Source of the DNA: the human T2T-CHM13v2.0 reference genome, Homo sapiens
Direction: 5' to 3' (one strand)
Assembly: GCF_009914755.1 (NCBI RefSeq)
Contig: NC_060929.1
Length of the DNA: 64,000 bases
The notes below the pieces were generated by a model. That model was not told the DNA's origin. It did no database searches and saw only the letters and a list, made by a program, of their open reading frames with translations. Of the stretch, positions 1-64,000 are shown piece by piece (the stretch's first letter is position 1; every line of letters begins with the position of its first letter). Made by a program: the position numbers and the translations under genes.

Positions 1-1925
1 AAAATATTGGCTTTTTCAACAGTGTAGTTTATTTAAAATTTAGTCCCAGTTCTTAGCAATTATTTATATACTGATGGACTTATATCCAGGGTCTTCTTGA
101 ATTAAAAAAAGTCAAAAAATAATTTTATAAATTTAAAATATTATAAAATTATGATATATACAATTCTTGCTCTCTCTGTCATATTTTTCCAATTTTTTGT
201 CTGTCTTGTTTTTTCTTGCCTTTTCTTCCCTGTCCTTTCCCTTTCGTTTCTTTTCTTTTTGTTTCCTTTGTCTGGCCTTGCTTTGAGTTTCTTTTCCAAA
301 CGAATTCACTGGAGGTGGTATTTTTATGCATAATATACACAGCAAATGTCTAGGGCCTCTCATTTTTTACAAATCTTTGTAAGAAAAGGCTATCTATTAA
401 CCCAATGACATTGTCATAACCTTTTCTAAATTTCAATGATATTCAGTTTCTCGCAGCTATTACATTACAAAGTATACCTCAGTAAAAATCTAGTAAGTCA
501 TAGGGCTGATGTTGCTGATTGCTCACTTGCTCAAGCCAGAAGCTTAGAATACATGCTTGATTCTTCACTTTCCTGTGGGTTTATGCCAAATCAATTGCAA
601 ATCTATAGATCTTATCCTCTAAATAACATACAGCATGCCTACTTTTTTCTCTCTCTCGACTACTGTCACATTAATTCAAAAGAAAAAGACTGATGATTCC
701 TAACTTCCTGGCTTCAGTAATTGGCAACGATGACATCACTACTAAGGCTTCACTTCTCACCTCTGCTTCCATATGAGTGTAATGTTATTTTCTCCTATGA
801 CAGATAAGTTTATTTTTCACCATTAAAAGGTAAGAAACTCACTCATAACCAAAGTTGGAGGAGACAGTTATTTTTTTTCCCCAGCTTGCCTGTTAAAACC
901 ATAAGGAATGATTAATCTGCCATGGTGCTTGATGTGGCCCAGGGATGTGCTCAGACTCAGTCATGTAGGGGCAGGTGGTATTAACATTAGTTCAAACATG
1001 GAACCATGGCATGTGTTAGAAATAATGGCTTATATTAGAAACCGGACATAAAATTGTCGTGAGCAAGAAAGTTACCTCAATTTGAGTCTACTAGAAGTTT
1101 CAGAGTGCCATTTCACATGGCCACAAAGTTCAAAAGTTCCAAAAGAAGCAAAAGTTTGACCAAGAAATCAGTGATTTTTTAAAAAAGAGAAATTGAGCTC
1201 AATCATGTTTTTTATATCTTCTACTGTACTAAAAGTTTTTTTCTCAATAATTGACTAAAAGTTCATTAACTACTGCACAGACTTCAATATTTAGAAATGT
1301 AATACGGGCTTGCTAACTAAAAGTGAAGTTATTTTATTGTCGGAACTAGCTATTGTTAGAAAGACTCATTTGCTTTTTATAATACAATTTTACATATGAT
1401 TTATAGATTGACAGATTATAACAATTTATAGATTATTACCTCATTAATTTATTGAATAACCTGACTAAATTACTTAGTCACTGAATTAAATACAACCCAG
1501 CCTTAATACTTTGGGTCAAGGAACATTGACCAAATATGTATTTATGCCACAGATTCCTTGAAATTTCTTACCAAAGTAAATTGTTTCATGAAAAATACAG
1601 AAATAAATTGGTAACTAAATAAAACATGTTCTATATTTCAACTTGAAAAATTAAAGAAATTAATAATTCTTAAAATCAAAGCAATGATCATTTGTTTCCT
1701 AATTATTATTATTGTGAATGTACTTAAAATTTTTGCTATGCTTTTAAGAAAGATGTACTTCTATTAAAAATTATTAAAATAAACAGCAGAGAGACTGACT
1801 TTTCAAAATAGTTTATCTGGGAAGAGCAATGAACTGCAATTTGGGATATGTGTACCGTACTGAACCATAGGCACATTTGAAAAAGCTGGGGGAGCCGAAG
1901 CTTTTTTAAGGGTAAAAGGTGAAGT

Positions 1926-2477
1926 TCCCCATCAAACTACCGTTGGCATTCTTCACAGAATTAGAAAAACCTATTTGAAATTTCATATGGAATCAAAGAA
2001 GACCCCATATAGCCAAGACAATCCTAAGCATAAAGAACAAAACTGGAGGCATCACACTACCTGACTTCATTACTGCAGGGCCTCAGTAACCAAAACAGCA
2101 TGGAACTGGTACCAAAACAGACATATAGACCAATGAAGGTGAACATAGACCTCAGAAATACACCACACGTCTACAACCACCTGATCTTCAACAAACCTGA
2201 CAAAAACAAGCAATGGGAAAGGATCTCATATTCAGTAATAATGTGGGAAATCTGGCTAGCCATATGCAGGAAACTGAAACTGGACCCCTTCCTTACACCT
2301 TATACAAAAATTAACTCAAGATGGATTAAAGACTTAAATGTAAAACCCCAAACCGTAAAAACCCTAGAAGAAAACCTAGGCAACAACATTCAGGACATAG
2401 GCAGGGTGGGCAAAGACTTCATGACAAAAATGCCAAAAGCAATTGCAACAAAAGCCAAAATTGACAATGGGATCTAA
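1926..2477 (+). mobile_element. L1PA ORF2 fragment, cut at its 3' side by the duplication junction
   Basis: ORF 2100..2477 contains [32 protein letters not shown]...[11 protein letters not shown] (L1 ORF2p). L1 sequence stops at GGGATCTAA with no 3' UTR or poly(A). Confidence 0.93.
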
Positions 2478-2522
2478 AGGCAGTGATGTTGGTAAACTAG
2501 TGATCCAAATGAAAAGAAAGTC

Positions 2523-2878
<356 letters not shown>

Positions 2879-3149
2879 TTACACTTCAAAGAGTAAGTCC
2901 TCCCACCATAGCTGTTTTCAAGTTATTACCATTTCAAGATACTAACTCCTGTGAATAGGAGGGTGAAGTCTTTAAATTATAGGAAATTTCAATAAAAGCC
3001 TGAGGCAAAGATATTTCAAGGGTTTTGGTTAAACAAAAGACACATTGGCTGGCATGAACAAGAGGAATGCACTATCGAAACCATCTTAGTCAATGGCAGG
3101 AAGACAGTGTTATGAGTCTACTGGTTACAGAAAATCTTTGTTTTAAAAA

Positions 3150-3988
3150 CTCAGGTTTATCGAATTAAAATTTATATATGCCAAAAGTCATCTTTTTAAG
3201 TATGCAGTGTGTTGAAAACATAGATGGTTATATAACAAATACCATCCTCAAGATATAGAACAGTACCATCACCTAGAAAAATTCCCTTTTGTGCCTTTTG
3301 AATCAGTATTTCTGCTGCCCTCAGTCTTTGGAAATCGCTGTTCTTTGTCCCTATGGTTTTATATTTTCTAGAATGTCATACACAAGGGAGCAAACAGCAT
3401 CCTGAATAGGCCTTTAAATCTGGCTTTTTAAATAGCATAATAAATCTGAGACACATTCATGTTGTTATGTTATCAGATTTGTTTCTTTTTCTTCCTAACG
3501 TGATATTAAATAGATACAGTATATAACTTTTTGACTATTCACCAGTTTTTGAAATTATGAATCATATGGTTAAAGTCACCAACAGATATACATATGTATA
3601 TTACATATATGTATATAGTATACATATAAATCAGTGGATTCTTCAATTTTTTTATTGTCAAAATGATTTTTCCATTATAATTCCTTTGCTTCTCTGTTGA
3701 AAGTTTTAGAATGAGCTTGTTTGTTAGTTGCAAATATCCTGTTAGGAATTTTAACTGGATTGAATTTTTGTATTGAATTTTTTTATTGGTTTGAACAGAA
3801 TTAATTTATTGTCAATATTGGCTACCAAGCTCTTTACTTATTTACTTCTTCTTTGATTTCTTTTACCAGTGTTTTTTTTAGTTTTTGTTACCCTTTCTCC
3901 ATGTTTTTTTAGATTAAGAATTTAATGTTTCTTGTGCTACTTTAAATGTAACTTTAAAAAATTCTAATTTCCAATTGTTCATTAATAG
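3150..3988 (-). mobile_element. Old L1M (L1MC/ME-like) fragments
   Basis: Degenerate antisense L1 3'-end motifs (ACCATCCTCAAGATATAGAAC..., TTTTCTAGAATGTCATA). Boundaries are approximate; similar sequence resumes at about 5320-5900. Confidence 0.55.
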
Positions 3989-4198
3989 TGTTGTAAAGTA
4001 GCGGGTCCCCCACCAGGGAATTTAAGGGCATATGTTGACTGCTTGAGTCCTGAAGGCTAGATGGTGAGCAAAGTTCATGGTGCTCAGCCGAGGAACAGAT
4101 GTCGCTGAAAACCAAAACATCCGGGAGCATATCTAGGTACATACCAAGAAGAACAGTTTCATCACATGTAGTAAGCAAAGAGCCAGAAAAGTAGCTTT

Positions 4199-4480
<282 letters not shown>

Positions 4481-4510
<30 letters not shown>

Positions 4511-4940
4511 AAGGGAAGGGAAGGGAAGGGAAGGGAAGGGAAGGGAAGGGAAGGGAAGGGAAGGGAAGGGAAGGGAAGGGAAGGGAAGGGAAGGGAAGGG
4601 AAGGGAAGGGAAGGGAAGGGAAGGGAAGGGAAGGGAAGGGAAGGGAAGGGAAGGGAAGGGAAGGGAAGGGAAGGGAAGGGAAGGGAAGGGAAGGGAAGGG
4701 AAGGGAAGGGAAGGGAAGGGAAGGGAAGGGAAGGGAAGGGAAGGGAAGGGAAGGGAAGGGAAGGGAAGGGAAGGGAAGGGAAGGGAAGGGAAGGGAAGGG
4801 AAGGGAAGGGAAGGGAAGGGAAGGGAAGGGAAGGGAAGGGAAGGGAAGGGAAGGGAAGGGAAGGGAAGGGAAGGGAAGGGAAGGGAAGGGAAGGGAAGGG
4901 AAGGGAAGGGAAGGGAAGGGAAGGGAAGGGAAGGGAAGGG
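4481..4940 (+). repeat. Compound microsatellite (AAAAG)6(AAGGG)86
   Basis: Counted directly: AAAAG x6 at 4481-4510, then uninterrupted AAGGG x86 at 4511-4940. Confidence 0.99.
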
Positions 4941-5204
4941 AAGCTTAAAAGCAGCTTAGAGGAAGATGGTGGGCAGCAGGCGGATCTCTGGAGTTATCCC
5001 GCTGCCCTTTACGTAAGTCCTAATAAACTCATCTTCTCGTGAAGCTGGACTTGTCTGAGTCCTTCTTTGTTATTTCAGCACTATCTCTTTGGCAGAGGGA
5101 TGTTCTTCTACACAGGTCTGGGTTTTTCCTGCAACAATTATATATAAAAAATAATTCTGTATATTAACATTATAGTGTTATAGTGCATAGTGTGAAATTA
5201 CAAA

Positions 5205-5310
5205 ACTCACAATTTATTTCTAGTAGCTTCACTTTTAATAATTTTAATTATTTTGTACTCACAATTTATTTCTAGCAGCTTCACTGCTAATAATTTTAAT
5301 TATTTTGTAC
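5205..5310. repeat. 52-bp tandem duplication (2 copies); mirrored at 43907-44012
   Basis: ACTCACAATTTATTTCTAG(T/C)AGCTTCACT..TAATAATTTTAATTATTTTGT starts at 5205 and 5257. Confidence 0.92.
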
Positions 5311-6179
5311 ATAATGGAATACTGTGCATAGACCATCCACGAATCAAATAGAGTTTTATTTCTTCGTATCCAATTTGTATGCCTTTTGTTTATTTTTCTT
5401 ACTTTAGTACACTGGTTAAAATTTCCAGTATACAGTTAAATAGTTCTTGAGGACAGGTTTCCTGTACTTCTTTTCTTCGTGCCTGTGTATAACGTATATT
5501 TAACTATATAATACATACAACACAACTATGTTTGTCTTCATATAATTTTTTACCTTTTTTTTAGTTTGTTTACGTAGCCCCTATATCTCTAGAAATGTTT
5601 CTTGGATTTACGATTTGATTGCCTTCACTTCTTTTGGAAAATTCTCATTCATTTTGTTTTTAAGTATTTATCATCCTTGTTCTCTTTCATGAATCCGTTC
5701 AAGTTAGGCATCCAGAGCTGTCCTTCAGCTCTTGGATGCCATGTTCTGCTATTTATCACTCTTCTTGTTTCTTACTTGTATTTGTTATTCAATTTCTATG
5801 TTTTTTATCTTCAACTTTACTGTTCCATTCTTTATTCATATCAAGTCTTCTGATGAATTACTTCATTGGTGTTTGCATTTTGAGGTAGATACAACAGTAT
5901 ATCTATTGAGACATTAATTAGTGCAATTAAACCGAAGTTTAACACATTTTAAGTAAAAATTTATCCCACTATCGCATAAAACTTGTGAAAGTTAAAGTCA
6001 TCAGCACTTAATATTGTCTGTCATGCGAGGCAATCGGCACTCAAGTGGCAAATGCACTCATTTAACTCTAACTTGGTACTTTAGTTAATCTCTCATATTG
6101 ATTTTTTTAACCCTTAAACACTGGCAAAGAGAAGCATACACCTAAAGAGAGATTTTTTACATTATTGTTTATTTAGTTA

Positions 6180-6468
6180 GTTTTTAGAAACAAGGTCTCC
6201 TCTCTCTCCCAGGCTGGAGGGCTGTGGTGCAATCACAGCTCACTGCAGCCTCAAAATCCTGGGCCCAAGCATACCTCCCACCTCAGCCTCCCAAGTAGCT
6301 GGGATTACAAGTGCCTGCCTCAGTACCCGGCTACTTTTAAAACATTTTTTGATACACATAGAGTCTCAGTTTGCTGCTCAGGCTGGTCTCAAACTATTGG
6401 TCTCAAGCAATCCTCTTGCCTCAAGCTTCTAAAGTGCTGGGATTACAGGTTAACCAGGACACCTGGCC
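6180..6468 (-). mobile_element. AluJ (diverged)
   Basis: Antisense dimer with J-type CACAGCTCACTGCAGCCTC and CTCAAGCAATCCTC. Confidence 0.85.
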
Positions 6469-7811
6469 TAGAGGTTATTTTTTGTTGTTTTAATTTCTTT
6501 ATTTAATAGTCTGTGTATTTAAATTTTGTTGACAATAATCTTAACAGCAACAATAGTATCTACTTGAAAGGTATGCATTCTATATATAATTCCTTAGATA
6601 TAAATTTAAGTATAAATATTTGAAAACTCTTTAATTTTTTAATATTGTGTCCCATTTCTTAAAAAGGAGAGAAGCTATATTAACTTTTGAATTCAGTACA
6701 CAGTTAACAGTTCTTTCATTTAATATGTGATAATATAAATTTAACAGTGAAACTTTCAAATACTCATATTAACTTACCCTGATAGATTTTATAGCTTTAA
6801 TATAAAACTTCTCATAAATGTAAAATTTGACAAAGCACAATATTCTCCAGGAAGTTAGAAAAGTAATATAATTTTCTGTCTCTCAGAATGTGTTTTCTAA
6901 CCTCTAAATATAAATTGATGGACTAATCTTTTAAAATTCAGAATCAAATATAATTGCTTTGGTTTGATCATTGAGAATTCTTTTTCCATTCCATCATTTT
7001 ATAGTTTTTGCCTAAATAAAATACTTAAGGAAGTTATTGTTATGTTGTATTTGAAAGATGCCTGATGGAGAAACATTCATAGTTCTTTTCTATCCTTATG
7101 AAAGGTTATATGAAAACATATATATATGTGTATATATAAACATGTGGATAAAGTACAGAAAATCCTATCATTGCCTCTGACTCAAATGGTAATCTTTAAT
7201 ATAAAGATTTGAAACTTTCATGGAACAGTATATCAGAACTTTATTTCCAATTTGTTTATGTATACTTAACGTATATCCTAAGTATTAAGAAATCACATTC
7301 AATTAACATATACATTATAAAACAATTCCTATATGATAATTCTAATAAGTAAACATGATTTTAGTGGTAGTAATTATTCAATCAAATATTCATATTTTAA
7401 AGATTAAATCTTCATATTTTAAAGCACATTACATCAGTTTACAATTCGATATTGACTACTGGATAGAATTTATCAATGAAATTTTGAATATGGCATGGTT
7501 AATGCAGATCATGTGAATTAAATTGCAAGGCAGAGAGCTTTTAAATTAAAAAAATAAGCTGGTTTATAAATCCAGTGCTAGACAGTTAATAAAAGCAATA
7601 CATATAAATCTCCCAGACACCTCCCAATCTTGGTATTTTGAAATATTTTCCTCTTTTTAATATTATTTAAATAAAAAAATTATCTGCCTTTAAGCAACAA
7701 AACATGAACTCTTGGTAGAAAATTCACTAATTGACATAGGTATCTAGACTTATAAACCTGTAAAAAATGTGAAATAGAAGGCATAAAGTATTTGAGTCAA
7801 TAAATTACTAA

Positions 7812-8122
<311 letters not shown>

Positions 8123-11100
8123 TTAACTAAATCTTTTGATTAAATCAGCTTTATAAAAAAAGTAAACGTAAACACATAAGTCTTTGTATAAGCACCCCTA
8201 CATTTTTAAAAGTATATTTGCCTTTTCATAAACTCAGTTGAGTAGTGGTAACATTCATCATCACAACTTTTTAGAGGCAATGAAATTGATGTCATTTGAG
8301 GTCTTCATCTCATATTTATCTTTTATTTTCTTATTTTGTCATGTTTAGCAAAGGATAGTAAAAGTAGAGGATCATTCAACCCAGAAATACAGGGAAACTG
8401 ATCCTTGTAAATAGCACCCTTTATAGACTCATGGATATTTTAAGAGCAAGATGTGCTAGAAAGGAAAATAAGGCAATCTCTTAATGCTGTGCCTTTTCTT
8501 CCATTACATTTTTAGATTATATATTATCCCTTGTTTATTTCTGTAGCTGGGGAAAATATTTTTATTGAAATAGATTGTTTTTTGAAGTTTGCTATATTAG
8601 GTAAAAATAAATACCAAACTTCTCTGTCTTCAGTTTAATAGAAAAAAAAAATCCCTTGTTACTCTGTTTCTGCCTTACTGTTAGTAGAAAGATTTATGAT
8701 TAAGTAATTTTAGTAGGACAACATTAAGAACAAAAACATGAACCAAAATACTTTTTAAAATAAATATACACATTTTTACTATATATAGACACATATATAA
8801 AAGTATATATACATATATGTATATATGTGACTTCAATAACAGGAAAATAGATTTTCCAGATTAACAATCTAAACATCTCATCCATAACAAAAGGTTAGGC
8901 TCTATACCAATGCTTGAATGAAAACTGTAATATCATCCATTTAAAAAAATGCCAACACATGCATAATTTTAGGCTGTAAAAATGAAAATATTTCAGAATT
9001 GATTAACAAATGGTGGAAGTTAAAGTTGTCTCTTCCCGACCTGCACTTTGTTTTCTGTCTCTTGCCTTTTCTCACATTTTATTTTTCCTTCCTATCTCAA
9101 CAATATACCCCACCTGCAGTGTGCCCAATGTGGACACATACCTGCTTTTTTCAGGCACTGTTTTGGACAACATTTCCCTACTGAGCATTAAATCACTTTT
9201 TCTTAAATACGTACTAAAGATTTCCATGGCTGAAAAGCTAGTTCCACATACATTAATAATCCTTGAAGAATTAAATCAGATACAACCTCTACATCAGCAC
9301 AATATTTCAAGGTGGTAAGGGAGTGCTACTGCTGGGTTCGTCTTCACTTAATAACTTTATTAATGATGTGGATGAGTGAACAAATATGAAAAGAAAATTT
9401 ATAGGTATTACATACGTAGATTCTGCAGAAACAAATAGGCTGGAAGGTAATGACTGTAGAATGACCTAGAGAGGTTAAAAAAAGAAAATAGTAGTCCAAT
9501 ATTATTCCACTTTTAAGTAAATGAGACCATTAAGCTCTTTAAAATAACCAGTAAATAAAAACTCAAAGCAATGATAGCTACATCAAAAAGTGAGGGAAGA
9601 GGGGAAATTATATGTTGCAATGTTACAGAGTACATTAAAGCATTCAGTATATTTCCTGAAAATTTCATAAGCACAGTTCTTAATGTTTATTCATAAATAA
9701 ACAAAACCACACCAAAAGCCATAGTTCATTTGTTTCTAACTAAGAGTACAAATTATTTATGCGGAAAAGTACATATAAGCTCACATAAATAACACGAATA
9801 ATGTTTTCATTGTGAAGATATTCATAACGTTCAAATGACAAGGTCTTAGGAACTCTGCACCTTCATTAATTTTAATCAATATTTAACAATCAAGATTGTT
9901 TTCAATAAATCATGATCTAATAATGAAAGGGGGAAACTATTTGTTTTAACTTTCATTTCAGTTTTACCCTTTACTCACAAGTTGAAATTCATTCTCACTC
10001 TTTGCAAACTATTTTGAAACACTTCCAGGTAAAATTCATATAAATATTTTATTTTTCCTAATTTTTGGAAAAATTTTAGACTATTACAATCTGAGTTAAT
10101 AGCCTAGTTCCTTTGTTGATCCAGTGTAAATAAATATTTCTCTTTTCTTGCTGTATTAAAAAACCCACAGTCTCTATAGCCAAGTCTATATCTATATCGA
10201 TATCTATCTGTATCTGTATCTATCTATGTGTATCTCTATCGATGTATGCATACACAAATAATATCTGTGGAAGAATTTTTTTTCATGTAGTGTAATATCC
10301 ACAGCTCTTCTACTTTAACCATAACTCAAGTTAATAACATTTTATTGTCTTTTGTTAGTTTTACCTGGAAAAGAAAGCACATCATATACAATATTATAAA
10401 ATAGAAATAAAACTAAATATAGTGTTTTAGAAGGTAACAAAGTTTTATGTTTAAGGATATTAAATAAAATCTATTTCTTCCAGTATATTTTTTCACAATC
10501 TGTCTTAAATGGAATCTTCAGATATCTTAACAAGTTGACTACTAGATTTTGTAGTGTATTCCAATCAGATATCTATCTGAGGCCACTCTTTTTTTTAATA
10601 ATCTAGGCTTCTGTAGACAATGTGGAAACATTTTTAAAATGATGACGCCCTCCTTTTCCTTCGTAGCTAAATTAGTACACAAAATTCTAAATATTTCCTT
10701 AGTTTTAATAATAATAAAGCAATATAAGATTCACCCTCTGTATTCAATTCTTTGTTACCAATTCTGCTATAATTAGAATTTTTGAAATTCTTAGTTATAA
10801 CCTTTATTTTTGATAATTGCATTTAAAATGCAATGATAAAGCAAATAATTAAAATGCTAGGAATAAAATTGTCCTTTATTAGTTTATCATAAAGTTCCAT
10901 AAATTTCAGCTCTCCTTGATTTCTCACTATTCTAGTTCATCAATTTTGTAATTAATCATTAAACATTATTCTTTCTCTATATTAAAAATATTAGCAATTA
11001 ACAAATCCCTATTTAATATTATATTCATTGTTTTAGTTTGATGCTTTTTTTTTTTAGTGATATGTACAGAAGACAAAAAAATGATGTGCAGCCTTTGTGT

Positions 11101-11743
11101 TCCATTTATTGTTGCGTAAAATAAAATTTCATCAATCTTGGATAAAAATTCTTAGGCCTATGATTATATTTGAAGGAAACACTAACTTCTGACATGATTA
11201 TTTAGAACACACATTTTCTTAACTTGTCTTCCATTTTAATGGAGCTATAAATAGCTTTGGCAAATTTTTCTGCTTTGCTGTTAATTTAACTCAGTAGATT
11301 TATTGAAATTTTAAGACACCACGTTACGCAAGATTTAGGGTATGTGACTACTCTTTCCTCCTGTGTGGAGGTCGACATTGCCACAGTCTAATATCATAGT
11401 TCCCCTAAGTGGTCCCCTCCCAGAAGTGAGTTGCAAGTTCCTGCTGACTTTCAGAATTATTTCTCCATGTTTATGTCATTTTGATGCAAGAGAGGTCAAT
11501 ACACAGGTATGTCATCAAAATAATATTTAGACTATGTCATTCCCACAAAAAACAACTTATATGCCATGTTTTACTCACTACCAAAGTCTTGTTGAATACT
11601 ACTTGTTTCATTCCTCTAGCCAGGAGACAACCTGGCAGGTATACTGCCTGAGCACCAAGAAGTTATCATATAATTTGCGTTTCACTGACCTCTCTTACCT
11701 TGTCAAATTACCCACAATAATTTTGGTAAAGTTGCATCTAACT

Positions 11744-11854
11744 TGGTATGGACTAAAAATACTTGCGTCGCCCCCAAAATTTGTATGTTAAAACCCTAAT
11801 TCCACTGAGATGATATTTGGAAACAGGGCCTTTGGGAAATAATTAGGTCATGAG

Positions 11855-11893
<39 letters not shown>

Positions 11894-12078
11894 GTCTGGT
11901 CTCTCTCTCTGTCTCTTTATGAGGACATGACAAGGAATGGAGGTTTTACCTGTAACCATTGACTGGCACCTTTATCTTGGACTCTCAGCCTCCAGAACTC
12001 CGAGAAGTAAATTTCTATTGTTTAAACCAGTCAGTGTATGTTGTTTTTGTTGTTGTTATAGCAGCTTGAATTAAGACA
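11744..12078 (+). mobile_element. MaLR LTR (MLT1A-like) with internal (TC)n
   Basis: TGGTATGGACT...CCCCCAAAATTTGTATGTT start; CAGCCTCCAGAACT...AAATTTCTATTGTTT...TTATAGCAGC...TAAGACA end. Confidence 0.8.
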
Positions 12079-12326
12079 CAATTTTCCTAAAACTTAAAAA
12101 TGTCAGATTGGTGGATAAAATTGTATTTCATTGTGCTTTTTTCTTCAAGCCTTATACCTCTGACTCCAAACTCATAGTAACCAGTGTAAGACATGGTAGA
12201 ATCTTTCCACTAGTGCTTGGGACACTATTTATAGTATCTACCCAATCTAATTTTAATGAAAAAGTTGAAGGTTGGTATAAAAAAATGTTTATCATCTAGG
12301 AGTTCCAGGCTCAATTCAACATACTT

Positions 12327-12847
12327 GTGATGGTCTCATGTAGTAGCAGTGACAGTCAACTACAAATGGTGCCTGAACAGGGACATTTCAGAGACTATCA
12401 GGGACATACAGAGACCTGAAAGGACCTGGAGGGACCTGAAGAGGCCTGCAGGGATAAACAGAGATAAGTGGAGGTAAGTACAGAAAAGTAAGTAGAGATA
12501 AGTAAGTAGAGAAAAGTAGAGATAGGTAGGGAAAGACGGGGACTTGCAGGAACTAACAGGTACCATAGGGACAGACAGAGACAGATAGGAATAGATAAAG
12601 ACTAGCAATATAAGGTCAGTGCCCTGAAGAGGTACTGGTCTGTGTCCTAAAGAGGTACAAAAGTAGAGACTAGCAAAGACTAGGAGAGATTTGGAGGAAC
12701 AGACAGGGACAGATAGGGACAGATAGGGTCCTATAGGACTAGAGCGAGGAAGGTCTGCTGGAACAGAAAAAAACTAAAACCAACTAGATGAACGAGAAAG
12801 CCCATTACAACTCTGTTGGCAGCGACATAAGGTTAGTGCTCTAAAAA
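12327..12847 (+). mobile_element. Orphan copy of HML-6 U5 remnant, PBS and leader, truncated by the duplication junction
   Basis: PBS TGGTGCCTGAACAGGGAC at 12367-12384 (tRNA-Lys3 PBS TGGCGCCCGAACAGGGAC with 2 CpG changes), followed by a purine-rich repetitive leader. Confidence 0.85.
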
Positions 12848-13221
12848 TGATGGATGAATTTTCAGAATTTATCTAATTTTCTCCTCCATCAAAGTTAAAA
12901 ATTAGCTGTTTGATTTACTATACTCAGCTAAAATTCTCTGGCATTTTATCTTGATATTACTGACATCCTGGAAGGAGTATCTTGTTTGTTTGGCAAGTGG
13001 ATTTTTTTAAAAAAATAAATTATTGCTTCATAATTTTTATTGTTTATATTTCAAGGTTATGAAAAATGCCCTTAAAAGATAAATGGTATATATATATATA
13101 TATAAAATATATATTTTAATCTGCATGTAGTATACCTGTTGTGACAAAAATAAACGAAAGCTTAATTTCTTGCCAAGTTGTAGACTATTACAGTATATTA
13201 TTTTAAGCATTATGCTATACA

Positions 13222-14036
13222 TACTTCTTTTGAAAATTTATGGAGTACATGAGATGTTTTGATACATGCATAATAATCACATCAGGGTAAATTGAATATG
13301 CATCACTTCACACAGTTATCCTTTGTGTTACAAACAATCTGATTATACTCTTCTAGTTATTTTTAAATGTACGATTAAATTATTTTTGACTATAGTCACC
13401 CTGTTGTGCTAGCAAATGCTAGGTCTTATTCATTCTTTCTAACTATGTTTTTGTACCTATTAGTGTGCCCCGCTTTCCTCCCAAACCCTCACTACCCTTC
13501 TCAGCCTGTTAACCTTTATACTGTTTATCTCCATGAGTTCAATTGTTTTAAGCCTTAGCTCCCACAAATAAGTGAGAGCATCCGAAGTTTGTCTTTCTGC
13601 GCCTGGCTTGTTTCACTTAACATAATGACCTCCAGTTCTATCCACATTGTAGCAGATGACAGGAACTCATTGTTTTTTATGGCTGAATGGTATTCCATTT
13701 TGTATATGTACTATATTTTCTTCATTCATTCATCTCTTGATGGATACTTAGGTTGATTCCAAATTTTGGCTATTGTGAGTAGTGCTGAAATAAACATGGA
13801 GTGCAGATATCTCTCTGATATACTATGTCCTTTCTTTTGGTTATACACCCAGGAGTGGGATTGCTGGATCATATGATAGCTCAATTTTTGCTTTTTGAGA
13901 AACCTCCAGACTGTTCTCCTTAAGGGTCATACTAATGTACATTCCCACTGACAGTGTGCAAGGGTTCCTTTTTCTGTATATCCTCGCCAACTTTTGTTAT
14001 TGCCTGAATTTGGGATAAAAGCCATTTTAACTGGGG
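13222..14036 (-). mobile_element. L1MA (MA1/2-like) 3' fragment
   Basis: Antisense L1 3' end (CTCCCACAAATAAGTGAGAGCAT..., GGGATTGCTGGATCATATG, GCCATTTTAACTGGGG). Confidence 0.85.
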
Positions 14037-14407
14037 CCTCTTAACTTTTTCCCCACACATTTCTTAATTCCTTGATGAAAAATGCTAAAAGATAAGTCAC
14101 TTTCATACTTCCTAGATACAGTTATTCATTCACTCTTTTATTTTTTTAAGTTTCTTATTTAATAGATATGTATTAAATATTTACCTTGTCTCAGCCAATG
14201 TAATGTGTGACAGGCATACAAAGATGAATATAGCAGAAAGTTTATGCCTCTTAAGAAGCATAATGAAGTCATTTAAACAAATAATAGCTACAAATTTTGA
14301 TGAGCACTGTCATAGAGGTAAGAATATTATGGTGAGGTGGGATGGAAGAAATTAAAATATGTCAATCTACTTTGCGTTGTAAGGAAAATCTTGGCAAAGA
14401 AGATACA

Positions 14408-14783
14408 TGTTATGATTTGGCTCTGTGTCCCCACCCAAATCTCAACTCGAATTGTAATCCCCATGTGTCATGGGGAGGGACCTGGTGGGAGGTGATTAGC
14501 TCAAAAGGGTGGTTTTCTATGCTGTTCTTGTGATAGTGAGGGGGTTCTCAGGAGATCTGATGGTTTTATAAGTGGCAGTTTCCCCTGCATGCTCTCTCTC
14601 TTACCTGCCACAGTGTAAGACTTGCCTTGCTTTCCCTTCACCTTCCACCATGATTATAAGTTTAATTATAAGTTCACTTATAAGTTCAGCCATGTGGAAT
14701 TGTGAGTCAAGTAAGCCTCTTTTGTTTATAAATTATCCATTCTCAGGTAGTATCTTTATAGCAGTGTGAAATGGACTAATAAG
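14408..14783 (+). mobile_element. THE1D-like MaLR solo LTR, embedded in antisense L2-like sequence
   Basis: TTTGGCTCTGTGTCCCCACCCAAATCTC...TATCTTTATAGCAGTGTGAAATGGACTAATA. Confidence 0.88.
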
Positions 14784-16699
14784 ATAAACTTCAATAGAAT
14801 ACTTAAGAAATTGTGGTAATCAACTAGTTTATGAATGGAAAGAATCATTTTATCAAAGGAAATTAAGAGCATAACAATGTGGCATTAAAACAGATTAGGG
14901 AGTTCTGAGGGTTGTAAGGATGATGGAACAGGTACATAATAGGACAATATGGGAGAATAATTAAAGAAGTCCTGAGGGTAGGTCACTGAGGCCTTATATG
15001 TTATAAAAGGGGGATTTTACTCTAGGAATTGGGAAAGTGTTTGAAGAAAGAGAATAGTGTGATTATATTTGCTTTTTAGTTTGAAAAGAAGTAGCCTGGA
15101 AATGAATGAGATTACAGCCAGAGAAGAGAAAGAATATATTTTGATGAAAGAATATATTTGGGTACTGATACAATAGTCCGGGTTAAAGATGATTTGGACC
15201 CTGGCACATGGAGGATGCTGTGGGGTCATAAAGGAAGAAATGGTAATAAAAATAACTAAAGTTTTATTGGATGAAGTTTTCAAGCCAACAAAGCATAAAA
15301 CACAGACACAAAAACGACGTCTAAAATGATTTCTTAGTTTCTTAGTCATGTATTAGGTGTCAACCAAGACAGGGAATACAGACAGAGCAGTAAAGAGTTC
15401 AGCCCCAGACTCAATCCTATATGTGATTTTTGGGCCCATCCATAAACAATGACAAAGACTTGACCAAGTGGGTCCCACAGGGAGAGCTGCCCTCCCCACA
15501 CTAGTGCATAGTCCTCTAATGGCAGTTTCAGTAAGGGCTGCAGGGCCATGCTCACACACAGATCAGCATCACTTGACTGGTGCCTCCCCTGGAGGCCTCT
15601 CCACTGTGGGACCTTGGCAGACCTTCCCCAGGCATGTTTGCCCAAGACCTCCTTTTCATGGGGAGAGGAGGAGGAGTCTTGAAGACAATTGTCTTCCTTC
15701 TGATTCAATACTCAGTGCTTTTCCGCTCCCAGCCTTTTCCTGACCTTCCATAAAACTGCAGGAGCCTGTTGTTCAGGGTTCCTTTGATAGTGAGACAACT
15801 CCACATCTGTGCTGACCCATGTGATCCTTGATAGAGCTGTTTCATGAAGGAAAAAAAGGATGGGGACTGGACCGTCAGGGCTTTTTCCAGTTTAACCTCA
15901 AAGGTTTGTTAATGTCCTTTTGTCTTGATGTCTTAATTGCCTACTCCAACACCTGGCTCTCTCTCCAGAGTAGTTAAGCTCCTGATGGCTGGGGATAAAT
16001 TTAATGACTACTGTTTTGTATAAGTTGAGGTTAATCTAATTAATTTACCTAGAGGGAAAATTCTGACCTCTATCTCTGAGACCTCATCTAAAACACAGAG
16101 GTCATGAAGATAAATCTGGCTTCTGCCTTCAAGGAGCTTACAGTCTGGTGAAGATGATAGCTGGATAGCTAGACATAACAATAAAACCACAGCTGTTCCC
16201 TTGTGATAATTTCTGTTATGAGTTATGTACATTGGAATATGAAAAATATATAAATGGTACATAACCAATTCTAGGAGGTCAGGGCAAGCTTCCTGGGAGA
16301 AATGCTGTCTATAGGTAGACACAGAGAGACAAGAATCAAAGCCTCTTCTGAAGAAGGGTTAAATAAATCTCAGGCAGATAGGCTATGCATGACCTGCTTC
16401 TTTTATCTGTCATTTTTGTTGTTCAGTTACTTGCTAAATTTTAAGAATTTTATATATATATATTATATTTATAATATATTATATATATAATATACATGTA
16501 TATATATATATATCTTCTACATATCAGTGCTCTGTCAATTCAGCCTAATTCTGGCAAAAGCATTAAGGACTTCAATATTTACCAGGTTTGAAAGGGGAGC
16601 AGTCCTTTGAATTAGAATTATTTGAAAAATGTAGGGCTATTTTGAAACAACTACCCAATTGAAAATGCATGGACACTATAACTATTATACTTGCAGATG

Positions 16700-17440
16700 C
16701 ATACAAAAATACTTTTATTGTCACATGGGCACAAAGATGTATATTGAAAGCTGTTCACTGAAACAGTATTTATAATAATGAAACCTGGAAGCAACATATC
16801 TCTTAATGGGGATATAGACAAGTAAAGTACAACATATACATGTTATAGAAAAAAATGCAGCCTTCTCAAAAATGGGTAAGCTGTATAGATATAGAAAAGA
16901 AAAAAGCATTGTATAAATAATATGTACACTTTAATAAAAGTTGTACTAAATTTTAAATGTAATATAAATATCATACCTTCTATATATATAAAATTATCAA
17001 AAAGACTGAATTATAATACATGAAGAGTAGGAAAAAATAGTTGCACTGAGTTTTATATTTTCTGAATGTTTAAATCTTTCCACACAATATGTAATAATTA
17101 TACTTTTAAAATGAAATACACTAAGCAATAATAAGGAGCTGACCACTGATGTACTCAATAAGAACAAATTTCAAAAAACAAGATGCTGAGATAAAGAAGA
17201 CAGAAACAAAATAATGCACATGTATGATGTCACTTATACAAAATTTAGAAAAGATATATCCTGTACATAATGACAGAACCTCCATCAGTGGTTGCCTGTG
17301 ATCAGGGATTGAGATGGTGAGGGCATGTGAGAAGTTTTCATATATGATGGAAATGTGCAGGGGATATACAATTGTCAATATGCATCAAACTGTCTAATTT
17401 AATATATGTTTTATTGTATATGATAAATTGATTTTCTAAA
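16700..17440 (+). mobile_element. Old L1M (MC/MD/ME) 3' fragments
   Basis: Degenerate L1M 3' motifs (AAACCTGGAAGCAAC, CAGTGGTTGCCTG...GGG, CATCAAACTG). Boundaries approximate. Confidence 0.55.
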
Positions 17441-18794
17441 AATCATATACACTAACTCAAACTTCTTATAGCTGAACACATTTTATATTAGGTGTTTATC
17501 TTATATTTACAGATGATGTCTAGTAAGCCTCAGAGATGTCCAGTGGGATCTGGGATTTGAACCCATGTCTATTTCAATTTGTCCTCTCATTCCCTTTTTA
17601 CACTCAGCTTTTCTTTTAACATGCCCACATTTTCCCTACGACTACAAAATGAAAATAAACAGAACCTTTATTTTTAAGCTCTTATCCTACTTTGCTTTCT
17701 GTGCAAATGTTTTAAAATAATAGTTGACATTTATTCCTTCTACTTCCATACCTCATCCATCTCTTGCATTCTAATGTCCATCGCCCGCTTACTGAAATAG
17801 AGAAAAAAGTCACGATCATCCAGCACTGCCAGTGATTCTCAACTTTTTAAGTAATTGACTTTGTGTGTTTCTTCAGAACACTTTCTCCTCTTAAGATTTC
17901 TGGTTCCCTTTTATGTCTCCCACTGCCTTTCCATCATCTTTTTGTTTGACTCTTTAAACTCCTCCCTTTTTCCTTTTTTTCCCATGGTCTCTTCAAATAT
18001 ATCTAAACTAATGCGTTCTGCATACTTATTTTGAGTCTTTTTGTGAGGTCTAGTCCAACTGGCAAAATATGGTATCTCAATTTCCTACCATAAACTCATC
18101 ATATCTCAAATTTAAATTTCTCATCTTTCTTCATGCAAAACACCTTGAACCTCAATTTAAACTTCATCATATTCTTCAATTTCTTCTCCCTTTGTTTTAT
18201 TACACAGCTTATTTTGGCAAAATCCTAGGGTATTTTAATGTGTTTTTCATGTGCATCACCTCTCCATATATTTACAATTGTTCTGGCAAAAGTTTATATT
18301 GATAATTAGTCTTAGTGATTATAATTATGCCCTACTTTTGCTTTCTGTAATTCATCCTACACACTGTTGCTAAGTAATAATACCACTAAATCACAGCTCA
18401 GAATATATATTTTATTGCCTGCTGGTTTTCTATATCTATGAGAACATTTATTTCGAATGAAACAAAAACGATTAAACACGTAAAGCTGGAGCACTGAAAA
18501 GCACCAGGCATGCTAAGGGCCAGGGATAGACAGATGAAAGAGCATGCCCGCTATCTTTCTCTTAACATTCAAAGACCCGTTAATTTCCATTTCAACATGC
18601 ACTTTTTGTCAATTTTGTTTTCCACAGATCACTTTCAAGCATCCTTTGAAATAAACCCACTAAGATCATTTTTCCCAGAGCTTGCCCGTTTTGTACCTCT
18701 GCTGAGATTTTTCTCATTTCCTGGAATTATGACAATATTAAGCATAACTGTAAAAATTCTAAGTATCATTTGTATAGCGTAATAGTAGATCCAG

Positions 18795-18960
18795 TCCAAC
18801 ACTGCCTAGAAACTTGCACACACCATTGCATTTCACCCTCGCAACAATTCCATGTGGTTGGTTCAGCTATGTCTACTTCACAGATGAAGATATGGAAACT
18901 CAGAGGTGTTACATAACTTGCTACCATCACACAAGTCACAAAATCAAGCCAGTCTGTCAC
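18795..18960 (-). mobile_element. MIR
   Basis: CCTCGCAACAATTCCATG...CACAGATGAAG..GGAAACTCAGAGGTGTTACATAACTTGC core. Confidence 0.7.
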
Positions 18961-20614
18961 CTAAGAAACCCTAACCCTTCTCACTTTAATACACTACCTT
19001 TATTATCCTACATTTAATTTATTTTTTATACAACTTTGCTCATGACAATCTTTGTTCCTTTAGTTGGAAGTTTTTATTCCTCAATTTCCCAAGGGGAAGA
19101 TTTTACAGGTTAAACATTTTTGTCACTTGTCACTTAGCAACTTAACATTCTAGTCATTTATGCACAAGTTACTATCTCTACAAAACGTGAACAATTTGAA
19201 GATGAAAAATTATGTATTATATATCTTAAATCCATCCCACTGTAGTTCTTTACAGAGAGACAGTACTCAGTAAATATTTATAAGAATCATGACATGCAAA
19301 TGTGCATATTCTCTCTTATTAGAATATAATTTAGAAAATGTACTTGACAAATGAAAAGTAGCATCAGATTATTCTTGTTCAAAATATTCCTCCTTGGTAA
19401 ACACTAATACCTGGACTAATTTTTGAAGACTGTACTTCTCAGTGGGGGAGAAGAATTGGGAAAAATTCTTTAGTGTGAGAATATCTTAGGGGAAAAGCTA
19501 TAGTTTTAAAAAATACTGCTTTGTTTTATTCCAGTTATTTCTCTTTTATCAAAATTTTAAATTTGTATTTATAGTTGATATAAAACGATATGTATCTTGA
19601 GAGATCGTGTGTCAAAATAATTGAAGGACATTTTTTGTCATTTGTGTGAAATAGAAGAAGTGTTTTAAGTGTAGAAAATGATACCTGTGTGTGATAGAAA
19701 TAAGTTTATATCCTATGAGCAGGTAACAAAAAAGAAAAAAAAAACTAGCTGGACTTTTTCTCTTAGGATTATATTTTCTTTGGATGACAATGATAAAAGT
19801 TCTCTTTACTATGTAAATTTGCCAGTCTAAGAATAGAGTGTATTATCTTACTGAGTTTCATCTTGCACCCTCAGCATCTATTATTCCTATTAACTCCAAG
19901 TTCAACCTCCACCTTGCCCTTTTCTTCTTCTAATTGGCAATGGGCAAATCATTTCTGGTCAAGATCAGGAGCTCATCTGTCGCTCTAACCTTGAACATCA
20001 ATCCAACTCAAGAGCGAATCCCATTAACATCAGACTAATAAATGCAAAGATCCAGTGAAGAACAATAATGAACTTTGGCTCACACATCAGTCTTTGGCAC
20101 CTCAGAAACTAAGTGTAATGAACAGTAGGTCACAACCTATAGCTTTCATAAAATGTCCCAGTTGAGATAGCATATTACACATTTAAAACAGTAATGGTGC
20201 CAGGTCATTCTGTCAGACATTTGTCAAGTAAGGATGTGCTCCTACACATCTAGCTCTTCTAGTAAACCAATATTCAGACACATAATGGCTGCTTGTATCT
20301 TCAATTATCTCCATCCTATCACATTCAGAGCTGCTTCCAGAGAGTCCAATACTACAGCCTTAGGCTATGGGATGATGATAGCATACCCTACAAACACATG
20401 AGAGCAACCTCAAACCTTCTAAATTGTGCCAGTTCTGGGCTTCTTTTGCATAATCATTTATCTGAAAGGACAAGAAATAATTTGCAATTTCAGAGTGTGA
20501 TGCAAAAGACACAGATATTGCTCAACTTCAAACTACTGAGGGGAAGAAAAATAAGATTTTGGTTAATGTTCTATGGTTCAAATATAGTAAAGTCATCCTG
20601 GATTCCTGTCCTGA

Positions 20615-20944
<330 letters not shown>

Positions 20945-22630
20945 ATTTTTCTCTTTCACTTATTTATTTTAGCATCCTTCTCTCTTCTTATAGCTCATCT
21001 TTTATATGTGCTTATTTGAAAATGCACAATATAGTTGTTTTTGATAGACTTAAAATGATTTCTGCGGCATGCTATGAATATGTAATACCCCCGCAATCCA
21101 CCCCACACATATTTTGAGAATTTTTATCCTTCTTTGTAAAATTAGCCAGAAGTCCCTCTGTTAACACATGTTCGCTTCCTCATTCTTTGGTGAATTTTGT
21201 TTTTCCCATAAGACGTATTTTAACACGGGAATGAATAAATGTATAGGGAACATGAGACAACCTGTTTAACATCCTTTTTATATGCCATTGGGGATGATAA
21301 AGAGCAATGGTCATTTACTTAACATCTTGGTAATTAGCCGCTTGGAGGGTGCAAGGCCTGTAACCAGTCTTTTTGATGCATCCGCCATTTCTGCAAGTGG
21401 CTGGAGTGGAGGTACAAATGAAGCTGAATAGAGGAGAGACTCTGCAACTGTATTCACTGATAGAGTAATTGCCTGCTTTGTGAATAGGATGCATTCTGGA
21501 AGTATATCAAATATATAGAGCAAATACTCAAATAGAATAGAACAAGAAATGGTTACAGTAAAACAAACTTTTCGTGATATTTACCACTTTTTATATTTTA
21601 CTCAAAGTGTATATACGTTTTTTTTATATGCAAGATAAACTGATAATTTCAACACAATCTGCACTACTTTGAAAAATGTACACCAGGGCCTTTCATGACT
21701 TGTATACAGTTCTGGCCATTCTCTTTATCTCAAACCGAAGAAAGATATGATGCAGGCAGTAGTTTTTTCTTAGTGCCTCATAGTATCTAATAGCAGAAAG
21801 TGAGCCGCATAGCGGAGCACATTAGTTTTTATGTATCTACAGGACAGAAGGGCCACTTAGCTGATGGCTCCAGGTTTCCTTTGATATAATCTAATGTTCC
21901 TATGACCTCAAAGACTGAACACATTTCCCTAAGTGCTTCACTTAGCACCCAGGAGCAACTTGGAGTCTTCGCAGAATAAAATCCATTATTTTAATGTAGA
22001 TTAATACATGTGTACTTATATCTATGCAGGTCTATAATAGTTTATTCCTATGTAAGCTTTATTAAAAGCATTGGTATGTTTTACATAAAAAGTTAATGTG
22101 AATATTAGAAAAAAAGGACAATATTAAAGCAGTTTGTAGAATTTGTTCCCCCCCCAAAATGAATGAAATACACAATAGATTTTAAAAAAAGAAACAATGA
22201 AAGTGAAATGAGGAAAAGGTCTAATTTTCCCCTTAAATTTCACAATGTGTCAGCCAGACAGAGCATAATTTTGGAATAAACAAAAAGCCAGGGAGTCAAT
22301 ACAGGGTTTCTCCTTCTATCAGATATCTTGCTTTGGCAGAGAGTAAGAAGAACATCTCAAAAACCTCATTGGTGTTCTTAAACTGAGGGTGGAGACAGGG
22401 CGTGCAGGCTACTTGAGGAAAGACTGGGATGTGTACATGGAACTCACTTGCTCAATATGAATCCATGGCAACCTCAGGTCTAGGCCAGAAGTCCTGTGGA
22501 GTATTTCCTTGCAGAGGTTGGTGGTAGAAATGCAGTCTAAGATGAGCCATTGACTCAGCTGGAACTAACTAAAACCAGCAGAGATGGCTAAGCCACTAAA
22601 GAAACAAAACTCAACAAAAAATATGGTTGT

Positions 22631-23056
22631 CCAAATGCCCATCAATTGATAGACTGGATAAAGAAAATGTGACACATATATACCATGGAATACTATGCAG
22701 CCATAAAAAAGAAAGAATTCATGTCTTTTGCAGGGACATGAATGAAGCTGGAAACCATCATTCTCAACAAACTAACACAGGAACAGAAAACCAAACAGCA
22801 CATGTTCTCACTCATAAGTGGGAGCTGAACAATGAGAACAAATGGACACAGGGAGGGGAACATCACACACCAAGGCCTGTCGGGGGCTGGGGGGCAAGGG
22901 GAGGGAGAGCATTAGGACAAATACCTAATGCATGTGGGGCTTAAAACCTAGATGACAGGTTGATAGGTACAGCAAACCACCATGGTACATGTATACCTAT
23001 GTGACACAATTGCACGTTTAGCACATGTATCCCAGAATTTAAAGTTAAAAAAAAAA
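22631..23056 (+). mobile_element. 5'-truncated L1PA7/8-like 3' end with TSD
   Basis: ATACCTAATGCATGTGGGGCTTAAAACCTAGATGAC; A tail; ATGGTTGT on both flanks. Confidence 0.92.
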
Positions 23057-24357
23057 TGGTTGTATCAAACCCCAAATCTTGAAAATATAAAAACTTAAAA
23101 AAAAGTAACCCACTCCCCTTGAAGCAAGGACAGGCGCACCTTACACGGGAACAGACATCCTCTGAAATGCAATTATTTTGCCTTTTGTTTGTTTGTTTGC
23201 TTTGTTTTTTCTACTATTTCTTTTTAATTGAAAGAGTAATAATGCAGTAATAGAATTATAACTGGTGGCATCACAGGGCTGCATATTAGTAACCTTAGCT
23301 GAAGAGCTGTATAAATATCTCATGCACATGTTCTGAAAGAAGTGGAGCTTTATGGCCCAGAGTGATAAGGAGGAAAAAATAAAAAATGCCTCCATACATT
23401 CAAATTTTATTAAAAGTTGAATTAAAACATAAACATGTGACAGATTTTAAAATTTAATTATTTGCAAAAGCGTTTTTTGAAATTTACCTCCTAATGTTTT
23501 GCCTATAAATTCATGTTTTTATAAATGAACCTTTTTTATTGCTAGAAGGTGGCAGGTTCCACATCATTCTTATTCCTATATCATTATTTTTATAAGATCT
23601 AAGAACTGAGAAATCTTGTTCTCAGAAATAAGTGGATAGGATTGGAAGGGCTTTGTTATAACAATGACATTTGATTCTTTGAACTCCTTTGAAGAATGAC
23701 AACAAAAATTGCAGGTGTCCATTGACAATTCAACTAGGTATTTCTTCAAATTTTTAAAAGTAATTAAAAATCTAAAACAAAACAAAACAAAACAAAAAAC
23801 ACAAATGATTAGCAAGATTTTGTTACCCAGTCATCAAGGTGACTTACTTTTGAGAAGTGGAGATGAATGTTTTGAATTGCCCCTTCGTTTTGCATCCTGG
23901 AAATTTCAACACCTGGGGACAAAGCACCAAGGTAAAGTTAAAAAAAGTGGAGATATATTTTTCTCTTTTAAAAAAAGAAACATTGTGGGAGAAGAATTCT
24001 TTTGAAAAAGAAGAAATGAAAGAGGGACAGCAAGAATGATGAAAGAAGTATTCGAATGTGACACCTGGAAACCTGTTCTTTAAAAGTCTTTGCCTGGCCG
24101 CAGTACGCCTCACAAAGTCTTTGTGTAATCTCCAGGGTTAGCAGGCCTCAGATCAAAATTAGAAGCCTAAATGGCAAACTAACCAAATTGGTTTTTTTTT
24201 TATAAAGTAAAATCTCTCAATTCACTTTTAAAATAAACTTAATCTGGTTTGAAGTGTCCCTATGACAACCATCTCAATACTGAATTTTAATTATATGATA
24301 GGTATGTAGCTAATTACATCAAATAATAGTTAACAGTTAAATCGATCTCTGGCTGTA

Positions 24358-24668
24358 TTTTTATTTTTATTTTTTTGAGAGCTTCTCTCTCTGTCATCCA
24401 GGCTGGAGTGCAGTGACATGATCTCGGCTCACTGCAACCTCTGACTTCTGGGTTCAGGCAATTCTCATGCCCCAGCCACCCAAGTAGCTGGGACTACAGG
24501 CAGGCACTACCATGCCTGGCTAATTTTTTGTAATTTTTTTGTATTTTTAGTAGAGACAGGATTTTACCATGTTGTCTAGGTTGGTCTTGAACTCCTGGCC
24601 TCAAGTGATCCATCTGCCTCAGCCTCCCAAAATGCTGTGATTATAGGCGTGAGCCACTGCGCCTGGCC
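24358..24668 (-). mobile_element. Alu (old S/Jb-like) with TSD
   Basis: Antisense dimer; TCTGGCTG on both flanks. Confidence 0.9.
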
Positions 24669-24750
24669 TCTGGCTGGTATTTTATAAACTTAATAATGAA
24701 GAACTGATTCTCTACCGAAAAAAAAATGTATATATACAAAAAAAGAAAAT

Positions 24751-24910
24751 GGTGAGGTATGGTGGTGCATGCCTGTAGTTCCAGCTACTCAGAAGGCTGA
24801 GGTTGGAGGATTGCTTGAGCCCAGGAGTTCAAGGCTGCAATGAGCCGTGATCATGCCACTGTACATCAGCCTGGGCAACAGAGCAGGACCCTGTCTCATA
24901 AAGAAAAATA
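24751..24910 (+). mobile_element. Alu right monomer (FRAM/AluJ-like)
   Basis: GCCTGTAGTTCCAGCTACTC...GGAGGATTGCTTGAGCCCAGGAGTTCAAGGCTGCA...CCCTGTCTC. Confidence 0.85.
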
Positions 24911-26573
24911 ACAACAACTACCACAAAATGAAGAATTGGCGAATGTAGTAACTAGATCCAAGTTCATGGTTCTTACAGTTACCACTTCACAAGAAAAAGC
25001 CTGTAAGATTTAAAGCTGAGGATCACATGGCTAGTAACACTGAAAGAAGCACTATAGAACAAGGGAGACGAAGTCATTCTGAACATTCAGATTACTTATT
25101 TTTAACAAACAACTTAATATCTCTATCTTTTATATACTTTTCAGATTATAAGTGTAATTATGCTTTAGAGATAAAGACAACCATGCAAAATCGTCAAAAA
25201 CACTTCCTTGTAAAATGAGCCCTTCCTTCAGCTGACAGGGTTGACAGGAGATCCCAGGTGGGGAAAACACACCAAAAAGATTCTTATACTTAGGCTTTGC
25301 TCCACTAGGGACATTCACAAACAATCTCCAGGACATATTGGTTTCCTTGGGACTAAGGTATTTGTACAATGTCCATTTATAGGGGGTTAAAGTGCCTGTG
25401 ATAGTGGTTGAAAGTTTTGACCCACTTTTACAGATTAATCAGCATTGTGGTGGTTACAGAATTTCCAGATAAGGCATGCTTGCTCTTCTCTAGACAAACT
25501 CATCCACGATATCTTAGTAACACTGATTCTGAGATACCTTTAGTATTTTAGGTAGATCCACACAGTGTGATTGCTAATGTTATTTGTACGGATTTAGGAG
25601 CCACCGAGTGGCTATCATTGAACTGTCAAATAAATCTCAATACCTAGTTAAAATTCTTTTACAAGTAACTTTTCATAAAGAGGAATAAATGTTTACAGTA
25701 AGGGAGTATTTTGTTTACTTGGGCAGCTTTCTATGAAGAGGAGCATTTCTTGCAAAGCAATATGCCTGAGAATTAACTTTAGATTTCATTTCTATTTCAC
25801 TGGAGTAGATATGTTTAAATTAACTTATAATTTCTTAAGGAGTCAGATAAAACATTAATTTTCTTTTTAATTTCTATACTTGCAGCTAAGAGTCGAAAAT
25901 GAACCTAAGAGCCCTTCATTCCAAAATCATGCACAATTTCTAGTGCTTGTCTACTATCTACATAAATGTTCTCTCTCTCATATACTCTTCACTTTTTGCC
26001 TCAGGCTGGATTGTGAGTTCCAGTTACAAAAATTGATTCAGCAACCCAGGCAGATGGAGTCTTCAGAGATAAGAGAATATCCAAAACAAGGTTAATTTTC
26101 TCTATTCTAGGTGAAAACTGTCAACAGATAATGTAAGATCAGAGTTAATTAAAGTTATGCCATTTAAGTCAGTTTTGGACAAGATGAGAGTTTGAATCAC
26201 TGTCAGCTAAATATGTGGTTGTCCTTCATCCTGGAGGGGAAAAAGAAGGCAGTTTAAGATTTGTGCATTTTTGCTAATGTTATGAGATGTGAATAGCAAA
26301 GTAATCTCATCAATAGTAATAGTGTGGGTTGAAATATACTGTGTTACCTTATAGAAATGTTTTCTATCATACACGGGACCAGTTGGATACTGTAAAACTG
26401 ACAGGGAAAAGAAAGTAAGAGGATTCTACTAATTAAACAGTATCTACAAGATTTCACAACAAAGGGGACACTGTTTGGTAACATTGTCTGGAAGAGTATT
26501 TGTTTAAGTAGTAAGTAAAGGTTTGGCATAATTAAGTTCATTTAGTGTAAGGGTTGCTACAACGTTTCCTCAA

Positions 26574-27009
26574 TAGTTATAAAAATAAGCTAAGACTGCT
26601 CAAATGAAAAGAAATACAGGTTATTCAGTCAGAGCTTGCTGTAGCCAGGGAGTTGGCCACCATCACTTGCAATATGGCAACGAATCAAAGGCAGGCAGGC
26701 AGTGAGAAAGCTTTATCATGGGAAAACCAGAAGGCTGCAGGAATGCCCTGGTTGGAAATTATTGTCATGGGGAATCTAAAGGTTGGATAACTAGAAGCAA
26801 AACATCCTATTTGATGGGTGAAGCTGCATAATTAGCATTCTCTGGTTGGTTCTAAATTGGAAGCTGGAGGGAAACACTTAGGGAAGCTGGAAGTTACCCA
26901 CCAATTCCTAAGCATTTGGACCAATCGCTGCAGACTGGTTGCTGCAGAGGTCAGAGTTGATTTTCTGTGTGTGGAACCACCATTGTCTGTTAGTGTATTC
27001 AGTCTCTCA
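26574..27009 (-). mobile_element. ERV1 solo LTR (MER67-like)
   Basis: Minus strand starts TGAGAGACTGAATACAC...AACTCTGACCTCTGCAGCAACCAG. Confidence 0.65.
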
Positions 27010-27964
27010 TAGTATAAAGGCCGAAACTGCTTCAGGATCCAGATAAGAAGCTCTAGAAATTAGAATTTATTAGGGTCATGTAGTCCTTAGTCTGCCTCAT
27101 GGACATAGTGATTGGTCTAAAGAAGCATTCTTCATTTCTGCTGCCCTAATCATATTATTCCAGCTTCCACAGACTGATTCAATAGGTCCCGAAGCTAAAT
27201 TAAGAACCAGGATTCTTCAATAATACATTTGAACTGGAAACAAAGAAAGAGTAAGACTCCACTGGAAAATGGGAGACTGTGAAACTAGGAATTGACAGTG
27301 ACTATCTCTACAGCTGTGACAGACGTCAACCTGAGAGATAAAGCTGAGACCCAGAAGGCAAAGAATGTTACATACACAGAAAGAACATGTAAAATTGGAG
27401 CATCTATGTTTCTGCAACACATGAAGTATAACAATACCCCACCTTTCTTGAGATATTGCCTATGAGCCAGTTAATTACCCTCGTTTGTGAAACTGTTTGT
27501 CTCCTGCAGCCATTGAATCCTGATTAATACTCATTAAATCTCTATGATGTCATAGTATATATCAGGCACTATGGCTCATATTATTGTTTTCCCCTGATAT
27601 TTGGTTATTTTCTTTTCAAGGCGCATGGAGACAGACCTCTACCTGCAATGCCCCCCTTGCACTTGGACAGAACCATGTAACTATTTATAAGCTATGACAC
27701 ATGAGCAGACATGACATGACGGGATTGATGGAGCAATGACCTCATCTTTTCTCCTGCCAAATATTATGAAAGAGGACTCAAGTCACTCACCTAAGGGACA
27801 CTGGCTGAAAGTCAGTAATGAAGCTGAAAGGTCGCTAAATGCTGGCAAGTGAGATGGATTATAGTGTCTAGACTTTTTCCTGAGGTCATTCTATATCCAG
27901 CAGATATCTTTCAGTATATAGTCTATTCAAAACAATGTGCTAGTGACTATTGAGTGTGGTTACA

Positions 27965-28265
27965 TTTTTTTTTTTTTTTTTTTTTGAGATGGAGTCTCAC
28001 TCTGTCCCCTAGGCTGGAGTGCAGTGGCACAATCTTGGCTCACTGCAACCTCTGCCTCCTGGGTTCAAGCAATTCTCCTGAGTCAGCCTCCTGAGTAGCT
28101 GAGACTACAGGCACCCACCATCACGGCCGACTAATTTTTGTATTTTTAGTAGAGATGGGGTTTCACCATATTGGCCAGGCTGGTCTTAAACTCCTGACCT
28201 TGTAATCTGCCCACCTTGGCTTCCCAAAGTGCTGGGATTACAGGAGTGAGCCACCAAGCCCAGCC
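27965..28265 (-). mobile_element. AluS (Sg-like) with TSD
   Basis: Poly-T and full antisense dimer; GTTACATT on both flanks. Confidence 0.92.
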
Positions 28266-29621
28266 AGTTACATTCTTTAAACAAGGAGTGGACATACCCT
28301 GAAACAAGAGATTAGTCAAAGAGATTTTGCTATTCATGGGACCTAAAAGGTGGCTGTACTTCCCTTTACTGCTTTTCCATACACAGCAATGCATGCTGTA
28401 TGGGTTCTTATAGGTCAGAGCGTGAAAGAGAACCAGGACCTATAAAAGAATACAAGTCTCTAAAATCAGAAAGTTTATTATTTAAAAAAATAGTTATGTG
28501 CCAGTCTGCTTATAATTTTATTTTTATGACTGAGAGTGCCTTTCATAAGCACATTCTGGCAAACTATAAAACAAATAAATTGAAATTGAATAAAACCTTT
28601 AGACATTAGAAGTGTAGCACCAGATTTAGTACATAACTGCAAAACTTAAACATGCAATTTTACATCTGCAAGCACATTAAATTGAAAGAAACTTTAACTT
28701 AATTTAGATACATTAATTGATACAAACTTTTCTGGTATATAGCACTTCTTGGCGCATTGAGTATTCTTAATCTTTAAGGCACATGAATATAATACCTTAG
28801 GAAAGATCTGTTCTCCACACATTTCCTCTATAAAGTGCCAAAAAAAAATAACGAAGAGCCAGTTTGTCTTCCGCATCAGTGTGATTTAGCATACATAAAT
28901 AAGTATCTTTTCACACAAAATAAAAGGTTCAGAACCCAAAGTGTCTGATTTTTATAGTGCTTTTTCTTTCCTTTTAAAAAGATAGCAAGATGAGGGTAAG
29001 AGGTAATTTAAGAGAAGTAATCATCTTCTAACAGCCAGCTTGCAGAAACTAAAACAAATATCAATGATGTAAAAATGTTGTTTTGACACTTTGGTAAATG
29101 AAAGTGTGAGATGAGTAAGAATATATTATAGGTGCTTGTATATCAAAGGCCTGTGAAAATGGCTGATTATAAAGGAGAAAGTTAATGATCTCTAATTGTG
29201 TTGTAATGTAAATGCAGTATCACCGTAATGAAGAGAACAGATTTGCATGTTAACAAAAGAAATATTAGAGGAGTGAGTGTAGGATGTTTGGGATAATTAA
29301 TTCCATCCTCCACTCCTACATACATATGCATATACAAACTCAATTCAATTTTAAAGAGAACCCGAAGAACCAAAAATAGACTGAACACACTTGATGTTGT
29401 ATGGGAGCTTAAATTACTATTTTTGTTGTTCTCTGTGACTATCTCATTTAGTTTCTATTGTGTTTGCAATTTCTTCCAAGGTGATTTTTAATGGATTGAG
29501 TAATGCATAAAAATTTGCAGAAGTATGCAGAAAGTTTGTATGCAGGGCCATGTAGAGCTTTTATCCTACAGTAAATCCTAGTAGTTTGCTGGTGCTGTGT
29601 GATTTTTTTTGTTTGTTTAGG

Positions 29622-29624
<3 letters not shown>

Positions 29625-29670
<46 letters not shown>
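29625..29670. repeat. (TG)23 microsatellite
   Basis: Perfect 46-bp dinucleotide run. Confidence 0.97.
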
Positions 29671-29672
<2 letters not shown>

Positions 29673-31739
29673 GCTTATTTATTCCATTTCAAGAAAAAGA
29701 AAAATAGACAAATTAGAATACCAAAAATAATTTGCAGCCAGTATCAACCAATTTATATTCAAGCTGAAAAATTAAAATAGCTTTCAGAGAATGGTAGAAG
29801 CATATTATTTAAAAAACAAACTATGAAGAAATGGACAGAAGCATGTAGACATAGATAACAGAAATTTAAAGTAAAAAGTAGAAAATGAAATTATTCCCTT
29901 TTATACCTGAAAGCAAATGATTTCCATGATTCTAAGCCTCTGTAAAAAGCAGCAACAATTTCATCATTTTCCTATTCACTCTTCATATTATCTAAATCAG
30001 GATTCTGCAAAATTATTTTCCTTGAATTACTTTTAAAACATACCAGAAATGAATTCACTACTCTAATTATCACAGCAATTCAGGGAATTATTAAAAATCA
30101 AATCAAATCAAATGAAACTTCGTAAGTTGTTTACAAAAAAACTTCAGGTTCATTTGCTTTTAATGCAAGACATGGCAATGTATCTCGGCCTGTGGATGTC
30201 CTCTCCATGTTAATAGTAAGTGCAAGTTTATGAAAAGACTAGACACCGACACCACCTGGGGAAATCAAAGCTTACTTACCTAAAATGCACAGGAGCCAAG
30301 AAGCATGTTTAAGTTCATGGGAGGGTAATGAATGCTGTTCTCTAGAACATGTTTCAAGGAGCTGGACACGTTTCCTTACCAGGGGAGACTCACACTGCAG
30401 ATCATAATTTCTGAGCAAGTGAGAAGTGAGAGTTCCATTGCACCTGTGGGAAGCTCTATCCTCCAAAGTGTAGCTTTACACACCCAGCTTGAGTCATTCT
30501 TCTTTCAGGTGTATCTGGACATACTCCAGGGACTAGCTTATCTGTGCCTGGTGCACTTCATTTATCACGATTAAACAATATACAATTTGACTGAAGGGCA
30601 CAGTATAGGTCAGTGCATTTATGCATAACAGCAGGACTTATTAATCATCCTCAGCTCCTGCAGGCTAAGAAATCCTGCTTAAAATTTATTTGCATGCTTA
30701 GAACTAGAACAGAGCTTCGAAACTAGAATAAGGGTCACTTACTCTGATGTCTCTGGAAGCTCATGAGGTCAGCCCTGAACGCTAAGTTGCACTTCTTGAA
30801 ACAGTTTTAATGCCCACGGCTATCTCCCAATTCATTCTGAGTTTGAGAAGGGAAAAAAATGAAATGATATTTAGTAGACTCCTATAACAGTTTGGGTAAC
30901 ACCAGCTGTTTTAACAAACAATCCTCAAAGTTAAAGTGGCTGAAAGTTTAAAATGTGTTTCTCATTAATAACATTCAAATAAAGGCATTTCTTGTCTGGG
31001 TGGCTTTTACCAGGGAGTAATTCAGGAAACTGGCCTCCAGTATTGTAGCTCCAACTTCCTAGAGGGCTTCAGAGTTCTCCTTTTTCAAATGACACATGTT
31101 GAAAGAACTGGAAGAAACATTTATATGTACCACCCTCTAAAAGTGGTACACATTAACCGGGACACAGTTGCATGGAAATATAGCCAAGCTATGTATCCAG
31201 AAAGAAGAAAAAACAAGTGTGGTAAAGAGCTATCAGTCTATGCCTCAGCTTTTCAAAATCCAGTCTTACGGCGCACAGATCTAGAGAGAATATGTAGACC
31301 TTATATTATGTAAAGGCATTCACAGAACTATTTTTGTTGTTGTTAACATACTTGAGCTTCCCTACGGCAATGTTCTTGTAGGTTTCCCAGACTAATAGCC
31401 TTCAAAATGGAGGTGAATATATACATATAAGAAAAAAATAAGTAACTTAAGTCTTCTAATAAGATATGTTTTATAAAAATATGAAGAAGATATAGTAACA
31501 GCTCCTTATAGCAGTGTAAGACCTTTCTTTCATCCATCTCCTCACCTATGGTTACTATCCTCACAATCCCATTTCCCTCTATGTACATTTTACTTTATAA
31601 CATATGTTCTCATACACAAAAAATACAATAAAAAATTTTCCATTATCCAACAGAATTTATAAAGCCTACAAAATTTCTAAATATATCATTTTATATGTAA
31701 TGAATATGCTTGTTATTTCCCATTAAAAAAAAATGCAGC

Positions 31740-32002
31740 GGCCGGGTGTGGTGGCTTATGCCTGTAATCTCAACACTTTGGGAGGCCGAAGTGGGTGGAT
31801 TGCTTGAGCTCAGGAGTTTGGGACCCACCTGGCCAATGTGGCAAAAATCTGTCTCTACTAAAAACCCAAAAATTAGCCAGGAGTGGTGGTGGGCACCTGT
31901 AGTCCCAGCTACTCATGAGGCTGAGGTGGGAGGATTGCTTGAGCTCAGAAAGCGGAGTTTGCAGTGAGCCATGGTTTTATCACTGCAGTCCAGCTTGGCG
32001 AC
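31740..32002 (+). mobile_element. AluJb-like, lacking its 3' end and tail
   Basis: GGATTGCTTGAGCTCAGGAG in the left arm; stops at CCAGCTTGGCGAC. Confidence 0.85.
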
Positions 32003-33175
32003 CACTTGTTCTTTTTTGCTTGTTTCTTTGTCTTTTGCTTTACTTTGCATCATAGAGATACGGGTGAAAATTTCTTTAACCCTTTAAGTGTTTCTACTTT
32101 GTCTCATATGCTATACCTCATTTGTTACTTGGAGTATACTCTTGGCCATGCTATTAGAAATGGATGATGTAAAAATGGCGCCCCCTGAAGTCAAGCAATG
32201 TGAAACATTTGTAAATTTCTACAACAAATGCCCTAAATTGTAGTCGCTTAATTAAAATAATTATTTTCTATTTACTGTAATAGTCAACAGGTAAGAAATG
32301 CAGTCTTGCATGGATGTCCCACTAAAAAATATATGCCATCTTTTAGTCCATTGATACTTAGCATATTGCCCTCATCTTCATGGACAAAAATTGGCAATTT
32401 TTCTGTAAAATCTCTCTTTCATATTACTGATGACAAAATTCTGCACTTTATCTGAGGAAGAAAATGACAAGACTGACATGTGGGACTCACTTCTCACTGT
32501 ATAATACCATCCTTGGCTCCTGCCCCAGGATAATTTTGATATTTTTAATTATCAAACCAAAACCAATAAGTTATATAAAATATAGGCAAAGTTACATTCA
32601 CTGGGAGAATTTTAGCACTCTCAAAATAACATATCAGTTCCTATTATCCAGTAAATTCCTACCACGTCCCATGCTCCCGGAAGTGTGTCCGGATTCATGT
32701 TTTTCTGATAGGTGAATGCAAAGTCACTAGCCATTGCCATTTGCCAGGGATTCAGAGAGACAGAAGTGTGGAAATTAACATTTAGATGTATGAGAAATAT
32801 ATGCAAGAAACTGAGACTGAGCAGGCAATTTGTAGATTGTATACAGTGTAGCCTAAACATGTTTGCTTCAGTGAATTTGTCATTTCTTGCATGGGGTAAG
32901 TCTAAAATTATTTATTGTTTAATTTTTTTCATTAGAAATAAACCCTCTTGGAAGTAATTAAAATGCATATTTCACAAAAAATTAGTGCGATGATGATGAC
33001 AATCATGTAACTTGCAAAACTTGAGTGTTGTTTTATCACAAACCTTATGAAAACAGATGCATCCTTGCCTTAAAAAGGAGAAGGAAAAAGGAAATGCTCT
33101 GGGCACAGCATGAAGCCCAGAAAAAGAATATTTCCAACAGCCCCATGGACATATGGAGAGGATAGAACTTAACAG

Positions 33176-33943
33176 TGCTCATCATCTCTGGTCATCAGAG
33201 AAATGCAAATCAAAACTACAATGAGATAGCATCTCACACCAGTTAGAATGGCGATCATTAAAAAGTCAGGAAACAACAGGTGCTGGAGAGGATGTGGAGA
33301 AAGAGGAACACTTTTACACTGTTGGTGGGAGTGTAAACTAGTTCAACCATTGTGGAAGACAGTGTGACGATTCCTCAAGGATCTAGAACTAGAAATACCA
33401 TTTGACCCAGCCATCCCATTACTGGGTATATACCCAAAGGATTATAAATCATGCTACTATAAAGACACATGCACATATATGTTTATTGAGGCACTATTCA
33501 CAATAGCAAAGACTTGGAACCAACCCAAATGTCCATCAACGATAGCCTGGATTAAGAAAATCTGGCACATATATACCACGGAATACTATGCAGCCATAAA
33601 AAAGGATGAGCTCATGTCCTTTGTAGTGACTTGGATGAAGCTGGAAACCAGCATTCTCAGCAAAATATCACAAGGACAGAAAACCAAACACCGCATGTTC
33701 TCACTCACAGGTGGGAATTGAACAATGAGAACACTTGGACACAGGGCGGGGAACATCACACACAGGGGCCTGTCGTAGGGTGGAGGGATGGGGGAGGGAT
33801 AGCATTAGAGGAAATACCTAATGTAAATGATGAGTTAATGGGTGCAGCAAACCAACACGGCACATATATACATATGTAACAAACCTGCACGTTATGCACA
33901 TGTACTCTAGAACTTGAAGTGTAAAAACAATAATAATAAAAAA
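33176..33943 (+). mobile_element. 5'-truncated L1PA5-like 3' end
   Basis: ORF2 C-terminus (ORF 33479: MFIEALFTIAKTWNQPKCPS...), 3' UTR GAAATACCTAATGTAAATGATGAGTTAATGGGTGCAGCAAACC, A-rich tail. Confidence 0.93.
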
Positions 33944-34799
33944 CTTCCAGCCCAAACAAAAATAGTATTAGCTACATTCAGAAGACCCCACAGAAAGGGT
34001 ATAGTTTCCCACAGACACCCTACTAGAAAGCAGCTTCGTGGACAACATTCACCTCACCGTTTCCCAAAGATCATCATCATCACATCCTCTGCCTTAGAAC
34101 CTATAACAGCGTCATTCATGGGGATGCCTCTCGCCCCTTAAAAAGTACTGAGAAAATTATGAGACAGAGAAGAAAGGGGGAGGGGATACAATTAAACTTT
34201 GTTTACAGAAGCCTGGGCTCCTGACTTTGATTTTGCTACTAAAGTAGCCGTGGGGAAATATTTCTTGAAACAATAAAAATGATTGACTTAGGTTTCAAAG
34301 TTTTTAACTCACAATAAAGAATTTTTTCTCCTTTCTCTTGCACTGTTTTTCATAATGATGGTATAAAACATATTAAGGTGTTATCACAAACAATTACTTC
34401 ATGAGATTATATTTGAGTTTGGGGATTTCAAAGTCATTTTATTAAAATTAGCTGTATTGTTACACATTTTGTCTGGAAAGTCTAAGTAATGTCATTAAAA
34501 GCCCAGTTTAATTGCTTTGAAAAAGCTTATGCTTGACATGATATTCAGTCTCTTAGATTTCACAATTCATTCTCCATGTATTACTACTATGACTGACTTG
34601 TTTGTCTCTTTTTGAGTTCCTTCTAGAATTCAAAAGCATTAAGATTTAAGTGTGGCTGACTGCCACGGTTACTACTTGAGACCGTCATTACTAGACTGAA
34701 TGAAGAGACGAACATAGAAATGGTAACAAAAAACAAAAGAAACTGTTTTAAGGAAAGGCTAGCATGGGGAAGAAGAGAGCTCCCTGCTTCTAGTGGTCC

Positions 34800-34992
34800 T
34801 CATTCCATCTTTGCATTCAGATTCAACTGGTTCATGGTTCATACCGGGGGAACAAGGTCCATGGTTGGGATCCATGGGTCCCTCCAGTCTCCTGTTCAAC
34901 GGTCGTACACACCTTGGGAGCACCCACTCGGTTTGTTCATCTTCTGCAAAGACGTAAGTATACCCTCGTCCCCACGTTAGTAAATCTACCAA
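34800..34992 (-). pseudogene. pol: HML-6 pol fragment (integrase C-terminus)
   Basis: ORF 34759..34992: DLLTWGRGYTYVF...WVLPRCVRP, a betaretroviral integrase C-terminal motif. Confidence 0.78.
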
Positions 34993-35186
34993 ACAGAATC
35001 AAAAGTGTTTTCTTTTTTATTTATTTTTTATTTTTTTTGCTGTAGCCGGGAGGCACGCCATTGCTGAAACATTTGTAACTCAGCTTCTGCCTCTTTGGTT
35101 AATTGCCGTGGGGTAAAACTTTCCACTGAGAACAAGAAGCAGGCTCTTTCTGATTAACACACGGCACAGAGAAAGCAAATCGAGGC

Positions 35187-35480
35187 TTATCCTTCTCGTA
35201 AAACAGTATAGCAAAAAGCAGTCCTTAAACCTTCAATTTGCACTGTACAGGTGGGTCCACTAGATGCTATGGGTGGTGATAGATAAATCTCTCTCCTAGT
35301 TGCACTTCCAAATCCCTGACCACCTCGCTTCTTCTTATGTGGAGAAGGGTACAATTTACAGGGAAGAAGCGAAAATTGAGCAACATATTCTCCCAGTTCA
35401 AAAACCCAAAGATCTTGTGACATTACCACTACCTGAATTTCTCCTTCACAATCAAAATCAACAACTCCTGGGCCTGTAAG
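35187..35480 (-). pseudogene. pro: HML-6 pro fragment (dUTPase C-terminus and protease start)
   Basis: ORF 35187..35429: GEYVAQF..LP...KRGGQGFGS (dUTPase motif V), then PTCTVQIEG. Confidence 0.8.
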
Positions 35481-35739
35481 TTAAGACAGCTTTTACCAAA
35501 ATCAATCCCATGTATCTTGTTGGCAAAGATCCCCAAATACCAATGTGAATCTTAGTGAGTTTGTTTCTTTCATTTAATGTAATTGGTTCTCTGGGAGATC
35601 TAATCCTGCGTTTCCAGGTGTTCCTGGGGAGAGGGAATCCATGTGCCTCTGGAAACCCACCCCTGAAACGGAGTTGTGGCCTGGACAGGGAACGCCCTCA
35701 TAGTTTGAGGTGCCCGGGTCCAGGCCCCCTTCTTGCTTC

Positions 35740-36170
35740 CCAACAGGGGGGTGCCGTTTTGATGAAATTTTGAGTGGTGTTGATTAGCCCAATGATTTCC
35801 TTTATTGCATCAAGGGCAAAGTCCGGCATTTTTTTTCTGTTAAGAGGGGGACTATGTTACAAGATCTCTTGTTCACAGAGGTCTGACGGCATTCTCTTTT
35901 GAAACGTCCAAGTTTTCTACACTTATGACACTTTCCCACTTTAGGGCTTGACCCTTGGCTTCTTTTAGATCTGTCAGCCACCAAATTTGCTATTGCCTGA
36001 GTCAATACTGCAGAGCAATGAAGCTCAGTTCCCACATCTTGACAAGCTCTGAGAAAGCCTCCCAAGTCCTCTGCACATCTCACAGGTGCCAGTGCACGTT
36101 TACAATGCATGAAAGCCAAAGCTAAAGTTAGCCTTTCTGTAGCCACCAAAGAAGACGATACAAGGCAATT
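35740..36170 (-). pseudogene. gag: HML-6 gag fragment (CA C-terminus and NC zinc knuckles)
   Basis: ORF 35802..36296: FLRACQDVGTELH...AIANL...KCHKCRKLGRFKREC (CX2CX4HX4C knuckle with H lost); a second knuckle follows out of frame. Confidence 0.8.
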
Positions 36171-37132
36171 TTCATTCTCCCTCTTCTGTTCACCATTTTC
36201 GATAGGCACTGTAGGTGGGGCAAAAAATTCTAAATAACAAAAAGATGGTACATACCAAAACTCCAAACAAACAAAAAAGAGAAAAGAAATAGCCAAATTC
36301 TTCCTCGTTTCCCTGTTTTAAAAACTTCCCATTCTTTGTACCTCTAGGGCACTGACCAGTACCTTTTTAGAGAACTAACCTTATGTCGCTGCCAACAGAG
36401 TTGTAATGGGCTTTCTCGTTCATCTAGTTGGTTTTAGTTTTTTTCTGTTCCAGCAGACCTTCCTCGCTCTAGTCCTATAGGACCCTATCTGTCCCTATCT
36501 GTCCCTGTCTGTTCCTCCAAATCTCTCCTAGTCTTTGCTAGTCTCTACTTTTGTACCTCTTTAGGACACAGACCAGTACCTCTTCAGGGCACTGACCTTA
36601 TATTGCTAGTCTTTATCTATTCCTATCTGTCTCTGTCTGTCCCTATGGTACCTGTTAGTTCCTGCAAGTCCCCGTCTTTCCCTACCTATCTCTACTTTTC
36701 TCTACTTACTTATCTCTACTTACTTTTCTGTACTTACCTCCACTTATCTCTGTTTATCCCTGCAGGCCTCTTCAGGTCCCTCCAGGTCCTTTCAGGTCTC
36801 TGTATGTCCCTGATAGTCTCTGAAATGTCCCTGTTCAGGCACCATTTGTAGTTGACTGTCACTGCTACTACATGAGACCATCACAAGTATGTTGAATTGA
36901 GCCTGGAACTCCTAGATGATAAACATTTTTTTATACCAACCTTCAACTTTTTCATTAAAATTAGATTGGGTAGATACTATAAATAGTGTCCCAAGCACTA
37001 GTGGAAAGATTCTACCATGTCTTACACTGGTTACTATGAGTTTGGAGTCAGAGGTATAAGGCTTGAAGAAAAAAGCACAATGAAATACAATTTTATCCAC
37101 CAATCTGACATTTTTAAGTTTTAGGAAAATTG

Positions 37133-37313
37133 TGTCTTAATTCAAGCTGCTATAACAACAACAAAAACAACATACACTGACTGGTTTAAACAATAGAAAT
37201 TTACTTCTCGGAGTTCTGGAGGCTGAGAGTCCAAGATAAAGGTGCCAGTCAATGGTTACAGGTAAAACCTCCATTCCTTGTCATGTCCTCATAAAGAGAC
37301 AGAGAGAGAGACC

Positions 37314-37362
<49 letters not shown>

Positions 37363-37473
37363 CTCATGACCTAATTATTTCCCAAAGGCCCTGTTTCCAA
37401 ATATCATCTCAGTGGAATTAGGGTTTTAACATACAAATTTTGGGGGCGACGCAAGTATTTTTAGTCCATACCA
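37133..37473 (-). mobile_element. MLT1A-like LTR (mirror of 11744-12078)
   Basis: Reverse complement of the left copy; the (GA)n is 6 bp longer. Confidence 0.8.
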
Positions 37474-40400
37474 AGTTAGATGCAACTTTACCAAAATTAT
37501 TGTGGGTAATTTGACAAGGTAAGAGAGGTCAGTGAAACGCAAATTATATGATAACTTCTTGGTGCTCAGGCAGTATACCTGCCAGGTTGTCTCCTGGCTA
37601 GAGGAATGAAACAAGTAGTATTCAACAAGACTTTGGTAGTGAGTAAAACATGGCATATAAGTTGTTTTTTGTGGGAATGACATAGTCTAAATATTATTTT
37701 GATGACATACCTGTGTATTGACCTCTCTTGCATCAAAATGACATAAACATGGAGAAATAATTCTGAAAGTCAGCAGGAACTTGCAACTCACTTCTGGGAG
37801 GGGACCACTTAGGGGAACTATGATATTAGACTGTGGCAATGTCGACCTCCACACAGGAGGAAAGAGTAGTCACATACCCTAAATCTTGCGTAACGTGGTG
37901 TCTTAAAATTTCAATAAATCTACTGAGTTAAATTAACAGCAAAGCAGAAAAATTTGCCAAAGCTATTTATAGCTCCATTAAAATGGAAGACAAGTTAAGA
38001 AAATGTGTGTTCTAAATAATCATGTCAGAAGTTAGTGTTTCCTTCAAATATAATCATAGGCCTAAGAATTTTTATCCAAGATTGATGAAATTTTATTTTA
38101 CGCAACAATAAATGGAACACAAAGGCTGCACATCATTTTTTTGTCTTCTGTACATATCACTAAAAAAAAAAAGCATCAAACTAAAACAATGAATATAATA
38201 TTAAATAGGGATTTGTTAATTGCTAATATTTTTAATATAGAGAAAGAATAATGTTTAATGATTAATTACAAAATTGATGAACTAGAATAGTGAGAAATCA
38301 AGGAGAGCTGAAATTTATGGAACTTTATGATAAACTAATAAAGGACAATTTTATTCCTAGCATTTTAATTATTTGCTTTATCATTGCATTTTAAATGCAA
38401 TTATCAAAAATAAAGGTTATAACTAAGAATTTCAAAAATTCTAATTATAGCAGAATTGGTAACAAAGAATTGAATACAGAGGGTGAATCTTATATTGCTT
38501 TATTATTATTAAAACTAAGGAAATATTTAGAATTTTGTGTACTAATTTAGCTACGAAGGAAAAGGAGGGCGTCATCATTTTAAAAATGTTTCCACATTGT
38601 CTACAGAAGCCTAGATTATTAAAAAAAAGAGTGGCCTCAGATAGATATCTGATTGGAATACACTACAAAATCTAGTAGTCAACTTGTTAAGATATCTGAA
38701 GATTCCATTTAAGACAGATTGTGAAAAAATATACTGGAAGAAATAGATTTTATTTAATATCCTTAAACATAAAACTTTGTTACCTTCTAAAACACTATAT
38801 TTAGTTTTATTTCTATTTTATAATATTGTATATGATGTGCTTTCTTTTCCAGGTAAAACTAACAAAAGACAATAAAATGTTATTAACTTGAGTTATGGTT
38901 AAAGTAGAAGAGCTGTGGATATTACACTACATGAAAAAAAATTCTTCCACAGATATTATTTGTGTATGCATACATCGATAGAGATACACATAGATAGATA
39001 CAGATACAGATAGATATCGATATAGATATAGACTTGGCTATAGAGACTGTGGGTTTTTTAATACAGCAAGAAAAGAGAAATATTTATTTACACTGGATCA
39101 ACAAAGGAACTAGGCTATTAACTCAGATTGTAATAGTCTAAAATTTTTCCAAAAATTAGGAAAAATAAAATATTTATATGAATTTTACCTGGAAGTGTTT
39201 CAAAATAGTTTGCAAAGAGTGAGAATGAATTTCAACTTGTGAGTAAAGGGTAAAACTGAAATGAAAGTTAAAACAAATAGTTTCCCCCTTTCATTATTAG
39301 ATCATGATTTATTGAAAACAATCTTGATTGTTAAATATTGATTAAAATTAATGAAGGTGCAGAGTTCCTAAGACCTTGTCATTTGAACGTTATGAATATC
39401 TTCACAATGAAAACATTATTCGTGTTATTTATGTGAGCTTATATGTACTTTTCCGCATAAATAATTTGTACTCTTAGTTAGAAACAAATGAACTATGGCT
39501 TTTGGTGTGGTTTTGTTTATTTATGAATAAACATTAAGAACTGTGCTTATGAAATTTTCAGGAAATATACTGAATGCTTTAATGTACTCTGTAACATTGC
39601 AACATATAATTTCCCCTCTTCCCTCACTTTTTGATGTAGCTATCATTGCTTTGAGTTTTTATTTACTGGTTATTTTAAAGAGCTTAATGGTCTCATTTAC
39701 TTAAAAGTGGAATAATATTGGACTACTATTTTCTTTTTTTAACCTCTCTAGGTCATTCTACAGTCATTACCTTCCAGCCTATTTGTTTCTGCAGAATCTA
39801 CGTATGTAATACCTATAAATTTTCTTTTCATATTTGTTCACTCATCCACATCATTAATAAAGTTATTAAGTGAAGACGAACCCAGCAGTAGCACTCCCTT
39901 ACCACCTTGAAATATTGTGCTGATGTAGAGGTTGTATCTGATTTAATTCTTCAAGGATTATTAATGTATGTGGAACTAGCTTTTCAGCCATGGAAATCTT
40001 TAGTACGTATTTAAGAAAAAGTGATTTAATGCTCAGTAGGGAAATGTTGTCCAAAACAGTGCCTGAAAAAAGCAGGTATGTGTCCACATTGGGCACACTG
40101 CAGGTGGGGTATATTGTTGAGATAGGAAGGAAAAATAAAATGTGAGAAAAGGCAAGAGACAGAAAACAAAGTGCAGGTCGGGAAGAGACAACTTTAACTT
40201 CCACCATTTGTTAATCAATTCTGAAATATTTTCATTTTTACAGCCTAAAATTATGCATGTGTTGGCATTTTTTTAAATGGATGATATTACAGTTTTCATT
40301 CAAGCATTGGTATAGAGCCTAACCTTTTGTTATGGATGAGATGTTTAGATTGTTAATCTGGAAAATCTATTTTCCTGTTATTGAAGTCACATATATACAT

Positions 40401-41094
40401 ATATGTATATATACTTTTATATATGTGTCTATATATAGTAAAAATGTGTATATTTATTTTAAAAAGTATTTTGGTTCATGTTTTTGTTCTTAATGTTGTC
40501 CTACTAAAATTACTTAATCATAAATCTTTCTACTAACAGTAAGGCAGAAACAGAGTAACAAGGGATTTTTTTTTTCTATTAAACTGAAGACAGAGAAGTT
40601 TGGTATTTATTTTTACCTAATATAGCAAACTTCAAAAAACAATCTATTTCAATAAAAATATTTTCCCCAGCTACAGAAATAAACAAGGGATAATATATAA
40701 TCTAAAAATGTAATGGAAGAAAAGGCACAGCATTAAGAGATTGCCTTATTTTCCTTTCTAGCACATCTTGCTCTTAAAATATCCATGAGTCTATAAAGGG
40801 TGCTATTTACAAGGATCAGTTTCCCTGTATTTCTGGGTTGAATGATCCTCTACTTTTACTATCCTTTGCTAAACATGACAAAATAAGAAAATAAAAGATA
40901 AATATGAGATGAAGACCTCAAATGACATCAATTTCATTGCCTCTAAAAAGTTGTGATGATGAATGTTACCACTACTCAACTGAGTTTATGAAAAGGCAAA
41001 TATACTTTTAAAAATGTAGGGGTGCTTATACAAAGACTTATGTGTTTACGTTTACTTTTTTTATAAAGCTGATTTAATCAAAAGATTTAGTTAA

Positions 41095-41405
<311 letters not shown>

Positions 41406-42748
41406 TTAGTAATTTATTGACTCAAATACTTTATGCCTTCTATTTCACATTTTTTACAGGTTTATAAGTCTAGATACCTATGTCAATTAGTGAATTTTCT
41501 ACCAAGAGTTCATGTTTTGTTGCTTAAAGGCAGATAATTTTTTTATTTAAATAATATTAAAAAGAGGAAAATATTTCAAAATACCAAGATTGGGAGGTGT
41601 CTGGGAGATTTATATGTATTGCTTTTATTAACTGTCTAGCACTGGATTTATAAACCAGCTTATTTTTTTAATTTAAAAGCTCTCTGCCTTGCAATTTAAT
41701 TCACATGATCTGCATTAACCATGCCATATTCAAAATTTCATTGATAAATTCTATCCAGTAGTCAATATCGAATTGTAAACTGATGTAATGTGCTTTAAAA
41801 TATGAAGATTTAATCTTTAAAATATGAATATTTGATTGAATAATTACTACCACTAAAATCATGTTTACTTATTAGAATTATCATATAGGAATTGTTTTAT
41901 AATGTATATGTTAATTGAATGTGATTTCTTGATACTTAGGATATACGTTAAGTATACATAAACAAATTGGAAATAAAGTTCTGATATACTGTTCCATGAA
42001 AGTTTCAAATCTTTATATTAAAGATTACCATTTGAGTCAGAGGCAATGATAGGATTTTCTGTACTTTATCCACATGTTTATATATATACATATATATATG
42101 TTTTCATATAACCTTTCATAAGGATAGAAAAGAACTATGAATGTTTCTCCATCAGGCATCTTTCAAATACAACATAACAATAACTTCCTTAAGTATTTTA
42201 TTTAGGCAAAAACTATAAAATGATGGAATGGAAAAAGAATTCTCAATGATCAAACCAAAGCAATTATATTTGATTCTGAATTTTAAAAGATTAGTCCATC
42301 AATTTATATTTAGAGGTTAGAAAACACATTCTGAGAGACAGAAAATTATATTACTTTTCTAACTTCCTGGAGAATATTGTGCTTTGTCAAATTTTACATT
42401 TATGAGAAGTTTTATATTAAAGCTATAAAATCTATCAGGGTAAGTTAATATGAGTATTTGAAAGTTTCACTGTTAAATTTATATTATCACATATTAAATG
42501 AAAGAACTGTTAACTGTGTACTGAATTCAAAAGTTAATATAGCTTCTCTCTTTTTTAAGAAATGGGACACAATATTAAAAAATTAAGGAGTTTTCAAATA
42601 TTTATACTTAAATTTATATCTAAGGAATTATATATAGAATGCATACCTTTCAAGTAGATACTATTGTTGCTGTTAAGATTATTGTCAACAAAATTTAAAC
42701 ACACAGACTATTAAATAAAGAAATTAAAACAACAAAAAATAACCTCTA

Positions 42749-43037
42749 GGCCAGGTGTCCTGGTTAACCTGTAATCCCAGCACTTTAGAAGCTTGAGGCA
42801 AGAGGATTGCTGGAGACCAATAGTTTGAGACCAGCCTGAGCAGCAAACTGAGACTCTATGTGTATCAAAAAATGTTTTAAAAGTAGCCGGGTACTGAGGC
42901 AGGCACTTGTAATCCCAGCTACTTGGGAGGCTGAGGTGGGAGGTATGCTTGGGCCCAGGATTTTGAGGCTGCAGTGAGCTGTGATTGCACCACAGCCCTC
43001 CAGCCTGAGAGAGAGAGGAGACCTTGTTTCTAAAAAC
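42749..43037 (+). mobile_element. AluJ (mirror of 6180-6468)
   Basis: Reverse complement of the left copy. Confidence 0.85.
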
Positions 43038-44080
43038 TAACTAAATAAACAATAATGTAAAAAATCTCTCTTTAGGTGTATGCTTCTCTTTGCCAGTGTT
43101 TAAGGGTTAAAAAAATCAATATGAGAGATTAACTAAAGTACCAATTTAGAGTTAAATGAGTGCATTTGCCACTTGAGTGCCGATTGCCTCGCATGACAGA
43201 CAATATTAAGTGCTGATGACTTTAACTTTCACAAGTTTTACGCGATAGTGGGATAAATTTTTACTTAAAATGTGTTAAACTTCGGTTTAATTGCACTAAT
43301 TAATGTCTCAATAGATATACTGTTGTATCTACCTCAAAATGCAAACACCAATGAAGTAATTCATCAGAAGACTTGATATGAATAAAGAATGGAACAGTAA
43401 AGTTGAAGATAAAAAACACAGAAATTGAATAACAAATACAAGTAAGAAACAAGAAGAGTGATAAATAGCAGAACATGGCATCCAAGAGCTGAAGGACAGC
43501 TCTGGATGCCTAACTTGAACGGATTCATGAAAGAGAACAAGGATGATAAATACTTAAAAACAAAATGAATGAGAATTTTCCAAAAGAAGTGAAGGCAATC
43601 AAATCGTAAATCCAAGAAACATTTCTAGAGATATAGGGGCTACGTAAACAAACTAAAAAAAAGGTAAAAAATTATATGAAGACAAACATAGTTGTGTTGT
43701 ATGTATTATATAGTTAAATATACGTTATACACAGGCACGAAGAAAAGAAGTACAGGAAACCTGTCCTCAAGAACTATTTAACTGTATACTGGAAATTTTA
43801 ACCAGTGTACTAAAGTAAGAAAAATAAACAAAAGGCATACAAATTGGATACGAAGAAATAAAACTCTATTTGTTTCGTGGATGGTCTATGCACAGTATTC
43901 CATTATGTACAAAATAATTAAAATTATTAGCAGTGAAGCTGCTAGAAATAAATTGTGAGTACAAAATAATTAAAATTATTAAAAGTGAAGCTACTAGAAA
44001 TAAATTGTGAGTTTTGTAATTTCACACTATGCACTATAACACTATAATGCTAATATACAGAATTATTTTTTATATATAAT

Positions 44081-44870
<790 letters not shown>

Positions 44871-45935
44871 CTATTAATGAACAATTGGAAATTAGAATTT
44901 TTTAAAGTTACATTTAAAGTAGCACAAGAAACATTAAATTCTTAATCTAAAAAAACATGGAGAAAGGGTAACAAAAACTAAAAAAACACTGGTAAAAGAA
45001 ATCAAAGAAGAAGTAAATAAGTAAAGAGCTTGGTAGCCAATATTGACAATAAATTAATTCTGTTCAAACCAATCAAAAAATTCAATACAAAAATTCAATC
45101 CAGTTAAAATTCCTAACAGGATATTTGCAACTAACAAACAAGCTCATTCTAAAACTTTCAACAGAGAAGCAAAGGAATTATAATGGAAAAATCATTTTGG
45201 CAATAAAAAAATTGAAGAATCCACTGATTTATATGTATACTATATACATATATGTAATATACATATGTATATCTGTTGGTGACTTTAACCATATGATTCA
45301 TAATTTCAAAAACTGGTGAATAGTCAAAAAGTTATATACTGTATCTATTTAATATCACGTTAGGAAGAAAAAGAAACAAATCTGATAACATAACAACATG
45401 AATGTGTCTCAGATTTATTATGCTATTTAAAAAGCCAGATTTAAAGGCCTATTCAGGATGCTGTTTGCTCCCTTGTGTATGACATTCTAGAAAATATAAA
45501 ACCATAGGGACAAAGAACAGCGATTTCCAAAGACTGAGGGCAGCAGAAATACTGATTCAAAAGGCACAAAAGGGAATTTTTCTAGGTGATGGTACTGTTC
45601 TATATCTTGAGGATGGTATTTGTTATATAACCATCTATGTTTTCAACACACTGCATACTTAAAAAGATGACTTTTGGCATATATAAATTTTAATTCGATA
45701 AACCTGAGTTTTTAAAACAAAGATTTTCTGTAACCAGTAGACTCATAACACTGTCTTCCTGCCATTGACTAAGATGGTTTCGATAGTGCATTCCTCTTGT
45801 TCATGCCAGCCAATGTGTCTTTTGTTTAACCAAAACCCTTGAAATATCTTTGCCTCAGGCTTTTATTGAAATTTCCTGTAATTTAAAGACTTCACCCTCC
45901 TATTCACAGGAGTTAGTATCTTGAAATGGTAATAA

Positions 45936-46330
<395 letters not shown>

Positions 46331-48202
46331 GACTTTCTTTTCATTTGGATCACTAGTTTACCAACATCACTGCCTTTACTCAACTCTATTAACAATTATT
46401 TAACCTAGTTTATCAAGTCACTTGTCAAAATAGAGATTTATATTGTTTATATATTTAATATTTTACAAATCTGTATTTTTGTACTTCACTATCTAATTAA
46501 ACCTTTGGGGTAACTTTTATGTGTATCCCAAATAGGACAGGACAGTCATTCATTTCTTATAATGTATCAGCTAATTTCAAGGAGACATCGGAATTTTTGT
46601 GGAGACATCGGAATCTGAAGAGCAAAGTGATTCAAATTGGGTCACAGATTAAATAATTTTTAAAATGTTTACTTTAAATATCTTAAAAAACTTTAAGGAG
46701 AAAATTAATTTTTCTATATTGTTCTTGGCCTTAAAATATACATTAAGCATTAGTTTTCTGGCTTTTGATGTTTTTCATAAAATTAGCTCAAAAAATGCAA
46801 AAAGCTTGTATGAATATATAAGGGCCTTTGTAATCATATTGTAATTGCTTGACATAGTTAATTTCTTGATTTCTGACTCTGGCATCTGAGTTTCATAATT
46901 GTTATGTAATTACTCTATTTTTTTAAATCATGTTTTTAAATGGAAGTTTCAGTCTCAGATCTTTTCTATTTCATGCAATAAATAATTTTTAGCAGTAAAG
47001 AATTATTTGGCAATAAATATTTTTTGAGACGTCATGCTCCAATGATATAATTTAGTCCACTTTCTGCTTGAAAATATGCAAAGAAGAAATCTCTTGTTGG
47101 TATTAATTTCAGAAGTCGTCTTTGCACACACAATGATGATCATTCTGTTTTCCTTAGATAATTCATGGTAGTGTAACCCAATAATATAATCTTAGATGTG
47201 TAACTTACATACATGCACGTGGCACATGAAGCATGTGGTGTACTGAGATGAAAATAAGCTTGTAAAAGTCATTGGTTACCTAACTGCGGCTTGGTACCTA
47301 GCACACCCTACCTGCAACGGTCCCAACAGTTACACTGGCTCTATTTGACTTAGATGATGCAGGGGTGGGTTCAAAATCCCTCTCTTTTTCCTAATTACAT
47401 ACGACTGAGCATCCCTTCCCTTGTCTCAATCTGGGATTTTGAGAGTTTATTATAAGATCCCCAGTGAAAATCCACCCAGGTGGTTCTTCCCTACCCTCTT
47501 TAAATGTTCACACCCTAGTGTGAACAAGCTAGAAGTGGATTCTTTGAGGCAGTGACAACAGACCATGTTCAACTTCTACACTCCTTGATGTTTGTGTATT
47601 GGAAGAAGGTGTGACAAGATGCCAGGCACCAGAATTTCAGGTTGGTCTTTATGGAATTCTTGAACTCTAGGGCTGCATCCCTCCCTATAATGAGGCAAAG
47701 TTGGGGAAGTAGAAAGTTCAATGCAGCCTATGATTTTTACCTCATGGTTTTCTATAACCTAATACATATCACATTGAATTATGTGTTAACTCGTGAGCAT
47801 TCAAATTAATAGAGCATGCTGTACCAAAATATTGTCATTATTTTGGTTATTATAAATTATATATGGCCATGATCAGTGCTATAGGGCAAGACTATATCAT
47901 TTTTTACTTCTAGGCTAAAAGGATTATGTTCCTACACATGAATTATGTAACTTTTTAAAAAAAATAGTGATATTTTTCTATTAGAAGTTAAAGCAATTAG
48001 TTCTTTACAACATTGGCTACGTACTCAAATCAACTGATTCCTGGGTTTCCCCTCAATCCAAGTAAATTAGGCAGAGAGCAAAACTAAGGAACAGTATTTT
48101 CAAAGCTGACCAGGATTGACAATGACTGGTATTCAAATAGCTGTGAATTTGTGCAAATGTAGCAGAAGACAGCAAAGGGTTCTGGATATGCCAATTATTA
48201 TT

Positions 48203-48756
48203 TATTTTTATTATACTTTAAGTTCTAGGGTACATGTGCACAATGTGCAGGTTTGTTACATATGTATACATGTGCCATGTTGGTGTGCTGCAGCCATTAA
48301 CTCGTCATTTACATTAGGCACATCTCCTAATGCTATCCCTGCCCCCTCCTCCCACCCCACGACAGGCTCCGGTGTGTCGTGTTCCCCACCCTGTGTCCAG
48401 GTGTTCTCATTGTTCAATTTGCACCTATGAGTGAGGATATGCGGTGTTTGGTTTTCTGTCCTTGCGATAGTTTGCTCAGAATGATGGTTTCCAGCTTCTA
48501 GAACTGGAAAAACCATTTGACCCAGCCATCCCATTACTGGATATATACCCAAAGGATTATAAATCATGCTGCTATAAAGACACATGCACACATATGTTTA
48601 TTGCGGCACTATTCACAATAGCAAAGACTTGGAACCAACCCAAATGTCCATCCATGATAGACTGGATTAAGAAAATGTGGCACATATACACCATGGGAAT
48701 ACTATGCAGACATAAAAATGTATGAGTTCATGTCCGCTGTAGGGACATGGATGAAG
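48203..48756 (-). mobile_element. L1PA4-like insertion with 5' inversion (twin priming)
   Basis: Antisense 3' end to 48498, sense ORF2 piece 48497-48761, and 21-bp TSD CTGGATATGCCAATTATTATT at 48182-48202 and 48757-48777. Confidence 0.93.
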
Positions 48757-50102
48757 CTGGATATGCCAATTATTATTAAAATAATTTTTGGGTTAAGCTG
48801 ATTTTTACTTTTCTGAAAGAAAGATCCAAACACAATGCCTATAATAAATCTTAGAAATTGTCTGTCTCCATTGGTGAGATTAGTCAGTATAAACACTAAC
48901 ATATATAAATAAAACCAAACAACAGTTACTCTTTTCCATAATGTTATGCTTTTGTGTTCAATGAAATATTTAATTTAATTACTAAATTTCTAGCATTTCT
49001 CTGAAGGATAAAACAAATAAGCAAACAAACAAAGTAACAAGAAAAACCCAAAATAACTTCAATGAATTAAAACTGTCTAGTGCTACCTTTCCTATAATTA
49101 TTGTCACCAAATAAAGTGCCTATTGGACAGAGATGGCTGGTTCACTGCAATCTCCATTGACCCTTTCGCCATCAGTAAAAATGTCCTCTAATGCTTAGCC
49201 GGACACATGATCACCAGGAATAAATGCTATATTCCCAATCTTTTCTTAACATAGGGCATGACACTTGTGACCAATTTCTGACCTATGTTGTGTAAGGGGA
49301 AGTAACGCGTGTAACTTCTGAGAAGCTGACTTACATGCAGGGGGCATGTCCTATCTCTGTGCTTTCTTCCTTCTTGGAAAGGCAGCTCTGATGGCTAGAT
49401 CTGGGGCAGCCATGGGGCAACATGAGAAGCAGCAGTACTTGGAGGTGCAAAGCAACAAGATAATAGCCATCTGGATTTCTGATGATCATGAAGACATCAT
49501 ATCTGAACTGGGGTGTCTGCATATCCCTGAGAGGCAAAAAATGTCTATATTGTTTCCATGAGTTCTTAGCCTACACTGCACATACGAGTTATCAGAGAAC
49601 TTTCAAAATTTATCAAATGCCCAGTCCTATTAAGGTATCTGGAAACTTATTCTTGGACTATAATTTTCCACTGGGTCAACTATAACCCAGGTTTATCTGT
49701 CTTCTATATCCAGAGACTGTACCCTGCTCCTATGCAGTCTTGCTCTCTCCATAGCTTCATATGTGCAGCAGAACTCACCCTCTGCCTTCCATAACCAGGA
49801 GTGGGGCGCTACCTTCCCTCACCTGACTCCTGTGCTGCAGAAACTTGCTAAGAAACACGGAGCATATGTTTCAGACTCAGAATAAAATTATTTTTACAGT
49901 CACCAAGTTTTAGAGGTTCTGATTTAGTGTATCTGGGTGTGTCCAGGGTACCAGTGTGCTCCCTTCTCACTCAAATGAAAATTACTGGAACATGATGTTA
50001 TTTGGTATTCAGTTACACAAAGCTGAGTGTAACTGATTGGTTAATAGTAAAAGTTTTGATTTCAGTAAAATAGTTGAATTATTCTAAACCATAACTTTGT
50101 AG

Positions 50103-50420
<318 letters not shown>

Positions 50421-51988
50421 TGAGATGATGTTTTTGAGCCACAGTATTCCCATCAGTAAACCGGACATACTAATTGTAATTTCAGGTATTTTTGTGACAC
50501 ATATATTATTGAAATTATTATTATTAAATTACTGACTTTAATAATACATTCTTAAATTAGTTATTATTATAATAACATAATTAATATTGAAAGCAGTTTA
50601 TAAACTTGCGTGGTGCTAGGGGGCACTACAATGTAAAGGAATTTATGTAATAAAAGTAAAGATGCAACGTTTGATTTTATTTTTCATGTTTTGTAATGCA
50701 AAAATTAACTGTCCTTTTATTTAAATTACAGCACATGCAAATTAACTTTTAGGTATATAATTATTCTGAATTATTTCAGAAAACTATTATGGTCTCATCA
50801 CTGGATTAAAAAATGTAATAATATTCTCGGTTTAAAGAAAATGCACAGGTTTTAAATCCTCTGTGATAAGGGCCCATGAACTTGGAGCTGCTGATTTTTT
50901 TTTTTTTTTAATTTGCAGGGTTTTTACATAACAAATTATCAGAAACCAAAGCACCCAGATATCAGACTATGAATAGAAAACATCTTTCCTGAACAAGTAC
51001 AGGCTTTATTACTTAATTGTATTTACACTGATGAGTGCACACAAAGAAAAATCAATTTGTGGGAGTTTATTTCATTGGTATTGAAATTGTATCTTCCTTG
51101 AAAAACTTGGCACACAGTGCCTAGTTTGTCTCCCAGTTCATTATATTATTATTTTACTATATTCTGTGCTGTTATGTAGTTTTATATGGGCTCACTAGTT
51201 GAGTGTTCAAAATTGCTTTTCTAAACTATAGAATATTAACTTCCAGTATTTACCAAAAAAAGTTATTTATTAAAAAAATCACAATAAAAGGGCATAAAAT
51301 AAATATAAATACTCAACATTTTCAAGGTTCTTGTGGAATCATTCTGAAAGCATTAAAAGGAGAGGCTGGAAATCTGCGTTTATAATATTGGTCATTTCCC
51401 TACCTACTTAATAGTAACATTAAAGCTTCCTCAGTATGCTTTCTGAAACAAGTAAAAATGTTCTTTTACCTTAACTTATACTGTGGAAAATCTCAAAGGA
51501 ATGCTAGAAAACCATTCCAATGTACTCACCCAAACAACACAAAATACCCACACCTTCTCTAATTCAAACAATCATTTAATTAATCGAAAGAGCTGAGATG
51601 CACTCCCTCTCTACCTCATAAGGGCTTCCATCATGAACTTGATTGTGTCCTAAATTCAGTCCTCCAGGAGAAGCTCATCACCCTCCCCATGTCCTGAATG
51701 TCAGAATCCAAAGCTGGAAACTGCATCCTACTTAATCTTTATGTTTTTTGAAAAAGTTTATCTTTCTTCCCGGGAATAAAAACATCTATTCTCTGAGGCA
51801 CATGTAAGCATTTATCCTTCAGTATAATGAACTTTTTTAGTCATATTGTTAATGACAAGCTTACATAAATTTTTTTCTGCTCCCACCTTCAAAGCTCCAA
51901 GCCCTGTATTCTTACAGGATGATATTCATAAACTATTTGACCTTAGCTTCCCTCCACTTAAGCCTTTCTTGCTCAGAATCACTCCTTT

Positions 51989-52506
51989 TATTAGTTATCT
52001 GTTGATGCTTAACATATTACCTCCAAAACTTAGTGGATTAAAACAACAAACATTCATTATGCCAACTTCTCTGGGTCAAGAACTATATCAGAATTAGTAA
52101 GGCCCTCTAGCTCAAGGACTCTCATAAGGCTGCCATCATTTAAAAGCCTTACTTAGGGAAGATTCACTTCTAAGATTAATCATGTGGCTGGGGGCAGTCC
52201 CCAGGTCCTTCCTTGCTGGCTGTGACTGGTGACACTGGCTCCGTGCTATGTGGACTTCTTAATAGGCAGCGCCCAACATAGAAGTCAGCTTCCCTTACAA
52301 TGAAAGAGAGAGAGAGGATTCCCAAGACAGAAGCCACAGTCTTTGTGCAATCTAATGTTGGAAGTGATATCCATCACTTCTGCCACAGTCTATTTGATAG
52401 TGAAGTGAGATAAATTCAACTAGGACAACAGAGTAGAAGATTCCTCAAGGAGTTACCTCTACCAGGGGTACAAGTGACATGGAGCAATTTTAGAGGCTGC
52501 TTACCA
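51989..52506 (-). mobile_element. MaLR LTR (MLT1F/G/H-like)
   Basis: TTAGTTATCTGTTGATGC...CCAAAACTTAGTGGATTAAAACAACAAACATT...TTAGAGGCTGCTTACCA. Confidence 0.7.
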
Positions 52507-52724
52507 AACCCATGAAATGTATAATGACAAAACATGATATTCCTCTTAAATGACTAAATAAGCACACCACTCTTTGATCAATCTCCTGTCTGTTCAGTGT
52601 GGCAACAATTCCCACTGCAGCTGTTCTCCTGCCTCACTAAGACTTTCAATCCACTGGTGCCTCAGCCTTTGCCTATAGCATTATGATCCTCCTGCGGTCA
52701 GTTACTCCCACAAGCAAACTAACA

Positions 52725-52882
52725 ATGGCTCTTCTCAACACTGGCTTTATGTTAGAATTGCCTGAGGAGGTTCCAAAGATACATATGAGTGCCTTGGCCC
52801 CAATTGAGATTGGCTGACCCAGTGTCTCTGGGACCTGGCATTCTATTATGATACTAATATGCAGCAATAGTTGGGAATCGAT
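52725..52882. mobile_element. MER5-like hAT DNA transposon fossil
   Basis: TTCTCAACACTGGCT..TGTTAGAATTGCCTG...GATACTAATATGCAGC..AGTTGGGAATC. Confidence 0.55.
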
Positions 52883-52959
52883 ATTGTAGATTCAATTACT
52901 GAATATTTTAAAATGTAATTGCCAGTAACATAAAACCAGAATTGACATACTGCTTCCCT

Positions 52960-53130
52960 TGGGCTAAATACAATCCATCACCTATTTTTTAAATAAATTC
53001 TTATTGGAATGCAGCCACATTTTCTTATTGTCCATGGTTGCTTTTGCAGAACATGGGAGAACTGAGTACTTCCTACAGAGACAATATGGCTCACAAAATA
53101 AAAATATTTACTATCTGGCCCTTTGCTTAA
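52960..53130 (+). mobile_element. MER58-like hAT DNA transposon fossil
   Basis: TTATTGGAATGCAGCCAC...AAAATATTTACTATCTGGCCCTTT. Confidence 0.7.
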
Positions 53131-53174
53131 AAAAAATTACTGAGTTTTGACCTATCCCCTTTCACATCTTCATT

Positions 53175-53212
<38 letters not shown>

Positions 53213-54135
53213 GGTTGCTTTTGGTTTTGTCCTTTTTAGAAGCACATTGCAACCTCTTCTCTAGATGAACTCAACTATCTGATTTCTGCATATTTCTCAG
53301 TCCATGACTGCTGCTGAAGAATGCCATGCAAGAAAACAAACTGATAATATTTTAAGACGATGATCACCATTGGAAACCGGGTTTTCAATTGTGCCTGACA
53401 TAACTTTTTCAATCTCTACAATCCTCTAATTTCTGACACTCTCTTCTCCCTTCTCACTTCTCTCTCTCTGCAGATGACTTTGCTACTGCAACACAGAGAA
53501 AATATAAGTCTTTACACTCATAGTCTTTCAACTACCTGGCACTAAATCAATATACCTGTCTCCATTTGCAACTATTATCTTTCTCCCTGATCCTGTCAAG
53601 ATGATCTTACTCTTTGTTGTAGGCTACTTTCCTCCTCTGACTTCAGAATTAGTTCTCACCTGACATTAAGAGGAAATTTACATTGTTACCAATTTCTCTA
53701 CTGAAAATCCAACTTTTTATTTCCACGTAGATGCTTCCCATCGTGGTTTCCATGAACTTTATTGTCTCAATGATTGTCATTTTAGATCTATAACTCTTTT
53801 TCTGAGCTTTGGGTCTATATAAGCCAAATTTCTGCTCAACGGAGCAACCATATCCCCACTTTAATTGGACAAGTCTCTCCAGAAAATAAATCTCCTATTT
53901 CCTGTTGTGTTAAATGAAGAATAATTACTAAGGTATTCAGTAATGATAAAGAATCTGGGAATTTAACTGTTCTTGATATGAAATTTCAAACTACACACTT
54001 TTTTTGGGGGGGAAGCCAAACCCACCTCCAGCATTTTATTCCCACACATGATAAGCTTGTCCAAGGTGTGTGTGGTTTGGATGACTTTATATTTTGTTAG
54101 CTTTCCTCTTCCCTCTACATATGGACACTATCTTT

Positions 54136-54526
54136 TGTCAAAAGGAAACGTGTACACTGGATGCTTGTTAAAAATAGCAAGGAAGACTATTCAGGACTAT
54201 AGCAATGGGGGAATAATATAGCTATAGTAGAGAGAGATTGAACTAAAATTTCTCCCAGCATGGAGCTGGAAATTTATAAGCAAAGAGCTGAGGGAGTGAG
54301 TCAGTGGATAGAAACTAATTAGATATTAAGGGTGGCGGGGGGTGGGGTGGCGGGGAGCGGGGTTCTTGCTAAACTGCATTATTGCTAAAGGCATGCCAAA
54401 GTGATAAGATATCAAGGGCGAAGTGATTCTCAGTGAACTGGCTTAGCAGGCATCTTTGTTAAACTGGGCCTGAGAAGAGGGACTGGAGAAGAATGATTAA
54501 ACTTTGGTCAAGATGGGAATCTGTCA
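54136..54526 (-). mobile_element. ERV1 solo LTR (MER31-like)
   Basis: Minus strand TGACAGATTCCCATCTTGACCAAAGTTTA...ATAGTCCTGAATAGTCTTCCTTGC...TTTGACA. Confidence 0.7.
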
Positions 54527-54596
54527 GTTTTGGCCTTCTCTAATCTATGTGGTTACGCTGCTCGAGAGCTTGCTAAGATGTATTCAAGAAGGCTAG

Positions 54597-54987
54597 TGTA
54601 TTAGCTTGTTCTCACACTGCTGCTATAAAGAAACACTTGAGATGGGGTAATTTATAAAGCAAAGAAGTTTAATTGGCTCGCAGTTCTGCAGGCTGAACAG
54701 GAAGCATAGCAGCATCTGCTTCTGGGGAGGCTAAAGGGAGATTTTACTCATGGCAGAAGGCAAAGTGGAAGCACGAATCTTGCAAGGCAGAAGCAGGACT
54801 GAGAGGAAGAGAAAAGGTGCCACACACTTTCACCAACCATATCTCATGAGGATGCTATCATGATACAGCATCAAAGGGGGAAATCTGCCCCCATGATCCA
54901 GTCACCTCCCACAAGACCCCACCTCCAACATTGGGGATTACAATTCGGCATGAGATTTGGTAAGGGACACAGATCCAAATCATATCA
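54597..54987 (-). mobile_element. MSTA-like MaLR solo LTR
   Basis: TGTATTAG...CATATCA termini; perfect 5-bp TSD GCTAG. Confidence 0.9.
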
Positions 54988-55019
54988 GCTAGTAATAAAG
55001 TGTATTAAGATTTAGGAGT

Positions 55020-55397
55020 TGATATGGTTTGGCTGTGTCCCCACTCAAAATCTCATGGTGAATTGTAAACCCCATAATCCCCACATGTCAAGGGAGAGAC
55101 CAGGTGGAGGTAATTGAATCATGGAGGTGGTTTCTCCCAAGCTGTTCTCATGACAGTGAGTGAGTTCTCTCGAGATCTAATGGTTTTACAACTGTTCGGC
55201 AAGTTCCTCCTTCCATCCTTCTTTTTCCTGCCATTTTGTGAAGAAAGTGCCTGCCTCCCTTTCACCTTCCACTACGATTGTAAGTTTCCTGAGGCCTCCC
55301 CAGTCATAGGGAACTGTGAGTCAATTAAACCTCTTTCTTTAATAAATTACTCAGTCTCAGGTATTTTCATATAGGAATGTGAGAAAGGACTAATACA
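55020..55397 (+). mobile_element. THE1C/D-like MaLR solo LTR
   Basis: TGATATGGTTTGGCTGTGTCCCC...GGACTAATACA; TSD GGAGT/GGAAT. Confidence 0.9.
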
Positions 55398-56692
55398 GGA
55401 ATCTTCAAGGACATCCCATCCAAATTAAAAGTTGTGTATCACTTGCTTCTTTGACCTCATCTACTGTATTAATTACATTTATATGTATATATACACACAC
55501 ACACATATGCAAACATATATATATATATCAGCTTTACTAAATGGTCTCTATATTCTCAGTTTTATTGTTTCATTAGGAAAAGAAATTGGCTGGGATATTG
55601 GTAACAGTATATTTCTGCTTATGCTGTAATACCCAAGTTGAAACATTTGATAGAAATTGATTGATGCTTGTTACCTGATGTTTTAAAATAAGGGCTAAAT
55701 AGTTATATATCTCAATATTATCGTTATCCTGGATGTGACAGGGTACAGATGTGACAATGCATGTTTTTATAGTGTGTTCTACTGGTGATTCAAATAACTA
55801 AGGTATTGCCATTGGCAACATAATTTTTGTAAATATTGAAAGACTCTGGGAAGTTTCTACAATAAAAAGACTTTTTCTCTTCAATTTCCGTAGTGGTTGC
55901 ATTCTGAAAAATTTAGTTTGTATTAAGCCATTCAAAGTATTTACATGTAAAATATTCATTTCTTGACTAAATAATTACAGATGATCACTTACGTGGCTAT
56001 CCATTGGGGCATTTGATGGGAATATTTTTTACAATGTAGGATCGCAGGATATCTAGTATTGTTTGTCCTCACATTGGAAATACAATTACTGCCTTCTGAT
56101 CGTTTTGACAATGGAGACACTCAAGCATTTCTAAACAGAAAAAGCTGGTACAAGCACACTTGAAGCACAATACATCTGAAAGGCACATGAAGAGTTCAAT
56201 AAAATGTTTAACAACTGAAAAGACTGCAGAAATAAATTTAAGTATTCTGTCTATACTAAAATCCAAATGTAAATTATATTAGAGTTGCAGCTATTTAATA
56301 CGCTATTTCAGCATTCACATGCTATTTTCTTTTTCTATTCAGATGTTTTTTCCACTGCCAGACACTTTCTAACAAGTCCTTCAAACCCTCTTTATAATAA
56401 CTTATGAAAATATTTGTTACATTATGCTCAATGATTTCCTCAATTAAAATGATATATAAAATAAGAACAAGTGAGAGGAAAAAAACATAGTTTGTGCATC
56501 TGTTTTGTGATAAATATAGTAGTTAGATCTATTTTATATAAATTTTCTCATTAAACCCACATCAAACTTTTTCTCCTGTATTTTTTAAATGGAAAATGTG
56601 AGGTTGATAGGAGTTAATTAAGTCTACTAATAGCTGACGGAAATGAAACTATCATTACTGAGAACTATGGTTGGTTTTTACAATTATTTCAT

Positions 56693-57007
<315 letters not shown>

Positions 57008-57059
57008 ATCTATATCTTTTAAGTGTGAAATGCTTTCAGAAAAATATTTCAACCAAAAG

Positions 57060-57862
57060 GGAGAAATGTGGAAGTTGTGAGCACCAAAATGGAGTCACTT
57101 ACATCAAACCATAAAAAAATGAAGCTGGGAGGCCATGAAAGAGGGGCCTTCATGTACATATGTCTATAATAAGAACTGCTGCAATGGTTCTCTCAAAAAC
57201 CACGAAAATGTTAGATATGATAATTCTATGAAGACATCTCTCCAGCAACAGCCAATATTATCAATGAGTATTTGCCAACTCTTGTAACAAGCTTCTCTGG
57301 CCCATGAGGTTTATTACAAAACTTACATAAAATTTCTCTTTTAAGATTTTTGCCTTCCTGATATGGTTTAGATTTGTGTCCCCACCCAAATCTCATGTCG
57401 AATTGTAATCCCCAATGTTGGAGGAGGGGCTTGGTGAGAGGCGATTGGATCATGGGGGTGGATTTCCTCCTTGCTGTTCTTGTGATAGTGAGTTCTCATG
57501 AGACCTGCTTGTTGAAAAGTGTGTGGTATTTCCCCTTTGCCCTCTTCCCCCTGCTTCGGCCATGTAAGACGTGCCTCCTTCCTTTTTGCCTTCTGCCATC
57601 ATTGTAAGTTTCCTGAGGCCTCCTCCAATCATGTTTCCTGTACAGCCTATGAAATCATGAGTCAATTAAACCTCTTTTCTTTATAAATTACCAAGTCTCA
57701 GGTAGTTCTTTGTGCTAGAACAAACTAATACAGTCCCTCAGCTTCTTTGGTGCCTAAGGTCCACCATAGCATGTGTATTTCAAATTGCAATTTACTGCTA
57801 TTTCCTGAATACACTCCACTCTTTATTTTAGAGAGTCAGTATCTCTGTTGTTTAAGTTGACA
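57060..57862 (+). mobile_element. ERV1 LTR (MER34/MER39-group-like) interrupted by MSTA
   Basis: CCAAAATGGAGTCACTT near the start; ends GTTGACA; followed by a degenerate tRNA-Leu-type PBS TAATGTCAGAAGCAAGAT (57868-57885). Confidence 0.6.
57359..57732 (+). mobile_element. MSTA-like MaLR solo LTR
   Basis: TGATATGGTTTAGATTTGTGTCCCCACCCAAATCTCATG...CAAACTAATACA. Confidence 0.9.
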
Positions 57863-60800
57863 TAATCTAATGTCAGAAGCAAGATGCAAAGGCTCCAAGC
57901 CTTCTTTGTTACTTACAGTTACAGCACTGTTATCCAAACAGTAACAAAGAAAGCCTTTGGAAGGCTTTCAAGTATCTGGCGATACTTGAAATTGTGTATG
58001 ATACTCACCTGAGCCTATTGTGATCTTCACTTGTACAAGTTGTCTTTATGCTGCGAGATAAGTCCTCTCTTGGTTTGAGCTCCCACCTTTTCAGTGAACT
58101 CTTACATTTTGGGGGATCTGCTCTTGTAAAGGACATCCTTTCTGGTGAGTATTCTTTTGGTTTAATTTTTGGTTTGGTTATTTGTGCATGAATTTAATCT
58201 CATTAGGAAACAAGTTAAGTTGAATAGACCAACTAGTGAATTAATCCGTCACCAAAATATATGTTTTTGGCATTTACCTGTTTATTTTGAAACTCTTTGT
58301 AAGAAATGTAAACCTGTAATGATAATCTCTGCTTTGTAAGGATATCTCCCTCTCTGACACCTAAAACACTAGATGCTTTCACAAAGCAAAAGGAAGAGAC
58401 CTAAATCTATCTATCTGTGTAAACTCACCCTTGACCATTTCATTTTGAAGGCTTCCTATATATGCTTTTTTTCATCTCAACAAATAGTGGTGTTTAAGTT
58501 CTGTACCTTTGAGATTTAAATTTTCTACATTCCTTCACCTAAAAATCATCTCTTTGGAAGTACAAATTTTGGGTGGCCTAACTAACACTTGTTTATGGGC
58601 CAATTGAACAGATCATTAAAAGACAGATAGTCTGAAAGAGGGAGTAAAACTACTTGCAAGCCAGGCAAATAACAATTCTTAATGCAAGTTGTAAGTTCTT
58701 CCTCTGTCTGTATTTTTCTACGTGTGTGTGTGTGTGTGCGTATGTACAATTTTTTCTACCAAAATTCATAAACGGCTCTACTTAATTGGCTTACAGAGAA
58801 AACATAAGTGTTTAAACTAAGAATTCTCTCAGAAAAACAGAAACTCAATTGCCTTTTGGCTTATGTGATGAAATAATCTTTGGCAGACAAAGCTAGTTTT
58901 AAAATTTGTTGGCAAAATAAAAACAAATATTTTCAGAATTGTCAGCATTAATTACAATGTACAGATACAGTTTTTAAACCTAAAGTTACTGGTGAAACAA
59001 GCTTGCTATTACTGAGATGTATAATGAATGTCTTAAAGCTATAAATCCACTCATCGTTGTGTTTAAGGAGGAACTGAAGCACAATTGTTAAGAACAAGTG
59101 AATTAGGTGAATATACATTGACAAAAGGTTGATAATAAAGTTGTCAGAATTTCAAAAATAATTTAGTGTGACTTGAAATCTTAAAATCATGTTATATTAA
59201 ATTAAGTAACACTTTACTGATTTAATATTTGAGTCATTTCTAAGGAAAATACTGAAATATCAATTGCTTAACAGAAGTTTAAAATATACGTAATTTGGCA
59301 TCTTGGTTTCACATGTTATGGAAAAGCTAAACATATTTGGGCCTGTTAATTAAAGGCATAAAAATTATTTTATGAGATGGTGTTCATCTGCAAAATACTA
59401 ACATGATGCACTTCAAAATGCTTACTAATTTTCACTAGAAATTAAGGTTACTAAGAGTTAATTAAAATTAATATTAGAGTAATTTAAACTAGAAATAATG
59501 AAGGGAAACAAATCTGTACGTGAGGGAAGGAAAACACATACAGAAAGTTATAAGTAAGAGGTTGTGTTTTTGTTAAGGGAAAAAGAGAGTATTTTTTGTC
59601 TAAAAGTAGAATGTCTTACTGTTCCAAAAAGAAAAAGAGAAAAAATATAGACAAAAACTGAATAAGATAACTGGATGACAAATTTATAGAAAGTTTGTGG
59701 AAGATTAATCTTGTGAAAAGAATTTTATGTGTGACCAAGTTGGCTAAAGTTAAAAGGAAATTATTTATAAATATTCTGAAAACTTGAGCATTATTATCAA
59801 AAGTACAGGAATGGAAAACTTGAAATTTGTCCCCTGTGCTGAAACAACAAGCTTTTCTTTGAGTATTGACCTGCTCTTAATAGAAAATAGTGAAATGTTT
59901 TCTCTACCTTTTAGATAACTGGCCTAATAAACCAAGATTTTTTGTTTATCAAGGTAATTTCTTATGCTTTATGCTCTCTTTTACTAGGTCTTTGATTACT
60001 TGAGAAAAGTGAGTGAGGTGGGGCCAAGATGGTTGACTAGAAGCAGCTAGTGTGTGCCACTCTCACAAATAGCAGAAAGAGTGGTGAGACACTAGCTCTT
60101 CAACCGGAACATCCAGGTGGACACATAAGGATTCATCAGTGACATAGTGTGACCTTCGGATCACGGAGAAGAGTGAGACAGATCAACCATTCACCCAGGA
60201 GTGGCACAGACCCAGGGGAATCCCCCTACAAGAAAATGGTGAGTGAGTGAGAGTCCCGTGGGATGCATATTTCTGCCACGAACCTTTGAATCCCTGGGCT
60301 CAGGAGATACCCCAGCTGGGGTCTCCAGACCAAAACAGAGAGCCATGTGGAGTCTGGGTAGAGCTGCTTCTTAGGTAGGTGTGGAGTCCCAGTAGCATTT
60401 GTTCCCTGGGTACCCCAAAACCAGGGGCTGCAGCTCCAGCAATTGGGAAGGCCAAGTTTTCTTGCACGCTCCCCAGAAAAGGGGCCAAGTCCATGGGGCT
60501 GAGCAGTGATAGACTGCAGACCTCACCACCACTGAACCTTGTAGGATAAGGCCCACTAGCCTGGGATGCTAGTGAGGCCACCCTAGTCCTCCTGAGTTCT
60601 CCAGCTGGGAGCAGCTCTACACTTCTCCGGCATGCAGCTCCCAAAGAGAGAGGCAGTCCACCTTTTTGCTGTCTCGCAACCCTCCCTCCTGCTGCTCTCA
60701 GGCTTGGGAGGGTGCACAGCAATTAGGGACTATCACAGAACCCCAGCACAGTGCATCTGGTGAACTTAAAAAAATCAACAAGTGAAAAACAAACAATCCC

Positions 60801-62400
60801 ATTTAAACGTACACAAAGTACATGAACGGACACTTTCAAAGGAGGGCATACATGTGGCCAGAAAGCATATGACAAAATGCTCAACATCACTAATCATTAG
60901 AGAAATGCAAATCAAAACCACAATGAGATACCATCTCACACCAATGAGAATGGCTATTACTAAAAACTCAAAAAATAAGAGATGCTAGTGAGGTTGTGGA
61001 GAAAAGGGAATGATTATACAGTGATGGTGGGAATGTAAGGTAGTTCAGCCATTGTGGAAAGCAGTGTGGCCATTTCTCAAAGAACTCAAAGCAGAAGTGC
61101 CATTCAACTCATCAATCCTACTATTGAGTATATACCAAAAGAAATACAAATCATTCTACCATAAAGACACATGCACGTGTATGTTCATTGCAGCACTTTT
61201 CACAATAGCAAAGACATGGAATCAACCTAAATGCCCATCAGTGGTAGACTGGATGAAGAAATGTGGTAGATATACAACATGGAATACTATGCAGCCATAA
61301 AAAGAATGAGATCATCTCTTTTCCAGCAACATGAGTGGAGCTGGAGGCCATTATCCTAGAAAACCCAATACCATATGTTCTCACTTATAAGGGGAGCTAA
61401 ACATTGAGTACATATGGACACAAATGGAACAACAGACACTGGGCCTACTTTAGAGTGGAGGGAGGAAGGAGGATGAAAATTTAAAAATTACCTACTGGGT
61501 ACTATGCTTATTATCTGGGTTATGAAATAATCTATACACCAAACCCCGTGACACACAATTTACCCATATAAATGCGTAAGTAACCCACATGTGTACCCCT
61601 GAACCTAAAATAAAAGTTAAAAAAAGAGAAAAGTAAATGTTCTCAGTATTAAAAAGCTATGTTTTTGTTGACAATTATGTAAATTTCTACATTTATTTTT
61701 TGAAATCTTTTAATTTTCATTTTGGTTACCTGTTATCATACTCTGATAAAGTGTTTTAAACTGTTTGATGTTTTTGACAAACTTCCCAAAATAATATTTT
61801 AAATTAACTCTTTTTGCCCTCAAGTTAATTTTGATATTTCTCATTTGGACCCCTGGAAAGATCAAAGAATGTGTATCTCACATTGTAAAGAGATATATTA
61901 AACTAATGAGACTTACTTGATATATTAAATTATATAGGGAGTATTGTCAAATACTAAGTGGTGCTAAACCTTCTTTAAGTTGTATTTCAGAATGTTATTG
62001 ATATGTGTTACAAAATTATATTGAATTCTTCAAAATCTGATATGTTATCGGTCATAATCTTGGTTATTATCTTCAAGTTTTGTATGCCACAGAAATAAAC
62101 AAATTTCTTTGTCAATTACATTATTATTATAATAAACTCCATGAGATTTTTAACCATGGCCACTCTAAGTCTGTCATCCACAGGGACCGACTGCTTTCAT
62201 TCTTTTCGAAAAGCATTTGCCATCAGCTACAATAAAAAATTGCTTCTTCTCTGAAACTGATGACCCATTAAGGTTTAACCCATATACTCCTCTATATACC
62301 TCTACAGCCTCCCCAAATCAAGTTGATATATTCCCCTAGCAGTCTGTGCAATGGAGACCAACACTACATTCTTTTAGATTGTTTTAAATTACATTTTTGA
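57863..62400 (+). mobile_element. Non-autonomous ERV1 (MER4-group-like) internal sequence, interrupted by an L1
   Basis: Follows the LTR and PBS; leader with splice donor TTCTGGTGAGTA (about 58140), then AT-rich non-coding internal-type sequence. The 3' limit is uncertain. Confidence 0.5.
60016..61625 (+). mobile_element. L1PA15/16-like element with the 5' UTR joined directly to the ORF2 3' end
   Basis: 5' start GGGGCCAAGATGGTTGACTAGAAGCAGCT; junction at about 60761; ORF2 C-terminus (ORFs 60782, 61052); CCTGAACCTAAAATAAAAGTT plus A tail; TSD GAGAAAAGT(G/A)A(G/A)TG at 60002-60015 and 61626-61639. Confidence 0.85.
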
Positions 62401-64000
62401 ACTTCCAGTTTATTACATACCAAGAGTTGATTACAACCTCCTTGTTTCATAAGTGGAAGCTATGTTAGGGTTGGATGTGGGTGCCATAATTTCTTCAAGG
62501 ATCCTGGACAGAGACCCACATCAGGATCAGAAACCCTACGATAGCATTGCAGATCTCATGGCTCACTAATCCTTGAAGATTATAATTTTCATCCTACTAT
62601 CAGTTGCACTTTCTGTCACTTTTACTGCATTAAGTCTCCCGGTATCAAACAGAGCTCTGTGGTGTCACTGACTGAGGAATGGAATAGAGATGTCCACAAG
62701 GGGTCTTGATATCATGACTGCACAGAGATGTGAAAGGAGAGACCACTTCCTCACCACCCAGCTACTTCACTTCTCTCCCGGTATCAGCCCTATAGTCGGA
62801 CCTAGGCTTTCAGAAGTGTAAGTGTGCAAACAAGTTTCGGTTGGACTTTAAGAGGACACTTTGTCATAGAAGAAAATCCAGTATCTCTAAGCTGGTTTTC
62901 TTTTCAGGAAAACATCCTGAGGGACCAGTAAGCAGGGAGATCCTTTTTCTAGTTTGCCTGTAGAGTTAGGAAGACAGTTGATTTTTCAGTCTTTTACAGG
63001 ATGCTTAAACAAAGCTGTGTAATTACATAAGGTGGATCTTTATCTTGCCTAAGAAGATAAAGTGGGAATCTTCACTCCGCCAGGGCAAATTTCCAAAGAG
63101 CTCATTTATTCCATGTCTTTCAAACTTTCATGAGATACATTTCTCTTTCACATTGTTGCTGATTTCCAAACAGCTGTCAGCTAGTTTTTTCCTCCCCCTT
63201 TCCTATTCTTCACTATTTTGATAGCAAAGCTCATAGAATTAGAGGACTTAGAAGATGCTTTGTAAACATTGCCACAAAGGAACTGCTGAAATGATTCACA
63301 GGAAGACTGGTCAGTTGGGAGAAAGATCCTAAAGATGTTACACTGGTTTTCAACAACATGCTTAGAGAATTCTTGAAGCAGATAGGTGTCAACCCAGTGA
63401 AAACAACATTTTGATTTATTTTTTTTTTTAAGTTTATGGTGATTGTGTCGGTTTCTAAAATAAGCAAATATTCAAGTCAAGAGATGTTTTGTTTTTTCTT
63501 CTGCCAAGAATGGGGTTAGGGGAGCAAAGACACAATTTGGGAAAGGACATATGTGCTATTATAGGGATCACCTTTAAGTTTCTGGGAAGGAATGGGCACG
63601 GGTGAGTAGGTTGGCTCAACATTGTCCTGCACTGCTTATTAGGACCTGAGACGTGCAAGGGAAATGTGGGTGACATCAGGGCACCCAGGGCACAGCCCCA
63701 CTAACTGCTGTGCTGAGTTTCTGTAGCCTGCCACGTTTCCCTTGGTGAAGTAAATGAAGATCAAGGAGTCATTTTATGATGTCCTGGTGCTGAGAATAAT
63801 AAATGTCTTGTTACAAACAGATGTAACAATGGTTTTTTTCTGGATTATTATCAGGGTGGTCAGCTCTGGGTTAAGCACCCACATCCAATTTGTACAATAA
63901 TATTGATACATAGGGCTACGCTTATTACTGCTCAAGCATTCTGTTTTAATAATTGTGTTTTACTTCTAAAGGTTAAATAAAAGCAAAAAATGGGGCTAAA

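What the first reader, a model, noticed from the sequence alone, without database searches (positions are those of the whole stretch)
4481..4946. RFC1/CANVAS-type AAAAG-to-AAGGG motif switch and expansion in an AluY tail, with the ancestral state kept in the paralogous arm
Seen: the left AluY tail is (AAAAG)6 followed by 86 perfectly pure AAGGG units (430 bp). The same Alu in the right arm (44277-44381) has an interrupted (AAAAG)~20 with no AAGGG. This tail alone accounts for a 358-bp shift between the arms. The 3' TSD is intact on the right (AGAAAAGTAGCTT) but eroded on the left (AAGGG-AAGCTT), which points to the left state as derived. Known: the CANVAS mutation in RFC1 intron 2 is the same AAAAG-to-AAGGG change in an Alu poly(A) tail, and AAGGG tracts can form G-quadruplex or triplex structures. 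Inference: this is an independent, recent origin of the same unstable motif with a built-in control. It lies in a segmental duplication, where short-read STR genotyping fails, so it may be an uncatalogued expandable locus. 86 units is below the hundreds reported for pathogenic RFC1 alleles.
Basis: partly seen in the sequence, partly recalled or inferred. Interest (0 to 1): 0.85.

Follow-up and report, generated by a model that had tools for sequence, protein, structure and literature searches.

The report
Long AAGGG repeat in Alu tail
One copy of a duplicated Alu element near the human SMN genes has turned its A-rich tail into 86 perfect AAGGG units, the same motif change that causes CANVAS at RFC1, while five sister copies in the same genome show earlier or different stages; it is a real and tidy example of a known kind of unstable repeat, with no shown effect.

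Summary
Window 4481-4510 is (AAAAG)6 and 4511-4940 is 86 uninterrupted AAGGG units, directly behind an Alu body. The inverted partner copy (44271-44381) has only interrupted AAAAG units, and the length difference is exactly 358 bp.

The own genome (T2T-CHM13) holds six copies of this Alu with both flanks. Their tails form a series:
- chr5p copy: A19 + (AAAAG)4.
- Two right-arm copies: about 20 AAAAG.
- One copy: (AAAAG)21 + (AAAGG)6.
- One copy: (AGGGG)23 with a few AAGGG.
- This copy: (AAGGG)86.

Five of six copies keep the 3' target-site duplication end TAGCTT; only this copy reads AAGCTT. So the AAGGG state is derived, most likely by A-to-G changes within units followed by slippage expansion.

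It is the second-longest pure AAGGG run in this genome. The longest is (AAGGG)125, at chr5:79.66 Mb, also in an Alu tail.

A-rich Alu tails turning into G-richer pentamers is already documented genome-wide, so this is a new member of a known kind. At 86 units it is well below the 250-unit lower limit reported for RFC1, and it lies outside any coding gene. I could not test variation between people, ape orthologs or read support. I found no paper on this locus.

The parts
2475..12847 (+). Left arm of a large inverted repeat (palindrome) that carries the Alu. Upstream of 2475 this copy shares no homology with the other five copies.
   Evidence: blastn of the arms; alignment of six copies breaks down for copy A upstream of 2475
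36364..46378 (-). Right arm of the inverted repeat, about 23.5 kb from the left arm
4185..4197 (+). 5' target-site duplication AGAAAAGTAGCTT of the left Alu
   Evidence: read directly; the same word follows the tail in the right arm
4199..4477 (+). Alu body, left arm. 20 CpG were counted in 4192-4478, which includes 7 bases of the target-site duplication.
   Evidence: about 91% identical to two other Alus in the window
4478..4510 (+). AAG + (AAAAG)6, the remnant of the A-rich tail array, in phase with the AAGGG units
4511..4940 (+). (AAGGG)86, 430 bp, no interruption. It is part of a 466-nt homopurine run (4478-4943) with 86 G3 runs.
4941..4946 (+). AAGCTT, the altered end of the 3' target-site duplication (TAGCTT in the other five copies)
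44271..44381 (-). Tail of the same Alu in the right arm: interrupted AAAAG array, 111 nt including TAGCTT, no AAGGG
44382..44660 (-). Alu body, right arm
44662..44674 (-). 5' target-site duplication of the right-arm Alu (reverse complement of AGAAAAGTAGCTT)
   Evidence: read directly

Best explanation
This is a microsatellite born from an Alu poly(A) tail that has changed its unit in place and then expanded.

Shown: the same Alu insertion (same target-site duplication, same flanks) exists six times in this haploid genome, because the segment was duplicated from chr5p to chr5q13 and then within the SMN region, partly as an inverted pair. The six tails are:
- F (chr5p): A19 + (AAAAG)4.
- B and D (right arms): interrupted AAAAG arrays of about 20 units.
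- E: (AAAAG)21 ... (AAAGG)6 (AAAAG)5.
- C: (AAGGG)3 (AGGGG)23 (AAGGG)2 between AAAAG ends.
- A (this copy): (AAAAG)6 (AAGGG)86.

Inferred: the AAAAG array grew at the end of the poly(A) tail next to the duplicated target site, which itself begins with AAAAG. A-to-G changes within units then made G-richer units, and these spread and expanded by replication slippage. In copy A the AAGGG units replaced the whole 3' part of the array and a T-to-A change altered the first base of TAGCTT. The units stay in phase with the AAAAG units, which fits change in place rather than insertion of foreign DNA.

From published work on the same motif (not tested here), a 430-bp AAGGG tract should be able to form triplex H-DNA and G-quadruplexes and slow replication forks, unlike AAAAG. 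That would also favour further length changes.

No function is proposed. It is a by-product of mutation in an intergenic stretch, about 100 bp beyond the last exon of a predicted lncRNA on the other strand.
For: - Sequence and counts.
- Six and only six full-length copies were found, with the 3' flank and again with the 5' flank.
- Tail make-up of all six.
- TAGCTT is kept in 5 of 6 copies; only copy A differs.
- The chr5p copy is the outgroup (1.5-1.7% from every 5q copy, against 0.02-0.58% among 5q copies) and has the shortest, most A-rich tail.
- B and D differ by 0.023% in 4.35 kb of flank and by one AAAAG unit. C and E differ by 0.137% yet carry AGGGG against AAAAG/AAAGG arrays. So G-containing arrays change fast.
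- Papers. PMC12433003 (passages): variable repeats at Alu 3' ends are enriched in GC-richer motifs, thought to derive from the A-rich tail. 10.1101/2025.05.27.656002 (passages): 28,446 pentanucleotide loci, 68% in Alu elements, and neighbouring motifs usually differ by one base. 10.1101/2023.07.25.550509 (abstract and section 13): AAGGG but not AAAAG blocks polymerases, forms H-DNA and stalls forks in yeast and human cells. PMC10954463 (abstract): AAGGG forms parallel G-quadruplexes.
Against: - No step of the mutational path was observed; it is read from six end states in one genome.
- The rooted order of the three 5q lineages is unresolved. In the 4.35 kb of flank, 3 sites join A with C and E, while 5 sites join A with B and D; 4 of those 5 cluster at 2989-3266. 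So it is open whether A and C/E inherited a first G-rich unit from a common ancestor or gained G independently.
- Gene conversion between copies is evident: from 7301 to 12840, A, B, C and D are nearly identical. It could have moved tails between copies.
- The exact unit number rests on one assembly. The T2T paper reports loss of HiFi coverage across GA-rich sequence, with gaps filled from an ONT assembly (PMC9186530, passage read).
- Structure formation and fork stalling at this locus were not tested.
Confidence: 0.85

Rival explanations
1. Assembly artefact: the AAGGG tract, or its length, was produced by assembly or polishing in a GA-rich stretch of a segmental duplication, and the true sequence is AAAAG-like or much shorter.
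For: PMC9186530 (passage read): the CHM13 string graph was fragmented by a lack of HiFi coverage across GA-rich sequences, and the gaps were filled from an earlier ONT-based assembly. The locus lies in a duplication with 99+% identical copies.
Against: The tract is perfectly regular and in phase with the AAAAG units. It is only 430 bp, far shorter than a long read. The unique junction at 2475 is 2 kb away, so reads can be placed. Two other paralogs assembled with different, impure G-rich tails, and a second locus assembled with 125+39 units, so the assembler does not collapse such tracts to one form. No reads could be examined here.
Confidence: 0.05
2. Shared origin: a first G-rich unit (for example AAAGG) arose once in the common ancestor of the three left-type copies (A, C, E). 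It then drifted to AAGGG in A, AGGGG in C and AAAGG in E. On this reading the motif switch is not private to this copy, and the 'built-in control' compares two old lineages.
For: All three copies in the left orientation carry G-richer units and neither right-arm copy does. Near the tail, three sites (4438, 5798, 6209) join A with C and E as derived, against one (6301) that joins A with B and D.
Against: Over the 4.35 kb of flank, A is as far from C and E (0.48-0.53%) as from B and D (0.48-0.51%). Five sites join A with B and D. C and E share the 3' end '(AAAAG)n A6 G TAGCTT', which A lacks. Such tails change quickly, as C against E shows, so parallel gains are plausible.
Confidence: 0.35
3. 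The tract matters biologically. Either it is a fork-stalling, break-prone site that adds to the instability of the SMN region, or it is an expandable allele with an effect on health.
For: The motif and its length are in the range shown to stall forks in model systems (10.1101/2023.07.25.550509, abstract). The tract sits inside an inverted repeat, 2 kb from a duplication breakpoint, about 210 kb from the SMN2 block as placed on CHM13 by PMC11927269 (passage read).
Against: There is no population, breakpoint or expression data. Distances to the outgroup show no significant excess of substitutions beside the tract: A 73, against 66-69 for the others, of about 4350 sites. The tract is outside coding genes, and 86 units is far below the RFC1 limit of 250 (PMC10689911). 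Searches found no paper that links AAGGG with this region.
Confidence: 0.05

Closest known systems
RFC1 intron 2 repeat (CANVAS)
   Same: An (AAAAG)n array at the 3' end of an Alu is replaced by AAGGG and lengthened. The locus also shows the motifs AAAGG and AGGGG, which here are spread over paralogs (PMC6612533 passages; 10.1101/2023.07.25.550509 section 13).
   Different: Different chromosome and Alu copy. It is intergenic, beside a predicted lncRNA, not in an intron of a coding gene. It has 86 units against a lower pathogenic limit of 250 (PMC10689911). The variation seen here is between paralogs in one haploid genome, not between alleles. No disease link is known.
Genome-wide class of Alu-tail pentanucleotide repeats with motif changes
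   Same: It sits in the poly(A) tail of an Alu, its neighbouring motifs differ by single bases, and it has a chimeric structure of an A-rich motif followed by a G-richer one (10.1101/2025.05.27.656002; PMC12433003, passages read).
   Different: That preprint states that AAGGG and AGGGG tend to occur in impure clusters of short segments. Here AAGGG runs pure for 86 units. The nine chr1 loci with at least 10 units that I examined have 10-16 units within mixed purine tracts.
(AAGGG)125 + (AAGGG)39-40 tract at chr5:79,664,037-79,664,862 of the same genome
   Same: An Alu tail with a few AAAAG and one AAAGG unit followed by a long pure AAGGG run.
   Different: It is about twice as long, lies in single-copy sequence as far as examined, and has no paralogs for comparison.

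Membership tests
Alu poly(A)-tail-derived microsatellite | Array starts directly at the 3' end of an Alu body | tested here: met
   Alu body ends at 4477 and the array begins at 4478.
Alu poly(A)-tail-derived microsatellite | Alu plus array is bracketed by a target-site duplication | tested here: met
   AGAAAAGTAGCTT at 4185-4197. The 3' copy is whole in 5 of 6 paralogs and differs by one base in this copy.
Alu poly(A)-tail-derived microsatellite | A less-derived copy still shows a plain poly(A) tail | tested here: met
   The chr5p paralog has TC A19 G A (AAAAG)4.
RFC1/CANVAS-type expansion | AAAAG-to-AAGGG change of unit in an Alu tail | tested here: met
   RFC1 description in PMC6612533.
RFC1/CANVAS-type expansion | Located in RFC1 intron 2 | tested here: not met
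   The window is chr5:70.56 Mb (hub annotation; one search places the window on contig 5). RFC1 is on chr4 (PMC6612533).
RFC1/CANVAS-type expansion | At least about 250 AAGGG units | tested here: not met
   86 units, against a lower limit of 250 (PMC10689911).
RFC1/CANVAS-type expansion | Biallelic expansion segregating with disease | not testable with these tools
   There is one haploid genome only.
H-DNA / G-quadruplex-forming repeat | Long homopurine-homopyrimidine mirror repeat; at least four G3 runs with short loops | tested here: met
   466-nt homopurine run, 86 G3 runs, 21 non-overlapping G4 motifs.
H-DNA / G-quadruplex-forming repeat | Structure forms and stalls replication at this locus | not testable with these tools
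   Only published work on the motif is available (10.1101/2023.07.25.550509; PMC10954463).
Unstable (expandable) repeat locus | Length and motif differ between closely related copies | tested here: met
   Six paralogs have six different tails. C and E differ by 0.137% in the flanks but carry different motifs.
Unstable (expandable) repeat locus | Length differs between individuals or generations | not testable with these tools
   No other human assemblies or reads were on hand.
AluY subfamily | Diagnostic positions of the subfamily consensus | not tested
   No repeat library was available. Only the CpG count (20 in 287 bp) was made.

The most novel reading that the evidence does not exclude
The Alu tail shared by the SMN-region duplicons is a hypermutable site that climbs the ladder AAAAG, AAAGG, AAGGG, AGGGG independently in different copies. 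Its long structure-forming states (here 430 bp of AAGGG inside an inverted repeat, 2 kb from a duplication breakpoint) stall forks and seed breaks, and so contribute to the rearrangements, conversions and copy-number changes of the spinal muscular atrophy locus. Alternatively, they expand further in some people with an effect of their own.
Probability: 0.06. Interest if true: 0.8.

Novelty: new member of a known kind. Interest (0 to 1): 0.4.

Why it matters
The six paralogs form a natural series for one well-defined Alu tail. They run from plain poly(A) through AAAAG and AAAGG to AAGGG and AGGGG, and flank divergence gives a rough clock. Paralog-resolved long-read assemblies of people and apes could show in what order and how fast the CANVAS-type motif arises and at what length it takes off. 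At RFC1 itself this is hard to see.

The locus also lies in the SMN region, where short reads map ambiguously, so a long structure-forming tract there could easily be missed by repeat genotyping. If it varies in length, it would be a useful paralog-specific marker and a candidate fragile point. Nothing found here shows any effect on health.

Tried and rejected
1. Repeat-induced mutagenesis beside the tract. Copy A has 9 private substitutions within about 2.3 kb on either side, against 0-3 for the others. But B/D and C/E are recent pairs with short private branches. Distances to the outgroup are A 73, B 69, D 68, C 66 and E 66 of about 4350 sites, so there is no significant excess. Rejected as unsupported.

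2. Full list of loci with at least 25 pure AAGGG units. The plain pattern search lists only the first 100 places, and all of these fell on two chr5 loci. What remains is a bound from the counts: 36 forward and 18 reverse matches are unaccounted for, so no other pure run exceeds 60 units.

3. Alu association of other AAGGG loci. blastn with the window's Alu body found an upstream Alu at 1 of 9 chr1 loci. By eye, 4 of 9 printed upstream stretches end in an Alu 3' end, so the blastn setting was too strict. The result is only indicative.

4. Earlier findings of this scan were not open to the session.

5. The SMN long-read paper PMC11927269 was searched for inverted, palindrome, tandem repeat, Alu and GUSBP. 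There was one unrelated mention of Alu.

6. Coordinate-derived anchors failed for the chr5p copy, whose Alu ends differently.

Full report
**What is in the sequence**

Reading window 4100-5100 shows, in order:
- an Alu body that ends at 4477;
- the bases AAG;
- six AAAAG units (4481-4510);
- 86 AAGGG units without a single interruption (4511-4940);
- AAGCTT, then the flank.

A regular-expression count and Tandem Repeats Finder (86.8 copies, 100% matches, score 868) agree. The homopurine run is 466 nt long (4478-4943). It holds 86 G3 runs, enough for 21 non-overlapping G-quadruplex motifs. The 5' target-site duplication AGAAAAGTAGCTT lies at 4185-4197.

**The partner arm**

The window holds a large inverted repeat. 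The left arm is 2475-12847 and the right arm 46378-36364, about 23.5 kb apart. The arms are 99.17% identical over 2036 bp on the 5' side of the tail and 99.72% over 7912 bp on its 3' side.

The same Alu in the right arm (tail 44271-44381, minus strand) reads aaag (AAAAG)3 aag AAAAG A8 g (AAAAG)3 aaag (AAAAG)10 TAGCTT. That is 111 nt with no AAGGG. The tails are 469 and 111 nt long, which explains the 358-bp shift between the arms.

**Six copies, not two**

The window's own assembly could be searched. The 3' flank (4947-5900) has six full-length matches. The 5' flank (3300-4190) finds the same six places and no others. I labelled them:

| Copy | Place | Orientation and role |
|---|---|---|
| A | chr5:70.56 Mb | +, this locus, left arm |
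| B | chr5:70.60 Mb | -, right arm in the window |
| C | chr5:71.09 Mb | + |
| D | chr5:71.13 Mb | - |
| E | chr5:71.82 Mb | + |
| F | chr5p, 21.30 Mb | - |

C and D are spaced like A and B, so the inverted pair exists twice. E and F stand alone.

According to PMC11927269 (passage read), the SMN2 block of CHM13 is chr5:70,772,138-70,944,284 and the SMN1 block is 71,274,893-71,447,410. So A/B lie about 0.2 Mb before SMN2, C/D lie between the two genes, and E lies about 0.4 Mb beyond SMN1.

**The tails of the six copies**

| Copy | Length (nt) | Tail |
|---|---|---|
| F | 49 | tc A19 g a (AAAAG)4 TAGCTT |
| B | 111 | as given above |
| D | 106 | as B, but the last run has 9 units |
| E | 218 | aaag (AAAAG)3 aag A8 g (AAAAG)21 aag (AAAAG)2 g (AAAGG)6 (AAAAG)5 A6 g TAGCTT |
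| C | 211 | aaag (AAAAG)4 aag aaag AAAAG AAAGG g (AAGGG)3 g (AGGGG)23 aggg (AAGGG)2 a (AAAAG)2 A6 g TAGCTT |
| A | 469 | aag (AAAAG)6 (AAGGG)86 AAGCTT |

One haploid genome thus holds every step from poly(A) to units with one, two, three and four G. Five of six copies keep TAGCTT. Only A has AAGCTT, and it has lost the 3' AAAAG block.

**Polarity and timing**

I compared 4.35 kb of flank around the tail (2476-4478 and 4947-7300):
- F differs from every 5q copy by 1.5-1.7%.
- A differs from B, C, D and E by 0.48-0.53%.
- C and E differ by 0.137%.
- B and D differ by 0.023%.

F is therefore the outgroup, and its short A-rich tail marks the ancestral state.

The 5q copies form three lineages: A, C+E and B+D. 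The site patterns are:
- 11 sites support the split B,D against A,C,E.
- 10 sites support C,E against A,B,D.
- With F as root, 3 sites make A,C,E share a derived base and 5 make A,B,D share one. Four of those 5 cluster at 2989-3266.

The rooted order is therefore open. Close to the tail (3658-6630) the count is 3 to 1 for A with C and E.

Further from the tail (7301-12840), A, B, C and D are nearly identical (at most 0.054% apart) and E stands apart (0.31-0.33%). This shows gene conversion among the copies.

The divergence of 0.5% against 1.5-1.7% for the 5p/5q split places the origin of the AAGGG tract after the intra-5q duplications. It cannot be dated more closely. Calling this 'within the human lineage' is an inference from recalled human-ape divergence values, not a test.

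**How unusual is it?**

An exact (AAGGG)10 word occurs 445 times forward and 247 times reverse in overlapping steps. The first 100 places listed cover chr1 to part of chr4 and fall into about 32 loci, each with at most 9 overlapping matches, that is at most 18 units.

An exact (AAGGG)25 word occurs 215 times forward and 18 times reverse, with none on chr1-4:
- 62 matches are this tract.
- 117 belong to chr5:79,664,037-79,664,862, another Alu tail that reads (AAAAG)2 AAAGG (AAGGG)125 then about 40 more units.
- The 36 forward and 18 reverse matches that remain cannot come from a run longer than 60 units.

So this is the second-longest pure AAGGG run in the assembly. I could not list the remaining loci (see Tried and rejected).

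The nine chr1 loci have 10-16 units embedded in mixed AGGGG/AAAGG/AAGG tracts. This fits the statement in 10.1101/2025.05.27.656002 (passage read) that AAGGG tends to occur in impure clusters. The purity and length of this tract are thus uncommon, but not unique.

**Mechanism**

Shown: the states of the six copies, their phase and their flanks.

Inferred:
- The AAAAG array grew next to the duplicated target site, which itself starts with AAAAG. In F the AAAAG units lie at that end and the plain A run at the Alu end.
- A-to-G changes created G-richer units, which spread and expanded by slippage.
- Arrays that contain G change much faster than pure AAAAG arrays. C against E differ in motif at 0.137% flank divergence, while B against D differ by one unit at 0.023%.

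From the literature on the motif (not this locus):
- It folds into parallel G-quadruplexes (PMC10954463, abstract).

Such structures are a plausible reason for a bias towards expansion. They would make this tract a potential replication obstacle. None of this was tested at this locus.

**Context and significance**

By the hub's annotation, the tract lies about 100 bp beyond the last exon (5050-5902, minus strand) of the predicted lncRNA LOC124906514 and in no coding gene. At RFC1 the lower limit of pathogenic AAGGG alleles is given as 250 units (PMC10689911, passage read); here there are 86.

I found no excess of substitutions beside the tract. I also found no paper that mentions an AAGGG repeat in the SMN region:
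- 'SMN1' + 'AAGGG': 22 papers; the 15 listed looked incidental by title and abstract start, and the other 7 were not seen.
- 'AAGGG' + '5q13': 4 papers, all incidental by title and abstract start.
- 'SMN locus' + 'T2T-CHM13' + 'segmental duplication': 8 papers, 6 listed. One was searched by terms, with no mention.

**Caveat on the assembly**

The T2T paper (PMC9186530, passage read) reports missing HiFi coverage across GA-rich sequence, filled from an ONT assembly. The motif is very unlikely to be an artefact, given its perfect regularity, the different G-rich tails in the paralogs and the nearby unique anchor. The exact count of 86 should still be checked against reads.

**Verdict**

The feature is real and correctly described, and the derived direction is now well supported. 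It is a new, unusually long and pure member of a known class, the Alu-tail pentanucleotide repeats that shift from A-rich to G-rich motifs. What makes it more useful than most is a set of five paralogous comparators in the SMN region. Its instability between people and any biological effect remain untested.

Noticed in passing
L031 (G000 contig 5: 79,664,037-79,664,862): A longer AAGGG tract in the same genome: an Alu tail with (AAAAG)2 AAAGG (AAGGG)125, one irregular unit, then 39-40 more AAGGG. It is the longest pure run found, and its gene context is unknown to me.
   Followed up: partly
L033 (G000 contig 5: 71,090,326-71,090,535): The paralogous Alu tail between the SMN2 and SMN1 blocks carries (AGGGG)23 flanked by a few AAGGG units. 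This is a different G-rich motif in a copy whose flanks are 0.137% from a copy with AAAAG/AAAGG.
   Followed up: yes
window 2475: Upstream of 2475 this copy loses all homology with the other five copies, which continue to match each other. So a duplication breakpoint unique to this copy lies between two masked Alu-like repeats (2248-2470 and 2503-2851).
   Followed up: partly
window 7301-12840 and partner 36364-41900: The spacer-side 5.5 kb of the arms is almost identical in four copies (A, B, C, D; at most 0.054% apart), while the outer 4.35 kb differs by about 0.5%. This is a sharp change that looks like arm-to-arm and copy-to-copy gene conversion.
   Followed up: partly
window about 3601 (copies C and E: L033, L032): Copies C and E carry a 45-nt AT-rich insertion (a TA/TG-type repeat) that is absent from A, B, D and the chr5p copy.
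   Followed up: no
window 4947-5900: Parts of the 3' flank (query positions about 57-135 and 399-486) match dozens of places on other chromosomes at 73-89% identity. So the Alu inserted into an older interspersed repeat.
   Followed up: no
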